This document shows positions 1 through 64,000 of a stretch of 64,000 nucleotides of DNA, piece by piece (the first letter of the stretch is position 1; each line of letters begins with the position of its first letter). The notes beneath the pieces were generated by a model that saw only the letters and a list, made by a program, of their open reading frames with translations, was not told the origin of the DNA and did no database searches. Source of the stretch: Patescibacteria group bacterium (GTDB lineage Bacteria; Patescibacteriota; Minisyncoccia; Phycocordibacterales; Phycocordibacteraceae); assembly GCA_013815345.1 (NCBI GenBank), contig JACDGK010000002.1:99399-163398 (forward strand). Direction: 5' to 3'. Made by a program: the position numbers and the translations under genes.

Positions 1-807
1 TACGGAAAGAGGAAGATATTCTGGGCTCTCATAGGTAAGGGGCACCACACACCCAAGAAATATATCTATATTTGTCTTTTCTGCTATGGAAATACGCTTT
101 TCTTGCATCATGGGAGCTTTCGTATTTTTCTTTTTTAGTACACTCGTCTGCGTTCCCTTCGCAAGTCTTCCAAAAGTGCGTTCAACTGCCCTCAGTGCCG
201 TTGCTGTATCGATATCCCCGACGATTGCCAGCACGAGCCCTTCCCTTCCCAGTGATGAACGAAAATCCACTAATTGCGCACGAGTAACTGATTTTAAAGA
301 TTTTTCCTGAAATGCATCTTTCTCGGCATAATTCAGATGAGTTTCGTCATACAAGAGACGAGAGAGTTCATTCGACGCTTGAGTACGAGTATCGGTGCGC
401 TGCTCTTTTAGTCTTCCAAGCAAACGTTCTCGCGTAGAAGAAATTTCAGCTGGTTGAAATACGGCAGTACTTAGACATTCTTCAACAATTTGCAAGAGAA
501 ATGGAAGATCTTCAGGGAGACAAGAACCAGAGAAATACGTGCGATCGCCCCCAGCGGAAAATGAGAGAGAAGCGCCTCGGGCTGCAAGTGATTCACGCAA
601 GTTTTTTTTATCATGTTTCTTCGTTCCCGCATCAAAAAGTTTGCTCGCTAAGAAAGGTGTTTCTCGAAGAGAACGCGGGAGCATATTCGAACCGCCGAGT
701 ACGCTTCCTTCGAGCGTGACAACGTCTTGAGTTCTCATAGGAGCAATAAAGACTCGAGCGTTCTCAAAAAGTTTTTTTTCAGTAATATTTTTTGCAAGAG
801 AATCCAT
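1..807 (-). CDS. M16 family peptidase-like subunit (probably non-catalytic), runs off the window edge
   Basis: Manual translation from ATG at 807: MDSLAKNITEKKLFENARVFIAP...DAGTKKHDK...LVLAIVGDID. M16-type motifs, no HxxEH, tandem with the catalytic M16 gene. Confidence 0.8.
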   Translation of the reverse strand, partial: MDSLAKNITEKKLFENARVFIAPMRTQDVVTLEGSVLGGSNMLPRSLRETPFLASKLFDAGTKKHDKKNLRESLAARGASLSFSAGGDRTYFSGSCLPEDLPFLLQIVEECLSTAVFQPAEISSTRERLLGRLKEQRTDTRTQASNELSRLLYDETHLNYAEKDAFQEKSLKSVTRAQLVDFRSSLGREGLVLAIVGDIDTATALRAVERTFGRLAKGTQTSVLKKKNTKAPMMQEKRISIAEKTNIDIFLGCVVPLTYESPEYLPLSV

Positions 808-808
808 A

Positions 809-2107
809 TTAGTGTGAAGTAGTAACAAACCAGCCAACCGTTGATTGATCTTCAACAAGGTATTTTTTAGCTACTCGTTTTATGTCCACGACCGTAACAG
901 TATTGATCTCTTGAGGAAGCGTGACAAAACGCTCCCAGACACCAGTTGCGAGGTCTTCATTCAGTGCTGAAAGTGTTGCATATATACCATCTCGTCGATG
1001 ACCGAGAGCTACACGAACAGCTCGTTTCGCATATGCAAGTTCACGTGCGGTAATGCCTTTCTCAATAACCTCTGCGTAAACTTTTTTGATACGTTTCTCT
1101 ACTAATTCGTGCAATGTTCCAGGAGTAAGGGTCGCATAGGTCATGAAAAGTCCAGGATCATGAAGTTGGTAGCTATATATAGTAACGTCCATGACTTTGG
1201 CAGTATCAACGAGGGCTTTATAGAGTCGACTGGTCTTCCCGTCTGAAAGCACCATATCAAGTACGATAAGTGCTGGAATGTCAGGGTGGTTACCATCGGG
1301 GATTTTATGAGCAATACCAACCATGTTTGCACCAGTTCGTTTGACGATGACGCGGCGCTCACCCTCTTGTTTTGGTTCCTGGGTGTACATGTCGGGGAAA
1401 GCATGTGGCGCTTTGGGGTGTACGCCAAAGTTTTCTGCGATGAGTTTTAGGACTTCCTTCTCATTAAAATTTCCGGCAATGGTGACGGTCGCATTATTGG
1501 GCCAATAGAAATCGTTATAAAATTGTTGTAGCCGTTCGATCGAAACTTTTTCAATATCACTTCTCCAGCCAATCGTCGAGTGATGGTATGGATGTGCTTG
1601 ATACGCGATTGCCCACAACTGCTTATCGAGAGCCTCCATGGGCTCATTTTCGCCGCGTTCGAATTCATTTCGCACAACCGTCATTTCGCTTTGACGATCT
1701 TCTTCTCGTATACGAGCCGTACGCATACGGTCGGCTTCGAGGGCAATGGCGAGGGACAGATGCTCTTTGGGTACTACTTCGTAGTAATTCGTTCTATCAA
1801 ACCAGGTTGTTGCATTTACAAGCGCTCCTTTCGTCTCAAGCAGATGCCAAATGGTGCTCCTCTTTTCTTTATTAAAATTCTTTGAACCCTTAAACATGAG
1901 GTGCTCAAGCATATGAGTAGCGCCCGTATAACCGATTGCTTCATTGCGAGAGCCCACATGATAGGTCACCATACAGCCTGCAACCGGCGCTGAGGCGTTA
2001 GGTATGAGGAGTATACGAAGACCATTTGCCTCCAGCTTGTATTCTCGAATAGTATCGAGTTTTTTGATAAAAGAGATTCCTGGAATAGCAGTCTTTGTCT
2101 TTGCCAT
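809..2107 (-). CDS. M16 family zinc metallopeptidase (catalytic)
   Basis: HMLEH inverted zinc motif, NATTWFDRTNY. Likely start is ATG 2107, 7 nt after TATTGT. Confidence 0.92.
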   Translation of the reverse strand: MAKTKTAIPGISFIKKLDTIREYKLEANGLRILLIPNASAPVAGCMVTYHVGSRNEAIGYTGATHMLEHLMFKGSKNFNKEKRSTIWHLLETKGALVNATTWFDRTNYYEVVPKEHLSLAIALEADRMRTARIREEDRQSEMTVVRNEFERGENEPMEALDKQLWAIAYQAHPYHHSTIGWRSDIEKVSIERLQQFYNDFYWPNNATVTIAGNFNEKEVLKLIAENFGVHPKAPHAFPDMYTQEPKQEGERRVIVKRTGANMVGIAHKIPDGNHPDIPALIVLDMVLSDGKTSRLYKALVDTAKVMDVTIYSYQLHDPGLFMTYATLTPGTLHELVEKRIKKVYAEVIEKGITARELAYAKRAVRVALGHRRDGIYATLSALNEDLATGVWERFVTLPQEINTVTVVDIKRVAKKYLVEDQSTVGWFVTTSH

Positions 2108-2129
2108 TCTGATCACAATACTCTTGCTT

Positions 2130-2723
2130 TTACGACTCTGCAACGACAATGTTTGAAGCTTCTTTTTCTTCCTTTATAACTTTTTCAAGACGGTCGCGAA
2201 GAGCACCGGTAATATTTCTTTTGCGAGCTTCTTCCAAAACTGCACCATGGAACCAAACATACATTTCTGTTTTTTGTGCCCATCGTTCAAAGAGTACTGA
2301 CCCCTCTTTCTCAAACGCATCTATCTTACTCTCGATATTGTCAATTTTGTCTGCCATGGAAATAAGCACAGCTGAGTCCTCTGCTCTCGCAAGTTGCTCC
2401 AGATAAGCTTCTTTACGTTCTTTCCAGGTAAGGGTGGTGCCATCCTCATTTGTTTTAGGTTCGCTCACCGCGAGCACGAGTGCAGACGCGCGCGCGCCGA
2501 AGGCGCGCGCAATTTCCTCCGCAGTCGTTTGCGTATCCTCAATAGTGTCATGGAGCATGCCTGCAATAATAGTGTCCTCATCGGCATCAGCGTCAGCAAG
2601 CAGCAAAGCCACCGAAACGGGATGGGTAATGTACGGCAGTCGTTCTGCTTCTCTGCGAAGCTGACCATCATGACGACGCGCAGCAAATTGCAATGCTTTT
2701 CGGACACGATTGGTATGTATCAT
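2130..2723 (-). CDS. HD-domain protein, RelA/SpoT hydrolase (Mesh1)-like
   Basis: HDGQxR, PYITHP, LHDTIEDT and ADKIDN motifs. Confidence 0.85.
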   Translation of the reverse strand: MIHTNRVRKALQFAARRHDGQLRREAERLPYITHPVSVALLLADADADEDTIIAGMLHDTIEDTQTTAEEIARAFGARASALVLAVSEPKTNEDGTTLTWKERKEAYLEQLARAEDSAVLISMADKIDNIESKIDAFEKEGSVLFERWAQKTEMYVWFHGAVLEEARKRNITGALRDRLEKVIKEEKEASNIVVAES

Positions 2724-2734
2724 AATAGATATAA

Positions 2735-3340
2735 TTAGCGAGCAAGCGTTTTAAGTATTTTGAAATCTTCTTTAAGCGTATCTTTGAGTGATTGATTGTA
2801 AATGGCTGCGGCTGGATGGTACAACGCAAGGATAGTTACTTTTCCAAAGGAAGCGCCCGCTTCAAAAGATTTTCCGTGCAAAGCGGTCATGCCTTTATTT
2901 TTCGCAGCGAGGTTAAATTTAGAAAGAATATATCCCATTGAGTACCTTCCCAGGGTGGCGAGCACTTTTGGCTGAATAATGTCGATCTGTCGGTCGAGAA
3001 AAGGTCCATAGAGCTCGATTTCTTCAGGAGTCGGATCACGATTTTCTTGAGGACGATCCTTTACAATATTTGTAATATATACGTCTTCACGAGGAATTCC
3101 CACTGACGTTAGTAACTCATCAAGAATTTTCCCTGCTGCGCCGGCAAAAGGTCGACCGGTCTTTGCCTCATTTTTTCCAGGTGCCTCCCCAATAAACATG
3201 ATTTTTGAATCATGACTTCCCTCCCCTATGACCGGAAAATAGTTATTCGACGTACGATACTCATATAAAGGCGACGCCATAAGGCCAAGCACCTCATCTC
3301 TGATTTTCTTGAGTGCTTCGTACTTTACGCTGGTCTCCAT
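2735..3340 (-). CDS. Uracil-DNA glycosylase, family 4-like
   Basis: GEAPG, GRPFxGAAG, YITNIVK and YHPAA motifs. Probable start is ATG 3340. Confidence 0.9.
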   Translation of the reverse strand: METSVKYEALKKIRDEVLGLMASPLYEYRTSNNYFPVIGEGSHDSKIMFIGEAPGKNEAKTGRPFAGAAGKILDELLTSVGIPREDVYITNIVKDRPQENRDPTPEEIELYGPFLDRQIDIIQPKVLATLGRYSMGYILSKFNLAAKNKGMTALHGKSFEAGASFGKVTILALYHPAAAIYNQSLKDTLKEDFKILKTLAR

Positions 3341-3540
3341 ATCATTTTCTTCCCAACGCTTCGAACAACCCGGCGGCATGGAACGGTGGTATCAACGTTT
3401 CGACTCATAATTGTCCCTACGGCACGTGCTGCATTAGGGCTCCCAGCTACAGCAGCTACTTCTTTATAGCTTCGTGTTTCTCCTTTTGGAATTGTACGCA
3501 CAACCGTTCGAACTCTTTCTGCAAATGTATCGCTCTGCAT
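3325..3540 (-). pseudogene. Truncated O6-alkylguanine alkyltransferase (Ogt/MGMT) DNA-binding domain
   Basis: IPKGETRSYKEVA...AARAVG helix-turn-helix. Active-site PCHRV reads PCRRV and the ORF ends about 12 codons later. Confidence 0.7.
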
Positions 3541-3558
3541 ATTTTTCCAGCGGTATAC

Positions 3559-4659
3559 TTATCGGTATAAGAAGTACGGCGTATTAGCCAAGGTCTTGAA
3601 TGCGGTGAGGCCAGCGCCTTGCAAAGAGAAGTCGCCATTATTGCCGTTCGCATCAAAGTAGTTAAGAGCTTTAAATTGAGGATACTTTGTTGGTAGTTCT
3701 GTTTGTATCTGCTGAATGTATTTTACCTGGTCTGCGGCTTGCGCTCCAGTTGCGCCTATCATCATCGGCTTGTTGTGTCCTACCCACTGATTGTAGAAAG
3801 GCCCAAATATTTCATCGAAGCCTGGTTTATTCGCCTTGTCGCGGCTGAAACCGTCACCCGCTATCCAATCGACATAGGTGTCGCCCGGATAATATTGTGC
3901 CGTGTCGCTGCTCCCTGCACTTGGGCACCAAACAAACGCGACGTTCGTAGCGCCGACCCTGTGAAAGATCGTCCAGATGTGCTTCCATGCAGCAATGAAG
4001 TTCGCACCGTTATTATACGCATCACACCCCCGACTGGTATGACTCGAGTCGTTTTTGTTCATTTCCCAGTACCACCGCATGAACGTCGGCTTGCCAAACG
4101 TTTTGAGTGCAGTCGCTTCAGCGGTAAGTGCTGCGTCGTCTTTGCCTGATAGTATTTCTTCAACATTGGCGCACGAGAGTTCTATGCTCGGTATAGAACC
4201 GTTTTTATCACTAGCTAAGAGGGACGCCTGAGGAATAGGGTTTGTGAAGCCTATGTAGATGGGTAAGATGGCAAGTGAGCGACCGATAGAGGCGTTGAAT
4301 ATTGGTAACTGCTGAAACTCTCCGGCTCCAGGAATATCATTCTTATCGCCAGCGATACCTCCGGGATTCACTCGAGCACCAAGATACGTGCCTGTTGCTG
4401 GTATTTTAGGAGGTAGTAATACGCCACTGCCACCGCCATTTCCACTCCCTTCACCTATAGTGGGAGGTAGAGATCCTCTTCCGTCAAAAAGCCGCGAGAA
4501 TGAATCGAAAAAAGATGACAACGCTGCTGCTAAGGAGCTACTTCCAGCTCCGTTATTTGCGACAAATTCGCCGTTCTTCTGGCTAACAACATAGAACCCA
4601 AATCCAATTAACAGTACAACGACCACTAAAGCGACTACTTTATAGGGAGATTTTTTCAT
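3559..4659 (-). CDS. Membrane-anchored glycoside hydrolase family 26-like protein
   Basis: N-terminal TM helix; RWYWEMN, FVWCP, YYPGDxYVDW and KPMMIG motifs. Confidence 0.85.
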   Translation of the reverse strand: MKKSPYKVVALVVVVLLIGFGFYVVSQKNGEFVANNGAGSSSLAAALSSFFDSFSRLFDGRGSLPPTIGEGSGNGGGSGVLLPPKIPATGTYLGARVNPGGIAGDKNDIPGAGEFQQLPIFNASIGRSLAILPIYIGFTNPIPQASLLASDKNGSIPSIELSCANVEEILSGKDDAALTAEATALKTFGKPTFMRWYWEMNKNDSSHTSRGCDAYNNGANFIAAWKHIWTIFHRVGATNVAFVWCPSAGSSDTAQYYPGDTYVDWIAGDGFSRDKANKPGFDEIFGPFYNQWVGHNKPMMIGATGAQAADQVKYIQQIQTELPTKYPQFKALNYFDANGNNGDFSLQGAGLTAFKTLANTPYFLYR

Positions 4660-4744
4660 GATTCTGGTGGTTAGTATGTACCATGATTATATAGCCCAGA
4701 TTACTTAGGGCCATACACACGTTCTAATAGGAAACACCTTCCTT

Positions 4745-5545
4745 TTAAGAAGAACCTGCTTTGTTCTTTTTAGCCTCTTGATGAAGTTCCAAAAGTTTTT
4801 TACCCGCAAAGTCACGATAGGCGCAATATTCGCAACGTTTCGAGGCGTCAGGAATTGTGTCAGACAGTAGGCATCCTTTTATTTCTTTGAGCGCACCGTC
4901 AATCCAGGAGTCATCACCTTCATACGGCAGTATCGTTATGTCGAATTCAAGCTTTCCATCAAATGCTTCTCGATCATTGTGTCCATTCGCGTAAACGAAG
5001 TACGCTGTCTTAGAAACGTTAAAATCGTTACGACGAAAAAGCCATTGATAGATCTCGATCTGCCGCTTATAGCTATCTTTCCATGCATCATCCAGAGTGA
5101 CTTCTGCTTTCCCTGCCGTTGATTTGTAATCAACGATGTAGAGTTCTCCATTTTCCCCTTCCCATACGTCATCGATGCCGCCGCGCAGGATAATATTAGT
5201 TTCAGGGTGGAGATACTGTATGCCACGCTTAAATGCGTCGCGCCATTCTTCTATTTTTTCATGTGCATACGGTACGGCGTTGATGCCATACTTCTTCATT
5301 AACGGATGTGTTTCTTTTTTTGCACGATAAATATCGAACTCTCTTTTGAAAAGCTCGTCCACGGCATTGTTGAGGGTAAAAGGAAAAGAATCAGGCCGGC
5401 CGATGCCATACCGCGCTTCGATCCAAAAGCAGCGTGGACACTCCACATAGCGTTCTACTTTTGAACGGCTCATGGTATACGGCATTTTCGATCCCGGATC
5501 GAAGCGCCCCTTTTCCCATTTCAGTTTGTACCCGTCGAGTCCCAT
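4745..5545 (-). CDS. PD-(D/E)XK nuclease (RecB/AddB/Cas4-like)
   Basis: GGIDD...IVDYKS and QIEIY motifs, CPRC and CEYC cysteines. Start 5545 follows TACACT by 6 nt. Confidence 0.82.
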   Translation of the reverse strand: MGLDGYKLKWEKGRFDPGSKMPYTMSRSKVERYVECPRCFWIEARYGIGRPDSFPFTLNNAVDELFKREFDIYRAKKETHPLMKKYGINAVPYAHEKIEEWRDAFKRGIQYLHPETNIILRGGIDDVWEGENGELYIVDYKSTAGKAEVTLDDAWKDSYKRQIEIYQWLFRRNDFNVSKTAYFVYANGHNDREAFDGKLEFDITILPYEGDDSWIDGALKEIKGCLLSDTIPDASKRCEYCAYRDFAGKKLLELHQEAKKNKAGSS

Positions 5546-5562
5546 CAGTACAGTGTACGCGT

Positions 5563-6435
5563 TTAGGTCGATGCTGTAAAAGACGTAGATTCGCAAAGAG
5601 CATTCGATTCTGCAAGAATGGCGCCGATTCGATCAGGAGGAATGCTGAGCGAACGAAGCACCTCTCGATGTTCACGTACCTGATCACAGGTGACGATGCC
5701 TTTATCAATCAAAAGTCGTTTTTCTGCTTTTTTCAGCAGCGTAAGTGCGGTGACGGGATACAGTCCAGTCGCAACAATGCGATCGTATAAATTTCCTTCG
5801 TGAGGGTAGCTCCACCCCAAAAGCTCGATACCGGCGCATTTCGCATACTGAATCGCTTGCGAGGTGAATTTAGTATTCGTGATAAGAAAACCATGATCAA
5901 TGGGACATGAACTGTCGGTTTTAGGATCACAATTCCAGATATCTTCAAAGCGTGCTTTCACATACAATGCAATTTTTACGTCCGTTTTATAACTAGGATC
6001 ATTATGATACTTGAGTTCGGCAGCAAGAAATTCTCCGCCGCGGGTCGCATAGATATCTACCTCATGCGAAACACACTTTCCTGCAATGATTTTCCGCCAC
6101 TCGACCTCCCACCCTTCCTTTTTAAACATTTGGGCAACAAAGTCTTCAAAGGGGTGCCCAGAGGGACCAAGTTCGAAGAGCGCGCGTCGAAGCGAGTAGC
6201 GGGCTGCTGCGGCTCGCGTATCTTGTCGAAGCATAGTAAACGCACGTTTATATATTTCATGCGTTCCTGCTCTGTTTCCTATAGATAATTCAATAGTACG
6301 TCGTATGCGTTCGGCGGTATGGGCACCTGCACCTGCTCGACGCAATGAATTCTCTAGCTTCGACGGGTCAAATGCTTCGGCGGTACCGTCAGCTTTTATA
6401 ATTGTGGGTTTAAGATCAGTATCGAGTGCCGCCAT
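5563..6435 (-). CDS. ATP-cone plus restriction-endonuclease-fold (Mrr-like) protein
   Basis: IIKADGTAEAFDPSKL ATP-cone start; HEVDIYA...AELKY nuclease motif. Confidence 0.8.
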   Translation of the reverse strand: MAALDTDLKPTIIKADGTAEAFDPSKLENSLRRAGAGAHTAERIRRTIELSIGNRAGTHEIYKRAFTMLRQDTRAAAARYSLRRALFELGPSGHPFEDFVAQMFKKEGWEVEWRKIIAGKCVSHEVDIYATRGGEFLAAELKYHNDPSYKTDVKIALYVKARFEDIWNCDPKTDSSCPIDHGFLITNTKFTSQAIQYAKCAGIELLGWSYPHEGNLYDRIVATGLYPVTALTLLKKAEKRLLIDKGIVTCDQVREHREVLRSLSIPPDRIGAILAESNALCESTSFTAST

Positions 6436-6437
6436 GC

Positions 6438-7529
6438 TTATGCAATAATACCACCCCCAAGACATTCGTCTTCTCGATAGAGCACGAGCGATTGTCCTCC
6501 TGCGATTGGTTGCAGCAAGGGTTCATTTAGTGTAAAAATATCGCGCGCTTTATTCAGCGTTCCTAAAATAGTCGGTCCATGGTATCGATACTGTGCTTGT
6601 AGTATTTCGTTTTCGATAGACGTATCACTAAACCAGTTTGTTTGAGTAAGATGTATATTCTGAGTAATAGCTGGAACATCGGCCGTAGATCCCACTGTAA
6701 GCATGTTTTCATGCATATCCTTTTTAAGAACGTACCACGGCCCTTCGGGTGCATTTTTAAGTGAAAGACGTTGTCCTAGCGTATATAAGACCGCCCCTTC
6801 ATGGATTCCAACTTCTTTTCCTTCCGCATCAATAGCTTTCCCGTCTTCCGGACTAAGCTCCTGTCGTAAAAAATCATCAACTGAAATCGAACCAAGAAAA
6901 CAAATTCCTTGGCTGTCCTTCTTTTCTGCTACCGGCAACTTGTATTCCTTCGCTAGTTCTCGCACCCTTTCCTTTTTAAATTCACCCAGTGGAAAAAGGG
7001 TATGGTCGATTGTCTCTTTTGGAACTGCCCATAGAAAATAACTTTGATCTTTTGTGTCATTAATCCCGCGCAGAAGTCGTGAAGGGGATGGAGCTGTCGC
7101 ATGTTGTAACTCTCGCGGCGCAACTCGTGCATAGTGGCCGGTAGCTATAAAATCAACCCTTTTAGATCGTGCGAAAGAATAATACGCGCCAAATTTTACT
7201 TCACGATTGCACATGATGTCTGGATTTGGTGTTCTCCCCTGCGCATATTCACCGATAAGATAGTCAATCACTCCTTTTTTATATTCAACGCTTGCGTCAA
7301 GAGTATAAAAAGGTATGCGGAGAAAAGCGGCAACGCGCATCGCATCACGACGGTCATCTGCCCATGTGCATGGCATGTCAGGCGGATACCAACCCTTTAT
7401 GAATACACCGGTAATCGCTGCGCCGGTTTTTTGAAGAAGAGCCGCAGACACGGCTGAATCCACTCCTCCCGATAAACCCACGAATATTCGTGCGTTCTTT
7501 AATGCGTCGAAATCTTGCCCGTTTTGCAT
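6438..7529 (-). CDS. mnmA: tRNA 2-thiouridylase MnmA
   Basis: SGGVDS PP-loop, TPNPDIMCN, ATGHYA, KDQSYFL, DSQGICF. Confidence 0.97.
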   Translation of the reverse strand: MQNGQDFDALKNARIFVGLSGGVDSAVSAALLQKTGAAITGVFIKGWYPPDMPCTWADDRRDAMRVAAFLRIPFYTLDASVEYKKGVIDYLIGEYAQGRTPNPDIMCNREVKFGAYYSFARSKRVDFIATGHYARVAPRELQHATAPSPSRLLRGINDTKDQSYFLWAVPKETIDHTLFPLGEFKKERVRELAKEYKLPVAEKKDSQGICFLGSISVDDFLRQELSPEDGKAIDAEGKEVGIHEGAVLYTLGQRLSLKNAPEGPWYVLKKDMHENMLTVGSTADVPAITQNIHLTQTNWFSDTSIENEILQAQYRYHGPTILGTLNKARDIFTLNEPLLQPIAGGQSLVLYREDECLGGGIIA

Positions 7530-7564
7530 ACAATCGTTATATCACTCTTCCCCTATCTGTCTCA

Positions 7565-8971
7565 TTAGGTAGGAAGATTTGAAGGTGCGCCAGCGGTTGC
7601 CGACTGGATACGCGGAAGATTTGGCGTTGTCACCGCGCTCGAAGGAATATGATACAGCGTAGCAAGCTCTTCACTGCTTAGAATCATCCATGGTCCTACA
7701 TAAGGATCGTAGTAATAGGAGCGATAGCGATACATGCGAAGTACCTCGCCTTTCAAGAAGGTACGACGATGGCCTCCTCGATCTTCCCAGGGATAATCAT
7801 TGAATGAGCCGCCAAAGGTACTTGCTAAACCTATATTATTGCGTGACTCATCATTAAACGGCTTAAATAGATTAATGAGAGCAGTTACCATAATGCCTTG
7901 AAATGCGTCTTTAGTACCGGAATAAATGCAGCGAATGCCGACATCAAAGCCTTGCTTTCCGGTTTTGCGCTCGATAGAGGCAATCGTTTCGTTCATTCCC
8001 TTGGTTGGATTTGGAAATCCTTGAGTTTCTATCATGGCACCGGTGGCTGGATCAACGTGCGTATTCTTTTTTGAGTGTTTTTCCCGCAGTTCTTCGATAA
8101 TTTCATCTGCCTCGTCCTTCCAAGTATACGTTTTTCCCGCAGCATTCTTTTTTGTGGTAAACATGCCTCCCCACTTTTCAGTTTTTGTTTGCCGCACAAT
8201 GAATTGAAGCCACATTTGCTCATTAGGGCCAATTGCTCCCATGAGTTCGATCAACTGTGCGAGGGGGTCGACGGTCTCTTCAGGCTTATCACCCGGTTCA
8301 ATCTCGTAATCCACATAGGTTTTAAGAGGATATGGATCTGGTCTCTTAAGAGCATATTCACATCCCCAGAGGTCGTGGTCAGCATCGAGAGGATCGTTGA
8401 CACGCGCATAGTCTTCGGCCTCAATAATCTCGAGACCGGGATACTGCGCGTACAGATAGCTCTCCACCAATCGACGAAATCCAACACGTGTCCAGATATA
8501 AAAATGTACGCGGCCTCCGATCGAAACTATTTCAAATGACCACCATGCACGCACATTACCGAGAACAAACTTTTTCCACCACGTAGTCTCTCCGGTACCG
8601 ATATGCATATTCGCAAAGAAAAGTTCCATAGATTTTGGTGTCTTGCTGGTATCTCGCGGAATGCGTAGCTCTAAAAGCACGTATTCCTGACTAGCAAAGA
8701 ATTCTGCACGCTTAGCTTGCACATAGCGCACTGCAGTAAAACGGATGAGGGCAAGAGGTATCCAAATTGGTGAAAGAAAAAGAAGTACGCTGAAATTACT
8801 TAATGATTGAGACGGAGAGAGTATAAAAAAAGTCACTATCAGAATGACAAAAGCAATAATCAACGTTCTCGCCCTGATGTTCAGGCTGTGATTGCTGCTC
8901 GAGCCACGCACTAAATTATCAATTGTTGAAAAAAAAGGGAGCATATTGCCCGCGCTATCTTTACTTGCCAT
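7565..8971 (-). CDS. Membrane protein homologous to the N-terminal domain of the VirD4-like ATPase at 42867-45596
   Basis: Two N-terminal TM helices; motif series shared with the ATPase, ending in ELATLYHIP...APSNLP. Confidence 0.7.
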   Translation of the reverse strand: MASKDSAGNMLPFFSTIDNLVRGSSSNHSLNIRARTLIIAFVILIVTFFILSPSQSLSNFSVLLFLSPIWIPLALIRFTAVRYVQAKRAEFFASQEYVLLELRIPRDTSKTPKSMELFFANMHIGTGETTWWKKFVLGNVRAWWSFEIVSIGGRVHFYIWTRVGFRRLVESYLYAQYPGLEIIEAEDYARVNDPLDADHDLWGCEYALKRPDPYPLKTYVDYEIEPGDKPEETVDPLAQLIELMGAIGPNEQMWLQFIVRQTKTEKWGGMFTTKKNAAGKTYTWKDEADEIIEELREKHSKKNTHVDPATGAMIETQGFPNPTKGMNETIASIERKTGKQGFDVGIRCIYSGTKDAFQGIMVTALINLFKPFNDESRNNIGLASTFGGSFNDYPWEDRGGHRRTFLKGEVLRMYRYRSYYYDPYVGPWMILSSEELATLYHIPSSAVTTPNLPRIQSATAGAPSNLPT

Positions 8972-9053
8972 ATGGCCAGTATACCATCAGCATATTCCCT
9001 CCAATGCCTTGAGTGTGCCCTCTTTTTCGTACGTTTGGTTTCGGTAAGCCTTG

Positions 9054-10145
9054 CTAGGCGATTGCGTAGGTGCCATTCTTTAGACGACGGAAGTAACGAG
9101 GATCGTTAAGATTTACGAGGATCGTATTGTCTTTTACGTAGCGAACTTTTTTAACGGCCTCGATCACTTGCTCTCGGCTAAGTGGCTTTTTCTTCAGAAC
9201 ATCTTTAATGACGTCACGAACTACTCCAGGGCTATAGCCCCACTCAGCAAGCGCGTAAAGGCCTCTTCCCACCAGTACGAATCGTGCATCCTTGATAAGC
9301 TCATTATGAGTAGTTGCAACGTGTGCTTCTTTTGCAAAAAGTGTCCCAATCGTCTGAGCAACATCGGAAAAGTGCATCGGTTTGCCCGAACGCTTAATTA
9401 CCAAATAAGCGTAGTCTCGAATTCCTTTCGTACGAATAGCCGGAGAAGCCGCGCGACCCCATTCAGCAAGAGGGTTTGCTCCAATGTGTTTCGAGAGTGA
9501 AAGCCATCGTTTTAAAATTTCCTCATTTTTGTAGGCATCATTGATACCTCGTAACTCTTCGATGAATCGATCGAGCATTTCACCTTCGGAAAGGACTTCC
9601 GCATCTGAAAGTCCTGCATACAGACTTGAAAGAGCTGTGTGCACCTTTTTCGCTGTGGGCTGATCAACATGCCAGCGTGCATAAAATTCATCGGTCTCTC
9701 TCTCTCGGAAGAACGCGCTGCCAACCACCAGGAGAAAACGATAACGGTTGCGGGTCTTTTCATCAGAAGCAAGTCCCTCAAGCAGAATTTCTTCAGGGAC
9801 GATGCCACCCATGACTTTAATATGAGAAGCGAGTTCGTCAAAGGCTCCAGCAGCGTCGGTAAATGCTTTTGAGTTACGAATAGCGTCGATACCCGCAGCC
9901 TCTATCTGCCGAACGCGTTCACGGGTTATACCCCACCGTTCTCCGATGGCTTCGAGGGTTTCGCGTTCGCTTGATGTACCGAGCCCAAAACGGTAGGTAA
10001 GGACTTCTCGGGCGCGTTCCGGCACTTCGGCAAGAAGACGCTTTACGGTAGTCGCTGAATCAAACGTGAAAACGGCCTTTTTCTTAGAGCTCGTTTTTGT
10101 GGCTCCTATGCTGGTTTTGTTGACTTTTTTGGATATATTCGACAT
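9054..10145 (-). CDS. Sigma70 region-4 HTH plus HARE-HTH (RNAP delta-like) protein
   Basis: RFGL...TLEAIG...ITRERVRQIE at the N-terminus; PMHFSDV...FVLVGRGLYALAEW at the C-terminus. Confidence 0.8.
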   Translation of the reverse strand: MSNISKKVNKTSIGATKTSSKKKAVFTFDSATTVKRLLAEVPERAREVLTYRFGLGTSSERETLEAIGERWGITRERVRQIEAAGIDAIRNSKAFTDAAGAFDELASHIKVMGGIVPEEILLEGLASDEKTRNRYRFLLVVGSAFFRERETDEFYARWHVDQPTAKKVHTALSSLYAGLSDAEVLSEGEMLDRFIEELRGINDAYKNEEILKRWLSLSKHIGANPLAEWGRAASPAIRTKGIRDYAYLVIKRSGKPMHFSDVAQTIGTLFAKEAHVATTHNELIKDARFVLVGRGLYALAEWGYSPGVVRDVIKDVLKKKPLSREQVIEAVKKVRYVKDNTILVNLNDPRYFRRLKNGTYAIA

Positions 10146-10226
10146 AAATGTATACCATTACTTATACTAGAATACTCAATGATAGTCAAATTATGACACA
10201 TACTGAACTTTTCTGTACGAGCCTAT

Positions 10227-12662
10227 TTACTCCTCTACAACAAGATTGAGGATCTTTCCAGAGACGTACACTATTCTTTTAAGAGTACCCTTTTCAAGAT
10301 ACGTTTGAATGGCGGGAATTAGCTTTGCGGCAGCGAGTGCTTCCTCTTCGCTTGTGTCCGAAGCAATGTGAATTTCTCCGCGACGCTTTCCATTGACCTG
10401 AACGATCACTCTGCTCTTCTCTTCAGAATCTCCTTGGTACTGGGAAATAGGCCATAACTCCGCGTGAATACTCGAGAGTACATTTTTATCGAATCCGTTC
10501 ATTTCTTCGAAGAGATGCTCAGCAAGATGGGGTGCAAATGGCGCAAGAAGCTTCAAAAAATCATGGAATGCGTTTTGTGAGATTTCAGGCAGTTTTTCAA
10601 ACTCGTTAATAAGTATCATCAATGCTGAAATAGCCGTATTGAATTTAAAACGTTCTGTATCACTACTTACCTTCTCAATTGCTCGCGAAAGTGCTCGAGC
10701 AAGTTCTTTCGAGGTATCTATTGTAGTTACTTTTTTTGAAACAGTCACAATCCGATCAAGAAATCGACGCATCGCCTCTACACCGCTCAAATTCCAAGGG
10801 TAGCTCCCGACTTCGTTATAGGGACCGATGAAGGCGAGGTACATGCGAACTGCATCAGCACCATATTTTTGTACGAATTCATCAGGGTTAATGACATTTC
10901 CTTTCGACTTCGACATTTTTGCGCCGTCGGTTCCTAAAATGAGACCCCGATTGAAACGTTCTTCAAAAGGTTCACTCGTGGGCACAAGCGACAGATCATG
11001 GAGTGCTTTGTAGAAGAAGCGTGCATAGAGAAGGTGAACAGTCGTGTGTTCGCTGCCTCCTGAATACCTGTCGACCGGCAGCCAATACTTCATGAGTTTC
11101 TGATTTGAGAACTCATCCGCACCGTGAGGGTTTAAATAGCGTAAAAAATACCACGAAGAATCAACAAATACATCTAGGGTGTCGTATTCTGGAGTCCATC
11201 CCTGGCCAAAAATGCGCTCCACACGTTCGTGCAATTCCTTTGAACTGGCAAGTGGCGACTTTCCTGTGGGGGTAAGGTCCACATCAGTTGGAAGAAGCCA
11301 CGGTAGGTGTTCTGCAGGTACGAGATGTGCTTTTCCATCAAGGTCATACACGATGGGAATCGGACATCCCCAATATCGCTGCCGCGACACTAGCCAATCA
11401 CGGAGGCGGTAGTTAGTTATCCATTCCCCTCCAATCGTCGTGACAATATCATTCATAGCTTCTCGGTTGTCACGATCCGTAAATTCTCCGGAATTAGTAA
11501 GAATGCCGTTATCGGTATATGCAAACGCGCTATCCGTTAGTAGTGGATCTGGAGATTCTATGACAGACACTATCGGCAAATCGAATCTTTTTGCGAAGTC
11601 GAAATCTCGTTCGTCATGAGCGGGAACCGCCATGACGGCTCCTGTTCCATAGGTTGCAATAACGTAGTCAGCGATATACACGGGAATCTCTTGCTTCGTG
11701 GCAGGATTAACTGCGCTGATTCCTTGAAGTCTCACGCCTGTTTTTTCTTTATTCTCAGAACGTTCGCGTTCAGTCTTTCGTGCCGTTGTATGACGATAGT
11801 TTTCGATCTCTTCTTTATTTGAGGCAAGCGGCATAAGAGCATCCACCAAAGGATGCTCAGGAGCGATCACAATGTAGGTGGCACCGAAAATGGTATCTGG
11901 TCGAGTGGTAAAGACTTCGACAATACCCGCATCGTCATTCACGGCGGCACGCACGTCAAAAAATATTTTTGCTCCTTCTGATTCTCCTATCCATGCTTTT
12001 TGAGCATCTTTTATCTCCTGTCGCCATGGAAGTGGATCCAGATCAGTAAGCAACCGTTTTGCGTACTGTGTAATTTTCAAAAACCACTGGGTAAGGTTTC
12101 TCTCTTCAACCTCCGTGCCGCAACGTTCACATTTGCCGTCGATCACCTGTTCATTTGCGAGCACCGTTTGATCTTTTGGGCACCATTTCACTGCAGCAAG
12201 ACGGCGTTCGGCGAGGCCATGTTCAAAGAGTTTCGAAAAAAGCCACTGCGTCCATTTATAATACTCAGGATCGCTTGTCACAACTTCTTTTGTCCAATCA
12301 AATGATGCACCCATCTGTTTTATTTGGGTGCGCATCGTATCCATATTCTGATACGTCCATTCTTTGGGATCGAGTCCTCGCTTGATCGCAGCGTTTTCAG
12401 CAGGAAGCCCAAATGCGTCAAATCCAAATGGATAGAGAACATTCTTTCCTTGCATTCTTTTAAAACGAGCAAAAATGTCGGTCAATGCAAATGCATACCA
12501 GTGACCCGTGTGAAGGTCGCCTGAGGGATATGGGTATTCAATGAGCAGATAATACGGATCTTTAGTGGTGTCGCTAAGATCAGTCTCATAGAGATGGAGC
12601 TCATCCCATTTTTCTTGCGCGACTTTCTCTATTTTCTTATGATCATAGGTTTCCTTTGGCAT
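10227..12662 (-). CDS. leuS: Leucyl-tRNA synthetase
   Basis: PYPSGDLHTGH, FTTRPDT editing domain, SRQRYWG, KMSKS. Confidence 0.98.
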   Translation of the reverse strand: MPKETYDHKKIEKVAQEKWDELHLYETDLSDTTKDPYYLLIEYPYPSGDLHTGHWYAFALTDIFARFKRMQGKNVLYPFGFDAFGLPAENAAIKRGLDPKEWTYQNMDTMRTQIKQMGASFDWTKEVVTSDPEYYKWTQWLFSKLFEHGLAERRLAAVKWCPKDQTVLANEQVIDGKCERCGTEVEERNLTQWFLKITQYAKRLLTDLDPLPWRQEIKDAQKAWIGESEGAKIFFDVRAAVNDDAGIVEVFTTRPDTIFGATYIVIAPEHPLVDALMPLASNKEEIENYRHTTARKTERERSENKEKTGVRLQGISAVNPATKQEIPVYIADYVIATYGTGAVMAVPAHDERDFDFAKRFDLPIVSVIESPDPLLTDSAFAYTDNGILTNSGEFTDRDNREAMNDIVTTIGGEWITNYRLRDWLVSRQRYWGCPIPIVYDLDGKAHLVPAEHLPWLLPTDVDLTPTGKSPLASSKELHERVERIFGQGWTPEYDTLDVFVDSSWYFLRYLNPHGADEFSNQKLMKYWLPVDRYSGGSEHTTVHLLYARFFYKALHDLSLVPTSEPFEERFNRGLILGTDGAKMSKSKGNVINPDEFVQKYGADAVRMYLAFIGPYNEVGSYPWNLSGVEAMRRFLDRIVTVSKKVTTIDTSKELARALSRAIEKVSSDTERFKFNTAISALMILINEFEKLPEISQNAFHDFLKLLAPFAPHLAEHLFEEMNGFDKNVLSSIHAELWPISQYQGDSEEKSRVIVQVNGKRRGEIHIASDTSEEEALAAAKLIPAIQTYLEKGTLKRIVYVSGKILNLVVEE

Positions 12663-12694
12663 ATACTATGTCCAACGTTTAGAAACGTATGACG

Positions 12695-13279
12695 TTAATC
12701 GCGAAAACGTTTGTAGCCTATGTAGAGAAGTACCACCAGGGCGATAAAGGAGATGCCGAGACGAAGCCAGTTCCCTGCCTCGCTCCAATACTGAGCTGAT
12801 CCGATAACCATAGCGAGCACTCCTCCGTACGAGAGCCCACCCGAGACAATAGAAGAACCTATCGGAAATACACCGATGATAAGCGAAAGGACACCGAATC
12901 CTACGAGTACGCCGAAGGTTTTAAGCTGATGATCCTGTTGCGCCGTCTGAAATGGTTTTTGACACTTGGTATACAGATCGCAATATCCATCTGGTGTTTT
13001 CGGGACCGTAACGTTTTGGGCTCCAACAGGATCAACTGGTGGTGCAGGGCTCCACGTCCCTCCTTCCGTAATACAGCTGTCCTGGCTCAGGGGAGCAGGA
13101 GCATTCCCTGATCGGCAGAAATCTTCATATTTCGGTGCCGGAAAAATAAGTGAATTTACGACAAAAAAGAAAATATTAAGGGCGATGACGATTCCAAGCA
13201 TCACTGCCCATCGCACAAATCGAGGCCCTTTGTTAAGTATTTTCGTTTTTTCGTCGGTATAAGTCGAGATGTGTTCCAT
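12695..13279 (-). CDS. Multi-pass membrane protein with a Cys-containing external loop
   Basis: Four hydrophobic helices and four Cys in the loop; TATACT just upstream of ATG. Confidence 0.75.
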   Translation of the reverse strand: MEHISTYTDEKTKILNKGPRFVRWAVMLGIVIALNIFFFVVNSLIFPAPKYEDFCRSGNAPAPLSQDSCITEGGTWSPAPPVDPVGAQNVTVPKTPDGYCDLYTKCQKPFQTAQQDHQLKTFGVLVGFGVLSLIIGVFPIGSSIVSGGLSYGGVLAMVIGSAQYWSEAGNWLRLGISFIALVVLLYIGYKRFRD

Positions 13280-13333
13280 GGAAATATAGTATACCCCACA
13301 TTCAAACTCGCTAGCTCACGCACGCTACCAGCG

Positions 13334-14431
13334 TTAACTATGCAAAAAGACCATGACATCACCATCGGAAACGGTATAGGTCTTTCCTTCTGTTCGAATA
13401 TCGCCTTTGTCGCGTGCAGCACTCCAGCTTCCATCAGTAAGGAGGGTATCCCACCCAATGACTTCAGCGCGAATAAATTTATCTTTGAAATCCGTATGAA
13501 TTGCGGCTCCCGCTTCCGGAGCGGAAGCATTCATTGGCACAGTCCATGCGCGTGATTCTTTTGGGCCGGTCGTGAAGAAGGTGATGAGTCCCAGTGTTTC
13601 GTACGCACCTCGAATAAGTTCGGTGAGACCATTAATCTGTAAACCTAGCTCTTGTCGGAATATCTCCTGATCGCTTTCGGCGACTTCATTGAGGTCCCGT
13701 TCTGTTGCCGCATCCACGTGTACATAGCTTGAATCCAAAGCGTGCACAAGTTCATACGCCTCCTGTGAACGTCCATCATTTATCTCGTGAAGGTTCAGAC
13801 CTCCCGCCTTGCCATTGAAGGCATACAGTATTGGCTTCAGAGTGAGGAGACTCAGTGATTTTATAAGTTTTAAATCCTCGGGAGTCAGTGCAACACTTCG
13901 AGCAAGTTTTCCGAGGCCGAGGGTTTCTTCGATCTTACCAAGTATCGCGTCTTCAACGATTGCTTCCTTTACGGCTGCTCGTATATCACGTACGAGTCGT
14001 TCACGCCTTCCTGAAACAGTTTGCTGATCTGCAAGAATAAGCTCTAGATTTATAACTTCAATATCATTGATAGGACGTACATCGCCATGTACATGGATCA
14101 CGTCAGAATCATCGAAGAATCGAACAACTTCAAGAATCGCGTCGACTTCCCGAATGTGCGTAAGGAATTGATTTCCTAAACCTTCCCCTTCCGATGCACC
14201 TTTTACCAGACCTGCAATATCAACAAACTCGATAGCGGCTGGAATAGTTTTTTCTGATTTCGAAAGCTCAGCAAGCTGCGTAAGTCGATTATCGGGCACG
14301 CCAACGACACCGACCGAAGGATCAATCGTACAAAAAGGATAATTCTCTGCCGGCACGTTTTGCTTTGTGAGTGCATTAAAAAGCGTCGATTTGCCGACGT
14401 TTGGGAGACCCACAATACCTATCTTCAACAT
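13334..14431 (-). CDS. ychF: Redox-regulated ATPase YchF
   Basis: GIVGLPNVGKST, NYPFCTI, DIAGLV, TGS domain. Confidence 0.97.
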   Translation of the reverse strand: MLKIGIVGLPNVGKSTLFNALTKQNVPAENYPFCTIDPSVGVVGVPDNRLTQLAELSKSEKTIPAAIEFVDIAGLVKGASEGEGLGNQFLTHIREVDAILEVVRFFDDSDVIHVHGDVRPINDIEVINLELILADQQTVSGRRERLVRDIRAAVKEAIVEDAILGKIEETLGLGKLARSVALTPEDLKLIKSLSLLTLKPILYAFNGKAGGLNLHEINDGRSQEAYELVHALDSSYVHVDAATERDLNEVAESDQEIFRQELGLQINGLTELIRGAYETLGLITFFTTGPKESRAWTVPMNASAPEAGAAIHTDFKDKFIRAEVIGWDTLLTDGSWSAARDKGDIRTEGKTYTVSDGDVMVFLHS

Positions 14432-14543
14432 CCACTTACCCTAACGGCAAACGTCCCAAAACGCAAAATTATTTATACCCAAAGAAAAACACCCTTCTCA
14501 GAGACTGCTCAATGTTTATACATAATTGCCGGCGAGCTAACAA

Positions 14544-15113
14544 TTAGATTCCCTTTCGAGCGAGGTTTGCAATATTTTTCTCCCACTTCGTAAGAAGCGC
14601 TGGCGTGGCGTTTTCCGAATGACCGATCTCAGTAAGATGCACTTTGAATCCTGCGAAACCCAGCAGTGCACGGCTTATTTCATTAGTAAAATTACCAAAA
14701 AGAGATCGTATAAGAATGGGCCAGTTCTTGGAAAGAATAATAACGCGTGCTGTGCGGCCCTTAAGTAGCTTGTCCCAGCCCATTTTGTTTTTATGCATAT
14801 GAAAAGCAAAACCGGGAAGAAACATCCGATCCCACATGCCTTTGAGAAGCGCAGGCATAGATGACCACCAAAGTGGATAGAGAAGGACGAAATGTTCACA
14901 CCACTTCATGTTCTCTTGCACCAGCTTGAGGTCTGGCTCAAGCTCCTGAATCATTTTGTAGCCTTTGTGAAGGATTGGATCAAAATGCAGGTCTCCAAGG
15001 TTTAGTCGTTTTATTTCGTGGCCAGCTTTTCGTGCCTCTCTTTCATACACGTCAGCGAAGTCGCCCGCAAGCGAGTGCGTATCAGGATTGCCGAGAAGGA
15101 TAAATATTCGCAT
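14544..15113 (-). CDS. Flavodoxin-fold NAD(P)H:quinone oxidoreductase
   Basis: YPLWWSSMPALLKGMWDR motif. Confidence 0.88.
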   Translation of the reverse strand: MRIFILLGNPDTHSLAGDFADVYEREARKAGHEIKRLNLGDLHFDPILHKGYKMIQELEPDLKLVQENMKWCEHFVLLYPLWWSSMPALLKGMWDRMFLPGFAFHMHKNKMGWDKLLKGRTARVIILSKNWPILIRSLFGNFTNEISRALLGFAGFKVHLTEIGHSENATPALLTKWEKNIANLARKGI

Positions 15114-15126
15114 AGAAATGTATTAA

Positions 15127-15636
15127 TTAATGAGATATCTGTGCACGCATGACTACGCGGAGGTAGCCGAGCATGCCTGCAACTACAAACGTCATAAATA
15201 AATACGCTACGAGCAGTACCAGATAGCCGTAGGAATTGAGAAAGCCCAGATCGATAAGAAGAATCATCCACCACGCAACCAAAATCGCAACCGATCCGAA
15301 CCACCAAGCTACGAAGTCTTTCGAGAGAAGATTTGCAAAAATAATAATAAGGAGCGTTAACGTCTGCAGCGCCCAGAATGGTGCCGTGAGTACGGCTTGA
15401 GACGCATTTGGCACTAGATATTCCAATACCATGAGAGCGCTACCTGAAATGATGATGAGAAGGATTCCAAGCGTAAGTCCTCGAAGCATTCGACGCAGAT
15501 ATTTCCTCTCGTGATGATCAATCCTACCGTCTGCCGCTGCTTTAGTATAAAAAACCTCTGCAAAGGTTATGCTGCCCGTTCCGATAAGTGCTCCAAGTGT
15601 GTGAACAGCTGCGAAAAATGAAATTAACGAAAACAT
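15127..15636 (-). CDS. Multi-pass membrane protein
   Basis: About five hydrophobic helices; fits operon spacing. Confidence 0.75.
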   Translation of the reverse strand: MFSLISFFAAVHTLGALIGTGSITFAEVFYTKAAADGRIDHHERKYLRRMLRGLTLGILLIIISGSALMVLEYLVPNASQAVLTAPFWALQTLTLLIIIFANLLSKDFVAWWFGSVAILVAWWMILLIDLGFLNSYGYLVLLVAYLFMTFVVAGMLGYLRVVMRAQISH

Positions 15637-15650
15637 ACTATTCGTTTGTG

Positions 15651-15884
15651 TTATGTAGCGGTAAGTTCTGAAAGTTCCTTTCGGTATTTCTTCATTACCT
15701 CCATTGTTGCTTTCATCTGCGGTTCGCCGCCCTTTTTCACTCGTCGGTCTACTTCTTCCCCGATTTTTTTAAATAATTCCGGATCTTTCTTAACGAGATT
15801 CATGATTTGTTCCCGCTGCTCTTCGGGAACATCCTTCATTTTCCACTTCATTGCCTGATTCAAAAGAAAATCTTGAATTGCCAT
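15651..15884 (-). CDS. Small helical hypothetical protein
   Basis: 77 aa, charged, helical; TATACT upstream. Confidence 0.75.
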   Translation of the reverse strand: MAIQDFLLNQAMKWKMKDVPEEQREQIMNLVKKDPELFKKIGEEVDRRVKKGGEPQMKATMEVMKKYRKELSELTAT

Positions 15885-15903
15885 ATATCTATCAGTATAT
15901 CAT

Positions 15904-16152
15904 TTAAAGAATAATGGTGGCTTGATTGTTGGAAATCTCAGCAATGCTATATGCAGGTATATGGATCGAGTGTTTTGTGCCTTGCGCATCTTCAATCTTT
16001 GCTTCGCCTTCGGCAAGCGGGGTTACAAATGCTTCATGATTTGCCATCACAGTAAAAATACCATCAGCTCCGGGAAGTGTGACGGATACCGCTTCCCCAT
16101 CGAAGATGTTCTGGCCGACTTGAGCGATAGTGAGGTGAAAAGTGTGGGCCAT
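15904..16152 (-). CDS. atpC: ATP synthase epsilon subunit (N-terminal domain only)
   Basis: LPGADG.FTVMANH motif; last gene of the atp operon. Confidence 0.9.
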   Translation of the reverse strand: MAHTFHLTIAQVGQNIFDGEAVSVTLPGADGIFTVMANHEAFVTPLAEGEAKIEDAQGTKHSIHIPAYSIAEISNNQATIIL

Positions 16153-16206
16153 ACGTGGTAAGTAATTTTGAGCACGTTTGTGCGAGCAGAGTCTTCGAGA
16201 TGAGCT

Positions 16207-17607
<1,401 letters not shown>

Positions 17608-17616
17608 CTATTGCGT

Positions 17617-18525
17617 TTACACGGCCAGCGCCTCGCGGCCACTGATGATCTCCGACACCTCGCGGGTAATGGCTGCTTGGCGGACTTTGTTGTATTGGCG
17701 TGTAAGATCGCGAGTGACTTCTTTTGATTTATCAGAGGCAGCTTTCATCGCAACCATACGCGCTGAGTGCTCAGATGCTTTTGCCTCGAGCAACATGTAG
17801 TACAGCGAGACAGCAACCAAACGAGGAATAAGAATACCAAGTACTTCATCGGCTGATGGTTCGACGTCATACGATGTTGGGGACTCCAGCATCGGCTCAC
17901 TACTCCATTTTCCTTTCGCCGGACGAATATCGTGAACAAGTCCTGAGATGCTTTCAAGCGAAAGCGGAAGCAATGGCCGCACCGTGGGAATTTGTTCAAA
18001 GGTTGAGCGAAAGTTTGTATATACTGCAATAACCTCGTCATATTCTCCGGCAAGGAATCCGGTTGAAAGCTCTGTTGAGAGTTCCTGCATCACGGACAAA
18101 GGCACGTCATCGCGTTTGTTTTCAAAGGCCCTAATGATCGTATAGTTGCGGCGACTAAAATATTCCTCACCTTTGCGGCCATACGCATACACACTGATTG
18201 AGTTGGTCGCTCGATCACCCACGACACGTACTGCTGCCTTAATAACACCGCTGTTCAGACCTCCGGCAAGTCCTTTATCGCTCGTGATGAGTACCAATGC
18301 CGTTCTCTTCACTTCACGGGCCTGTGTTAGTGGGTGACGCGCAACTTCACTGCTTCCTGAAAGACGCGCGAGAATCGAAAGCGCAGCGCGCGCATATGCG
18401 CGACCATCAAAAGCCGCCTGTTGCGTCTTGCGCATTTTTACGGCAGATACGGCTTCCATGGCACGGGTCACTGTGTTCATGCGTTTGGTCGCGCCGATCT
18501 TTGCTTTGATATCTTTGAGTGCCAT
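17617..18525 (-). CDS. atpG: ATP synthase gamma subunit
   Basis: DKGLAGG, SEHSARMVAM, RQAAITREVSEI. Confidence 0.97.
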   Translation of the reverse strand: MALKDIKAKIGATKRMNTVTRAMEAVSAVKMRKTQQAAFDGRAYARAALSILARLSGSSEVARHPLTQAREVKRTALVLITSDKGLAGGLNSGVIKAAVRVVGDRATNSISVYAYGRKGEEYFSRRNYTIIRAFENKRDDVPLSVMQELSTELSTGFLAGEYDEVIAVYTNFRSTFEQIPTVRPLLPLSLESISGLVHDIRPAKGKWSSEPMLESPTSYDVEPSADEVLGILIPRLVAVSLYYMLLEAKASEHSARMVAMKAASDKSKEVTRDLTRQYNKVRQAAITREVSEIISGREALAV

Positions 18526-18533
18526 GAGTTTCT

Positions 18534-20111
18534 TTATGCTTCCTTTTCAACAGGAGTTGCCCGCTCGGCAAAGGCGTCCAGCTTTGCTCGAAGAGCCTTG
18601 TCCGTGGCATCGCTGATCTCGCGACTATCACGAATGGCTTTAAGTTCTGCTTTTGCCTCGCGGGTAAGGAAATCTTGCAAACGAACTTCAGCGGCACTCG
18701 TTTCTGCGGCAGGGAATCCATCGAGAAATCCGTTCGTCGCTGCAAAGATCACGGCAGCTTCCATTTCAAAGGCAAGCGGCTTGCCTTGTGGCTGATTAAG
18801 AATCTGTGTCATACGCTGTCCTGCATCGATCTGCTTTTTAGTACCTTCATCGAGATCAGAAGCAAACTGCATGAACGCTTCAAGCTCTCGAAACTGTGCG
18901 AGCTCGAGCTTAATCTTTCCGGAAACTTTCTTCATGGCTTTTGTTTGTGCGGATGAGCCGACACGCGATACTGAGTTACCCACGTCGATAGCAGGACGCT
19001 GACCTTTGTTGAAAAGATTTGCAAGCAAGAAAACTTGTCCGTCGGTGATCGAAATAACGTTTGTGGGAATGTAGGCCGAGATATCACCTTCCTGGGTCTC
19101 AATGATCGGGAGCGCGGTGAGTGAACCACCTCCTTTTTCTTTTGAAAGTTTTGCGGCGCGCTCGAGAAGTCGTGAGTGCAAATAGAAAATGTCTCCCGGA
19201 TACGCTTCGCGCCCCGGCGGACGGCGAAGAAGGAGCGACATCTGACGATATGCCACTGCATGTTTTGAAAGATCGTCATAAATCACCAATGCATCTTTGC
19301 CTTGATCCATAAAATGCTCCCCTATCGTTGCACCCGCAAACGGAGCAAGGAATTGGAATGCCGCTGGACTTGAAGCGGGAGCGGTTACGACGATTGTATA
19401 GTCCATTGCACCGGCTTCGGCGAGGTCAGCAACGATGCGTGCAGTCTTTGATTCTTTCTGCCCAATAGCTACGTAGATACAAATAGGGCGAGTCGCCGGG
19501 TCTTCAGTCTTTTGGTTAAGGATCGTATCAATAGCGATAGTCGTTTTGCCGACACCACGATCCCCAATGATGAGCTCGCGCTGACCACGGCCGATCGGAA
19601 TGAGCGCGTCAAGCGCCTTGATACCGGTATGAATAGGCGTATTCACCGGCGCACGATCCATAACCCCGTATGCTTCGCGCTCAATCGGGGTGAGTTTGGT
19701 ACCTGAGCCGCTTGCACCAACGGCACCTTTTCCGTCCACTGGTTCGCCAAGCGCATTCACCACACGGCCGACGAGCCCATCACCCACTGGAATGGAAAGT
19801 AACCGACCAAGACGACGCACGCGCATACCTTCGTACACACGAGAGGCATCACCGAGGATCACCACCCGCACGCCGTCCTCTTCAAGGTTCAGCACGAGCC
19901 CGTAGATTTGCTCGGCGTCCTTGAGTGCCGATTCGAGAGTACGATCGAAGGTTGGATCAAACAGCACCATCTCGGCCATAACGGCGCCTTCAAGACCATC
20001 AATTTCAGCGATGCCATCACCAGTCGTGCGAACGACACCCGTTTCCTCTTCACGAGTGACGGACGTCATCGAGGCGATTTCCTGTTCGATCTTTTTGATA
20101 ATGCTTTCCAT
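18534..20111 (-). CDS. atpA: ATP synthase alpha subunit
   Basis: [29 protein letters not shown]. Confidence 0.98.
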
Positions 20112-20138
20112 ACGAGATACAATGAGTAAATAAAATAA

Positions 20139-20510
20139 TTACGCGGTGGTGATACTGCGATAGAGCTCTATGAGTTCACGTTTTGCGGACGCATCGATAA
20201 GCATTCCTTGCCCGCTTGCCCGCCATCCTTTGATGAGCGATACATTTACGTGTGCCTTCTCTGCGTGAATGCCGCGGGCTACGGCTTCTTTGAGTGCTGT
20301 TGGTGCTTCTCTTTCATGGGCCACTTCAACTGAGGCTGCGAGTTTTGTATTGCGTGCATCAAGACGCTTTAGATCTGCAAGAATAGACGGAAGAAGTTTC
20401 AAGCGACCCTGCTCTTTAAGATGCTCAGTGAGATTCTTGACAAGTTTTTTTGCATCCGCGCCCTCTTGCTGTGAAGCCGTCCAAAGTGCCTGTGCGTATA
20501 GATTGGTCAT
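20139..20510 (-). CDS. atpH: ATP synthase delta subunit (short form)
   Basis: YAQAL start, LIKGW...IDAS C-terminus, operon position. Confidence 0.82.
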   Translation of the reverse strand: MTNLYAQALWTASQQEGADAKKLVKNLTEHLKEQGRLKLLPSILADLKRLDARNTKLAASVEVAHEREAPTALKEAVARGIHAEKAHVNVSLIKGWRASGQGMLIDASAKRELIELYRSITTA

Positions 20511-20516
20511 AGTACG

Positions 20517-20975
20517 TTAGGCGTGCTTCGAGTGCTCTTTCATCAACACTTTCTCTGCAGCAAGAATAGCAAGACGAGCTACTTCTTTTTCACTTTCCCG
20601 AAGTGACTTTGCTGCTGTTTCTTTTGCGCGAGCTTCCGCATCGACGGCTACACTTGCGGCTCGTGCTTCTGCTTCTTTTAAAATACGTACCCGTTCTGCA
20701 GTGGCCGTCTCGCGAGCGCCCGCAACGATGCCGTCTGCCTCGCCCTCTGCCTTCGTAACCAGCGTGGCAGCTTCAACGTCCGCTGTCGCAAGTTTCTCTG
20801 CTGCACGCTCAGCGTCAATGACCCCTTGAGCCACTTTCTTTTGGCGCGCATCGAGTGTCTTCATAACTGGCTTATACAGCAAGTACGTGAGTGCGACCAT
20901 GAGGATGCCGAAGTTTACCGCCTGCGCGAGAAGAAGCGAACCACTGATACCAAAAGCTGCGAGTAGTGCTTGCAT
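20517..20975 (-). CDS. atpF: ATP synthase b subunit
   Basis: QAVNFGIL TM helix, YKP, coiled coil. Confidence 0.95.
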   Translation of the reverse strand: MQALLAAFGISGSLLLAQAVNFGILMVALTYLLYKPVMKTLDARQKKVAQGVIDAERAAEKLATADVEAATLVTKAEGEADGIVAGARETATAERVRILKEAEARAASVAVDAEARAKETAAKSLRESEKEVARLAILAAEKVLMKEHSKHA

Positions 20976-21019
20976 ACGTCAATTTAGAAAAAGTGTGGAT
21001 AAAAGCCTTCTAGAGGCTT

Positions 21020-21259
<240 letters not shown>

Positions 21260-21287
21260 TTAACACGTAATAATATCCGCAACTTTA

Positions 21288-21410
21288 GAGTATGTTCAAA
21301 ACTTTCCAGATGCAAGGCGCGGGAGAAAAATTTTCTGAGGTGTACGAGTAGTACAGTAAAGAAAATTTTTTGAACCGCAACGTAGCAAATGGGAAGTTTG
21401 GGATATACTC
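21288..21410. repeat. 123-bp imperfect palindrome (MITE/ERIC-like element)
   Basis: Ends GAGTATGTTCAAAACTTTCC...GGGAAGTTTGGGATATACTC, inner arms AAAAATTTTCT/AGAAAATTTTT, apex TGTAC-GAGTA-GTACA. Confidence 0.8.
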
Positions 21411-22155
21411 AGTGGCTTTCGTGCGGATCAACGATAGCCAACTTTATAAAGAAAAGCGTAAGCATGGCAAACACCAACGCTTGAACGATGCCAATAAACA
21501 TCTCAAAGCCTATCAACGGAGCCGGCAGAAGATACGGGAGGAAATACCCCGCAACCATAATGAGAATTTCTCCGGCGAAAATATTTCCGAAGAGACGGAA
21601 TGAGAACGAGATGATGCGGCCCAAGTTGCTGATGATCTCGATGAGACCAACTGCAAACCCCACGGGTGACCTAAGATTAACAAATTTAGACGCGTACTTC
21701 AATCCGCCGAGCGTTGCGATTCCCGTGATTTCGATCGTGAAGAAAGAAATGAAGGCCAGCGCAAGGGTGAGATTCAGGTCGGCTGCAGGGGCGCGAAGAA
21801 AAGGAGTAAGAACACCTCCCTCAAAAATACCTATTGACCCAACGCCTGGAAAAAATTCAAGTTCATTCGCGACCAATACAAAAAGAAATATGGTTGCGAG
21901 AAGTGGAAAAAAGCGCTTTGCAAGCTTGTCGCTTTCAAGGGTTTCCGAAATGTACCCAAACGCGCCTTCAAAAAGCCATTCGAAAGCCGCTTGAAGCTTT
22001 CCTGGAATCATCTTGAGATTACGCCCAAAGAAGAACGCAAAAATAATGAGCAGTGCCGTTACAATCCACGTCATCAAAAGACTGTTGGTAACTACGAAAC
22101 CAAAAATATGTCCAATCGTTTCAGCCTTTAGACTTACATGAATGCCGCTGTTCAT
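21409..22155 (-). CDS. atpB: ATP synthase a subunit
   Basis: SFSFRLFGNIFAGE, QALVF. Confidence 0.97.
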   Translation of the reverse strand: MNSGIHVSLKAETIGHIFGFVVTNSLLMTWIVTALLIIFAFFFGRNLKMIPGKLQAAFEWLFEGAFGYISETLESDKLAKRFFPLLATIFLFVLVANELEFFPGVGSIGIFEGGVLTPFLRAPAADLNLTLALAFISFFTIEITGIATLGGLKYASKFVNLRSPVGFAVGLIEIISNLGRIISFSFRLFGNIFAGEILIMVAGYFLPYLLPAPLIGFEMFIGIVQALVFAMLTLFFIKLAIVDPHESH

Positions 22156-22253
22156 ACATAAAAAAGACCCTGTTGGGTCGCATTCCCTTTCATTCTCTTT
22201 ATGTTAACAGAAATGACGTGGTTCACAAAACGAGATTTTAGCTGTGGAAAAAG

Positions 22254-22278
22254 AAAAACCGCGGCGCAAGCGCCGCGG
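22254..22278 (-). terminator. Intrinsic terminator after pyrF
   Basis: CCGCGGCGC/GCGCCGCGG inverted repeat followed by a minus-strand T-tract. Confidence 0.8.
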
Positions 22279-22307
22279 CATAATGCACTCAAGAACGTGA
22301 ACCTCTC

Positions 22308-23057
22308 TCACGAAGCACGACAAGCTTCGAGAATTTCAGCATACGCTCGCTCTGCCGCAAGACGAGGGTTTGAAGCCTGAACGATCGGACGTCCCATTAC
22401 GATGCCGTTCGCCCCGCATTTGATCGCCCGCCAGGGAGTCATGACACGTTCGGGATTCTGATCGTCTCCGACGACTTGCACGTCATCAAAGCGTACCCCA
22501 GGGGTAAAGATCAGAAAATCTTCTCCCATCTGCGCGCGCACCATTACCGCTTCCGCCGGAGAACAGATCACACCATCCAGACCTGCGACTTGTGAAAGCC
22601 GCGCAAGTCGAAGGACGGTGTCGGGAACCCGGAGAGCCACATTAAAAAGACCTTCCAGATCCTTGTCTGTGAAAGAAGTCAGGACGGTAACACCCAGCAC
22701 CTTTGTTTCCGGCAGCATACCCTTAAGCCTTCGCATCCCTTCAAAATACGAAAACGCCATGGTGGTGAGAAATTCAGGCTTGGATTCTCGCAGGAAAGCG
22801 CCATCGGTTTCCATAGTTTCGGGAATATCAATGAGTTTGAGGTCGACGAAGGTCGCAAGTCCACGGCTGTGCACCTCGTCAAGAAGCTCATATCCGCAGG
22901 CTCTCAGAGCCGAGTTCATCTTGAGGACAAATCCCGTTCCCTTGAGCTGACCGGCCAAACGCAAGACCTTTTGTCGTACACCTGCTCGACCGGACTCTTC
23001 GTCAGGTTTGAAGTCAGCAGCAATAACGAGTCGCTGCTGCGGTGTTAGATTGATCAT
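22308..23057 (-). CDS. pyrF: Orotidine-5'-phosphate decarboxylase
   Basis: DLKLIDIPET catalytic motif, VTVLTS, TPGVR, DDQ, VMGRPI. Confidence 0.95.
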   Translation of the reverse strand: MINLTPQQRLVIAADFKPDEESGRAGVRQKVLRLAGQLKGTGFVLKMNSALRACGYELLDEVHSRGLATFVDLKLIDIPETMETDGAFLRESKPEFLTTMAFSYFEGMRRLKGMLPETKVLGVTVLTSFTDKDLEGLFNVALRVPDTVLRLARLSQVAGLDGVICSPAEAVMVRAQMGEDFLIFTPGVRFDDVQVVGDDQNPERVMTPWRAIKCGANGIVMGRPIVQASNPRLAAERAYAEILEACRAS

Positions 23058-23081
23058 TTCAATTTCCTTCCTTTGGTGGGT

Positions 23082-23750
23082 TTAGTAGGGTGCGTTGAGG
23101 CGAGCCCAGTTATCTTTGGCTGGAATCGCTTCGGAGCTCGCAGGACAGAGCGGACATTCTTCTTTCGTCCACATGAGCATGGGACGATCGATGAGAGCGA
23201 CGATTTTTCTGCCGCTTACTTCCGTAAGGCCAGACCTGTTTACGAGAACAAGCACGAATGCTTGAGCGAACCCACGCGCCTCGATCACCGCCCTAGCCGT
23301 AAGGTCGACGCTGCTGCCCGTGCTAAGAACGTCTTCCCCAAGCAAAACCGACCGATGAAAGAGTAAGTCGAGGTCGTCGTCACTGAAGACCATCGACCTT
23401 TCACCTGCCTGATCGCTTTTTGCAGGAGACGCCCAGAAGCATTCACGCCCAGTTCTGGCTGCCACATGCTTGCTCATCAATTCGGCGAGTTTAGTCGCGC
23501 CCGTCTGAGGCCCGACCACGGCCTGAACTTTTGAAATCTCCCCGCCGCACTGGCCGAAGATCTCCAGAAGATCTGAAGTAGCTTCTTGCAGCAAAACTTC
23601 ATCAGGAATCACTAGACCGCTATTAAAGAAGCCATTGGAGTGTTTGCCAGAGGTGAGAAGGGCGTGTGGACGCTTCGGGTTTCCGTCATGGATCCAAAGC
23701 GCATTTTTTCGCTGGTATTGATCGATCCAGTAACTAGAATCACGTGCCAT
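23082..23750 (-). CDS. pyrE: Orotate phosphoribosyltransferase
   Basis: LLTSGKHS and PRPP-binding EDVLSTGSS; adjacent to pyrF. Confidence 0.85.
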   Translation of the reverse strand: MARDSSYWIDQYQRKNALWIHDGNPKRPHALLTSGKHSNGFFNSGLVIPDEVLLQEATSDLLEIFGQCGGEISKVQAVVGPQTGATKLAELMSKHVAARTGRECFWASPAKSDQAGERSMVFSDDDLDLLFHRSVLLGEDVLSTGSSVDLTARAVIEARGFAQAFVLVLVNRSGLTEVSGRKIVALIDRPMLMWTKEECPLCPASSEAIPAKDNWARLNAPY

Positions 23751-23862
23751 AAAGAGTATCCTTGTGTTGGTATGGAAAGGTACGAAGAAAGCCGGACTAT
23801 CCGGTCTCTTTCTTTCATTACTCTAGCCCTCTGACCTCAAAAAGCAACCTGCATCGATTTTG

Positions 23863-23938
23863 TGGTGGACCATGCCGGACTTGAACCGGCCACCTCATCC
23901 ATGCCATGGATGCGCTCTACCAGATGAGCTAATGGCCC
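23863..23938 (-). tRNA. tRNA-Ala(GGC), CCA encoded
   Basis: Cloverleaf GGGCCAT...ATGGTCC-A-CCA, G3:U70 pair, anticodon GGC. Confidence 0.96.
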
Positions 23939-23962
23939 TCGTAATGTAATACTACTCCACGA

Positions 23963-24430
23963 TTACTGCTTTCTCTTCAGTGACTCAAGCTCGTTCAAAA
24001 TGCGACGCATGTCCTCCGTGAGCCGATCAATGCTGGTGGCATGGTCTTTGTGGAATTTCTCTTCCTCCGCATCTTCCTCGGAGAGTTCATCAATATCTTC
24101 ACTAATCTCTTCAATATCTTCTTGAATCTCATCCACATCCTCACCGAGCTCTTCCACATCTTCCTGAATCTCATCAATGTCTTCCTCCACTTCTTGGAGG
24201 CTGCGAGTGTTTCTATTCACACTAAACTGAATAAAGATCGCCAGATAGATAGCCTCCAGCGAAACGATCGTATTCCACACGAGTAATACGTAGTCGCGTG
24301 GAAATGGGCCCGCGACAGTAAGAATAAGGAATCCTAAAAATAGAATACTGTGGAAAATGATCGAGGGGACCGAACCGATCCACGCGATAAATACTTCGAT
24401 GCCATTTGGTTTTTTAGGAGATTTCACCAT
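23963..24430 (-). CDS. DUF1003-like membrane protein with an acidic coiled-coil tail
   Basis: WIGS..., VSLEAIYLAIFIQ and a heptad EDIDEIQ repeat. Start ATG 24430. Confidence 0.78.
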   Translation of the reverse strand: MVKSPKKPNGIEVFIAWIGSVPSIIFHSILFLGFLILTVAGPFPRDYVLLVWNTIVSLEAIYLAIFIQFSVNRNTRSLQEVEEDIDEIQEDVEELGEDVDEIQEDIEEISEDIDELSEEDAEEEKFHKDHATSIDRLTEDMRRILNELESLKRKQ

Positions 24431-24514
24431 ATATATCAAAATTAGCACCGATAGCTCATGCGGTCTATCTATATATGCATTCCCACGCTTTTGCGGTAAG
24501 GTAAAGGTACCCAT

Positions 24515-25588
24515 ATGCCGGTGAATAACCCGTCTAAATACCCTCTTCGCGTCAACGCGCCACGCAAAGGTATTCAATTCTCGTATCTTCGTGCGGGTGC
24601 ACTTCTTGGGATCATTGCAATTTCGGGACTTTTTCTCTTGCCGCAAGTCATTACGCTTGAAGTTATTAACGAGCAAACTCAAACGACGACGACACAACCT
24701 GCAGTAGTGACTACCGCAGTCGCAAATTCCTTTCCTATTTCGGTAAATCCAGCGACCAAAAGCATTGTGGATAATCCACAAGCTGATGCTTTTTTCAAAG
24801 CAAACCGCACCCCTCTTACCGCTGCTGTCGGGAATGTTGGCGATCTTTTTAGCTGGATCGCTTCATTAATTGATAATACGGCTCTCTATCAGTCACTTGC
24901 CGGCGCGGATGGCCACCTTATTAGCGTCAGACCGGGATATCGAAAAGAGGAAGTCCTTTCACAACTCACGAATGCACTGCACTGGACAAAAATACAGCAG
25001 CAACAATTTAGTGCGGCTGTTGCATCAGAAAATTCAGGCATACCCGACGGTATTTTTGCGCCGGGTAACTATGTGGTAGATACGAGTATGACGCCGGCAA
25101 GTGTTGCTGCTCTTATGAACGTGAAGTTTGGTCAGACCATTCTTTCTCACTACAGCACTACAACAGCATCCACCGTGCCTCTCTCCGACGCCCTTACCGT
25201 CGCCTCCATGCTCGAGCGTGAAGCGAGCGGCTCGAGCGACATACGGATCATTTCCGGTATCATCTGGAATCGACTTTTCAATAACATGAATCTTCAGATC
25301 GATGCGACGCTTCAGTATGCAAAAGGTGAAAATCGAAGCGGTAACTGGTGGCAAAAAGTAGTCCCAGCCGATAAGTTTATAAAGTCTCCATACAACACTT
25401 ACGCACACGCAGGACTTCCTCCTGGTCCGATAGCGAATCCTTCAGTCGCTTCAGTACTAGCGGCACTTAATCCGGTCCCGACCTCTTGTCTGTATTACTT
25501 CCATGATGCACGAGGAGTTTTCCATTGTTCGAAGACGTACGCGCAACACGTGGCGCTTCTGAAGAAATATTACGGCCAAGGCAAATAG
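24515..25588 (+). CDS. mltG: Endolytic transglycosylase MltG
   Basis: ASMLEREA, LQIDAT, SPYNTY..GLPPGPIANP. Confidence 0.92.
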   Translation: MPVNNPSKYPLRVNAPRKGIQFSYLRAGALLGIIAISGLFLLPQVITLEVINEQTQTTTTQPAVVTTAVANSFPISVNPATKSIVDNPQADAFFKANRTPLTAAVGNVGDLFSWIASLIDNTALYQSLAGADGHLISVRPGYRKEEVLSQLTNALHWTKIQQQQFSAAVASENSGIPDGIFAPGNYVVDTSMTPASVAALMNVKFGQTILSHYSTTTASTVPLSDALTVASMLEREASGSSDIRIISGIIWNRLFNNMNLQIDATLQYAKGENRSGNWWQKVVPADKFIKSPYNTYAHAGLPPGPIANPSVASVLAALNPVPTSCLYYFHDARGVFHCSKTYAQHVALLKKYYGQGK

Positions 25589-25613
25589 TTTTTAATATAA
25601 AAAGATAAAAAGG

Positions 25614-25647
25614 AACCCCGCGTTCCTTAAGAAAGGCGCGGGATTCG
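25614..25647. terminator. Hairpin between converging mltG and the DHH-like gene
   Basis: CCCGCG/CGCGGG stem with a flanking A-rich run. Confidence 0.55.
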
Positions 25648-25663
25648 AGGTTGTAAGTAGACC

Positions 25664-26629
25664 TTAGCTGGGACGAATCCATCTTCCCAGACCTGTTCTC
25701 ACTGCGGTGAGAATTTCGTGAGGCTCGAGCAGAGTGAATTCGTGGGGCTCCAGATCGTGACTGCGGCTGCCGCACACAATGAGCTTGCCGCTGTCGTGAA
25801 AGAACCATCCCGGAATCGAAGGAATGGTGTGGAGCTCACGGGCTTCTGAGCCCGTAATGACCGCTGCCCTCTTTTCCGCTTCTGCCATGCGTATTGCGTG
25901 CATGACATCGCCGAGGTAGAGATTTGTGCGCCGATTCACTTGAATGCCGACGTAGAACTTGCCATCGTCATGCTTTTGCGTCCACACGACGACATCGGCT
26001 CCTCTTTCAAAAGCTTCTTCCCGTAGATTGGGTTTCTGCAAGATGATAGCGAGCTGAAGCCCGTTTTTAAGGTGCTGGATGCGCCCGTCGTACTGAAATA
26101 GTTTCTTGGCCCTGGCGCGCATTTTGCCCTGACTATAGATGACGTTCAAGACCTCGAACACTCGGTCGGCGGCGGCCTCCCAATCCACCTCGCGAGATTT
26201 GCAATCCGTAAGGTGATACGGCAAGCCCTTAAAGTAATAGTGGATATCGGTCCTCGAGATGCGCTCCACATTATCCGTGGCTCGCGTCAGTTCGAGAATG
26301 TCGACGATACCTGGATCCCTAGCGAATCCATATTTTTCCGCCATCAGCTGAAAACTTGACGCCCTTTCGAGCATCTTTCCATGCTGGTCGCAGTCTCCGC
26401 CACCGGTGTCCATATAGAGGACCCGATAGCCGTCGGTGTATTCCGGATCAAGTCTTTCCCCCGAGGGAACGAACATTATTTCCGAGACGGCGTCCTTGCT
26501 CACGAACCGAAGTGCCGCCCAAAGACAAGCCCAGGCGTCGGTGTCAGGATATTGGTGAATGACGAATTTCCACGGAAGTACCGTGGGAAGTGATTCAGTC
26601 GTTTGCGTTTGTAGTGCTTGATTCCCCAC
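25664..26629 (-). CDS. DHH/MYG1-superfamily-like phosphoesterase (divergent)
   Basis: HQYPDTDAW and DTGGGDCDQH resemble DHH motifs; GTG start after an AAGGAG SD. Confidence 0.55.
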   Translation of the reverse strand: MGNQALQTQTTESLPTVLPWKFVIHQYPDTDAWACLWAALRFVSKDAVSEIMFVPSGERLDPEYTDGYRVLYMDTGGGDCDQHGKMLERASSFQLMAEKYGFARDPGIVDILELTRATDNVERISRTDIHYYFKGLPYHLTDCKSREVDWEAAADRVFEVLNVIYSQGKMRARAKKLFQYDGRIQHLKNGLQLAIILQKPNLREEAFERGADVVVWTQKHDDGKFYVGIQVNRRTNLYLGDVMHAIRMAEAEKRAAVITGSEARELHTIPSIPGWFFHDSGKLIVCGSRSHDLEPHEFTLLEPHEILTAVRTGLGRWIRPS

Positions 26630-26720
26630 AGGAATCTCCTTTTTTATAGTGCATGCCTGGCAATGGCCCTAAAGAACTGCCAGCTATTTTATATAATAAA
26701 TTAAACTAAAAGTCAAATTG

Positions 26721-26793
26721 TGGACCCTAGGAGATTCGAACTCCTGACCCCCTCATTGCAAATGAGGTGCTCTACCAGCTGAGCTAAGGGCCC
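26721..26793 (-). tRNA. tRNA-Ala(TGC), CCA not encoded
   Basis: GGGCCCT...AGGGTCC-A followed by CAA; anticodon TGC; canonical TTCGA loop. Confidence 0.96.
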
Positions 26794-26899
26794 ATTGTGA
26801 TTGCGTAAATCTGCAATGGGAAAATATCTACAAATCGGTTTGTAAGTCGGCAACTCACGTCCGTGCGATACGAACCAACGTCAGAAACTATACCATATC

Positions 26900-27235
26900 T
26901 TATTTTCTCGTTAAAGCGTCGACCTTTGCCGCTAGAATAAAGTCGTTCTCAGAAAGTCCGTGTATGGCGTGGGTGGTGAGATCTACTTCAACCTTGCCCC
27001 AGGATACCGTCAGATCAGGATGATGGCCTTCGGATTCTGCCACTTCACCTATCTGATTTGCGAATTGTAGAGCACTTTTAAAGTCAGGAAATGAATACTT
27101 TTTTGAAAGACACGTGGCTGTAGTATCTATGTTCCATCCATTCACTTGCGAAAGATATTCCTCTGCCTGCGTTTTTGTAAGTGCTGCAGTGCCTCCCTCG
27201 CAGGGTATGCATTTCTTTTCAAGAAGAGTGTCCAT
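26900..27235 (-). CDS. phhB: Pterin-4-alpha-carbinolamine dehydratase
   Basis: CIPCEGG, EGHHPD, THAIHGLSENDFILAAK. Confidence 0.93.
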   Translation of the reverse strand: MDTLLEKKCIPCEGGTAALTKTQAEEYLSQVNGWNIDTTATCLSKKYSFPDFKSALQFANQIGEVAESEGHHPDLTVSWGKVEVDLTTHAIHGLSENDFILAAKVDALTRK

Positions 27236-27249
27236 TCCTCTATTCTACC

Positions 27250-28212
27250 CTACTTATTCATCGCCAGATCCACTATATGCGAGAGGAAATCTGGAAACGG
27301 AATGCCAACTGCTTGAAGCGACTTCGGAAGCAGTGATTCTTTGGTAAGTCCGGGTAAGGTATTTGTCTCCAGATAATACGTGCCGCGGGGAGTCACCATG
27401 AAGTCTGAGCGTGAATAGTGACGCAGTCCGAGAGCTTCGTGCATAATGCGCGCGTTTTGTGAAAGTTCGTCGGCTATTTTTTTTGAAAAACGGCCGGGGC
27501 AGATTTCATTTGTAGTGCCGTTATATTTTGATTCATACGAAAAATAATCATTGGGTGGAGGTACAATCTCGATCGATGGAAGCGTGTAGAGAGACTCGCC
27601 TCGCAGATTTTCTACGACAGCCGTTGTCGCTTCAGTACCTCGTATAAATTCCTCCACTAACACACCGCCACTCTCCGCAAGAAGATCGCTAATCGCATGG
27701 TAGACTGGCGCATACCCACCTACAATAGAAATTCCAACCGAGGAACCCCAATTCACCGGCTTCACAATAACCGGCTGATGAAATGTGCGGATGATCTCGT
27801 AGGTTGCGGCATCAACATCATTTCCCTGCTCAATAAAACGATAGTTGGGTGTTCTCAATCCTAACTCCTTTGCTTTTTCTTTTGACCACACCTTATGCAT
27901 TGCGAAATGAGACGCGAGCGAGTTTGAACCGGTATACGGAATATTAAAACGTTCCAAAAGACGCTGGACTTCTCCGTCTTCGCCGTATTCACCATGCAGC
28001 GCAATCACGACTACATCAAGCGCACGTAAAATATCGGCAGGAGTGGATACTTTGCCACGTTCATACCACTGACCTTGCTTGTCTATATAAATATCACGTA
28101 CGGTAAAGCGTTCTCGAGAAAGATTTGAGATAACCGCATGACCGGTCATGAGAGAAATCTCATGTTCTCTCGAAGGACCTCCTCGCAGTACACCGACAAC
28201 CGTGCCGTTCAT
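27250..28212 (-). CDS. ddl: D-alanine--D-alanine ligase
   Basis: GGPSREHEIS, LHGEYGEDG, GSSVG, FSYESKY, ETNTLPG. Start 28212 follows TATACT. Confidence 0.93.
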   Translation of the reverse strand: MNGTVVGVLRGGPSREHEISLMTGHAVISNLSRERFTVRDIYIDKQGQWYERGKVSTPADILRALDVVVIALHGEYGEDGEVQRLLERFNIPYTGSNSLASHFAMHKVWSKEKAKELGLRTPNYRFIEQGNDVDAATYEIIRTFHQPVIVKPVNWGSSVGISIVGGYAPVYHAISDLLAESGGVLVEEFIRGTEATTAVVENLRGESLYTLPSIEIVPPPNDYFSYESKYNGTTNEICPGRFSKKIADELSQNARIMHEALGLRHYSRSDFMVTPRGTYYLETNTLPGLTKESLLPKSLQAVGIPFPDFLSHIVDLAMNK

Positions 28213-28240
28213 TATGAAAAGTATAACAGACAAGATGTGG

Positions 28241-28277
28241 AAAGGGCCGGAAACTTGAAGAAAGTTTCCGGCCCTTT
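28241..28277. terminator. 16-bp perfect hairpin
   Basis: AAAGGGCCGGAAACTT/AAGTTTCCGGCCCTTT. Confidence 0.8.
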
Positions 28278-28432
28278 TGGCGTTGTCGGCCAGTTCAGGG
28301 TGTCGTGAGACGACACCCGGTGGTACATCGAATTCTGAAAATTTGCGTTCTCCTTGTTACGGCGTCTTTTGACATGCGGAGCATCAAGTGCCCGACAGGC
28401 GCTGATCAGAAAACCAGTTGCGACGCCCGTAC
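28241..28432 (-). ncRNA. Candidate structured non-coding RNA or leader
   Basis: Upstream TTGACA-17-AATGAT, complementary ends, internal hairpins, terminal hairpin, no convincing ORF. Confidence 0.5.
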
Positions 28433-28463
28433 AAATATATCATTACATATACTCAAATATTTG

Positions 28464-29774
28464 TCAAGTACCCGTGCGCATTCCCTTGTTGCGAGCGGCG
28501 CGGTGCTTGGCGAGGGAAAATCGATGGGCCTCGGAATTTGCTAGCACAGCATCAGCTTCGCTAATGCTGGCCCGTATAGCGCCGAGCACTTCCCGCGGGC
28601 GATGTTTCTCATCTTTTACAACCGCTACCACCGGAATACTGACCCCTACCTCCAGAAGCACGCTTTCTGCGGCCTTTTTATGAGTCTTCCCTCCGTCGAT
28701 CACAAACGCGCGCGGAAGTGGCCACTCAGGATGTCCCAGCCGACGTGAAAGAATTTCTTTAAGTGACGTGATGTCGTCGTTCATGCGTTTTGATTCGCGA
28801 GAGGTGGCGGTCAAAGAAGATTTTTTTGATATTCCAGTGCCCTTCTGCATCAATCCTCGTATGCGAAATGTTCGATAGTCCTGCTTTACCGGCACGCCAT
28901 TTTCAACAACCGTCATCACGCCAATTGCATTGCTTCCAGAAATATGTGCCGTGTCATACGCCTCAATACGAGGAGCAGCTACACCCTTATGTCGTTCTTC
29001 TTTTATTAGTGACACGTCTTGCACGTGATCAAGAGCAAAAAGTTGACCGCGGATCTCTGATGCTTCTTCGAATCGCTCTTCTCTCGCCGCCTGCTTCATT
29101 TCTCGAGTCAGAGTTGCGCGGAGCATTTTGACACGTCCTGAGAGAAAAAGGGACACGTTGCGAATAGAGCGAAGATATTCCTTTCGATCCATGTTTCGCG
29201 GATACTGTCCGATCTGCTGATTAAACTCGACACGCGCTTGCTGATGCTTTCCCAGAAAGCCGATCGGCTTATCAGTATCATAAAAAGGAAAAATGCGACG
29301 AATGAGTCGGAGGGCCTCACGGAGCTGATACCCAGAAGGAAAAGGGCCGTGAGCCACTTGAATTTTTTGACCGTTTGCCACACAAGCCTCAAAGTCGATA
29401 TCTTTGCCCCGTACCGCAAGCACCCGAGGAATCTCTTCGTCGGTGATAACGGCATATAAAAAAGTCTTGTCATCTTTGCCTTCTGCGTTTGCGGATGGTG
29501 TGTAGTGTCGAATAAGTGCCGCCTCGCGCACCAGTGCCTCAAGAACGGTCGGCGTGGTCTCATGCGTAATTCCTTCCGCTTTTGTCACCATATCGACTAT
29601 TCGCGGACCGCGAGTAGCAATCAGGTCATCATCGAAATACGAACGGACACGATCTCGCAGAGACGTCGCCTTCCCTACATACAACACTTTCTTGCTTCTG
29701 CCTTTGCCTTGGGTAAAAAGGTACACACCAGGATAGTCCGGTAAATCAAAAGCGACTAATTGCGCGCGTTCCAT
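28464..29774 (-). CDS. uvrC: UvrC-like excinuclease (short form)
   Basis: GVYLF...YVGKA GIY-YIG domain, UVR (FEEA) motif, RIEAYDTAH and IDGG. Confidence 0.88.
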   Translation of the reverse strand: MERAQLVAFDLPDYPGVYLFTQGKGRSKKVLYVGKATSLRDRVRSYFDDDLIATRGPRIVDMVTKAEGITHETTPTVLEALVREAALIRHYTPSANAEGKDDKTFLYAVITDEEIPRVLAVRGKDIDFEACVANGQKIQVAHGPFPSGYQLREALRLIRRIFPFYDTDKPIGFLGKHQQARVEFNQQIGQYPRNMDRKEYLRSIRNVSLFLSGRVKMLRATLTREMKQAAREERFEEASEIRGQLFALDHVQDVSLIKEERHKGVAAPRIEAYDTAHISGSNAIGVMTVVENGVPVKQDYRTFRIRGLMQKGTGISKKSSLTATSRESKRMNDDITSLKEILSRRLGHPEWPLPRAFVIDGGKTHKKAAESVLLEVGVSIPVVAVVKDEKHRPREVLGAIRASISEADAVLANSEAHRFSLAKHRAARNKGMRTGT

Positions 29775-29844
29775 AAAGTTTGACTATGAGAATCCTTATT
29801 ATATAGTCTGAAATAGGTTCCGTACAAATGTAAAGGAGGAGGCT

Positions 29845-30135
29845 ATGACCTTCATAAAGATAGTGATGCTTGTCATATTGCTTGCGTTTCAATTTCTGGT
29901 TCCTTTTGCTCTTATGACGCTGTATGCATTCACTTCTCCGTGGCCAAGAGTTCGAGGAATGCGACTTTTCAGATTATTTGGATTTCTAGTTCTCTTTCAA
30001 TCAATTATTGGAGTTCCAATTTGGTATTGGACTACAAAAACAGGCCATTCAACACCCATGAGTGTCATTGCATTGCTGGTATTTGGCATTTTTGGGGCCA
30101 TCCTGGGATGGTATTTCGGTAAACCAAGGGCCTAA
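29845..30135 (+). CDS. Small 3-TM hypothetical protein
   Basis: Strong SD AAGGAGGAGG, hydrophobic helices, own terminator. Confidence 0.7.
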   Translation: MTFIKIVMLVILLAFQFLVPFALMTLYAFTSPWPRVRGMRLFRLFGFLVLFQSIIGVPIWYWTTKTGHSTPMSVIALLVFGIFGAILGWYFGKPRA

Positions 30136-30138
30136 GCG

Positions 30139-30166
30139 AAGGCCGTCTTCTGAGACGGCCTTTTTT
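30139..30166. terminator. Intrinsic terminator between converging genes
   Basis: AAGGCCGTCT/AGACGGCCTT followed by a T-tract. Confidence 0.8.
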
Positions 30167-32870
30167 ATTTCTTTTTCTTTGCTTTTTTAAGCGCTTTTGC
30201 GAGGTACTCGCCGGTAAAGGAGCCTTCCGTTTCTGCTACTTCTTCCGGCGTACCTTTGGCAATAACCTTGCCACCATGCACGCCCCCCTCAGGGCCGAAG
30301 TCGATTAAATAGTCCGACGACTTTATAACATCGAGGTTGTGTTCAATAACCACGACCGTATTACCGCGTCGCACGAGTTCTTGAAGTATTTCAATAAGTT
30401 TGCGGACATCTTCGTAATGAAGACCCACAGTGGGCTCGTCGAGCAGGTATAACGTTTTCATCGTGATCGGTCGATACAGCTCGGAAGCAATCTTTACGCG
30501 CTGTGCCTCACCTCCCGAAAGTGTTGTGGCACTTTGGCCAAGCGTCAGATACTGCAAGCCAGTCGCGTTCAATGTTTCAAGTCGATCATTAATAGCGGGA
30601 ATATCTTTAAAAAATGTTTCGGCTTCTTCAATGGTCATTTGGAGAATGTCATAAATATTTTTCCCGCGATATGTGACCTCGAGCGTTTCTTTCATAAAAC
30701 GCGTACCATTACACACGTCACATGTTACATATACTGTTGGCAAGAAGTGCATTTCTACTGCAATCACGCCATTTCCCTGACACGCTTCGCAACGACCGCC
30801 GGGGACGTTGAATGAGAAACGTCCAGGCTTCCAGCCTCGGGCGCGAGCTTCAGAGCTCGCGGAAAGTAGATCCCGAATGTGTGTGAACGCTCCCGTATAG
30901 GTAGCAGGGTTCGAACGTGGCGTGCGCCCTATCGCTGACTGATCCATCAGAATGACTCTACCGAGATATTCAGTACCGGTCATTGAGGCTGCATTCACCA
31001 CTTTTGTCTCTCGTTTGCTCATACGTGCGGCGACATTCTTGTGAAGAATGTCGTACAAGAATGTTGACTTACCTGATCCGGAAACACCGGTGATGCACAC
31101 GAGCTTGCCGAGTGGTATATCAATATTTTGATTAACGAGATTATGCAGAGTCGCGCCTCGTATCTTGATCGATCCCTTTTCACTCGTGCGACGCTCTTCA
31201 GGAATAGGAATTTCTTTTTCTCCCCGCAAGTAGGCGAGCGTAACTGAATTACTCTTATTCGTCGGAGCAGTGATCAAATCATCAATCCATCCGGCCGCCA
31301 CAATGTGTCCGCCGTGCACGCCCGCACCAGGACCAATATCCACGATATAGTCTGATGAGAAAATAGTATCTTCATCATGCTCTACGACGAGTATCGTATT
31401 CCCCAACTCTTTCAGCTGAAGCAAAGTCTGGATAAGACGATCATTATCGCGTTGATGAAGACCAATCGTTGGTTCATCGAGTACATACAGCGCACCCACG
31501 AGGCCAGTCCCAAGCTGCGACGCGAGACGAATACGCTGGGCTTCACCACCTGAGAGTGTGGCTGCCGAACGGTTAAGAGTGAGATAGTCGAGACCCACAT
31601 TAAGCATGAAATCGAGACGGTTTTGTATTTCACGTATCATCGGCTGGGCAATCTCCATGCGAAAATCAGACAAGTCAAGTTCGTCCATAAAATCCTTTGC
31701 CTGTCGTATGGAAAGACTGGTGAAGTCCACGATATTCTTTCCAAGGCCGTTGTTATCGTGCGTTTTGTCCTTACCTTTGCCTGACTTTTTGCCTTTTAAA
31801 TATACCCGGAGCGCCTCAGGACGAAGGCGCAAGCCATGACATACGGGACATGGTTCGTCTGAAAAGAAAGACTTCGTACCGAGGCCATTACAGTGTGGAC
31901 AAGCGCCGTAGGGACTGTTGAAAGAAAATAAACGCGGTTCTACCTCAGGAAATGACGTACCATCATCGGGACAAATAAACTTCGAGGAAAGCATTTCGTA
32001 GGTGTCATCCGCATGTTTTATCTTCACAAGCCCGTCGCTTTCCTTTAAGGCGAGCTCCAGGGCCTCTGAAAGTCGCTCGCGGGCTGCATCAGGATTGCGC
32101 ATAAATTCTGAAACAAAGATAGTGTCTACTATCGCCTCAACATCATGCCGTTTGTTGCGATCCATAACGATTTTCTCTCGAAGTGAGTGTGTCTTGCCGT
32201 CTACCACTACTTTCTCAAAACCTTTACCGAGTAGATCATATAAAAGCTGGTAGTATTCCCCCTTCCTCCCGACGACGACTGGTGAGAGTATAGACACGGT
32301 GCTGCGATCAAACTCCACGCCCATGACCTTTCCTGCTGCATCGGTCTTTGGCGATTTCGCTGCAATTTTGTTCGCGATAATCTGTATCATCTCTTCTTTT
32401 GAGAGCTTGCTGATGGCTACATCGTGGTTCACACAGTACGGCTGACCAGCACGTGCGTAGAGCACGCGCAGGTAGTCATATATTTCGGTGACCGTCGCGA
32501 CGGTTGAGCGGGGATTATTCGAGCGGCTTTTCTGGTCGATTGAAATTGCAGGAGAAAGTCCGGTGATTTCGTCGACATCCGGTTTTTGCATCTGATTCAA
32601 GAATTGTCGTGCATACGCAGAGAGCGATTCGATGTAGCGACGCTGTCCCTCAGCGAAAATAGTATCAAAAGCGAGCGAGGATTTTCCGGAGCCGGAAAGT
32701 CCGGTGAGCACCGTCATCACGCCGCGCGGCAGATCGACCGATATATTCTTTAAGTTATGCGTACGGGCTCCTTTCACGCTGATCCAGTCAGCGCCTTGAT
32801 GTTGCTCATGCGAACTTGTTTTCTTTGGCGTAATTTTTTCTTTTTTTATCTTTTCGGGCAGGTTTGGCAT
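30165..32870 (-). CDS. uvrA: Excinuclease ABC subunit A
   Basis: Two ABC cassettes ([13 protein letters not shown]), [10 protein letters not shown]. Confidence 0.98.
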
Positions 32871-32954
32871 GTCGTGATACTCAAATGCCCGGCCCTTGGC
32901 GGGACCGGTACCTATGCAGTATACGCTTCTTTTCGTGAGTTGCGAAGCAAGCTC

Positions 32955-33332
32955 CTAGTGCACGAGCATTGTTTGAATTTTGGCGACGATTTCTTCGATT
33001 GAAACTTCGGCTTTCACTAGGTAGTCAGTCGCTCCTAAGGTTTTCGCACGTTCTTTGTCTTTTTCTTGACCCAGATTTGATACAACGAGTATGGGAACGT
33101 TTTTCAATGTATCGGTACGTTTACGAATTGTTTCGAGTACCGCGAACCCATCCATGGTGGGCAACATGAGATCGAGCAACACGACTGCAGGCTTGTATTG
33201 ATCGAAAAAGGCCAATGCTTCATTACCATCGCTTGCGTACAAAGTCTGATATTTCCCTGCAAATGTATGCCCAAGCAAGTTTTTTAGTATGGGGTCATCC
33301 TCAACTACGAGGATAAAGGTAGTGTCGGTCAT
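32955..33332 (-). CDS. Single-domain response regulator
   Basis: VEDD, LLDLMLP, YLVK receiver motifs. Confidence 0.92.
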   Translation of the reverse strand: MTDTTFILVVEDDPILKNLLGHTFAGKYQTLYASDGNEALAFFDQYKPAVVLLDLMLPTMDGFAVLETIRKRTDTLKNVPILVVSNLGQEKDKERAKTLGATDYLVKAEVSIEEIVAKIQTMLVH

Positions 33333-33349
33333 AAGCGAATTATAGCAAA

Positions 33350-34444
33350 TTATACCACTGGCAGAGTAAGCTCAAAGGTCGTGCCAGGACCCTCAGTATT
33401 GGCCGCAAAAGTGAGGTCACCCCCATGATCGGTGACAATGGTGCGAGCGATATAGAGACCGAGCCCGTTACCTTGATTTTCTTTTGCAATGGCATTCCCA
33501 GCTCGATAAAAACGTTCAAAGATGTTGTTTCGATCCTGGGGAGAAATGCCTATACCAGTGTCCTGCACCCGAATAACGACTATGGTTCTCTCCATTTCAG
33601 AACGAATCTTCACAGTGCCTTCCGCGGGTGTATACCGCAAGGCATTTTCAATAAGGTTATTAAGTACCCATTTAATGCGTTCCCGATCTGCACGAACCAT
33701 GGGCAACGATATTTGAGGAGCTTCATAGTACAGATTCACTTTATTTTTTTGTGCCAATACTGTAAAGTCTCGCACCACTTCTGCAAGTAGCAGTGCGACG
33801 TCAGTTGGTGCAAACGTATATTTATACTTACCGGATTCAATACTCGAGATATCAAGAAGAGTACCTACAATAGCTACCAGATCGTGACTTTTGTCCACCG
33901 CACTTTTTACTAACACTGCTTGATCTTCGGTCAAATTTTCTAATTGTAACGCTTCCAGTGCCCAGCGAATCCCCGTAAGGGGCGTGCGCAACTGATGGGC
34001 TGCAGTGGAAATAAAGTCAGACTTCACTCGTGAGATCTCCATATCACGCGTATGAACTTTTTCGATACTATCGGTAAATCGAAGAAACACATGAGTAAGC
34101 GAGCGGATCTCTGCCATAGAGGAATTAAGGGTGGTAAGCGGCAATTGTGTGTTATGAGCAGCAAACTCATCCATGGCTGCTGCGATCATTTGAAAAGGCC
34201 GAATAGCTATTCGATCAAGAATTAAGAATAGAAAAAGAAAAATCAGTAAGATGAATGTGAAAATTGAGCTCGCTTTAAGCAGCGCTCCGCTCGAAACTAC
34301 CAATGTTTGACCGGCCAGTGAGAAGACAAATGGCGTCGAATGAATGAAATCCTGCACATGGAGCTGATTGAAAAAAAAGATAAACGCGAATATGAGGATC
34401 GAGGATACTCCAAAAAGAGAGATGAGGAGGGCGCGGAGACTCAT
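33350..34444 (-). CDS. Membrane sensor histidine kinase
   Basis: Two TM helices, HAMP-like linker, AAHQLRTPL, N/G1/F/G2 boxes. Confidence 0.93.
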   Translation of the reverse strand: MSLRALLISLFGVSSILIFAFIFFFNQLHVQDFIHSTPFVFSLAGQTLVVSSGALLKASSIFTFILLIFLFLFLILDRIAIRPFQMIAAAMDEFAAHNTQLPLTTLNSSMAEIRSLTHVFLRFTDSIEKVHTRDMEISRVKSDFISTAAHQLRTPLTGIRWALEALQLENLTEDQAVLVKSAVDKSHDLVAIVGTLLDISSIESGKYKYTFAPTDVALLLAEVVRDFTVLAQKNKVNLYYEAPQISLPMVRADRERIKWVLNNLIENALRYTPAEGTVKIRSEMERTIVVIRVQDTGIGISPQDRNNIFERFYRAGNAIAKENQGNGLGLYIARTIVTDHGGDLTFAANTEGPGTTFELTLPVV

Positions 34445-34474
34445 AGCTTTATACTATCATTCGTTTTGTGTAGG

Positions 34475-36535
34475 TTATTTCTTTCTGCCTCGGGTGCGAG
34501 TCTTTTTTGTAGGTACCTCTTTTCCCTCGAGAGTGAGGATTTCGTCTCGTATTATCGCTGCCGTTTCAAAGTCCAATTCTTCGACTGCATTTGCCATTTG
34601 ATGACGCTTTTCTTTGAGAAATGTTTCCGGATCTTCTTTATACAAGCGAGCATCCAGCGTGAGCAAAGATTCCACTGTTTTCTGATGCTCACTTCTGAGA
34701 GATTCTGCGATGTCACGAATCTCTTTCTTAATGGTAAGCGGGGTGATACCGTGCTTTTTATTGTACGCAAGCTGAATAGCACGGCGACGATTCGTCTCGC
34801 CGATGGCGCGCTCAAGCGAACCGGTCATATTATCCGCATAGAGGATAACTACCCCGAGTACGTTTCGCGCAGCTCGACCTATAGTCTGAATGAGTGAAGT
34901 CTCAGAACGCAAAAAACCTTCTTTATCAGCATCAAGAATGCCAACTAGCTCGACTTCCGGTAGATCCAGACCTTCACGCAAAAGATTTACTCCTACAAGG
35001 ATATCGAAGACTCCTTTGCGAAAATCAGTGAGAATAAGAATTCGATCAATGGTTTTAATATCGCTATGTAAATATTCGGCCTTTATTCCCTTTTCTCGCA
35101 AGAAACTAGAAAGATCTTCAGCCATCTGCTTGGTGAGAGTGGTGGCGAGCGCACGACCGCCTCGTTTGATAACAATATCTGCCTCGTTAATAAAATCAGC
35201 TACCTGACCTTTGTACGTATCGCTTCCCACAATAGGCCGTATGGAGAGTTCAGGATCGATCAGACCTGTTGGACGAATTATCTGCTCGACAATTTGGCCT
35301 TTCGGCGGCACACTGTGCTCGCGTTCAAACACACCTGGCGTTGCTGAGGTGAATATGACTTGCCCGATTCGTTCTTCGAATTCGTCAAACTTAAGTGGGC
35401 GATTGTCGCGTGCTGAGGGCAAACGGAATCCGTGCTCCACCAACACATCTTTCCGCGACCTATCACCCGCGTACATGCCGCCGATTTGGGAGACAGTAAC
35501 GTGCGACTCATCTAGCACCGTGAGAAAATCAGCCGAACCGTCTTTGTTGTGAGGAAAATAGGAGAGAAGTGTGTGAGGAGCTTCGCCAGGAGCGCGACCA
35601 TCGAAATGCCGTGAGTAATTCTCAATGCCGTTGGTATAACCGACTTCGCGAATCATCGCGAGGTCATGTTGAGTGCGTCGTTTCAGGCGCTCGGATTCTA
35701 AAAGTTTTTCTTCTCTTTTAAACTGGCCCAATCGCTCATCAAGTTCTGCTTGGATATCGGCGATAGCTCTCTTACGCTCGTCTTCATTGGTCACAAAATG
35801 CTTGGCAGGAAATACGAATATTGAGTCCGGCTCAGCTACTTTTGCCCGAGACACGGGATCGAGCTGTTCGATCGTTGCGATATGTGAACCATCAAACGTA
35901 ATACGGTAAATTGCCCGCTCGTTGACCGGCATGAATTCCACTGCGTTCCCCACCGCTCGAATTTGGCCTGGCGAAAGATCAGCATTGGTTCGTTCAAAAT
36001 AAATACCGATAAACTTACGAATGAGAGCAGAACGGTTCTCTTCCCCGCCTTTCAAAAGCTTTACGTGCACCTTCTCATAGTTTGCCGGCGAACCAAGGCC
36101 ATAAATAGCAGAGACTGAGGCCACAATAATCACATCCTTACGGGTTAAGAGCGCCTGCGTCGCGGCATGCCGAAGTCGATCGATTTCCGCGTTAATTTGT
36201 GCCTCTTTTTCAATATACGTATCGGAATGTGCGATGTAGGCCTCTGGCTGGTAGTAGTCGTAATAAGAAACGAAATAATGAACTTGATTTTCAGGAAAAA
36301 ACTCTCGATATTCCTGCGCCAGCTGCGCCGCGAGTGTTTTGTTATGCGCCATCACGAGCGTCGGTTTCTGAATATTGTTAATGACATTCGCGATCGTGTA
36401 GGTCTTTCCCGAACCAGTCACTCCAAGAAGCGTTTGATATTCCAGACCGTCGTTGACTCCTTTAGTGAGTTTTTCTATGGCTTTTGGCTGATCACCGTTT
36501 GGCGGAAAGGGTGAGTGGAGTTTGAAATTACCCAT
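34475..36535 (-). CDS. uvrB: Excinuclease ABC subunit B
   Basis: GVTGSGKT, YYDYYQPEAY, GIENYSRH, QTIGRAARN. Confidence 0.98.
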   Translation of the reverse strand: MGNFKLHSPFPPNGDQPKAIEKLTKGVNDGLEYQTLLGVTGSGKTYTIANVINNIQKPTLVMAHNKTLAAQLAQEYREFFPENQVHYFVSYYDYYQPEAYIAHSDTYIEKEAQINAEIDRLRHAATQALLTRKDVIIVASVSAIYGLGSPANYEKVHVKLLKGGEENRSALIRKFIGIYFERTNADLSPGQIRAVGNAVEFMPVNERAIYRITFDGSHIATIEQLDPVSRAKVAEPDSIFVFPAKHFVTNEDERKRAIADIQAELDERLGQFKREEKLLESERLKRRTQHDLAMIREVGYTNGIENYSRHFDGRAPGEAPHTLLSYFPHNKDGSADFLTVLDESHVTVSQIGGMYAGDRSRKDVLVEHGFRLPSARDNRPLKFDEFEERIGQVIFTSATPGVFEREHSVPPKGQIVEQIIRPTGLIDPELSIRPIVGSDTYKGQVADFINEADIVIKRGGRALATTLTKQMAEDLSSFLREKGIKAEYLHSDIKTIDRILILTDFRKGVFDILVGVNLLREGLDLPEVELVGILDADKEGFLRSETSLIQTIGRAARNVLGVVILYADNMTGSLERAIGETNRRRAIQLAYNKKHGITPLTIKKEIRDIAESLRSEHQKTVESLLTLDARLYKEDPETFLKEKRHQMANAVEELDFETAAIIRDEILTLEGKEVPTKKTRTRGRKK

Positions 36536-37838
36536 AATAGTCTAGTATAAAGCCTTCTCTATATTCTGCGAATCGATTATGTAAAATTGCTTCACGCGCG
36601 CCATCAACAAGACGAATGATAAAGCCGAGATTGTGCATTGAGGCAATTACCTGCCCAAGGAGCTCATGGGAACGCAAAAGGTGTGAGACGTATGCGCGGG
36701 TGAATCCTTCAGTTCCGGGAATGATGGTTTCTGGATCTAAAGACGTGAAGTCATTCGTAAATTTTTCATTGGTAAGATTCAAATTGCCTCGACGAGTATA
36801 AATAGTGCCGTGACGACCGAGGCGCGTCGCCGCCACACAGTCGAAAAGATCGATGCCTTCGGCGATACCCGTAAGAATGTCGCCAGGTTCACCGATACCA
36901 AGAAAGTGCCGTGGCTTCCCTTCGGGCAATTCTTTAATCGCTGCTTGCAAAGCTCCTTCCATATCTTCTTTGCTAAAAGAGCCGCCAATGCCGAAGCCAT
37001 CGAAGTCCATTGAGGCTATTTCTTTTGCGCTTTCGCTCCGCAAATTCTCATGGCGACCTCCTTGTACAATGCCAAATATCGCCTGTTTTCTGTTTGCGTC
37101 TATATTTTGCCGGTGGGCTTTCAAAGAACGTTGTGCCCAGCGATGCGTACGATCCATTGCTTCTTTTTGATACTCATAGGGCTCAGTGGGGGCGGTGCAT
37201 TCATCAAAAGCAAAGAACATATCAGCGCCGAGCGCATGCTGTATCTCAATAGATCGCTCGGGGGTAAAACGATGGAGAGAACCGTCGAGATGCGAAGTAA
37301 AGGTAACGCCTTCGTCGTCGATAATGGCGAGCTGACCATGTTTTGACTGCACATCTTCGTCATACGTGGTGAGGCGCTGATTTTCTTGCTGGTCGTGAGC
37401 GAGTTCTTCGCCTTTGGCGATCTTGGTGATGGTGCGGCCGAAGGCCGCACCGAGCGAGAACACTTGAAAACCACCGGAGTCGGTCATTGTTGGTAGGTAG
37501 GAAACATCATCGACTGGTGAATTGTTATTATCTAACTCATGACGTGTTACTTGTTTCCAATCCATAAACGTTGCAAGACCTCCTGCGGCCTCCACTACTT
37601 TTTCTCCCGGCTGCAGATACAAATGATAGGTATTGGCAAGTACCACTTGGGCACCAATTTTTTGAAGAAGCTCAGGTAAAATTCCCTTGACACTCGCCCG
37701 TGTGCCGACCGGCACGAATGCGGGTGTTTGTATGACACCATGGGGAGTCGTGAGCACAGCAGCACGCGCCGTTCCGGCGCGTGCTGCTACAGCCGCAGAC
37801 TTCTCGCTCGTCTGAATTGAAAAGGAAAAATCAGTCAT
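36528..37838 (-). CDS. tgt: tRNA-guanine transglycosylase
   Basis: TPAFVPVGT, NTYHL, DSGGFQ, FDEC, GIVQGG, DLFDCV. Confidence 0.95.
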   Translation of the reverse strand: MTDFSFSIQTSEKSAAVAARAGTARAAVLTTPHGVIQTPAFVPVGTRASVKGILPELLQKIGAQVVLANTYHLYLQPGEKVVEAAGGLATFMDWKQVTRHELDNNNSPVDDVSYLPTMTDSGGFQVFSLGAAFGRTITKIAKGEELAHDQQENQRLTTYDEDVQSKHGQLAIIDDEGVTFTSHLDGSLHRFTPERSIEIQHALGADMFFAFDECTAPTEPYEYQKEAMDRTHRWAQRSLKAHRQNIDANRKQAIFGIVQGGRHENLRSESAKEIASMDFDGFGIGGSFSKEDMEGALQAAIKELPEGKPRHFLGIGEPGDILTGIAEGIDLFDCVAATRLGRHGTIYTRRGNLNLTNEKFTNDFTSLDPETIIPGTEGFTRAYVSHLLRSHELLGQVIASMHNLGFIIRLVDGAREAILHNRFAEYREGFILDYYG

Positions 37839-37915
37839 ACGATCATACAATTTCTATATATTTCCAGCCTACAGGCCGACCGAATTCTAGCAAGTAATCA
37901 AGAACTAGAGGGGAC

Positions 37916-37944
37916 TTGACAGGAATCAACTGCCATGCTATAAG
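37916..37944 (+). promoter_or_regulatory. Sigma70 promoter of the orphan lipoprotein gene
   Basis: TTGACA-17bp-TATAAG with TG extension. Confidence 0.7.
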
Positions 37945-38028
37945 GTATGCAGAGAGCTCTTTTCATCAGGGCCTCCCCCATCAACCACTGCGGCTCACTA
38001 CGTGACCCGCTCATCTGGAGATAACATC

Positions 38029-38592
38029 ATGAAGAGTCTGATTTTGCGTGTTTGCGCGCTTCTGGCCACCTCGGCGAGCCTCACGGCTTGCATGACCGTC
38101 AACGCCTACAAAGGCGTTCCGATGGGAAACTACACTCGGGGGTCGGAAGTTCTGACGCCCGCGAAGATCGCCGACCAAAACGGAAGGGTTCTCCCACGGT
38201 GCAAACTGTGGGCGAAGGAAACCACTCCCTCTCCCGGCAAGCTCGGCGCCGCTATGGCCTTCAATCACGCCCAAGCGGGATTCATCGGCGGAGCCGGTGG
38301 CTATGCTTCCAATGTCGCCATCGTCGGTGCCGCTCTGAATCCTCTGTCGATAGCGGGTGTGGGTGTCGCCAATGCGATCAATGCCGGAGCACAGTCCTAC
38401 GTGTCCGGCAAAGAAAGCGTCTACGCTCAACGCTTCAGTGGGGCGAAGTACTGCCTCATCATGGACATCAACGGCACCCATGCCGTTCCGCCGTCGGAAG
38501 CGAAGCGGATCACCAATGGTCAACAGGCGCCCACGTCCTACGGGGCGCCGGCCGAATGGGGCTCGTCCGCCGTCGTCCCTCCGCCGTCCTAA
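38029..38592 (+). CDS. Predicted lipoprotein with a Gly/Ala-rich hydrophobic core
   Basis: GGAG SD; MKSLILRVCALLATSASLTAC ends in a lipobox; GC-rich codon usage. Confidence 0.7.
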   Translation: MKSLILRVCALLATSASLTACMTVNAYKGVPMGNYTRGSEVLTPAKIADQNGRVLPRCKLWAKETTPSPGKLGAAMAFNHAQAGFIGGAGGYASNVAIVGAALNPLSIAGVGVANAINAGAQSYVSGKESVYAQRFSGAKYCLIMDINGTHAVPPSEAKRITNGQQAPTSYGAPAEWGSSAVVPPPS

Positions 38593-38620
38593 CTCTTCAC
38601 TGAGTAAGGACCAAAACACC

Positions 38621-38659
38621 TCGCCTGCAGCATTCTACATGCTGCAGGCGATTCTTTTT
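38621..38659. terminator. Intrinsic terminator
   Basis: TCGCCTGCAGCAT/ATGCTGCAGGCGA followed by a T-rich tail. Confidence 0.8.
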
Positions 38660-38666
38660 ATATACC

Positions 38667-39239
38667 TTAAGGTGTCTGAACGTTTACAAGCTCGACATCA
38701 AACACGAGCGTCGAATTCGCTGGGATCGGTCCTGTCGCCTGTGCGCCGTAGCCTAGAGAGGCGGGAATGATGAGCTCACGCTTTCCTCCTACTTTCATAC
38801 CCGCGACACCTTCGTCCCATCCTTTTATGACTTGTCCCGCTCCCAGAGTAAATGTAAATCCCTGCGAACCGTGATTTGCAGAAGCATCAAATACGCTGCC
38901 ATCAGTGAGCATGCCGACATACTGCACGGTGACCTTGTCACCTGCTTTCGCAACTGCTCCCGTTCCCACTGTCTTGTCAGCCACCATAAGCTGCGTAACA
39001 TTCTGAGGAATTTGAGAGGTAGTGGAAGTCGCATTTGGAGTGCCCGGAACACCTGCGACAGCTCCTGTCGCTGACACTGAATTAGTATCTTGCATAACTG
39101 TTGTGGTTGAGGTTGATGAAGCGGTTAAAGATGGATTTTTGCTGGTGAATGGTGCAAATATTTGTGGCCCAAAAAATAGAAGACCTATTGCAACGATGAC
39201 CGCAGCAGCGACGGCAATTCCGGTGGCAGTAACATTCAT
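38667..39239 (-). CDS. Membrane-anchored FKBP-type peptidyl-prolyl isomerase
   Basis: VTVQYVG, FDAS, VIKGWDEG, LGYG, IPANSTLVFDVEL. Confidence 0.95.
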   Translation of the reverse strand: MNVTATGIAVAAAVIVAIGLLFFGPQIFAPFTSKNPSLTASSTSTTTVMQDTNSVSATGAVAGVPGTPNATSTTSQIPQNVTQLMVADKTVGTGAVAKAGDKVTVQYVGMLTDGSVFDASANHGSQGFTFTLGAGQVIKGWDEGVAGMKVGGKRELIIPASLGYGAQATGPIPANSTLVFDVELVNVQTP

Positions 39240-39261
39240 ACGTGGTTAGTTATGGCTAGTA

Positions 39262-39564
39262 TTACGTGGTCACCGCTAGTATATCATCTGTAAGTTCAGC
39301 AAGTGTCTCGGTGACGGCGCTGTCTGCATCGGGCACATTCTTCTGTATAAAAGCTTCCATGACATCTTCAGAGGGGTCGGTAGCAAGGAGCGAATCGAAT
39401 TCCTCTCGTATTCGTGCTGGCATACGTTCGATAAGTCGTATGAGCGTACCTTTGAAGACGAGATCATTGAGATCAAGCAAAATTTCTTCCTGCTCCTCTG
39501 GCTCAAGCTCACTTAGATTAAGAGCGTCCAATATTTTTGTGTAAGTGGTGGAGTCAGTAGACAT
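39262..39564 (-). CDS. Small acidic helical protein (DUF5663-like)
   Basis: LNLSELEPEEQEEIL pattern typical of this CPR family. Confidence 0.6.
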   Translation of the reverse strand: MSTDSTTYTKILDALNLSELEPEEQEEILLDLNDLVFKGTLIRLIERMPARIREEFDSLLATDPSEDVMEAFIQKNVPDADSAVTETLAELTDDILAVTT

Positions 39565-39579
39565 ACAAATAGAGTAGCA

Positions 39580-42500
39580 TTAGAAAACAGGAGTATCGTT
39601 GAATAAACTAGGAGTAGGTGAAAGTGTTGACGGCAACCATTCTCGCGTATCTTCTGCCAGCAAGTTTCCTGAAACAGCGTGGAAAATCATAAAGGGATCT
39701 TTCACTCCCTCAGCTGATTCGATATTTAATTCAGCACTCGGGTCAACATTTTTTATATATTCATTGGCGAGAATTACCCGGGCGGTACTATCACCGCCAT
39801 GGACAAAAAGATGTCCCTGCGGATCTTGATATATTCCCACGTGAATATCAGTGATTTTTCCTCCCTTATCTAGATTATCTTGTATAGCGTGCGATGCCCG
39901 CTCCAAGTAACTAGACAAAACTTCGTGGTCTTTCGGTCCGATTCCAGATTCTCGCAATACCGAAAACATTTCTTGTCTAAAAATATCTGCTTCGCTATTA
40001 GGAATTGCCGCAGGGTGGTTAAAAATATTTGAAGCATCGTATCCCTTTGTATGCTCCCACATCGGACTATGGGTAAGGTTTTGTATAGGTTCTGGAGCAT
40101 TTTCTGCAAGATGTGCGGACACTTCAGCAGGCGGTGGAGTAACACTCGCAGTTTCAGAGGGATGTGATTCCGGGGATGGCGTGACTTCTGCAGGATGAGC
40201 AGGGGCTTGAGGTGCCGCTGGTGGCGTTTCTGGAGGTGGTGACTGCTCAGCGGATGGAGGGGTATTCGCAGCTTCCGCGGCTCCCGAATCAGAAGGATGA
40301 TCGTATTGAGAATGGTCAGGAGTTGGATATGATTCCGCAGCGGGCGGAGCGGACGAGTCAGAAGGAGTTTCAGAATGTTCTATCGATGCATGAGGAGGAG
40401 GTGCCTGTTCACCAGTAACATGCTGATACGCCTCTGCATGCTGTTTTACAAGAGCTTCATATTCTGAGCTGTGAGGATCTACATTTCGGATCCGATCTAA
40501 ATCGATCTCTGGTTTAGCTGCAGCAACGGGCGATGTCTCCGCAACAGGCTCGTGTGTAGGAGCAGATTCATGAGCAGGAGTGGCTGGGTGTGCAGCAACT
40601 TCGTGTGCATGCGGCAAATGCCAGGTTTTTGGATCTGCTACATTAAAGGAAACTTCTCCGGTCTTTGCGTCGGGAGCGCTCACCAATACGTGATGCATTT
40701 CTGGATGTCCTGGACGATCGAGCACGATTTCTCCGTGGTCGTTAAGTTTTATGGTATCTCCAGGATGCATGACCGTACTTCCATGATCGGTTTCAAAGTG
40801 CAATAAACCGGAAGAATGGTCCTCCCCTTGCAAAACACCCGTGCCATCTTTTGAACCAAGCATTTCAAAAAGCTTTTGTACAGCAGGCGGCGGAGTCGTA
40901 TGCGAAGCAAGATAATCCTGATGCAATTTTTCCGCAAAATGTCCGAGCAACTTGTCACCATCATTAATATTTGCCGTTCCGACATGTTCTCCGATAGAAA
41001 GACTTTCGGTAACCGGTTTAGGAGTCTCTCCAATCGCGTGGTGGGTTGCCTGAGGTATACCCTCATGAGCTTTTGCCACGTGGGCACCAGAATGAGCACC
41101 GGGATGATCAACGCCATGTGCTGGAGGATGAGACAGTATTGCCGCAGCATCTTCAACGCTTTTATTGTGAGCCAATTGACTCGCAATATGATGTATCTCA
41201 GGTGCGGTTAGCGAGGTAAATCCCATACCTCCCACAAGTGCAGTAATCATTCCAACTGCCTGCTCTCTCGCGATGCGAGTGTCTCGATTCCCCTTTTTAT
41301 ATGCTTCTTGTTGAGCTTTCAAATCCGATGCGTTAGAGATTTCTCTGCGGGCACTTGCTCGATATTCCTTGGTATTGGATTTACCGATTGTATGGCGATA
41401 GCCTATTTTGCCTAAGTACCCGGCTCCGGCGCCTACTGCTGTTCCCATAACTCCTCTTCCTGCATATAGTGCAAAAGTAAGCAATCCTCCACCTACCGAT
41501 ACCGGGGTAGCTCCAAGTGCAAGCGCCGTACCAATCGCGGCCGAAGAAACAATTTTTCCGGCACGAGCGTATTGCTTAATCCGCTCCTCTCTTTCAAGAC
41601 CTGTTAGTTTCTTTGCTCCAAAAAACTCTTGCGTTTTAAGAGCCAGTTTTCCTCCTCCTGAAAAAAGAGAATTGTATCCTTTTGCGAGGGCGAGCGGTGC
41701 ACTTTTTGACCAATTGATAGCTTTTCCTGTTAACGTCTTACCTCGTTCGTCCATTGCCTCACGTCTGGCATTTACACGAGTTTCCGTCGGTCGTATGATC
41801 GTGTCCCTTTTTCGAATAGCTAATGCCTCTAGTCTTTCTCGATCGGTAATCCCTTCTCCACTTGTCGCATCAGTAAGTGCCTTACTCCATGCTAAAACCG
41901 CTTCATTATATTTCTTAGAAGCGGTGAGTCTTCGTACCTTTACATAATGCTTATGAAAATCTTTCGCTTCTTCAAACGCTTCCTTTTCTGCCGCAAGCAT
42001 TGCATCGCGTTGGGCGGCAATATTAAACTTTTTTGCAAAAGTTTCCGCTCGCTCCTCACGCCGCCTCAATGTTTCTTTAGGAGATATCGAATGGCCTGGA
42101 AGCTTTGTTGGATCGATCGCACCAAGCCGGGTAAGTTCCTCAACACTATCTTTTAAGATCGCTCGAGTTTCTGCAGGGGTTTTTTCACTTTCTGATGCGG
42201 AAAGATTTGTAGTAACCAACTCCATACCTGGAATTCTTTTTGGGTCTTTTAGATCACTCAACAAAAGTTGTGAGTCTCTGGCGAATGGTGCGGATTCCTT
42301 CCCAGGTTCTTGCTTCTCCTCAGCGCTTGTTAATTCTTCTTCAGAAGCATTTGGCTTTTCAGGTATAACTTCTCCCGTAGATTCACTCGTTTTGGAAGAA
42401 GGCTGTGGTGAAGCAGACTTACTGGTTCGAGACGGGATAGCCGCCGTATGTTTTGCCTCCAGTTCATCAGCTTGAGCGAGCAGTTTTGCACGTTCTCCTC

Positions 42501-42855
42501 GCACCATGGATAGATTGGCTCGTTTTTTTAAATCTTTGATTTCGCTCTGATTCTCTTTTCGCAGATTTGCGGATTCTTTTAATGAACCGAGAGCTTCTGA
42601 CAGTTTTTCGGCCTTATTCTTTTTAAATTGATCTGCAACAGCCTGCTCAGCATCGAAAATCTTCTTGCTTTTTGTTTTAACTTTTTGAGCTTCCTGATCC
42701 TTGCGAACTTTGTGGTTTATAGAGCCAAATGCTGCGCTTACTTTGTTATCAAGTGAAGGATCACTGACAGCGTCAAATGAAGCAATCTCCTCAGGTGTAA
42801 GAGGTTTTTCTACTACCTGACTAAGACGAACTTTTGGAGGATTCTCAGGGGGCAT
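39580..42855 (-). CDS. Large hypothetical protein (coiled N-terminus, Gly-rich TM core, His/Pro-rich C-terminus)
   Basis: 1091-aa uninterrupted ORF, 11 bp downstream of the VirD4-like ATPase. Confidence 0.85.
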   Translation of the reverse strand: MPPENPPKVRLSQVVEKPLTPEEIASFDAVSDPSLDNKVSAAFGSINHKVRKDQEAQKVKTKSKKIFDAEQAVADQFKKNKAEKLSEALGSLKESANLRKENQSEIKDLKKRANLSMVRGERAKLLAQADELEAKHTAAIPSRTSKSASPQPSSKTSESTGEVIPEKPNASEEELTSAEEKQEPGKESAPFARDSQLLLSDLKDPKRIPGMELVTTNLSASESEKTPAETRAILKDSVEELTRLGAIDPTKLPGHSISPKETLRRREERAETFAKKFNIAAQRDAMLAAEKEAFEEAKDFHKHYVKVRRLTASKKYNEAVLAWSKALTDATSGEGITDRERLEALAIRKRDTIIRPTETRVNARREAMDERGKTLTGKAINWSKSAPLALAKGYNSLFSGGGKLALKTQEFFGAKKLTGLEREERIKQYARAGKIVSSAAIGTALALGATPVSVGGGLLTFALYAGRGVMGTAVGAGAGYLGKIGYRHTIGKSNTKEYRASARREISNASDLKAQQEAYKKGNRDTRIAREQAVGMITALVGGMGFTSLTAPEIHHIASQLAHNKSVEDAAAILSHPPAHGVDHPGAHSGAHVAKAHEGIPQATHHAIGETPKPVTESLSIGEHVGTANINDGDKLLGHFAEKLHQDYLASHTTPPPAVQKLFEMLGSKDGTGVLQGEDHSSGLLHFETDHGSTVMHPGDTIKLNDHGEIVLDRPGHPEMHHVLVSAPDAKTGEVSFNVADPKTWHLPHAHEVAAHPATPAHESAPTHEPVAETSPVAAAKPEIDLDRIRNVDPHSSEYEALVKQHAEAYQHVTGEQAPPPHASIEHSETPSDSSAPPAAESYPTPDHSQYDHPSDSGAAEAANTPPSAEQSPPPETPPAAPQAPAHPAEVTPSPESHPSETASVTPPPAEVSAHLAENAPEPIQNLTHSPMWEHTKGYDASNIFNHPAAIPNSEADIFRQEMFSVLRESGIGPKDHEVLSSYLERASHAIQDNLDKGGKITDIHVGIYQDPQGHLFVHGGDSTARVILANEYIKNVDPSAELNIESAEGVKDPFMIFHAVSGNLLAEDTREWLPSTLSPTPSLFNDTPVF

Positions 42856-42866
42856 ATATACGTATA

Positions 42867-45596
42867 TTATGACATGTATCGGGCACGAATGCTGTTTTCC
42901 ACTGTGGATCGGTCGCGACCATAGGTGAGGTAGGACAACTCACGCAAGTCATCTACTTGATCGGGTGTCCCTCTTAAGGGAGCTGTTGTTTTGATATTAA
43001 ATGGTTTTTGAGGCACACCGTCTGCAAGAATGCGCAGGTACGCGTTGTAGTTCTCTATGTTCACAAAGTCGAGCGCGGTAAACACTGGCGCGAATTGCTT
43101 TTCGAAAAATTCACCGTCTTCCTGACCAACTCGAAAGATAGCCATAGAGCCAACGTTGCCAAATACGGCATCCCGAATCCGTTCGTCGATCTGTGCAAGA
43201 AATTGATGGGCAACGGTAAGGGAAAGTTTGTATTTACGGGCTTCAGAAAGAATGGAGGGAATCGAGTCGGTCGTGATATTTTGGAATTCGTCTATATAAA
43301 GGTAGAAAGGCGGAAAGTCCTTTCCGGGAGAGTCAGCACGCGAAAGTGCCGCCATGAAAAGCTTGCCCACGAGAATGAGCCCGAGCAGATTCGCGTTGCG
43401 TTCTCCGAGGCGTCCCTTTGAGAGATTCACCAGCAAGATTTTTTTAGTATCGATAATGTTGCGAAAATTAAACGATGACTGCTGTTGACCAATGATCGGA
43501 CGCATGAAGTCGTTTGCCGTAAAGTCATCAAACTTATTGGTGATGTACGGCACGATGTTTTGAAGAGATGCTTCCCCTTCGGCTTTCGTAGCAATCTCTT
43601 GCCAGAATTGGTTCACGATCGGATTCATGCTTCGTGAAAGTTTCATGTTGCGGAATTCACTATTTGAGAGTACGCGCGCAATATCGAGCATCGTTGAACC
43701 GCTTGCTGGATCTTCCATCACGAGCAACGTGGCATTACGGAAATATTGTTCGAACGCTGGCCCCATGCTTTCAGGAGTGTCGCCATACAAGCGACGGAAG
43801 ATTGCAAGAATTTCATTTACAATAAACGTTTTCTGCTCCGGATGGGAAGGATCATATTCCAAAAGATTTAGCCCCAAAGGTCGATTGAGATACGCAGGGT
43901 CAAAGTAGATCACATCCTCATATCGCTCTGGCGGAACCGCTGCGAGGATATCGATAATGTCGTTGCCGTGTGGATCGATAAAACACGTTCCTTCTCCATT
44001 TCGAATATCCTGTATACAAAGATTCTTCAAAAATACCGATTTACCCGTTCCTGTCTGCCCTATCACATATAAATGGCGAAGTCGGTCAGCCGGCGCGAGA
44101 GTAACGGGCGTTTCCATACCACGGAATGTATTGGTACCGAGTAGCATGCCGTTTTTTGGAAGGTTGAGTGGAGCAGCTGAGGCGGTAAATCGTGACTGTT
44201 TGAGATGCGGCGACGACTCAATGCCTTTTGGCGGGAAGTGGTACATGGTCGTGAGCTCGCGAAGCGACAACGGCATTTCACTCGCGTGCGAAAGGAGCCG
44301 AAAAGAAAAATTATGAAAAAGTTCTCGTGCACCTCCTTTTTGCATGCGTTTGAAGGTGATTCTATTGCCGCGGGTATTCTCAAATTGGTTAAATGATGCC
44401 TCAAGCTCACCAAGTATCTGTGTCGCTCGCGTCGCGCTCTGGGAGGACACAACAAGACGAATGTTCGTTGCAACGACCGACGAAGCCATCTTTTTTTCTA
44501 CTGATTCGATAATGCTTTGGTCAGCATGCTCTCGGTGCAATTCCTTTTGCTTTACGATGAGCGACCCTGCTTCACGAAAGAATTCACCCGCAAGTGATTC
44601 AGGCATGGTAAGAGCTTTTGCTGTTTGTTGGCCTTCGCGGAGCGCTTCGAGCACGCGACGATAGTGCCGCACGTATCGGTCTCCTCGCGGCTCAATAATG
44701 ATTTGCAGTGCTGCTCCCTCACCATCTGCTTGAATTTTTGCAAAGGCATTGAGAACGGAGTTTAGCGGATCATAATCGAAGTCGTTGTAGTCTTTGAGCG
44801 GAAGAGGTGTGGGATGCGTAAGCTTGGCGGTCGAACCCATCGAATATCCATCAGCCACAAAGATATTATAGTCATTCGGTTGCGGCGTAATGTGTGCATG
44901 GGGAAATATTGCGAGAATTTGTTTTTCAAAAAGATCGCGACGGCTATTGGGCACTGACGCATAAAAAAGGAGATGGGAACGATCGACGGGCACCGCAAGT
45001 TCAAGAGCAAAATAGGCTGGCTCACCCGTATACGCTTCGCTTACCGAAAGCATGCCGGAATAGAACTGTTCCATCGCGGAAATCATTTCCTTAAGGGTCT
45101 TAGTTCTTCCCTCTTGATCCACGCCACTCGACTCAGGAAGCGCGATTTCATAAAGCGTCAAATGAAGCGCTTTCCAAGCGGGCTGATTTTCCGCCAAGCC
45201 CCGGAGCGGCATCCCAGCAATAAGATATTGGACAAGAAAACGATGAAAATCGTCCTCGAGATGCGGACTATTCAGTTTTTCAAGCACCGCAAATGCGTTT
45301 CGAATGCCCTTTTCTTGCATGATATTCCGCAGCTCGTCCATCGTCTCGTCATCATTTTCCGGGTCGAGATTCAGCGCGAGCTCTTGTGCTTGGTGTTCGG
45401 GCAGTTGGTATGAAGGCGCCAGTACTTCAGCCGCGTTTTGTCGGTGATGGATGATGCGTTCGTGCGCTACGAGCGAGCGAGGCTGTTCCTGTTTTAAGGA
45501 GCGCAACTCTTGTTCCTTTGACTCTACTTGCGCACGAAGGTACGCGAGCTCGTCCTCCGGCGTTGCGATGGAATGTACAGGTGACTCAAGGGCCAT
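42867..45596 (-). CDS. VirD4/TraD/HerA-FtsK-like ATPase
   Basis: RHLYVIGQTGTGKS, FIDPHG, YIDEFQN, SEARKY, AHQ, VFGNVGS. Confidence 0.9.
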   Translation of the reverse strand: MALESPVHSIATPEDELAYLRAQVESKEQELRSLKQEQPRSLVAHERIIHHRQNAAEVLAPSYQLPEHQAQELALNLDPENDDETMDELRNIMQEKGIRNAFAVLEKLNSPHLEDDFHRFLVQYLIAGMPLRGLAENQPAWKALHLTLYEIALPESSGVDQEGRTKTLKEMISAMEQFYSGMLSVSEAYTGEPAYFALELAVPVDRSHLLFYASVPNSRRDLFEKQILAIFPHAHITPQPNDYNIFVADGYSMGSTAKLTHPTPLPLKDYNDFDYDPLNSVLNAFAKIQADGEGAALQIIIEPRGDRYVRHYRRVLEALREGQQTAKALTMPESLAGEFFREAGSLIVKQKELHREHADQSIIESVEKKMASSVVATNIRLVVSSQSATRATQILGELEASFNQFENTRGNRITFKRMQKGGARELFHNFSFRLLSHASEMPLSLRELTTMYHFPPKGIESSPHLKQSRFTASAAPLNLPKNGMLLGTNTFRGMETPVTLAPADRLRHLYVIGQTGTGKSVFLKNLCIQDIRNGEGTCFIDPHGNDIIDILAAVPPERYEDVIYFDPAYLNRPLGLNLLEYDPSHPEQKTFIVNEILAIFRRLYGDTPESMGPAFEQYFRNATLLVMEDPASGSTMLDIARVLSNSEFRNMKLSRSMNPIVNQFWQEIATKAEGEASLQNIVPYITNKFDDFTANDFMRPIIGQQQSSFNFRNIIDTKKILLVNLSKGRLGERNANLLGLILVGKLFMAALSRADSPGKDFPPFYLYIDEFQNITTDSIPSILSEARKYKLSLTVAHQFLAQIDERIRDAVFGNVGSMAIFRVGQEDGEFFEKQFAPVFTALDFVNIENYNAYLRILADGVPQKPFNIKTTAPLRGTPDQVDDLRELSYLTYGRDRSTVENSIRARYMS

Positions 45597-45661
45597 TACT
45601 TTTATTATACCGCGCTATACAACATTAAAATCTCTTTTTGAAGCTCGGTGCGGATAAAAAG

Positions 45662-45693
45662 AAAAACGGCATCATCCCTTCGGGATGATGCCG
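45662..45693 (-). terminator. Intrinsic terminator after purC
   Basis: CGGCATCATCCC/GGGATGATGCCG followed by a minus-strand T-tract. Confidence 0.8.
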
Positions 45694-45714
45694 CACGATA
45701 TGGCAGAGATGTCG

Positions 45715-46607
45715 TTAGGGGATTCGCTTGAGGTTTCTGTTCGCCCAGGTAACAAGACGCGGAATGGATCGTGCGAGGTGATCCGAACGTTCCGCTACCT
45801 CTTGGTAATTTCTCAACACCTCGTCGAGTTTGCTACCGTCCCGATATCCCTGTTTATCGACATACTTCCCCTTACGGATCAAACGCCAGGAATCGTTGTC
45901 AATAACGTCGGCGATATAGAGCCGGCCATCGGGGCCAATACCGAATTCGACCTTAAAGTCGACGAGTCGGTACCCAAGCTGCGCCCACGCGTACTCAAGA
46001 AGCAAGAAGGCGTGTTGGGCCAGGAGCGACATCTGTGAAAGAAGATTTACATCTGTAACTTTCTGGTATACCTGTTCATTTTCCAGACGGAGAAAATAGG
46101 TGCCCGGAGTAAATGGTTCGTCAGGGCGATAAAGATACACGCCATCATAGTGAACCTCTGCAAGAGGATCGTCGCGTGGCAAGTCGAAAACTCGTGTTCG
46201 GCTCGGATGTTCTTTGTCAAAACTTTTCCATTTGCGACCTTTGGTCTTCAAAAAGAATTCGACTTGAAGTTCCTTGAATCGCGTACCTCTCTTAACGCCG
46301 ACATGGCGCTTAAGGTAAGAGCCGTGAGCTTCTCGCCGCGTGACCACTTCCCACAGAAGCATTCTGCATCGTGGAGCAGTGAAGGAATTCTCGGCGTCCT
46401 GCTCGTAAAAGGCGACTGGGAGATGACACTCTTTCAGAAGACGAAATGCATTCGAGGTCGTTTGCGTTGAAAGAGTCGCTTTTCCCTTGAGTTGATCGTG
46501 TTTTTGCCGTCGCCCGCAGTGATGTCGTCCTTTGAGCTTGCTCGAATAGTAGTACAGTCGAGAAGAAGGATTTGTTTTGTCTTGCCTTCGATCAAAATTC
46601 GATTCAT
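45715..46607 (-). pseudogene. purC: SAICAR synthetase with a 1-nt frameshift at about 46501-46505
   Basis: From ATG 46607: EGKTK...SKDDITAGDGK; after the shift: KHDQLKGK...EVVTRR..GSYLKR...DFKVEFG...ADVIDNDSWR. Confidence 0.85.
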
Positions 46608-46718
46608 CTTCAACCTCCAGATTCTAGAATTAGTACTTAGAATAGTGGCCTTTTCAAAGACCAGTCTGGGTTGGACTATACCACGCTGCGCGAGGCGTCG
46701 CTATTAAGTGTAAGTGGG

Positions 46719-47054
46719 TTATGACTTCTTAATGCCGAGATGGAAAAGGGCATTAATAAGCGAAAGTACTATCGAGAAAAAGAAGGCCGCCCAGAAACCA
46801 GAAACACCGAAGCCGGGAACAAAAAATCCGAGAAGCATAATAATGAGGGCATTTACGATGAGCGAGAAAATACCAAGCGTGAGAATGTTGAGTGGTAGTG
46901 TTAAAAGAGTAATAACCGGTTTTATAAACACATTGATGAGGCCGAGTACCACTGCCAAGACAACAGCACCAATAAGCGTGACGTGCACACCGGGTACGAG
47001 ATATGCCGCAATAAGAATTGCGACGATGAGAACAAGCCAATGGATGAGAGTCAT
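46719..47054 (-). CDS. Phage holin family 4 / YvlD-like membrane protein
   Basis: IKPVITLLTLPLNILTLG motif, four TM helices. Confidence 0.88.
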   Translation of the reverse strand: MTLIHWLVLIVAILIAAYLVPGVHVTLIGAVVLAVVLGLINVFIKPVITLLTLPLNILTLGIFSLIVNALIIMLLGFFVPGFGVSGFWAAFFFSIVLSLINALFHLGIKKS

Positions 47055-47069
47055 AGAGAGTGTAATTAG

Positions 47070-47582
47070 TTACGCAATACCGAGAAATTTCCCAATCACT
47101 ACGCCTAGAATAATAGCGATGCCTCCGATAACCACCATGCGAATCGTGCTTCGCAGCGGACTGACTTTGGATATCTTACCCTGCGCATACCCCAGAATAG
47201 CGAGCAGTATGATCGATAGTACTATGGAGGTGAAAATACCTGAAGCAATTGGAAAGAAAAGATAGGGTAGGATGAGTCCGAAGCCGGAGAGTATAAAGGA
47301 AAAAAACATTGCTATGGCTCCGAAAAGCGGTCCATTATCTTTCACATGAGTGCCCGTTTCATATTCTTGCGCCGAATGCTCTGAAAGATAGCTACCGGCG
47401 GCCATTGAAAATCCTCCCACAAAAAGGTACACCACTCCTGTGAGAAGGATTTGGGTTGCGCTCGACTTTCCTATTGCTATGCCGGCAAGTAGCCCTACGG
47501 TGGAGACAAGGCTATCTTCGGCGCCGAATATTATATTACGCAAGTAGAGCGAAGTGCGTTTTGAGTATGAAGTATCAGTCAT
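47070..47582 (-). CDS. VIT1/CCC1 family metal transporter
   Basis: IFGAEDSLVST, SMAAGSYLS. Confidence 0.88.
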   Translation of the reverse strand: MTDTSYSKRTSLYLRNIIFGAEDSLVSTVGLLAGIAIGKSSATQILLTGVVYLFVGGFSMAAGSYLSEHSAQEYETGTHVKDNGPLFGAIAMFFSFILSGFGLILPYLFFPIASGIFTSIVLSIILLAILGYAQGKISKVSPLRSTIRMVVIGGIAIILGVVIGKFLGIA

Positions 47583-47591
47583 AAAACGAAT

Positions 47592-48638
47592 TTAAGGGTG
47601 TAAGAAAAAGGCAATCGCCATAATACCATACGCTGCTAAAAGCTGAGCGCCCTCGAGCCAAGTACTCTCTCCATCCTCGATGACTGCATTTGTGATCCAA
47701 ACAGCAACCACTAACGAGACGAGCTCGAAAAGAGTAAAAACAAGATTCAGGTGAATTGGGAAGAAGAGACTCGCAAGCACCAGGAGCGGCGCTGCAAGCA
47801 TTGCTATTTGAATAGCTGATCCGAGCGCTATGGAAAGCGCGAGATCCATGCGGTCTCGCACGGCTGCCTGTATTGCGGATACATGCTCAGCCACATTTCC
47901 AACAATCGCGATGAATATGACGCCAATAAAAAGCTGTGTCCATCCGAGCTGCGCGACGAGCGGTGTAATAGTCCCCACCAGCAAATCGCTCATTACTGCA
48001 ACCGCTATCGTCGCAAATGCCAATATAAAAATACTTTCCTTTATCTTCCCTTTGGGAACAATAAGATCTTCTTCTGATCGATACAAATGCTTGTGCGTAT
48101 GCAGTGTAAAGAAAAGATGCCCGAAGTAGGCGACGATCATTATAAGCGCAATAATCACCGAAAGACTGAGGGATGTTGGTGCTGACAGATTGGGTGAGGT
48201 TGCTTCAAACACTGCCGGAATGGCAAACGCTATAATCGCAAGAATAAGCATGGATGCACTTGCCTTTGCCGCCGTCGCATTGAAATATTGGCGTTCGCGC
48301 TTTATACCACCAAAGAAAAGTGCCATACCGAGCACGAGCAAAAGATTTCCTAGGATTGAGCCTACAATAGAAGCTTTTACTATTTCAATAAGACCTGCAT
48401 GGAGAGCAAAGATACCGATGATAAGTTCGGTCGCGTTGCCGAATGTCGCGTTCATGAGCCCCCCAACAGCCGGTGTCGTATGCAATGCTATTTCCTCCGT
48501 TGCGTCGCCGATGTACTTGGCAAGAGGAACGATAGCAAGGGCTGAAAGAATAAAGAGCAGGAGCGGCGACACATGAAAATACGCCGCGAGCAACACGAGC
48601 GGCGGCAGTACCAAAAGTACCTGAAATATTCTATTCAC
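47592..48638 (-). CDS. Ca2+/H+ antiporter (CAX family)
   Basis: GNATE and GNVAEH alpha-repeats. Confidence 0.93.
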   Translation of the reverse strand: MNRIFQVLLVLPPLVLLAAYFHVSPLLLFILSALAIVPLAKYIGDATEEIALHTTPAVGGLMNATFGNATELIIGIFALHAGLIEIVKASIVGSILGNLLLVLGMALFFGGIKRERQYFNATAAKASASMLILAIIAFAIPAVFEATSPNLSAPTSLSLSVIIALIMIVAYFGHLFFTLHTHKHLYRSEEDLIVPKGKIKESIFILAFATIAVAVMSDLLVGTITPLVAQLGWTQLFIGVIFIAIVGNVAEHVSAIQAAVRDRMDLALSIALGSAIQIAMLAAPLLVLASLFFPIHLNLVFTLFELVSLVVAVWITNAVIEDGESTWLEGAQLLAAYGIMAIAFFLHP

Positions 48639-48678
48639 TTAGAAAGTATAGCAGGTATACTAAAGACACCTCCTTTCT

Positions 48679-49185
48679 ATGGATCCAGTAAAACCTGCCC
48701 CAATAATTTCTTTCGAAGAGTTCTCCGCGTTACGTGATGGCCTAAGCAAAATTGTGTGCACGTCGGGCGGTTTCGATCCCATTCATCCGGGACATATGTC
48801 ATGCATTCAAGAATCCAAGCAATTCGGCGATACGCTCGTCGTGATTGTAAACGGTGATGATTTTTTAAAAAGAAAGAAAGGGAAGGCATTTATGGATCTC
48901 GACACCCGGTGTAAAGTTGTTTCCTACATCCGAGGCGCTGACTATATTATTCCATTTGAAATTGAAAATGATCATACGGTTTCTATAGCGTTAGAGAAAA
49001 TTCGCCCTCATGTATTTACAAAAGGAGGTGATCGAGTCGATGAATCGAGCATTCCTGAATGGGAAACCTGCCAAAAGTATGGCATCGAGGTTATTTCTGG
49101 TATTGGACTCGATAAACTTTGGGACAGTTCTAACTTCCTGAATGAGTGGGGAGAATTCTGGACGGCAAAACCGAAGCCTGAGTAA
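48679..49185 (+). CDS. HIGH-family cytidylyl/adenylyltransferase
   Basis: GGFDPIHPGH, KGGDR. Confidence 0.88.
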   Translation: MDPVKPAPIISFEEFSALRDGLSKIVCTSGGFDPIHPGHMSCIQESKQFGDTLVVIVNGDDFLKRKKGKAFMDLDTRCKVVSYIRGADYIIPFEIENDHTVSIALEKIRPHVFTKGGDRVDESSIPEWETCQKYGIEVISGIGLDKLWDSSNFLNEWGEFWTAKPKPE

Positions 49186-49193
49186 TAAAGAAG

Positions 49194-49883
49194 TTAGGGA
49201 CGCGCGAACGAGAAACTTTGAATGATCGGTGCGAGATCATCGTAGTGTTGAGTAAGGACGGTATCTGGTATATCTGAACTACTCGGAGGATCATCGCGAT
49301 AACTAGAGCCCGCGGCAACTTGCTCGAGTGCGTAACAGGTATTGTCATGAATAATTCGATAGCTGGTACCTTTCGGGTATTGCATCATGCCGGCGCTTTG
49401 AAGTGAAAATGTCTTCCACATGACTCCATGAATGGGAGTAGCAGAAAGCGCGACTTCCCCGTTGTTCGGTTTTTCGCACGCCGCCAGTTCCTTCGGATCA
49501 GCACTTATGCCGACCCGCACTTCGACTTCATAGTAGCGAGGATACGAGTGGGCATTCGTTACCTTATAGCCGATGAAAGATACGACAGAAGTGCCAGTCG
49601 CATTCCCTAGAGCATTGACGCGCCAGGTTGCTGGAAGATGATATTGCGTATCAAATGAATTTTGTACCTTTACCGATTCCGAATAAAATATCGAGAAACC
49701 GTATTCTCCATTCGCATAAATAGAAAGACCGCTGAGCGAAGGAGTGTTAGTGGCTTCAGTCGAGCTCGCTGTACTAGTGACAGGCTGTAACGGTACTACC
49801 TGTTTATGCAAACCCCACCAGATCACGGCAGCGATGAGAAGAAAACCGATACCCAGAATGAAATAGAAGGCGGAAATTTTCAT
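49194..49883 (-). CDS. Membrane-anchored exported protein (paralog of 54164-54856)
   Basis: N-terminal TM helix, Ser/Thr linker, YGFSIFY, TSYR...CYALE, IIQSFSF. Confidence 0.75.
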   Translation of the reverse strand: MKISAFYFILGIGFLLIAAVIWWGLHKQVVPLQPVTSTASSTEATNTPSLSGLSIYANGEYGFSIFYSESVKVQNSFDTQYHLPATWRVNALGNATGTSVVSFIGYKVTNAHSYPRYYEVEVRVGISADPKELAACEKPNNGEVALSATPIHGVMWKTFSLQSAGMMQYPKGTSYRIIHDNTCYALEQVAAGSSYRDDPPSSSDIPDTVLTQHYDDLAPIIQSFSFARP

Positions 49884-49904
49884 AGTATCAGTATAACAAC
49901 GAGA

Positions 49905-51644
49905 TCAACGGGACGCGGGCGGAGAAACAGATGGCGCGCTGCGTAGCAGCGCGCGCGCAAGCTTCAATTCATCATAGGAGTACGCTTCGTTGAGTTTAGT
50001 AAAGACAGGCGCTAGCCGTTCGAAACCAGTTGCGACAAATACCTTTTCGATTGCAGGAAGATGTGACCGCAGTGTTTTCGGAGCAAGTTTTTCCAATTCT
50101 TCCGGTCGTAGGCGGCCTGATAGTGTTAATTTCTCAAGATGATCACAAATCGTTCCGAAAGTCAGATTGCGAGCCGCAACGATATCTTCAATTGACTTTC
50201 CTTCTTTTAGTAACACTAACGTTTCTTCGTAGGTATTTTGCTTTGATGCCGAGACCTTTTTTCGACCGCCCTTTGGCACTTCGAGAGTTCCCCCGCAAGC
50301 TTTTATGAAATTATGCTCAAGAAGAAGCCTTTCGCCGCTCGATTCCAGTTCTCCAAACAATTCTTCAGCGGCTTCCGACGCAGCTTGGAATTCCTGATCA
50401 TGTGATTCCACAAGGGGATGCACTGCCAATGCTCGTGCGCTCCACCCCAAGAGATAGAGACCCTCAAGGGTGCGCACGCGAGACAGCGCTACATATCCTT
50501 GGCCGTACTCGAAGGCACGGGAAAGATCCATAGCCGCAGCGTCCAGGCTTTGTCCCTGACTTTTATGGACCGTGACCGCCCAGGCGAGCCGAAGTGGTAT
50601 TTGGCTGATCCGTGCGCGTATTTTTCCTTCTTCTTCCACGACCCATTCGGCAGGAGGTATTGCAAGCGTGCGCTCGTTCAGCATTTCAATAATAGGGTAG
50701 CTGGTCTCCTGCTCAAACCCAATAATTTTTCCGAGCGTTCCGTTTGCGTATCCGAGCGAAGAACTGTTTTTAGTGCACATGACCACGGCACCTTCTTTTA
50801 AGACGAGTTGTTCAGGAGAAAGACAACCGCGCTTCAATGATTCGATCAGTACTGCCCGACCGCTCGATTCCATAGTGAACACCCGAGTATTTCCCGGCAA
50901 TACTCCAAGCTGCAAGTCATTGAGCCGATCCACATCGACATTATGGGTATACAACCTTGGGATCTCCGCTGCGAGGCTCTCTGCCGTGACGTATCGCTCT
51001 TGAAGCAGCGCCGCTTCGTCTTCCGCAAAAGAACCCGCGCGGATCGAACTAAGTAATGAAAGAAATTGACCGTCATCCTGGCGATGCTGCTCAGTGAGAT
51101 AGCAGGTTACGACGTGAAGCGAGTGCCAGGCGGAGGATTCAAATGAAAAAGACGATGTAGTTTTTTCTTCTCTCCCGTACGATTGACTCTGTCCAAAATT
51201 TCGTCGAACTATCGGCGGCAATTGGAAAAAATCTCCCACCAGCACTACTTGCATACCCCCGAATGGTTGGTCGTTTCCTCGTACGTGCCGACATACGGCA
51301 TCGACCGCGTCCAACACGATACCTGAGAGCATTGATATCTCATCAATAATCAATACTTTTGTCTTTTGTATTCTTTTTGCCACCGGTTCTTTTGAGGCAA
51401 TACGATCTATTTCATAGGGAGTAAAGTGGTCGGTGATGCCTATCCCACTCCACGCATGAATAGTTACTCCATGGATATGGGTTGCCGCAACACCCGTTGA
51501 CGCTGCTATGGCGGGTTCGATATCGTGGTCCCGCAACCAATCAATATAGGCACGCACGGTGTGGGTTTTTCCGCTTCCAGGCGCGCCCGTAAGGAACACA
51601 TTGGCTCCAGTTTGGAGAATGGCAAGCGCGCTTTTCTGAGTCAT
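49905..51644 (-). CDS. Pif1-family helicase with a C-terminal HTH
   Basis: GAPGSGKT, IIDEISM, GDFFQLPP, AVTVHKSQG, YVALSR. Confidence 0.92.
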   Translation of the reverse strand: MTQKSALAILQTGANVFLTGAPGSGKTHTVRAYIDWLRDHDIEPAIAASTGVAATHIHGVTIHAWSGIGITDHFTPYEIDRIASKEPVAKRIQKTKVLIIDEISMLSGIVLDAVDAVCRHVRGNDQPFGGMQVVLVGDFFQLPPIVRRNFGQSQSYGREEKTTSSFSFESSAWHSLHVVTCYLTEQHRQDDGQFLSLLSSIRAGSFAEDEAALLQERYVTAESLAAEIPRLYTHNVDVDRLNDLQLGVLPGNTRVFTMESSGRAVLIESLKRGCLSPEQLVLKEGAVVMCTKNSSSLGYANGTLGKIIGFEQETSYPIIEMLNERTLAIPPAEWVVEEEGKIRARISQIPLRLAWAVTVHKSQGQSLDAAAMDLSRAFEYGQGYVALSRVRTLEGLYLLGWSARALAVHPLVESHDQEFQAASEAAEELFGELESSGERLLLEHNFIKACGGTLEVPKGGRKKVSASKQNTYEETLVLLKEGKSIEDIVAARNLTFGTICDHLEKLTLSGRLRPEELEKLAPKTLRSHLPAIEKVFVATGFERLAPVFTKLNEAYSYDELKLARALLRSAPSVSPPASR

Positions 51645-51739
51645 TCCTCTATTCTACCAGTGCGATCTATAGTAATCCTAAAAACGGTATAAAGATCGTT
51701 TCAAATAGATCTTTATCCACCGTTGAACCTTTCTAAACC

Positions 51740-51768
51740 TTGACATATGCTTACGAATGTACTATTAT
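51740..51768 (+). promoter_or_regulatory. Sigma70 promoter
   Basis: TTGACA-17bp-TATTAT upstream of an AAGGAG SD. Confidence 0.7.
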
Positions 51769-51813
51769 GAAACTTAGAGAGCGATTAACCGCTAGGTACG
51801 AAAGGAGAAATCA

Positions 51814-52158
51814 ATGCGCACCCTTTTTTCGCTTGTACTTTTCGTGTCCGTTTCTTTTTCGGCCACGGCTAATGCTCACGACCCTTCTCGCGAGCTCGCC
51901 GAGCATAGTATCGGACTGCTAAAAAACCGACCGGCAGAATTTCTGCAACCGCCTCCCTCCGTCGCACCGCTTCAGCTTAGTGGCGACCGACAAAACGCTC
52001 AACTGATTCGGAGGCCGATCGAGCCGGAAACCCAAACATGGAGACTCAACCATGGGGTTGTCTATCAACTTTCCCCTAACGAATCACTCCGATTTGGTGC
52101 GGCAAGAGAAAGCCTAACGCCAGGTGCAGTGGGATTCACCTTCACCATCCGACACTGA
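51814..52158 (+). CDS. Secreted hypothetical protein
   Basis: Signal peptide ending ANA; own promoter, SD and terminator. Confidence 0.72.
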   Translation: MRTLFSLVLFVSVSFSATANAHDPSRELAEHSIGLLKNRPAEFLQPPPSVAPLQLSGDRQNAQLIRRPIEPETQTWRLNHGVVYQLSPNESLRFGAARESLTPGAVGFTFTIRH

Positions 52159-52179
52159 TGATTGAATTGTCACCAAAAC

Positions 52180-52217
52180 AAAAAGCCCCGTCTGCACGAT
52201 TGCGGACGGGGTTTTTT
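52180..52217. terminator. Bidirectional terminator
   Basis: A-tract, CCCCGTCTGCA/TGCGGACGGGG stem, T-tract. Confidence 0.82.
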
Positions 52218-52228
52218 ACTATTAAAAA

Positions 52229-53218
52229 TTATAGACCGCGCCAAAAATCGACTTTTAGGTTTTTAGGAGCAACGGTAGGAATGGGTACCGTAGTAGAAGC
52301 TGTCGTGGAAGCACTGATTGTCGTCGAGGCGGTCACCGTAGTGGAAGCCGTTGTAGAGGCGGTCGTGCTTGCAGCAGGCAAAAGACCGAGGAGTGAAACG
52401 TGCTGGGCAAAGAGCGTCGCTTCTTCGTTGTGACGGGCAGAGTTCTGCGCTGCGACAAATGCAATACCCGCTGAGCGAGAAGAGGTTGTGGTACCGGTGT
52501 TTGTATTCGAGATCGATACTTCATTGGCTTGGCGGGTAATGGAAACCGCCGTTTTATCTTGACTCACGTTTTGGAAAAGGAGGGCGACCTGGGCGCTACT
52601 AGGATTACCATCCTGTTCGAGACGCTGCGTGAGAAGTGCGAGGATCTGAGAATGAGCTGAAAGTCGCGCCTCAAGATCTGAACGCACCGCAAGAGCGGGG
52701 TTTGATTTGCCCGAGTCTGCCAATTCGTCTGAATCTTTTTGTGAGCGAGCGATGTGAATTGCTACCTGCTGCTGTATGTATACTTGGGTTGAGCTTGAAA
52801 GCTGATTCTGCACCGCAAGCCGTGATGCTTCCGTGAGGCGACGTTCGGCGAGAACATTTTCCCAATTTGCCTTTCCCGATACGCTTGGTATAAGTGCGCC
52901 CTGGATAGGCTCAGCCACATTGACTTTAAGAGAGTACAGCGGCTGTCCGGGAAGCGCGTTCCCTGCTGCATACGTAACGCCTATACCGCTTCCTGCAAGA
53001 AGAATGAGAATAAGAACCGTCGCCATGAATGTACGAGAATAGAAAAGTATTGAAAAGGACGAAACGCTTTTTTTAGAAAACGTAGGAGAAAAGGTATGTA
53101 GATCTGCGTACGCGGCAAGAACAGCCCGCATATTCTGCGTTTCTGATTCGGTAAGACGTACTGACTCTTTCAGTACAGGCATTTTATTAAAATAAGATTC
53201 GGTGTTATTCATGAGCAT
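52229..53218 (-). CDS. Putative anti-sigma factor (DUF5667-like) with a Thr/Ser-rich tail
   Basis: Overlaps the ECF sigma stop; single TM helix; ALPGQPLYSLK...AERRLTEA motif. Confidence 0.75.
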   Translation of the reverse strand: MLMNNTESYFNKMPVLKESVRLTESETQNMRAVLAAYADLHTFSPTFSKKSVSSFSILFYSRTFMATVLILILLAGSGIGVTYAAGNALPGQPLYSLKVNVAEPIQGALIPSVSGKANWENVLAERRLTEASRLAVQNQLSSSTQVYIQQQVAIHIARSQKDSDELADSGKSNPALAVRSDLEARLSAHSQILALLTQRLEQDGNPSSAQVALLFQNVSQDKTAVSITRQANEVSISNTNTGTTTSSRSAGIAFVAAQNSARHNEEATLFAQHVSLLGLLPAASTTASTTASTTVTASTTISASTTASTTVPIPTVAPKNLKVDFWRGL

Positions 53219-53711
53219 GTATGAGTTCTTGGACTTTCTTCGTGGCACGATGGATGCGAACTGAGACCGTATTTGCCGACTCGTTTAGAAGCAAGGCTAT
53301 CTCTTTCGGAGAAAACCCTTCGACAAAACGCAAAAGAAGCACTTCGCGGGAATCCTCATCAAGTTTTTCCATAATGGCGAGGATTTCACGTGCCTCTGCC
53401 GAAGCGGTCACCGACTTCTGGCCATCTCCTACAAAGTCGATTCCGGCCTCTGAAAGCACATCGAGCGAGGACTCTTTCTTCTTGCGGTACCAGTCGATGA
53501 CGAGGTTTCGGGCAAGCGTATAGAGGAAGGCTCGTTCGTTTTGGAGCTTGTCTCCCTTGCGCAAGGTCTGCCAGTACCGCATGAATGCTTCCTGGGTTAT
53601 ATCCTGCGCCACTTCTCGGCTACTGACCTTCATGACACAAAAACGGAATATAGCGTCAGCATGAGCATCATAAGCGCTCAGAAACTGGATTTTAATCTCG
53701 TTATGGTCCAT
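53205..53711 (-). CDS. ECF sigma factor
   Basis: AQDITQEAF, LYTLARNLVIDWYRK, region-4 HTH. Confidence 0.93.
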   Translation of the reverse strand: MDHNEIKIQFLSAYDAHADAIFRFCVMKVSSREVAQDITQEAFMRYWQTLRKGDKLQNERAFLYTLARNLVIDWYRKKKESSLDVLSEAGIDFVGDGQKSVTASAEAREILAIMEKLDEDSREVLLLRFVEGFSPKEIALLLNESANTVSVRIHRATKKVQELIHAHE

Positions 53712-53718
53712 AGAATAT

Positions 53719-53743
53719 GACGGGGGAGTGAAGCCTTTCTTAC
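53719..53743 (-). promoter_or_regulatory. Putative autoregulatory ECF promoter
   Basis: GTAAG-16bp-CGTC ending 7 nt before the sigma ATG. Confidence 0.6.
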
Positions 53744-53838
53744 TTCATAAAACAAAAAGGTTGGTAAGTAAAGCTGCCTCGTCTTCTATCCTAGCAGACG
53801 CCTAACAGATGACAGAGGAAAAGTAGAGAAAAAGAATG

Positions 53839-53875
53839 AGGAAAACGCGGCAGCCAAAGGCTGCCGCGTTTTCCT
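53839..53875. terminator. 17-bp perfect hairpin
   Basis: AGGAAAACGCGGCAGCC-AAA-GGCTGCCGCGTTTTCCT. Confidence 0.85.
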
Positions 53876-53893
53876 TTGGAAGGATGTTTCTTG

Positions 53894-53989
53894 TTAGGCG
53901 TGTGCACCAAGAACAAAGACGCCAAGGATAGCGGCAATGATAAGTGCCGGTACCGCAATCATGAGATCATATTTGACGCTTGTAAGCAT
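53894..53989 (-). CDS. 31-aa single-TM small protein
   Basis: MLTSVKYDLMIAVPALIIAAILGVFVLGAHA, followed by the perfect hairpin. Confidence 0.55.
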   Translation of the reverse strand: MLTSVKYDLMIAVPALIIAAILGVFVLGAHA

Positions 53990-54163
53990 AGAGATGATGT
54001 TAGAGGTTGCTAATATAGGTGGTTACTGGCAATCGGCACTGAACGTCTGTCGCACCATGCTATCTACGACGTTCAAGTAGCTCCACTATTACGCACCCCA
54101 GATGAAGTATGTGTGAGCATTTCCCTCCCTCCTTTTTCTATCTGTTCTGTTTTTCTTTTTATA

Positions 54164-54856
54164 CTATAAGAATTTGAAGCTTTGCACGATGCCTTCAAGC
54201 GCCGCATGTATTTTCGCCTGATCGAACGCAGTAATGCCTTGATCTCGAGAGTAGTTGCCTATATTCGAAGAATGAATCGTGTATTCAACGCCATAACATT
54301 GACCGTTACGAACCGTGCGATAGCTCGTATTCTCATATACGTTCCCTGCTCCTGCATCACTCGAGATAAACTTTGTATACTCGACACCATGTATCGTTAC
54401 GGTTGTTTTTGGGAGAACGGGTCCTGAACTTTGAGGAGCCATCAAACACTGAGCAATCGCGTCGCGATCGGCGCTGCTGCCTACCCCAAACGTTGCGTCA
54501 ACAAAATTTGTTTTTGGTTCGAAGGAGCTTGGTACCGTGATCCTCACCAACACCGATCCTAGCGTGGCCGCGCTCTGCAACCAACCTTGGGCATAGTGGG
54601 CAAAGCCGTCGTCCTTTCCTACAAACGTGAATGTCTCGGGATACGAAAGTGAGAACGTCTGGCCGCGATCTGTGTACGACTTCATCGCAACGCTGCTGGT
54701 CGCCAGGGAAGTTGAAGGGGAAGTTGTTGCGATTGTTTCGGTTGTTGCGCTTGTCGCGGGTGCCTTTGCCTTGGGGGCAAGTGCGAAGTAAAGCCCCCCT
54801 GCGACGATAAGCAGAACGATCACAATAATGAGAGAAGCTGTTGGGGAAGTCTTCAT
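54164..54856 (-). CDS. Membrane-anchored exported protein (paralog of 49194-49883)
   Basis: TM helix, Thr-rich linker, FSLSYP, GAGNVY..TSYR...CYGVE, IVQSFKF. Confidence 0.78.
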   Translation of the reverse strand: MKTSPTASLIIVIVLLIVAGGLYFALAPKAKAPATSATTETIATTSPSTSLATSSVAMKSYTDRGQTFSLSYPETFTFVGKDDGFAHYAQGWLQSAATLGSVLVRITVPSSFEPKTNFVDATFGVGSSADRDAIAQCLMAPQSSGPVLPKTTVTIHGVEYTKFISSDAGAGNVYENTSYRTVRNGQCYGVEYTIHSSNIGNYSRDQGITAFDQAKIHAALEGIVQSFKFL

Positions 54857-54924
54857 AGGCAAAAAGGAAATTAATAAAGGCGCTGTCTGATTCCCATACT
54901 ACTACTTTCCTGTCATATTTCGAG

Positions 54925-56274
54925 CTACCGTACAGTTCCCAGATATGGCATGGATAAGGTTTTGTATTTCTTTTCAATATCTACCAGAATACTCTGCCGA
55001 GAATGTTTCCCTTTTCGCCCCTTCTTGCGTTCGTTTTCTTCAATTGTGGTGAGCGAAGAAATGGCCGAGAGACTGGAGGCTAGAAATAGCGTCTGCTTTC
55101 CATATCTCTCATTCACCGCGTCGATCGTCCCCGCCATCTTCCCTTTTCTATCTCGCAAAATCGACTCACCGAAAAGATCGGGTACTGCTGCTTGGTCAGC
55201 GAGTAGCGATCGGAGCGTGATGCCGCTCGCACGATATAAGATCCCGGGCACGTACACTTCATCGAAATGTTGCTCAATAAATGCGAGCACTTCGGGGGCG
55301 GTCGAAATTGGCACGGATAATTCGAGTGAGACGCTATGATATGTAAACTCTTGAGTTTTTAGATAGAAGCTAATCCCCCGTGCTTTCTTTTTATGACGCC
55401 GTGCTTTTTCACACACATGTTCTACGTTTTTTGAAAGATAGGAGAAGATCAGCGACCGATTATTAGTTGGCGGCGCAAAGGTACGGGTAGTCATCAGAGA
55501 GCCGACGGGGCCGCTATGTTCGGTGCTCAAATGCTTTACTGAGTGCCCACAAAGCTCAAGCCATATGTCGCGATATGCCTTCCCCAACCGATGCTCAGTG
55601 AGCCATGCATCTTCTTTCTGCACAAATTCAAGGGCCGTTGTCGCACCAAGCTTCTTCAGCAATACACCCGACGCGCCGCCAAATCCCCAGACATTAGAAA
55701 TGGGTATCGAACTAATAAAGGAGGTGATCTGACTCGGCCGTACGACCGTTAAACCCGCTGGCTTGTTTGCTTTAGAGGCAGCCTTTGCAAGTGTCTTGGT
55801 GGGGGCCAAACCCACGCCAAACGTAATACCAAGTGATGTTTCAAGCTGTTCCTTTATACGAAGTGCTATTTCTTCATACGAGAGATGGAGCTGTTGTGGG
55901 AGGTCAGTAATATCTGCAAAACATTCATCGATACTGTATTCCTCGACGTCGGCCGTATACTGCCGGACGATCGAGTACATGCGATGCGCAAAGATTGCGT
56001 AGGCAGTGTAATCGGAAGGCACGATTATCACACTTGGGCACCGCATACGTATTTCGCGGATCGTCATGCCTCGATGTAGGCCGAACGCTTTCGCTTCGTA
56101 TGAAAGGGAAGTCGCTTCTCTGCGTTCCCCGCCCGTTACTACCGGTTTACCACGCAAGCGATAATCCATGATCTGCTCAACGGAAGAAAAGAATGCGTCA
56201 CCATCAAAATGCAGTATCGCTCGCAATCCTTCGAAACTTCTTTCAAAACTAATAGTGTCTTTTGACATACTCAT
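54925..56274 (-). CDS. Y-family DNA polymerase (DinB/UmuC-like)
   Basis: HFDGDAFF, SYEAK, YSIDE, TKTLAK. Confidence 0.92.
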   Translation of the reverse strand: MSMSKDTISFERSFEGLRAILHFDGDAFFSSVEQIMDYRLRGKPVVTGGERREATSLSYEAKAFGLHRGMTIREIRMRCPSVIIVPSDYTAYAIFAHRMYSIVRQYTADVEEYSIDECFADITDLPQQLHLSYEEIALRIKEQLETSLGITFGVGLAPTKTLAKAASKANKPAGLTVVRPSQITSFISSIPISNVWGFGGASGVLLKKLGATTALEFVQKEDAWLTEHRLGKAYRDIWLELCGHSVKHLSTEHSGPVGSLMTTRTFAPPTNNRSLIFSYLSKNVEHVCEKARRHKKKARGISFYLKTQEFTYHSVSLELSVPISTAPEVLAFIEQHFDEVYVPGILYRASGITLRSLLADQAAVPDLFGESILRDRKGKMAGTIDAVNERYGKQTLFLASSLSAISSLTTIEENERKKGRKGKHSRQSILVDIEKKYKTLSMPYLGTVR

Positions 56275-56292
56275 GAAGATGACTACCTCGGA

Positions 56293-56862
56293 CTAATATT
56301 TTCGGAATGTTGCCGCAACCACGCCGATAATCTCACCTTCTACCGGTCGTATATCCGGATAGCGATCATTTGCCGCTTCAAGATAAAATTGCATGCCGTG
56401 TTTCCGAAGAAACTTTAACGTATAGCCATCTTCCGTAAGTGCGACGACGATGTCGCCGGGCTTTGCATCTTTCGTGCGTTCGAAGATAACCATGTCGCCT
56501 TCCTGGATACCGGCATCGACCATTGAATCACCCGCAACTCTTAAGAGGTAACTACGATTTGGGTGGGGGATCAGATACTCGCCGACGCTGATCAGATCGG
56601 CAATCTCGTCTTCCGCAGGTGCGGCAAACCCGGCACGAATATGGCCAAGCAGCGGCAACTCATAAAGCTTCCGTGTCGGAAGCAACTTCCCTGTTTTATC
56701 TTTTTCAATAACCCCCTCCTTGACTAATTTATTAACCATGTAGAAAGCTGAACTACGTGAAGAGAAGTCGCATATCGTCATTACTTCAGTAATAGAGGGC
56801 ATGCGCTTGTTTTTGCGATAGAAATTCAGGACTTTTTCGCGATAGTTCCTTTTTTGGGCCAT
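56293..56862 (-). CDS. lexA: LexA-like repressor (wHTH plus S24 peptidase)
   Basis: PSITE HTH, AG cleavage site (IRAGF), GDSM Ser, TLK Lys. Confidence 0.85.
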   Translation of the reverse strand: MAQKRNYREKVLNFYRKNKRMPSITEVMTICDFSSRSSAFYMVNKLVKEGVIEKDKTGKLLPTRKLYELPLLGHIRAGFAAPAEDEIADLISVGEYLIPHPNRSYLLRVAGDSMVDAGIQEGDMVIFERTKDAKPGDIVVALTEDGYTLKFLRKHGMQFYLEAANDRYPDIRPVEGEIIGVVAATFRKY

Positions 56863-56872
56863 TTTTCCAGTA

Positions 56873-56892
56873 TATCGAACAATTGTTCGATA
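56873..56892. promoter_or_regulatory. SOS-box-like operator overlapping the lexA -10
   Basis: Perfect palindrome TATCGAACAATTGTTCGATA (GAAC-N4-GTTC); TATACT at 56869-56874 on the minus strand. Confidence 0.8.
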
Positions 56893-56924
56893 GTCATCTT
56901 TTATCTGTGTATAACGAGGTAGTT

Positions 56925-58448
56925 CTAAAAACCTGGAAAGTATTCAGCTTTTATGGAAGAGCCCGAAATTCCCATTTTACGAAGAAGATGGGTGTAGTCG
57001 CGAACGAGCACATCAGGGCCGGCGAGGTACCATTGTCGTACTTCAAAATCAGCAATCTCCTTTTGGAGAAAAACATTCGTCAAATATCCTGAGGAACCGG
57101 ACCAATCACTTAATTCTGTAAAGCCGGTAGGAAGATATACTGTTCTCAACCCTATCCCCTCTTTTAGTGATTCGATCTCATCATAAAAGAAAAAATCCAG
57201 TGGAGTTGCAGCGGTATATATAAGCGTCATGTCGCGACGCTCTCCTTGCAACGCTAAATGCCGAAATATACTTATAAAAGGAGCAATACCGATACCCGCA
57301 GCGAGGTATGCAATCTTTTGATCATGATTGGGAGGAAGCGTGAGTTCCCCACTGGCACTCGTGACTGAAATAGTTGCCTCCTTACCAAGATTTCGTAAAG
57401 CATCTTTAAAGGTACTGCTCTCTATAGGCAGAGTAGTAGTAAGACGAACAAAAGGATCAGTGGGAGCAGAAGAAATACTGAAGGAACGACGAATACCTCG
57501 CGTGTCTCTCTTTGGGTGCGCTAGCGTTATATCTACATGCTGTCCTGCACGAAATCGAAAAGAAGTATCGGAAATAAAGAAGAATTCATAGGCTCCGCGT
57601 CCGAAAGATTGTAATGAGGAAAACCGAAGGGCATACCGCCTCCGACGGGTTACAAGAAACGAGTACACATTTCCAATAAGAAGCGCGAGTTCCGGCGACG
57701 AGGATATTGTTCCAAACGTAGTAGCAAAAGTAAAAGAGAGCGGAAAAAGCAATCCAGCCAGTCCCCCGTATGCCAAACGATTGCCTCGAGTCGAAGGCAT
57801 AGTCTGTGGTTCAGTGAGCATGAGCGAGCCGACAAAAATGATTGGTGTAGTGAAAAAAAATTCTATGAGTGCGGTTCCCGGTGCCGCGTTCATAAAAAAA
57901 CTTTTCAACAAAACGACACCCATTGCCGCAAGTAAAAATAAGATACACACGCTAGCGAGTCGCATTTTTCGCACTACGAGAAATCCGAGAAGTATCACAA
58001 GCGGAAGAAGAAGCGGTGTCGCTACCCACCACACCACCACACCGCTTGCAAAAATGCTTAGAGCAAACACAGCAAAAGCGGCGGGGTTAAAAATAAGCAC
58101 TTTGAAAGGTGCCAGTACATACTTCGAGATCATGGCGATGGCTACGGCGAGCATAAGAATCAAAGCATCCCCTGCGCTCTGAAGTGGTGCCAAAATAAAG
58201 AAAAGAATCAACGCGGTGATATACGCCGATTCAGGGGTCGGGGTCGCTTTCGCGAAAAGAGCACACGCACCGTTTGAAGCGCGTGCCGCAAAAAGTAAAA
58301 TAAACACCGAGAGAGAAAGATCAAGTGCGGTGTACGGAAGCCAACCTAAGAAGGCAAAAATGATAGTGCTCGCGACCAGCCAGCCAAGACCATACAGGAC
58401 TAGCCGATACACGGTAATGCGGTTGAGAAATGAATCGATAAAATCCAT
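56925..58448 (-). CDS. RnfD/NqrB-like membrane domain fused to an FNR-type FAD/NAD(P)-binding domain
   Basis: IFNPAA and MLTEPQTMP in the TM half; RRSFSISS, AAGIGIAPF, YLAGP, EYFPG. Confidence 0.85.
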   Translation of the reverse strand: MDFIDSFLNRITVYRLVLYGLGWLVASTIIFAFLGWLPYTALDLSLSVFILLFAARASNGACALFAKATPTPESAYITALILFFILAPLQSAGDALILMLAVAIAMISKYVLAPFKVLIFNPAAFAVFALSIFASGVVVWWVATPLLLPLVILLGFLVVRKMRLASVCILFLLAAMGVVLLKSFFMNAAPGTALIEFFFTTPIIFVGSLMLTEPQTMPSTRGNRLAYGGLAGLLFPLSFTFATTFGTISSSPELALLIGNVYSFLVTRRRRYALRFSSLQSFGRGAYEFFFISDTSFRFRAGQHVDITLAHPKRDTRGIRRSFSISSAPTDPFVRLTTTLPIESSTFKDALRNLGKEATISVTSASGELTLPPNHDQKIAYLAAGIGIAPFISIFRHLALQGERRDMTLIYTAATPLDFFFYDEIESLKEGIGLRTVYLPTGFTELSDWSGSSGYLTNVFLQKEIADFEVRQWYLAGPDVLVRDYTHLLRKMGISGSSIKAEYFPGF

Positions 58449-58453
58449 CGGCT

Positions 58454-58951
58454 CTATTTAGTGACAAACGTAATAGTCGTAGTGAGAACAAACGTAGGAC
58501 AAGCGGCGCCAGGAGTGCAGATGGGAGAGCCTGTGGCACGAAGTGTTGTCGTACCGATTTTATTAGCTTCATAAATTCCCTGTATGCCGTTTGCAGTCGT
58601 TGTGTTAGGCACGCGAGTTATACCGTCTACGGGGTCAAATGAAAATTTCCAATTCACATCTGTCCCGAGCTGTATGACAAATCGCTCGTTTTTGAATAGA
58701 GATACAATGGAATGGTCATTCTTTTGCGTTATGACCGTCATGCCGTGCTCCCATGATAGATCAGGAGTAGTTGGCGGTGATTGCGTGGAGGTGGCGGTAG
58801 TGACGGTCGACGTCGATGTACCTACCGGAGAAGTGTCTCCACTTCGAGGATGAGCGAGTCCATACCGGAGGGCAATATATGCAGCAACGCCGATCAACAC
58901 AAGAGAAATAATCTTAATAAAGAGGCGGAGCGTGCCGTGATGACGGTGCAT
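58454..58951 (-). CDS. Membrane-anchored protein with a chagasin/Ig-like beta domain
   Basis: TM helix, Thr-rich linker, GIYEANKIGTTTL...PIC...AC. Confidence 0.6.
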   Translation of the reverse strand: MHRHHGTLRLFIKIISLVLIGVAAYIALRYGLAHPRSGDTSPVGTSTSTVTTATSTQSPPTTPDLSWEHGMTVITQKNDHSIVSLFKNERFVIQLGTDVNWKFSFDPVDGITRVPNTTTANGIQGIYEANKIGTTTLRATGSPICTPGAACPTFVLTTTITFVTK

Positions 58952-58971
58952 GAATACAGTATACTACTATC
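58952..58971. promoter_or_regulatory. Symmetric bidirectional -10 element
   Basis: CAT-6nt-AGTATACT-6nt-ATG. Confidence 0.7.
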
Positions 58972-59181
58972 ATGGAACCCGAACTTTCTGCTCGACTTGC
59001 CGCCCTTGAGGATAAAGTGCAGAAAATACTTGTGTCGGTTGAAAAGACGCGAAAATATTTTTTGTGGACACTTATTATTTCAGTTGCCCTTGTCGTGCTG
59101 CCGGCTGTCGGTCTTGCCTTTGCTATTCCTGCCTTTCTTACTAACTACGTCGGCAGTATACAAAACATTTCAGGGGTATAG
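58972..59181 (+). CDS. Small coiled-coil plus TM protein
   Basis: SVEKTRKYFLWTLI...; TATACT 6 nt upstream. Confidence 0.75.
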   Translation: MEPELSARLAALEDKVQKILVSVEKTRKYFLWTLIISVALVVLPAVGLAFAIPAFLTNYVGSIQNISGV

Positions 59182-59309
59182 AGAACTCCTTTCACTATTT
59201 AGCGACCGGTCATGCGGGCCAGCTGAATAAGAATACCCATATACCACGGAGCAATGTACCGCACTTGAAGAAAGATGCTGGTAGGTGCGCATTACGATAT
59301 AGTGCACCT

Positions 59310-60044
59310 ATGAAGAAAGAAATTCCGGTGAAATCAAAACCCACCTACCCTATGCGCATCAATCAATACTTAGCGATGCATAACCACTCCACGAGGCGAG
59401 GAGGGGATGAGCTCGTTACGAAACACAAAGTATGGATAAACGGCAGAATAGCAGTGCTAGGTGACAAGGTTGCGGCAACGGACAAAGTCGAAGTGAGAAA
59501 TCACACAGCGAAAACATACGTCTACTATGCGTACAACAAAGCAAGAGGTACCGTGTCGCACTCTGCCGAGAAAGGTGCTCACGATATTGGGGATCGTATT
59601 GAGCTGGAGCTTGGCCTTACCGGCGTCTTCCCTATCGGGCGACTCGACAAAGATTCGCATGGACTCATCATCCTCACCAATGACGGTCGTATTACTGATC
59701 GATTGCTAAACCCCGATCGAGAGCACGACAAGGAATATGTCGTGAAGACTCGCGAAAAGGTTCGCGCGAGTTTTAAAAAGAACATGGAGGCGGGAGTGGA
59801 CATTGAGGGATATCTTACTAAACCATGTACGATAAAAATCATCGACGATCACACGTTCTCGATTATATTGAGCGAAGGCAAAAAGCACCAAATACGACGA
59901 ATGGTCGTGGCACTTCATAATGAAGTGGTTGATTTGAAACGTACTCGGGTTCTTACTATAGAGCTCGATGAAATAAAACCAGGCAAGCATCGCGAAATAA
60001 AAGGCGCTGAGCTTGAGACATTTCTCAAAAAGCTCGGACTTTAG
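59310..60044 (+). CDS. RsuA/RluB/RluF-family pseudouridine synthase
   Basis: S4 domain, GRLDKDS, EGKKHQIRRM. Start 59310 follows TATAGT. Confidence 0.93.
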   Translation: MKKEIPVKSKPTYPMRINQYLAMHNHSTRRGGDELVTKHKVWINGRIAVLGDKVAATDKVEVRNHTAKTYVYYAYNKARGTVSHSAEKGAHDIGDRIELELGLTGVFPIGRLDKDSHGLIILTNDGRITDRLLNPDREHDKEYVVKTREKVRASFKKNMEAGVDIEGYLTKPCTIKIIDDHTFSIILSEGKKHQIRRMVVALHNEVVDLKRTRVLTIELDEIKPGKHREIKGAELETFLKKLGL

Positions 60045-60146
60045 CTCACCTCTTTATTTCATTCTCCTCTTCACCCTTCCTTCACTTTCTTTATGTATAT
60101 TGACCATAGATTTACTAAATTGTCTCCAAATATATAATCGAAGATT

Positions 60147-60479
60147 ATGAAAAAAATATTACTATCCGCCGTGCTTGTTCTGAGCCTCCCTGCCTCAGCG
60201 TTTGCTGCAACCTACGACTATGTAAATACTAGCGGAGCGCTTCAGTCCGTAGTCGCTTCTACTCCTGAACAAGCATTGATTACTGCTCCCAATATCGCTT
60301 TGCATAGTGGGGTTATTCTCGATACGGGCACTGTTGTAGTCGCCCCAACCGGTACCATGTCTCTCTATGAGTATGTTGCTATTGATGGCAATCTCAGCAC
60401 CGTTCAGGCCAACAGTCCTACACAAGCATTCGCCCTCGCCACAAATATCGCTCTACATAGCGGCGTAATGGCTCTTTAG
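60147..60479 (+). CDS. Small secreted protein with an internal duplication
   Basis: Signal peptide ending AFA; two copies of YxYV..G.L..V.A.SP.QA...A.NIALHSGV. Confidence 0.8.
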   Translation: MKKILLSAVLVLSLPASAFAATYDYVNTSGALQSVVASTPEQALITAPNIALHSGVILDTGTVVVAPTGTMSLYEYVAIDGNLSTVQANSPTQAFALATNIALHSGVMAL

Positions 60480-60739
60480 TTAATAAGCCCTAAGGCCATC
60501 GTTAAAGATGGAAATAGAAAACGGGAAAGACTCCCGCGAGCACCGCAACAATTTGGATTGCGATGATACAGAGCGCTTGCGTTCGTTTCAGTGACAACCA
60601 CCGAATAGCAAACACTCCGATCATCAGTGCTTCTAAAACTAAGCTGTATTTAAAAACGAACCCCCTGATCCAATGCCGACAAAGTGGCAAAGGTTCAGAG
60701 GTACAAAGACTGAAACGCCAAGAGTCTAATTGGCTAGAA

Positions 60740-61161
60740 TCAACGGGAAACGACCTGATAGTCGGCGTCCCACTCGAACGGGTTCGCAACGGAGCTCGCC
60801 CCCACGTCCCAGCGTGGCTGGAGTCCCAGCCGGCGTCCACCGCCCAGAGCACTTCGTTCTGGTCGCGGATATAGGCGATGTTCGCATAGCCGTTGACGAG
60901 CAGAGGTCCGGACTGGCCATTGCCCTGCTGCTTCAATTGCTCCCAGAATTGGCCGACGGTCGTTTCTGTCGTCATTTCGCCGGTTTCGGTCATGATAGGG
61001 CCGTCGACCGATGCCTTCTTCAGCTTGGAGATCTTCAGGGTTTCGGCGCGGGTGGCGTCCTCGATCTTGCCGAGGAAATTGCTCTTGAAGTTGACGCCGA
61101 TCCCATAGATCTTCACGCCGTCGGTGGTCTTTCCTTCATAGAATCTGAATACGACTCTCAA
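60740..61161 (-). pseudogene. Putative DGR target gene remnant (5'-truncated, frameshift at 60812-60813)
   Basis: Restoring one base gives ...LWAVDAGWDSSHxWDVGASSVANPFEWDADYQVVSR-stop, rich in NNC codons; GC-rich island. Confidence 0.65.
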
Positions 61162-61182
61162 CTAATATGCCTTTTGAGACTA

Positions 61183-61210
61183 GTTATCGACGCGCCTTGA
61201 GCGCGATAAC
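61183..61210 (-). terminator. Hairpin downstream of tRNA-Gln
   Basis: GTTATCGACGCGC-CTTGA-GCGCGATAAC. Confidence 0.55.
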
Positions 61211-61966
61211 CTAGCACACGTTGGCTGGGGGAGAAGGAGTCGGACCTTCATATACACCTTCAAAGGGTGCTGTCCTACCGTTAGACGATCCCCCATTATT
61301 TACGGAAATTCCGTGAATCCACCCATGAACCTTGCGATTCAGAGAAGTGCTATTCTTCACTTTAATCCGTACTAGGCCATGATACAAGTCTCCTACTGCA
61401 TGTCTATTCGTATGCCGTTTTCCTTTCTTAAAATAAATACTCGTAATCTCCTCGACGCGCAACGTACTTTCCCACCATTTTTTGAAAAACTTGGTCTCAC
61501 GTCTTCTGTCCTGATGTATATATAACTCAAACTTTAATTCGTCTTTTCGTATATTCATTAATGTTAGCCATCGTAAAAAGATTTTCAGCATGGTTGGATC
61601 TGAATTACTGAAGACAATGCCAGTGCTCGGACTATGTTCATGCTGCTTAGAGCCTTCTCCCCAATACAGTGATATCCCCACTAACCAAAGCTCCCTATTA
61701 GAAAGAAGACCAGTTTCTTTTAACCCATTCATGTTTGCAGTGTTGACACTGGCCAGCCGAGCAGTCCGTCTTGCTAGTGCACCTTTCAAGCGAGCCTCCC
61801 GACTCTTTTGGGTTATACGTTGCTTCTGGTTTTTAGCTAACCCAATATTTTGAAGCCAAAGCGAAAGTGTCGACTTTGCTACAGGAACTTCGTCAAGAAT
61901 TTCTCTATATGTTTTACCCTCCTTTCGCAGTAATATTGCCCTCTATTTTTCGACCTCCCTTTTCAT
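61211..61966 (-). pseudogene. HTH plus LAGLIDADG-like protein with an in-frame TAG at codon 8
   Basis: MKREVEK*RAILLRKEGKTYREIL...VAKSTLSLWL is in frame with LYWGEGSK and FSNSDP. Confidence 0.7.
61222..61295 (-). tRNA. tRNA-Gln(TTG), CCA encoded
   Basis: TGGGGGA/TCCCCCA acceptor stem, G discriminator, anticodon TTG, T-loop TCCGACT. Confidence 0.93.
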
Positions 61967-62030
61967 TCAGTAAATATGGAATTCCAGAGATAAAATTCCT
62001 ATAAGTTATTTCTAAAGTAGGTATGAAGTT

Positions 62031-63104
62031 TTAATCTTGCCCGAGAAGCTCAAAGACAGCAAGCTCTAGCGGAAGCGCTGGCTCGGGTGAAAAGCGCATG
62101 CGCTCTGCGGCGTCGAGAAATACTTTTAATGTTTGGTGCGTTAGTTTTGAATCTTTCGTTTGCGCAAGCTTCTCCACTTCTGCATACGCGTCAGCTCCTA
62201 ACTCCTCAGCAATTTCTTTACGGAGCTCGGGTGCGTATCGCACAAGGAGCACGGTTCGTATCTGCTCAAGAACGAGAGAGAGATACAATGCCAAATCTAC
62301 ACTTTCGCTGCGCGTTTTTCGAATCGTACTTAACGCCATGTCTGCGTTTCCTTCCCCGAGAGCTGCGACGAGTGTTTGAATGAGTTCGTGCTTCGGCGCT
62401 CCGGTTGCACGCTCTGCTTCGGCTCGTGTAACTTTTTTATCAGAAACTGAACTCAGCACTTTCTCAAGCGTTGAAAGCGCGTCACGATAGGAACTATCCC
62501 CAAGAAGCGCAATGAGGTCGGCAGCTGAAGGTTCTATAATATACCCTTCCTTTCTTGCGACTTCACCCACGAGCTTTGCGAGCACTGCGCGAGATGGTTT
62601 CTTAAATTCATATACCTGGCAGCGGGACTGTACCGTTTCTGGAACTTTTGAGAGCTCGGTAGTGGCAAGAATGAATAATGCATGTGCCGGTGGCTCCTCT
62701 AAGGTTTTGAGAAAAGCATTCCATGCCCCCTTCGAAAGCATGTGGGCTTCGTCGAGTATATAGACCTTGTAGGGTGACTCGAAAGGCAGTGTGTAGACGT
62801 TTTCCGTAAGGGCACGAATGTCGTCGACGCTATTGTTCGACGCTGCATCTATTTCATACAGATCGCGAGAGGTGCACCCAAGTTCTTGCGCAAATATACG
62901 TGCAATGGATGTTTTACCAAGACCACGCGAGCCTGCGAAAAGATACGCATGCCCGACTTTTTTGGAAGCGATTTGATCTGCAAGCGTAGAGGTTATCTGC
63001 TCCTGTCCTATCACTTCCTTGAAGGTAGCAGGACGATAGGTGCGATAGAGAGATTGGTGGTTGCTCGGAGATGAACCACGAGATGCTTCGGAAGACGACG
63101 CCAT
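62031..63104 (-). CDS. dnaX: DNA polymerase III gamma/tau (short form)
   Basis: LYRTYRP, GSRGLGKT, EIDAAS, DEAHML, LKTLEEPP, SRC. Confidence 0.95.
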   Translation of the reverse strand: MASSSEASRGSSPSNHQSLYRTYRPATFKEVIGQEQITSTLADQIASKKVGHAYLFAGSRGLGKTSIARIFAQELGCTSRDLYEIDAASNNSVDDIRALTENVYTLPFESPYKVYILDEAHMLSKGAWNAFLKTLEEPPAHALFILATTELSKVPETVQSRCQVYEFKKPSRAVLAKLVGEVARKEGYIIEPSAADLIALLGDSSYRDALSTLEKVLSSVSDKKVTRAEAERATGAPKHELIQTLVAALGEGNADMALSTIRKTRSESVDLALYLSLVLEQIRTVLLVRYAPELRKEIAEELGADAYAEVEKLAQTKDSKLTHQTLKVFLDAAERMRFSPEPALPLELAVFELLGQD

Positions 63105-63132
63105 CTCCCTAGTATATAAGGAAATGGAGATA

Positions 63133-63957
63133 CTAGCTAAGAGCCTTCATCATTCTGGTCATGCCAATGCCGGCGCCAAAACGCGGGAAGAATGGCAGCA
63201 CGAGAAACTGCTCAAGCTCCGCTTCGACGCGCTCTTTGCCGAAGGTTCGGAAAAGAAGCTCGGCATATTCGCCGTTGCTAATACTATGGAATCTTTTTCG
63301 CATATCCTCAGGATCTGTGCTTCTTTCGGCAGAGCCTATTGTTTCGATACCGTCGATAATAACGTCAATCTTTGCGGCGCCTTTTGCGGTGCGATTCATA
63401 TTCCAAAATGGCGAGGTTTCTTCAGGAAAGTATTCCAGAAACACCACCCTTCCGAAATCTTTTAGCATCATTTTCTCGTGTTCATTTGTGAGTTCTGTTG
63501 TGTCATATTTCTTTGCAAGCTCAAGATATGAGTGATGCGTAAAGTCCTTTGCGGAACCGAGCCCGAGATACTCGCAGAGTTCTATTTCGAGATTGCGTAG
63601 ATCATCAATCGTTCCTGGCGCTTCGAACTCGAACATTGGAAAAATGAGATCGTGCCTTCCGGGAATTGGGTTTGGCTCATTGCGATAGCTGGTAGAGACA
63701 CAGAAGACTCCGGGAACGTTCGGCTGTGTGAGAAGTTCATATTCGAGCCACATTTGACCTGTTTGCGGAAGTGGCCAGGTATTGCCTTTGTACTCGTATG
63801 TAGCAACGGTGGTTGGGTCTTCACACGCAGCAAGAATGCTCAATCTATCTTGCGTATGGACTTCAATAAACCCTTTAGCAAGAAAAAACGCGCGGAGCGC
63901 GTTGATAGAAGTGCTGAATGCGGTTGGCTGGTGGCGGGGTTGGTATGCAGTATACAT
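63133..63957 (-). CDS. Class IIb aaRS catalytic-domain paralog (AsnRS-like, no anticodon domain)
   Basis: SYRNEP...RH..FPMFEFE (motif 2), ETIGSAERS, GAGIGMTR (motif 3); only 274 aa. Confidence 0.8.
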   Translation of the reverse strand: MYTAYQPRHQPTAFSTSINALRAFFLAKGFIEVHTQDRLSILAACEDPTTVATYEYKGNTWPLPQTGQMWLEYELLTQPNVPGVFCVSTSYRNEPNPIPGRHDLIFPMFEFEAPGTIDDLRNLEIELCEYLGLGSAKDFTHHSYLELAKKYDTTELTNEHEKMMLKDFGRVVFLEYFPEETSPFWNMNRTAKGAAKIDVIIDGIETIGSAERSTDPEDMRKRFHSISNGEYAELLFRTFGKERVEAELEQFLVLPFFPRFGAGIGMTRMMKALS

Positions 63958-64000
63958 AAGGCTTATAGGTTAATGAATATAAAAAGAAAAACGCCTTCCG

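Follow-up and report, generated by a model that had tools for sequence, protein, structure and literature searches.

Why does a gene that ends like a DGR target stand here without a neighbouring template, Avd or RT, and is its repeat still being rewritten? The gene lies on the minus strand of the window (the whole stretch of DNA that was analysed, 64 kb in length), between the host tRNA-Gln(TTG) (61222-61295, minus strand), a neighbour outside the element, and a small gene with an rluB-like pseudouridine synthase (59310-60479). An earlier note on this DNA had described a DGR-type gene here, hidden by its ORF track. The codons that it quoted are present in the sequence as written: a CAC codon ends at 60814, two bases follow (60813-60812), TGG runs from 60811 and the stop codon occupies 60741-60739. 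The track does hide the region, as a 219-aa ORF (61161-60502) crosses the break in the wrong frame. HMM matches in two frames define a UVR6-class DGR target (variable protein) pseudogene at 60739-61147 (minus strand), which covers family positions ~83-213 of 215. We consider it probable that this 5'-truncated and frameshifted target copy is a dead relic that has lost its template, Avd and RT.

The 3' end of the gene carries the signature of DGR mutagenesis. The variable repeat spans 60744-60851 (minus strand), as defined by a match to the template-repeat HMM (60851-60744, E 6.8e-12). In a comparison with a consensus of 36-37 family templates, 12 of the 21 adenine columns are changed in the window tail, vs 3 of the 47 other conserved columns (Fisher p=1.1e-5); in the upstream coding sequence, used as a control, the counts are 1/14 adenine columns and 3/25 others. 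These counts support the proposal of the earlier note that the tail is a DGR variable repeat with adenine-derived codons. The repeat ends in a putative IMH-like 3' end that comprises the stop codon and a conserved TGATTCT tail (60733-60750, minus strand). This tail is common to L003, L006, L007, L014, L016, L081, L087, L220 and L229, and the subfamily that bears it stops directly after Ser-Arg. The best templates from other loci, aligned ungapped or with a single gap, show 10-14 non-adenine mismatches to the window repeat. A gapped template scan over all loci gave gap-ridden chance alignments and was set aside.

We searched for homologues of the in-frame part of the gene (P0001). This analysis revealed 11 proteins at 36-61% identity, and the profile built from them retrieved 3,648 clusters at 50% identity and 148 GTDB loci, 80 of which were fetched for study. 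The homologues come almost all from Patescibacteria, and the window itself looks like the genome of such a bacterium (Parcubacteria-type). Members with a full start comprise 189-281 aa (median 225, 72 genes). Searches of Pfam, NCBIfam and PDB sequences returned no family for the target, the ESM Atlas gave unnamed Minisyncoccota clusters only, and no family copy was found in viral contigs by protein or DNA pattern. The family is patchy in the relatives of the host (31 of 100 genomes). In their supplement, Wu et al. 2018 (PMC5758913) list its repeat type as UVR6, which makes the family an already known class of DGR targets; the window gene belongs to the Patescibacteria UVR6 class as judged from an alignment comparison made by eye, which carries no computed score. 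Three proteins are tandem fusions of five (P0014, 926 aa), two (P0015) and two (P0066) UVR6 domain copies, and the N-terminus of P0015 is a signal-peptide-like stretch.

A near-copy of the 3' repeat is present in 41 of the 80 fetched loci, three of which were dropped (L022 and L033, a paralogous gene copy; L060, a run of N). The remaining 38 belong to the 69 scorable loci, those with >=700 nt downstream and no N, and carry an adjacent template repeat ~330 nt past the variable repeat. Over these 38 cassettes, template and repeat differ at 663 template adenines and at 37 other positions, in ungapped matches of 88-122 nt from a scan that was lenient toward adenine mismatches. An RT ORF follows in 29 of them and an antisense Avd-like ORF is found in 30; in L016, RVT_1 matches at E 1e-23 and the Avd models, with DivGenRetAVD at E 3e-15, match below the curated cut-off. 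The other 31 scorable loci are template-less, so that orphan status is the norm for the family. In L087, a metagenome contig, the gene and adjacent template lie 330 nt apart on the minus strand, and the template mismatches its own target repeat, with a different loop length and many non-adenine differences, which suggests a swapped target or template.

The sequence downstream of the gene resembles that of the intact cassettes as well. A family hairpin with a T-tract, a putative target cruciform and/or terminator, is found at 60655-60701 (minus strand, HMM E 2.1e-6). The hairpin proper (60701-60662) begins 37 nt past the stop codon, in agreement with the ~40 nt given in the earlier note. It folds better than dinucleotide shuffles, none of 200 being as good over 91 nt (z -3.4) and 3 of 200 over 56 nt (z -2.7). 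Its core is nearly identical to that of L229 and L087 and the outer pairs are missing, with a fold energy of -8.6 kcal/mol vs -11.6 kcal/mol in the intact cassette L229. An IMH-like end with a downstream inverted repeat is thus present, and the hairpin is homologous to that of the intact cassettes. In the latter, the stop codon is followed by a pyrimidine tract, the hairpin with its T-run, a -10-like box and the template RNA. The window copy keeps this layout as far as the box, which is degraded (60646-60654, minus strand) and would be a promoter element by its likeness to the consensus. Alignments to L220, L228 and L229, intact cassettes from relatives of the host, all stop at 60646-60647. 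Among the template-less family loci the hairpin is kept in 30 of 31 and part of the leader in 8 of 31, so that the end point seen in the window is usual for stand-alone copies.

A weak pairwise likeness suggested that a decayed template leader might follow the hairpin; this was rejected, as the leader profile has no match there. The intergenic stretch 60480-60650 contains two small hairpins and a site that resembles a terminator (60537-60521); it has no Pfam, NCBIfam or Rfam family, and the DGR leader does not match it. On the minus strand of L081, past position 748, an intact target precedes the hairpin, the -10 box and an initial portion of the leader, with no template. This state suggests a cassette deletion seen one step beyond that of the window copy.

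The gene carries two lesions. The family profile matches positions 83-191 of 215 in one frame (E 1.6e-43) and positions 190-213 in a second frame (E 3.1e-6). The DNA homology to L220, the closest intact cassette, begins at 61147, ~75 nt from the tRNA-Gln(TTG). No in-frame ATG lies between this point and the tRNA, and the TTG at 61161 is not a family start codon. The first ~82 family positions and the start codon are thus missing from the window copy. The earlier note, which repaired an indel at the 3' end only, missed this truncation, and repair of the indel alone would yield no protein. With positions 1-82 absent and the frame broken at ~60813, the gene is a pseudogene.

The second lesion is a frameshifting deletion in the Trp-Trp loop (60810-60814, minus strand), which leaves 14 nt between both Trp codons, vs 12, 15 or 18 in the family, and lies beside a CAC codon derived from AAC. 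The earlier note had placed one missing base at 60812-60813; the position of the break stands, and the size is more likely 4 nt than 1 nt. This preference comes from the loop lengths in the nine nearest tree neighbours, 6 codons in 7 and 5 codons in 2, on a weakly supported tree, a quick version in which the window copy falls in no strongly supported clade. Among the 37 template loops parsed, 21 comprise 4 codons, 15 comprise 6 codons and one comprises 5 codons. When templates from the Ser-Arg-stop subfamily are aligned to the window repeat, the gap is mostly 4 nt, and with 5-codon templates it is 1 nt. Wu et al. 2018 report that 74% of indels between template and repeat adjoin AAC and suggest RT slippage, which is a possible origin of the window frameshift beside its AAC-derived codon. 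Conserved residues deviate at only 6 of 41 positions, a level also reached by 22 of 82 intact members, which speaks against heavy decay, although the end branch of the window copy is long at 0.58, vs 0.12-0.43 for its tree neighbours. A 1-nt insertion has shifted the frame within the variable repeat of another family member, at L017 (570-1071), whose genome also contains a related cassette (L036).

No machinery that could still rewrite this repeat was found in the window. RT, Avd, leader and post-template profiles derived from the family itself gave no RT (best E 0.33), Avd (0.41), template repeat (self-match only) or DGR RNA leader (0.59) in the 64 kb, as the earlier note had claimed for the RT and template. 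The locus could have reached this state as follows. The window tail would once have been rewritten by mutagenic retrohoming, in which the RT misreads template adenines and the cDNA replaces the repeat. The unit of gene and hairpin would then have been left alone, either when the template-avd-RT half was deleted or as a copy that stood by itself. A short deletion beside the AAC-derived codon, probably of 4 nt and possibly due to RT slippage, would together with the 5' deletion have ended the gene.

The main alternative is a broken target that is still written to, in which a DGR elsewhere in the genome supplies cDNA in trans to the repeat, IMH and hairpin. The earlier note had called the gene a remote, decaying target. 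The decay is borne out by the 5' cut and the frameshift; the remoteness is unproven, as no cognate template was found in the window, the JGI metagenomes or the contigs of sequencing run X1. Five pairs of loci in the family do show that a template in the same genome can match a target that it does not adjoin: L033/L110 (19 adenine mismatches, 1 other), L058/L108 (17, 1), L042/L071 (22, 4), L011/L006 (16, 4) and the decayed L069/L072 (20, 10). In addition, a genome-wide RT search that took 39 of the 42 template-less loci found a DGR-like RT elsewhere in 28 of 39 genomes, and the window copy retains the 3' tail and hairpin core. Against this, no matching template is present in the fetched 1.5-kb RT flanks in 22 of 30 target/RT-locus pairs, and a startless gene gives no product on which selection could act. 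Among the contigs of sequencing run X1 no second contig lies on the repeat at 80% likeness, a weak result since such contigs can be filtered out. The JGI metagenomes contain no cognate template either, the 8 matching stretches being family repeats or templates of other lineages. We thus regard a still-targeted gene as unlikely. For L018 and L019, the apparent separation of target and template is probably due to contig breaks.

A bolder version would have the DGR kill its own target via RT slippage at AAC, with the headless gene still rewritten in trans by a remote cassette. We find this combination distinctly improbable. If true, the pseudogene would be a selection-free recorder of raw Patescibacteria DGR mutation spectra and a silent store of repeat variants; continuing adenine variation in raw reads would make it a neutral read-out of DGR mutagenesis.

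Returning to the probable dead relic, its surroundings raise the question of how it arrived. The gene has a GC content of 59.5%, vs 47.5% for the window, a value reached by 0.5% of 400-nt windows, and a GC3 of 82%, vs a median of 46% for the long ORFs of the window. The earlier note saw a GC-rich island directly 3' of the tRNA-Gln, and the high GC and the neighbour are both real. A horizontally acquired islet that integrated at the tRNA 3' end and brought the DGR fragment along as cargo would account for this composition and for a variable site: no family gene is found at any of the tRNA-Gln(TTG) loci of 17 relatives, and the dnaX-tRNA-rluB order is shared by four relatives with differing inserts. 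However, GC lies above that of the flanks in 74 of 76 family members, by a mean of 9.9 points vs 8.3 here, so that high GC is a family trait and no evidence of an island. Only 7 of 80 family loci have a tRNA in the 1.5 kb upstream or the 3 kb downstream. The window contains no second copy of the tRNA-Gln 3' end or att-like direct repeat, and no integrase-sized ORF lies near the gene. Moreover, the ~35-nt hairpin-like stretch that follows the tRNA-Gln (61188-61221) recurs in L216 and L231 without the family gene. An islet is thus very improbable; as an arrival route it would be compatible with the relic but is unneeded, and the link of the element to the tRNA-Gln looks incidental.

Several other features of the neighbourhood were noted. 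In L231, the ~35-nt stretch follows a duplicated tRNA 3' end. The relative G002 has a DGR RT near rluB, but on the opposite flank of that gene and thus at a different site, and G428 was rejected as a close relative. A 192-aa ORF (61211-61789, minus strand) runs through the tRNA-Gln; it has no Pfam or NCBIfam match, and its homologues occupy the same place in L219, L230 and L231. The only stretch of the window that is richer in GC than the gene (38000-38620, 62.5%) contains long overlapping ORFs on both strands and is possibly another foreign gene.

The DNA of the region was also compared with sequencing runs, the best-matching of which is a soil metagenome. A 27.8-kb Logan contig from run X1, at depth 23, is identical over 59500-62500, frameshift included. 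The run may be the source of the same DNA, so that this identity is not independent support and appears to exclude an assembler slip more than to add a second observation. Runs X2-X4 gave only short unrelated pieces for the region. A search of X1, X3 and X4 with the intact cassette L016 gave no match and is uninformative, since the window's own gene was also missed. That the lesions are artefacts of assembly or consensus in a hypervariable repeat, with the real gene intact, is hardly tenable: assemblies do break at such repeats and the matching run is possibly the source, but a second assembly method gave the same sequence with no gap, joint or loose end at either lesion, and the 5' truncation lies ~290 nt outside the repeat.

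The fold of the intact protein was predicted from the homologue P0004. An AlphaFold2 model built from 82 sequences has a pLDDT of 92.8. Foldseek with this model found no match at E<=0.001, profile searches for a lectin-fold match gave nothing significant, and the best match in a wide structural search has a Z of 5.2, under the tool threshold of 8. Nearly all of the 50 matches listed for the model belong to what we take to be CLec, FGE-like or Link domains. The intact protein may thus be a small C-type-lectin-like binding domain, as this suggestive likeness of the model would predict. The predicted structure leans to a C-type-lectin-like fold for UVR6, which was left unassigned by Wu et al.

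Taken together, the feature is real and is a further, probably dead copy of a published target class, nothing new in kind. Alone it is of little weight in a class of this size. Wu et al. 2018 kept only putatively functional elements and discarded over half of their candidate DGRs as broken. Literature searches brought up no paper devoted to orphan UVR6 genes, and Paul et al. 2017, on CPR/DPANN DGRs, may already describe such orphans and the hairpins that go with them.

Among known systems, the UVR6 type as listed by Wu et al. comprises ten DGRs, and in nine of these the architecture is B3, target-template-(avd)-RT; the same authors file one member that shares the LLTNGYANIF core under 'misc' and not under UVR6. 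The window copy departs from a complete B3 cassette in that template, avd and RT are missing beside the target, which is itself 5'-truncated and frameshifted. The C-terminal motif, LWAV...W-loop-W-x-V...SV..P..W....VxSR, is the same when compared by eye, as is the cassette order with antisense avd in the homologues, and the target size of ~190-240 aa is similar. The DGR clade 2 Patescibacteria targets of Roux et al. 2021 (PMC8144416) are likewise cell-encoded and have no recognisable domain, just as the target here has no Pfam or NCBIfam match. Their method misses remote targets, as the authors state, and they anticipate that targets without a recognisable domain are new variants of the lectin fold. 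Finally, TvpA from Treponema (PDB 2y3c) superimposes on the P0004 model with a Z of 5.1 (130 residues, rmsd 3.6) and Mtd from a Bordetella phage (PDB 1yu0) with a Z of 3.8. Their identity to P0004 is 12% or less and no phage copies of the UVR6 family were found, whereas the C-terminal position of the repeat is shared by all three.
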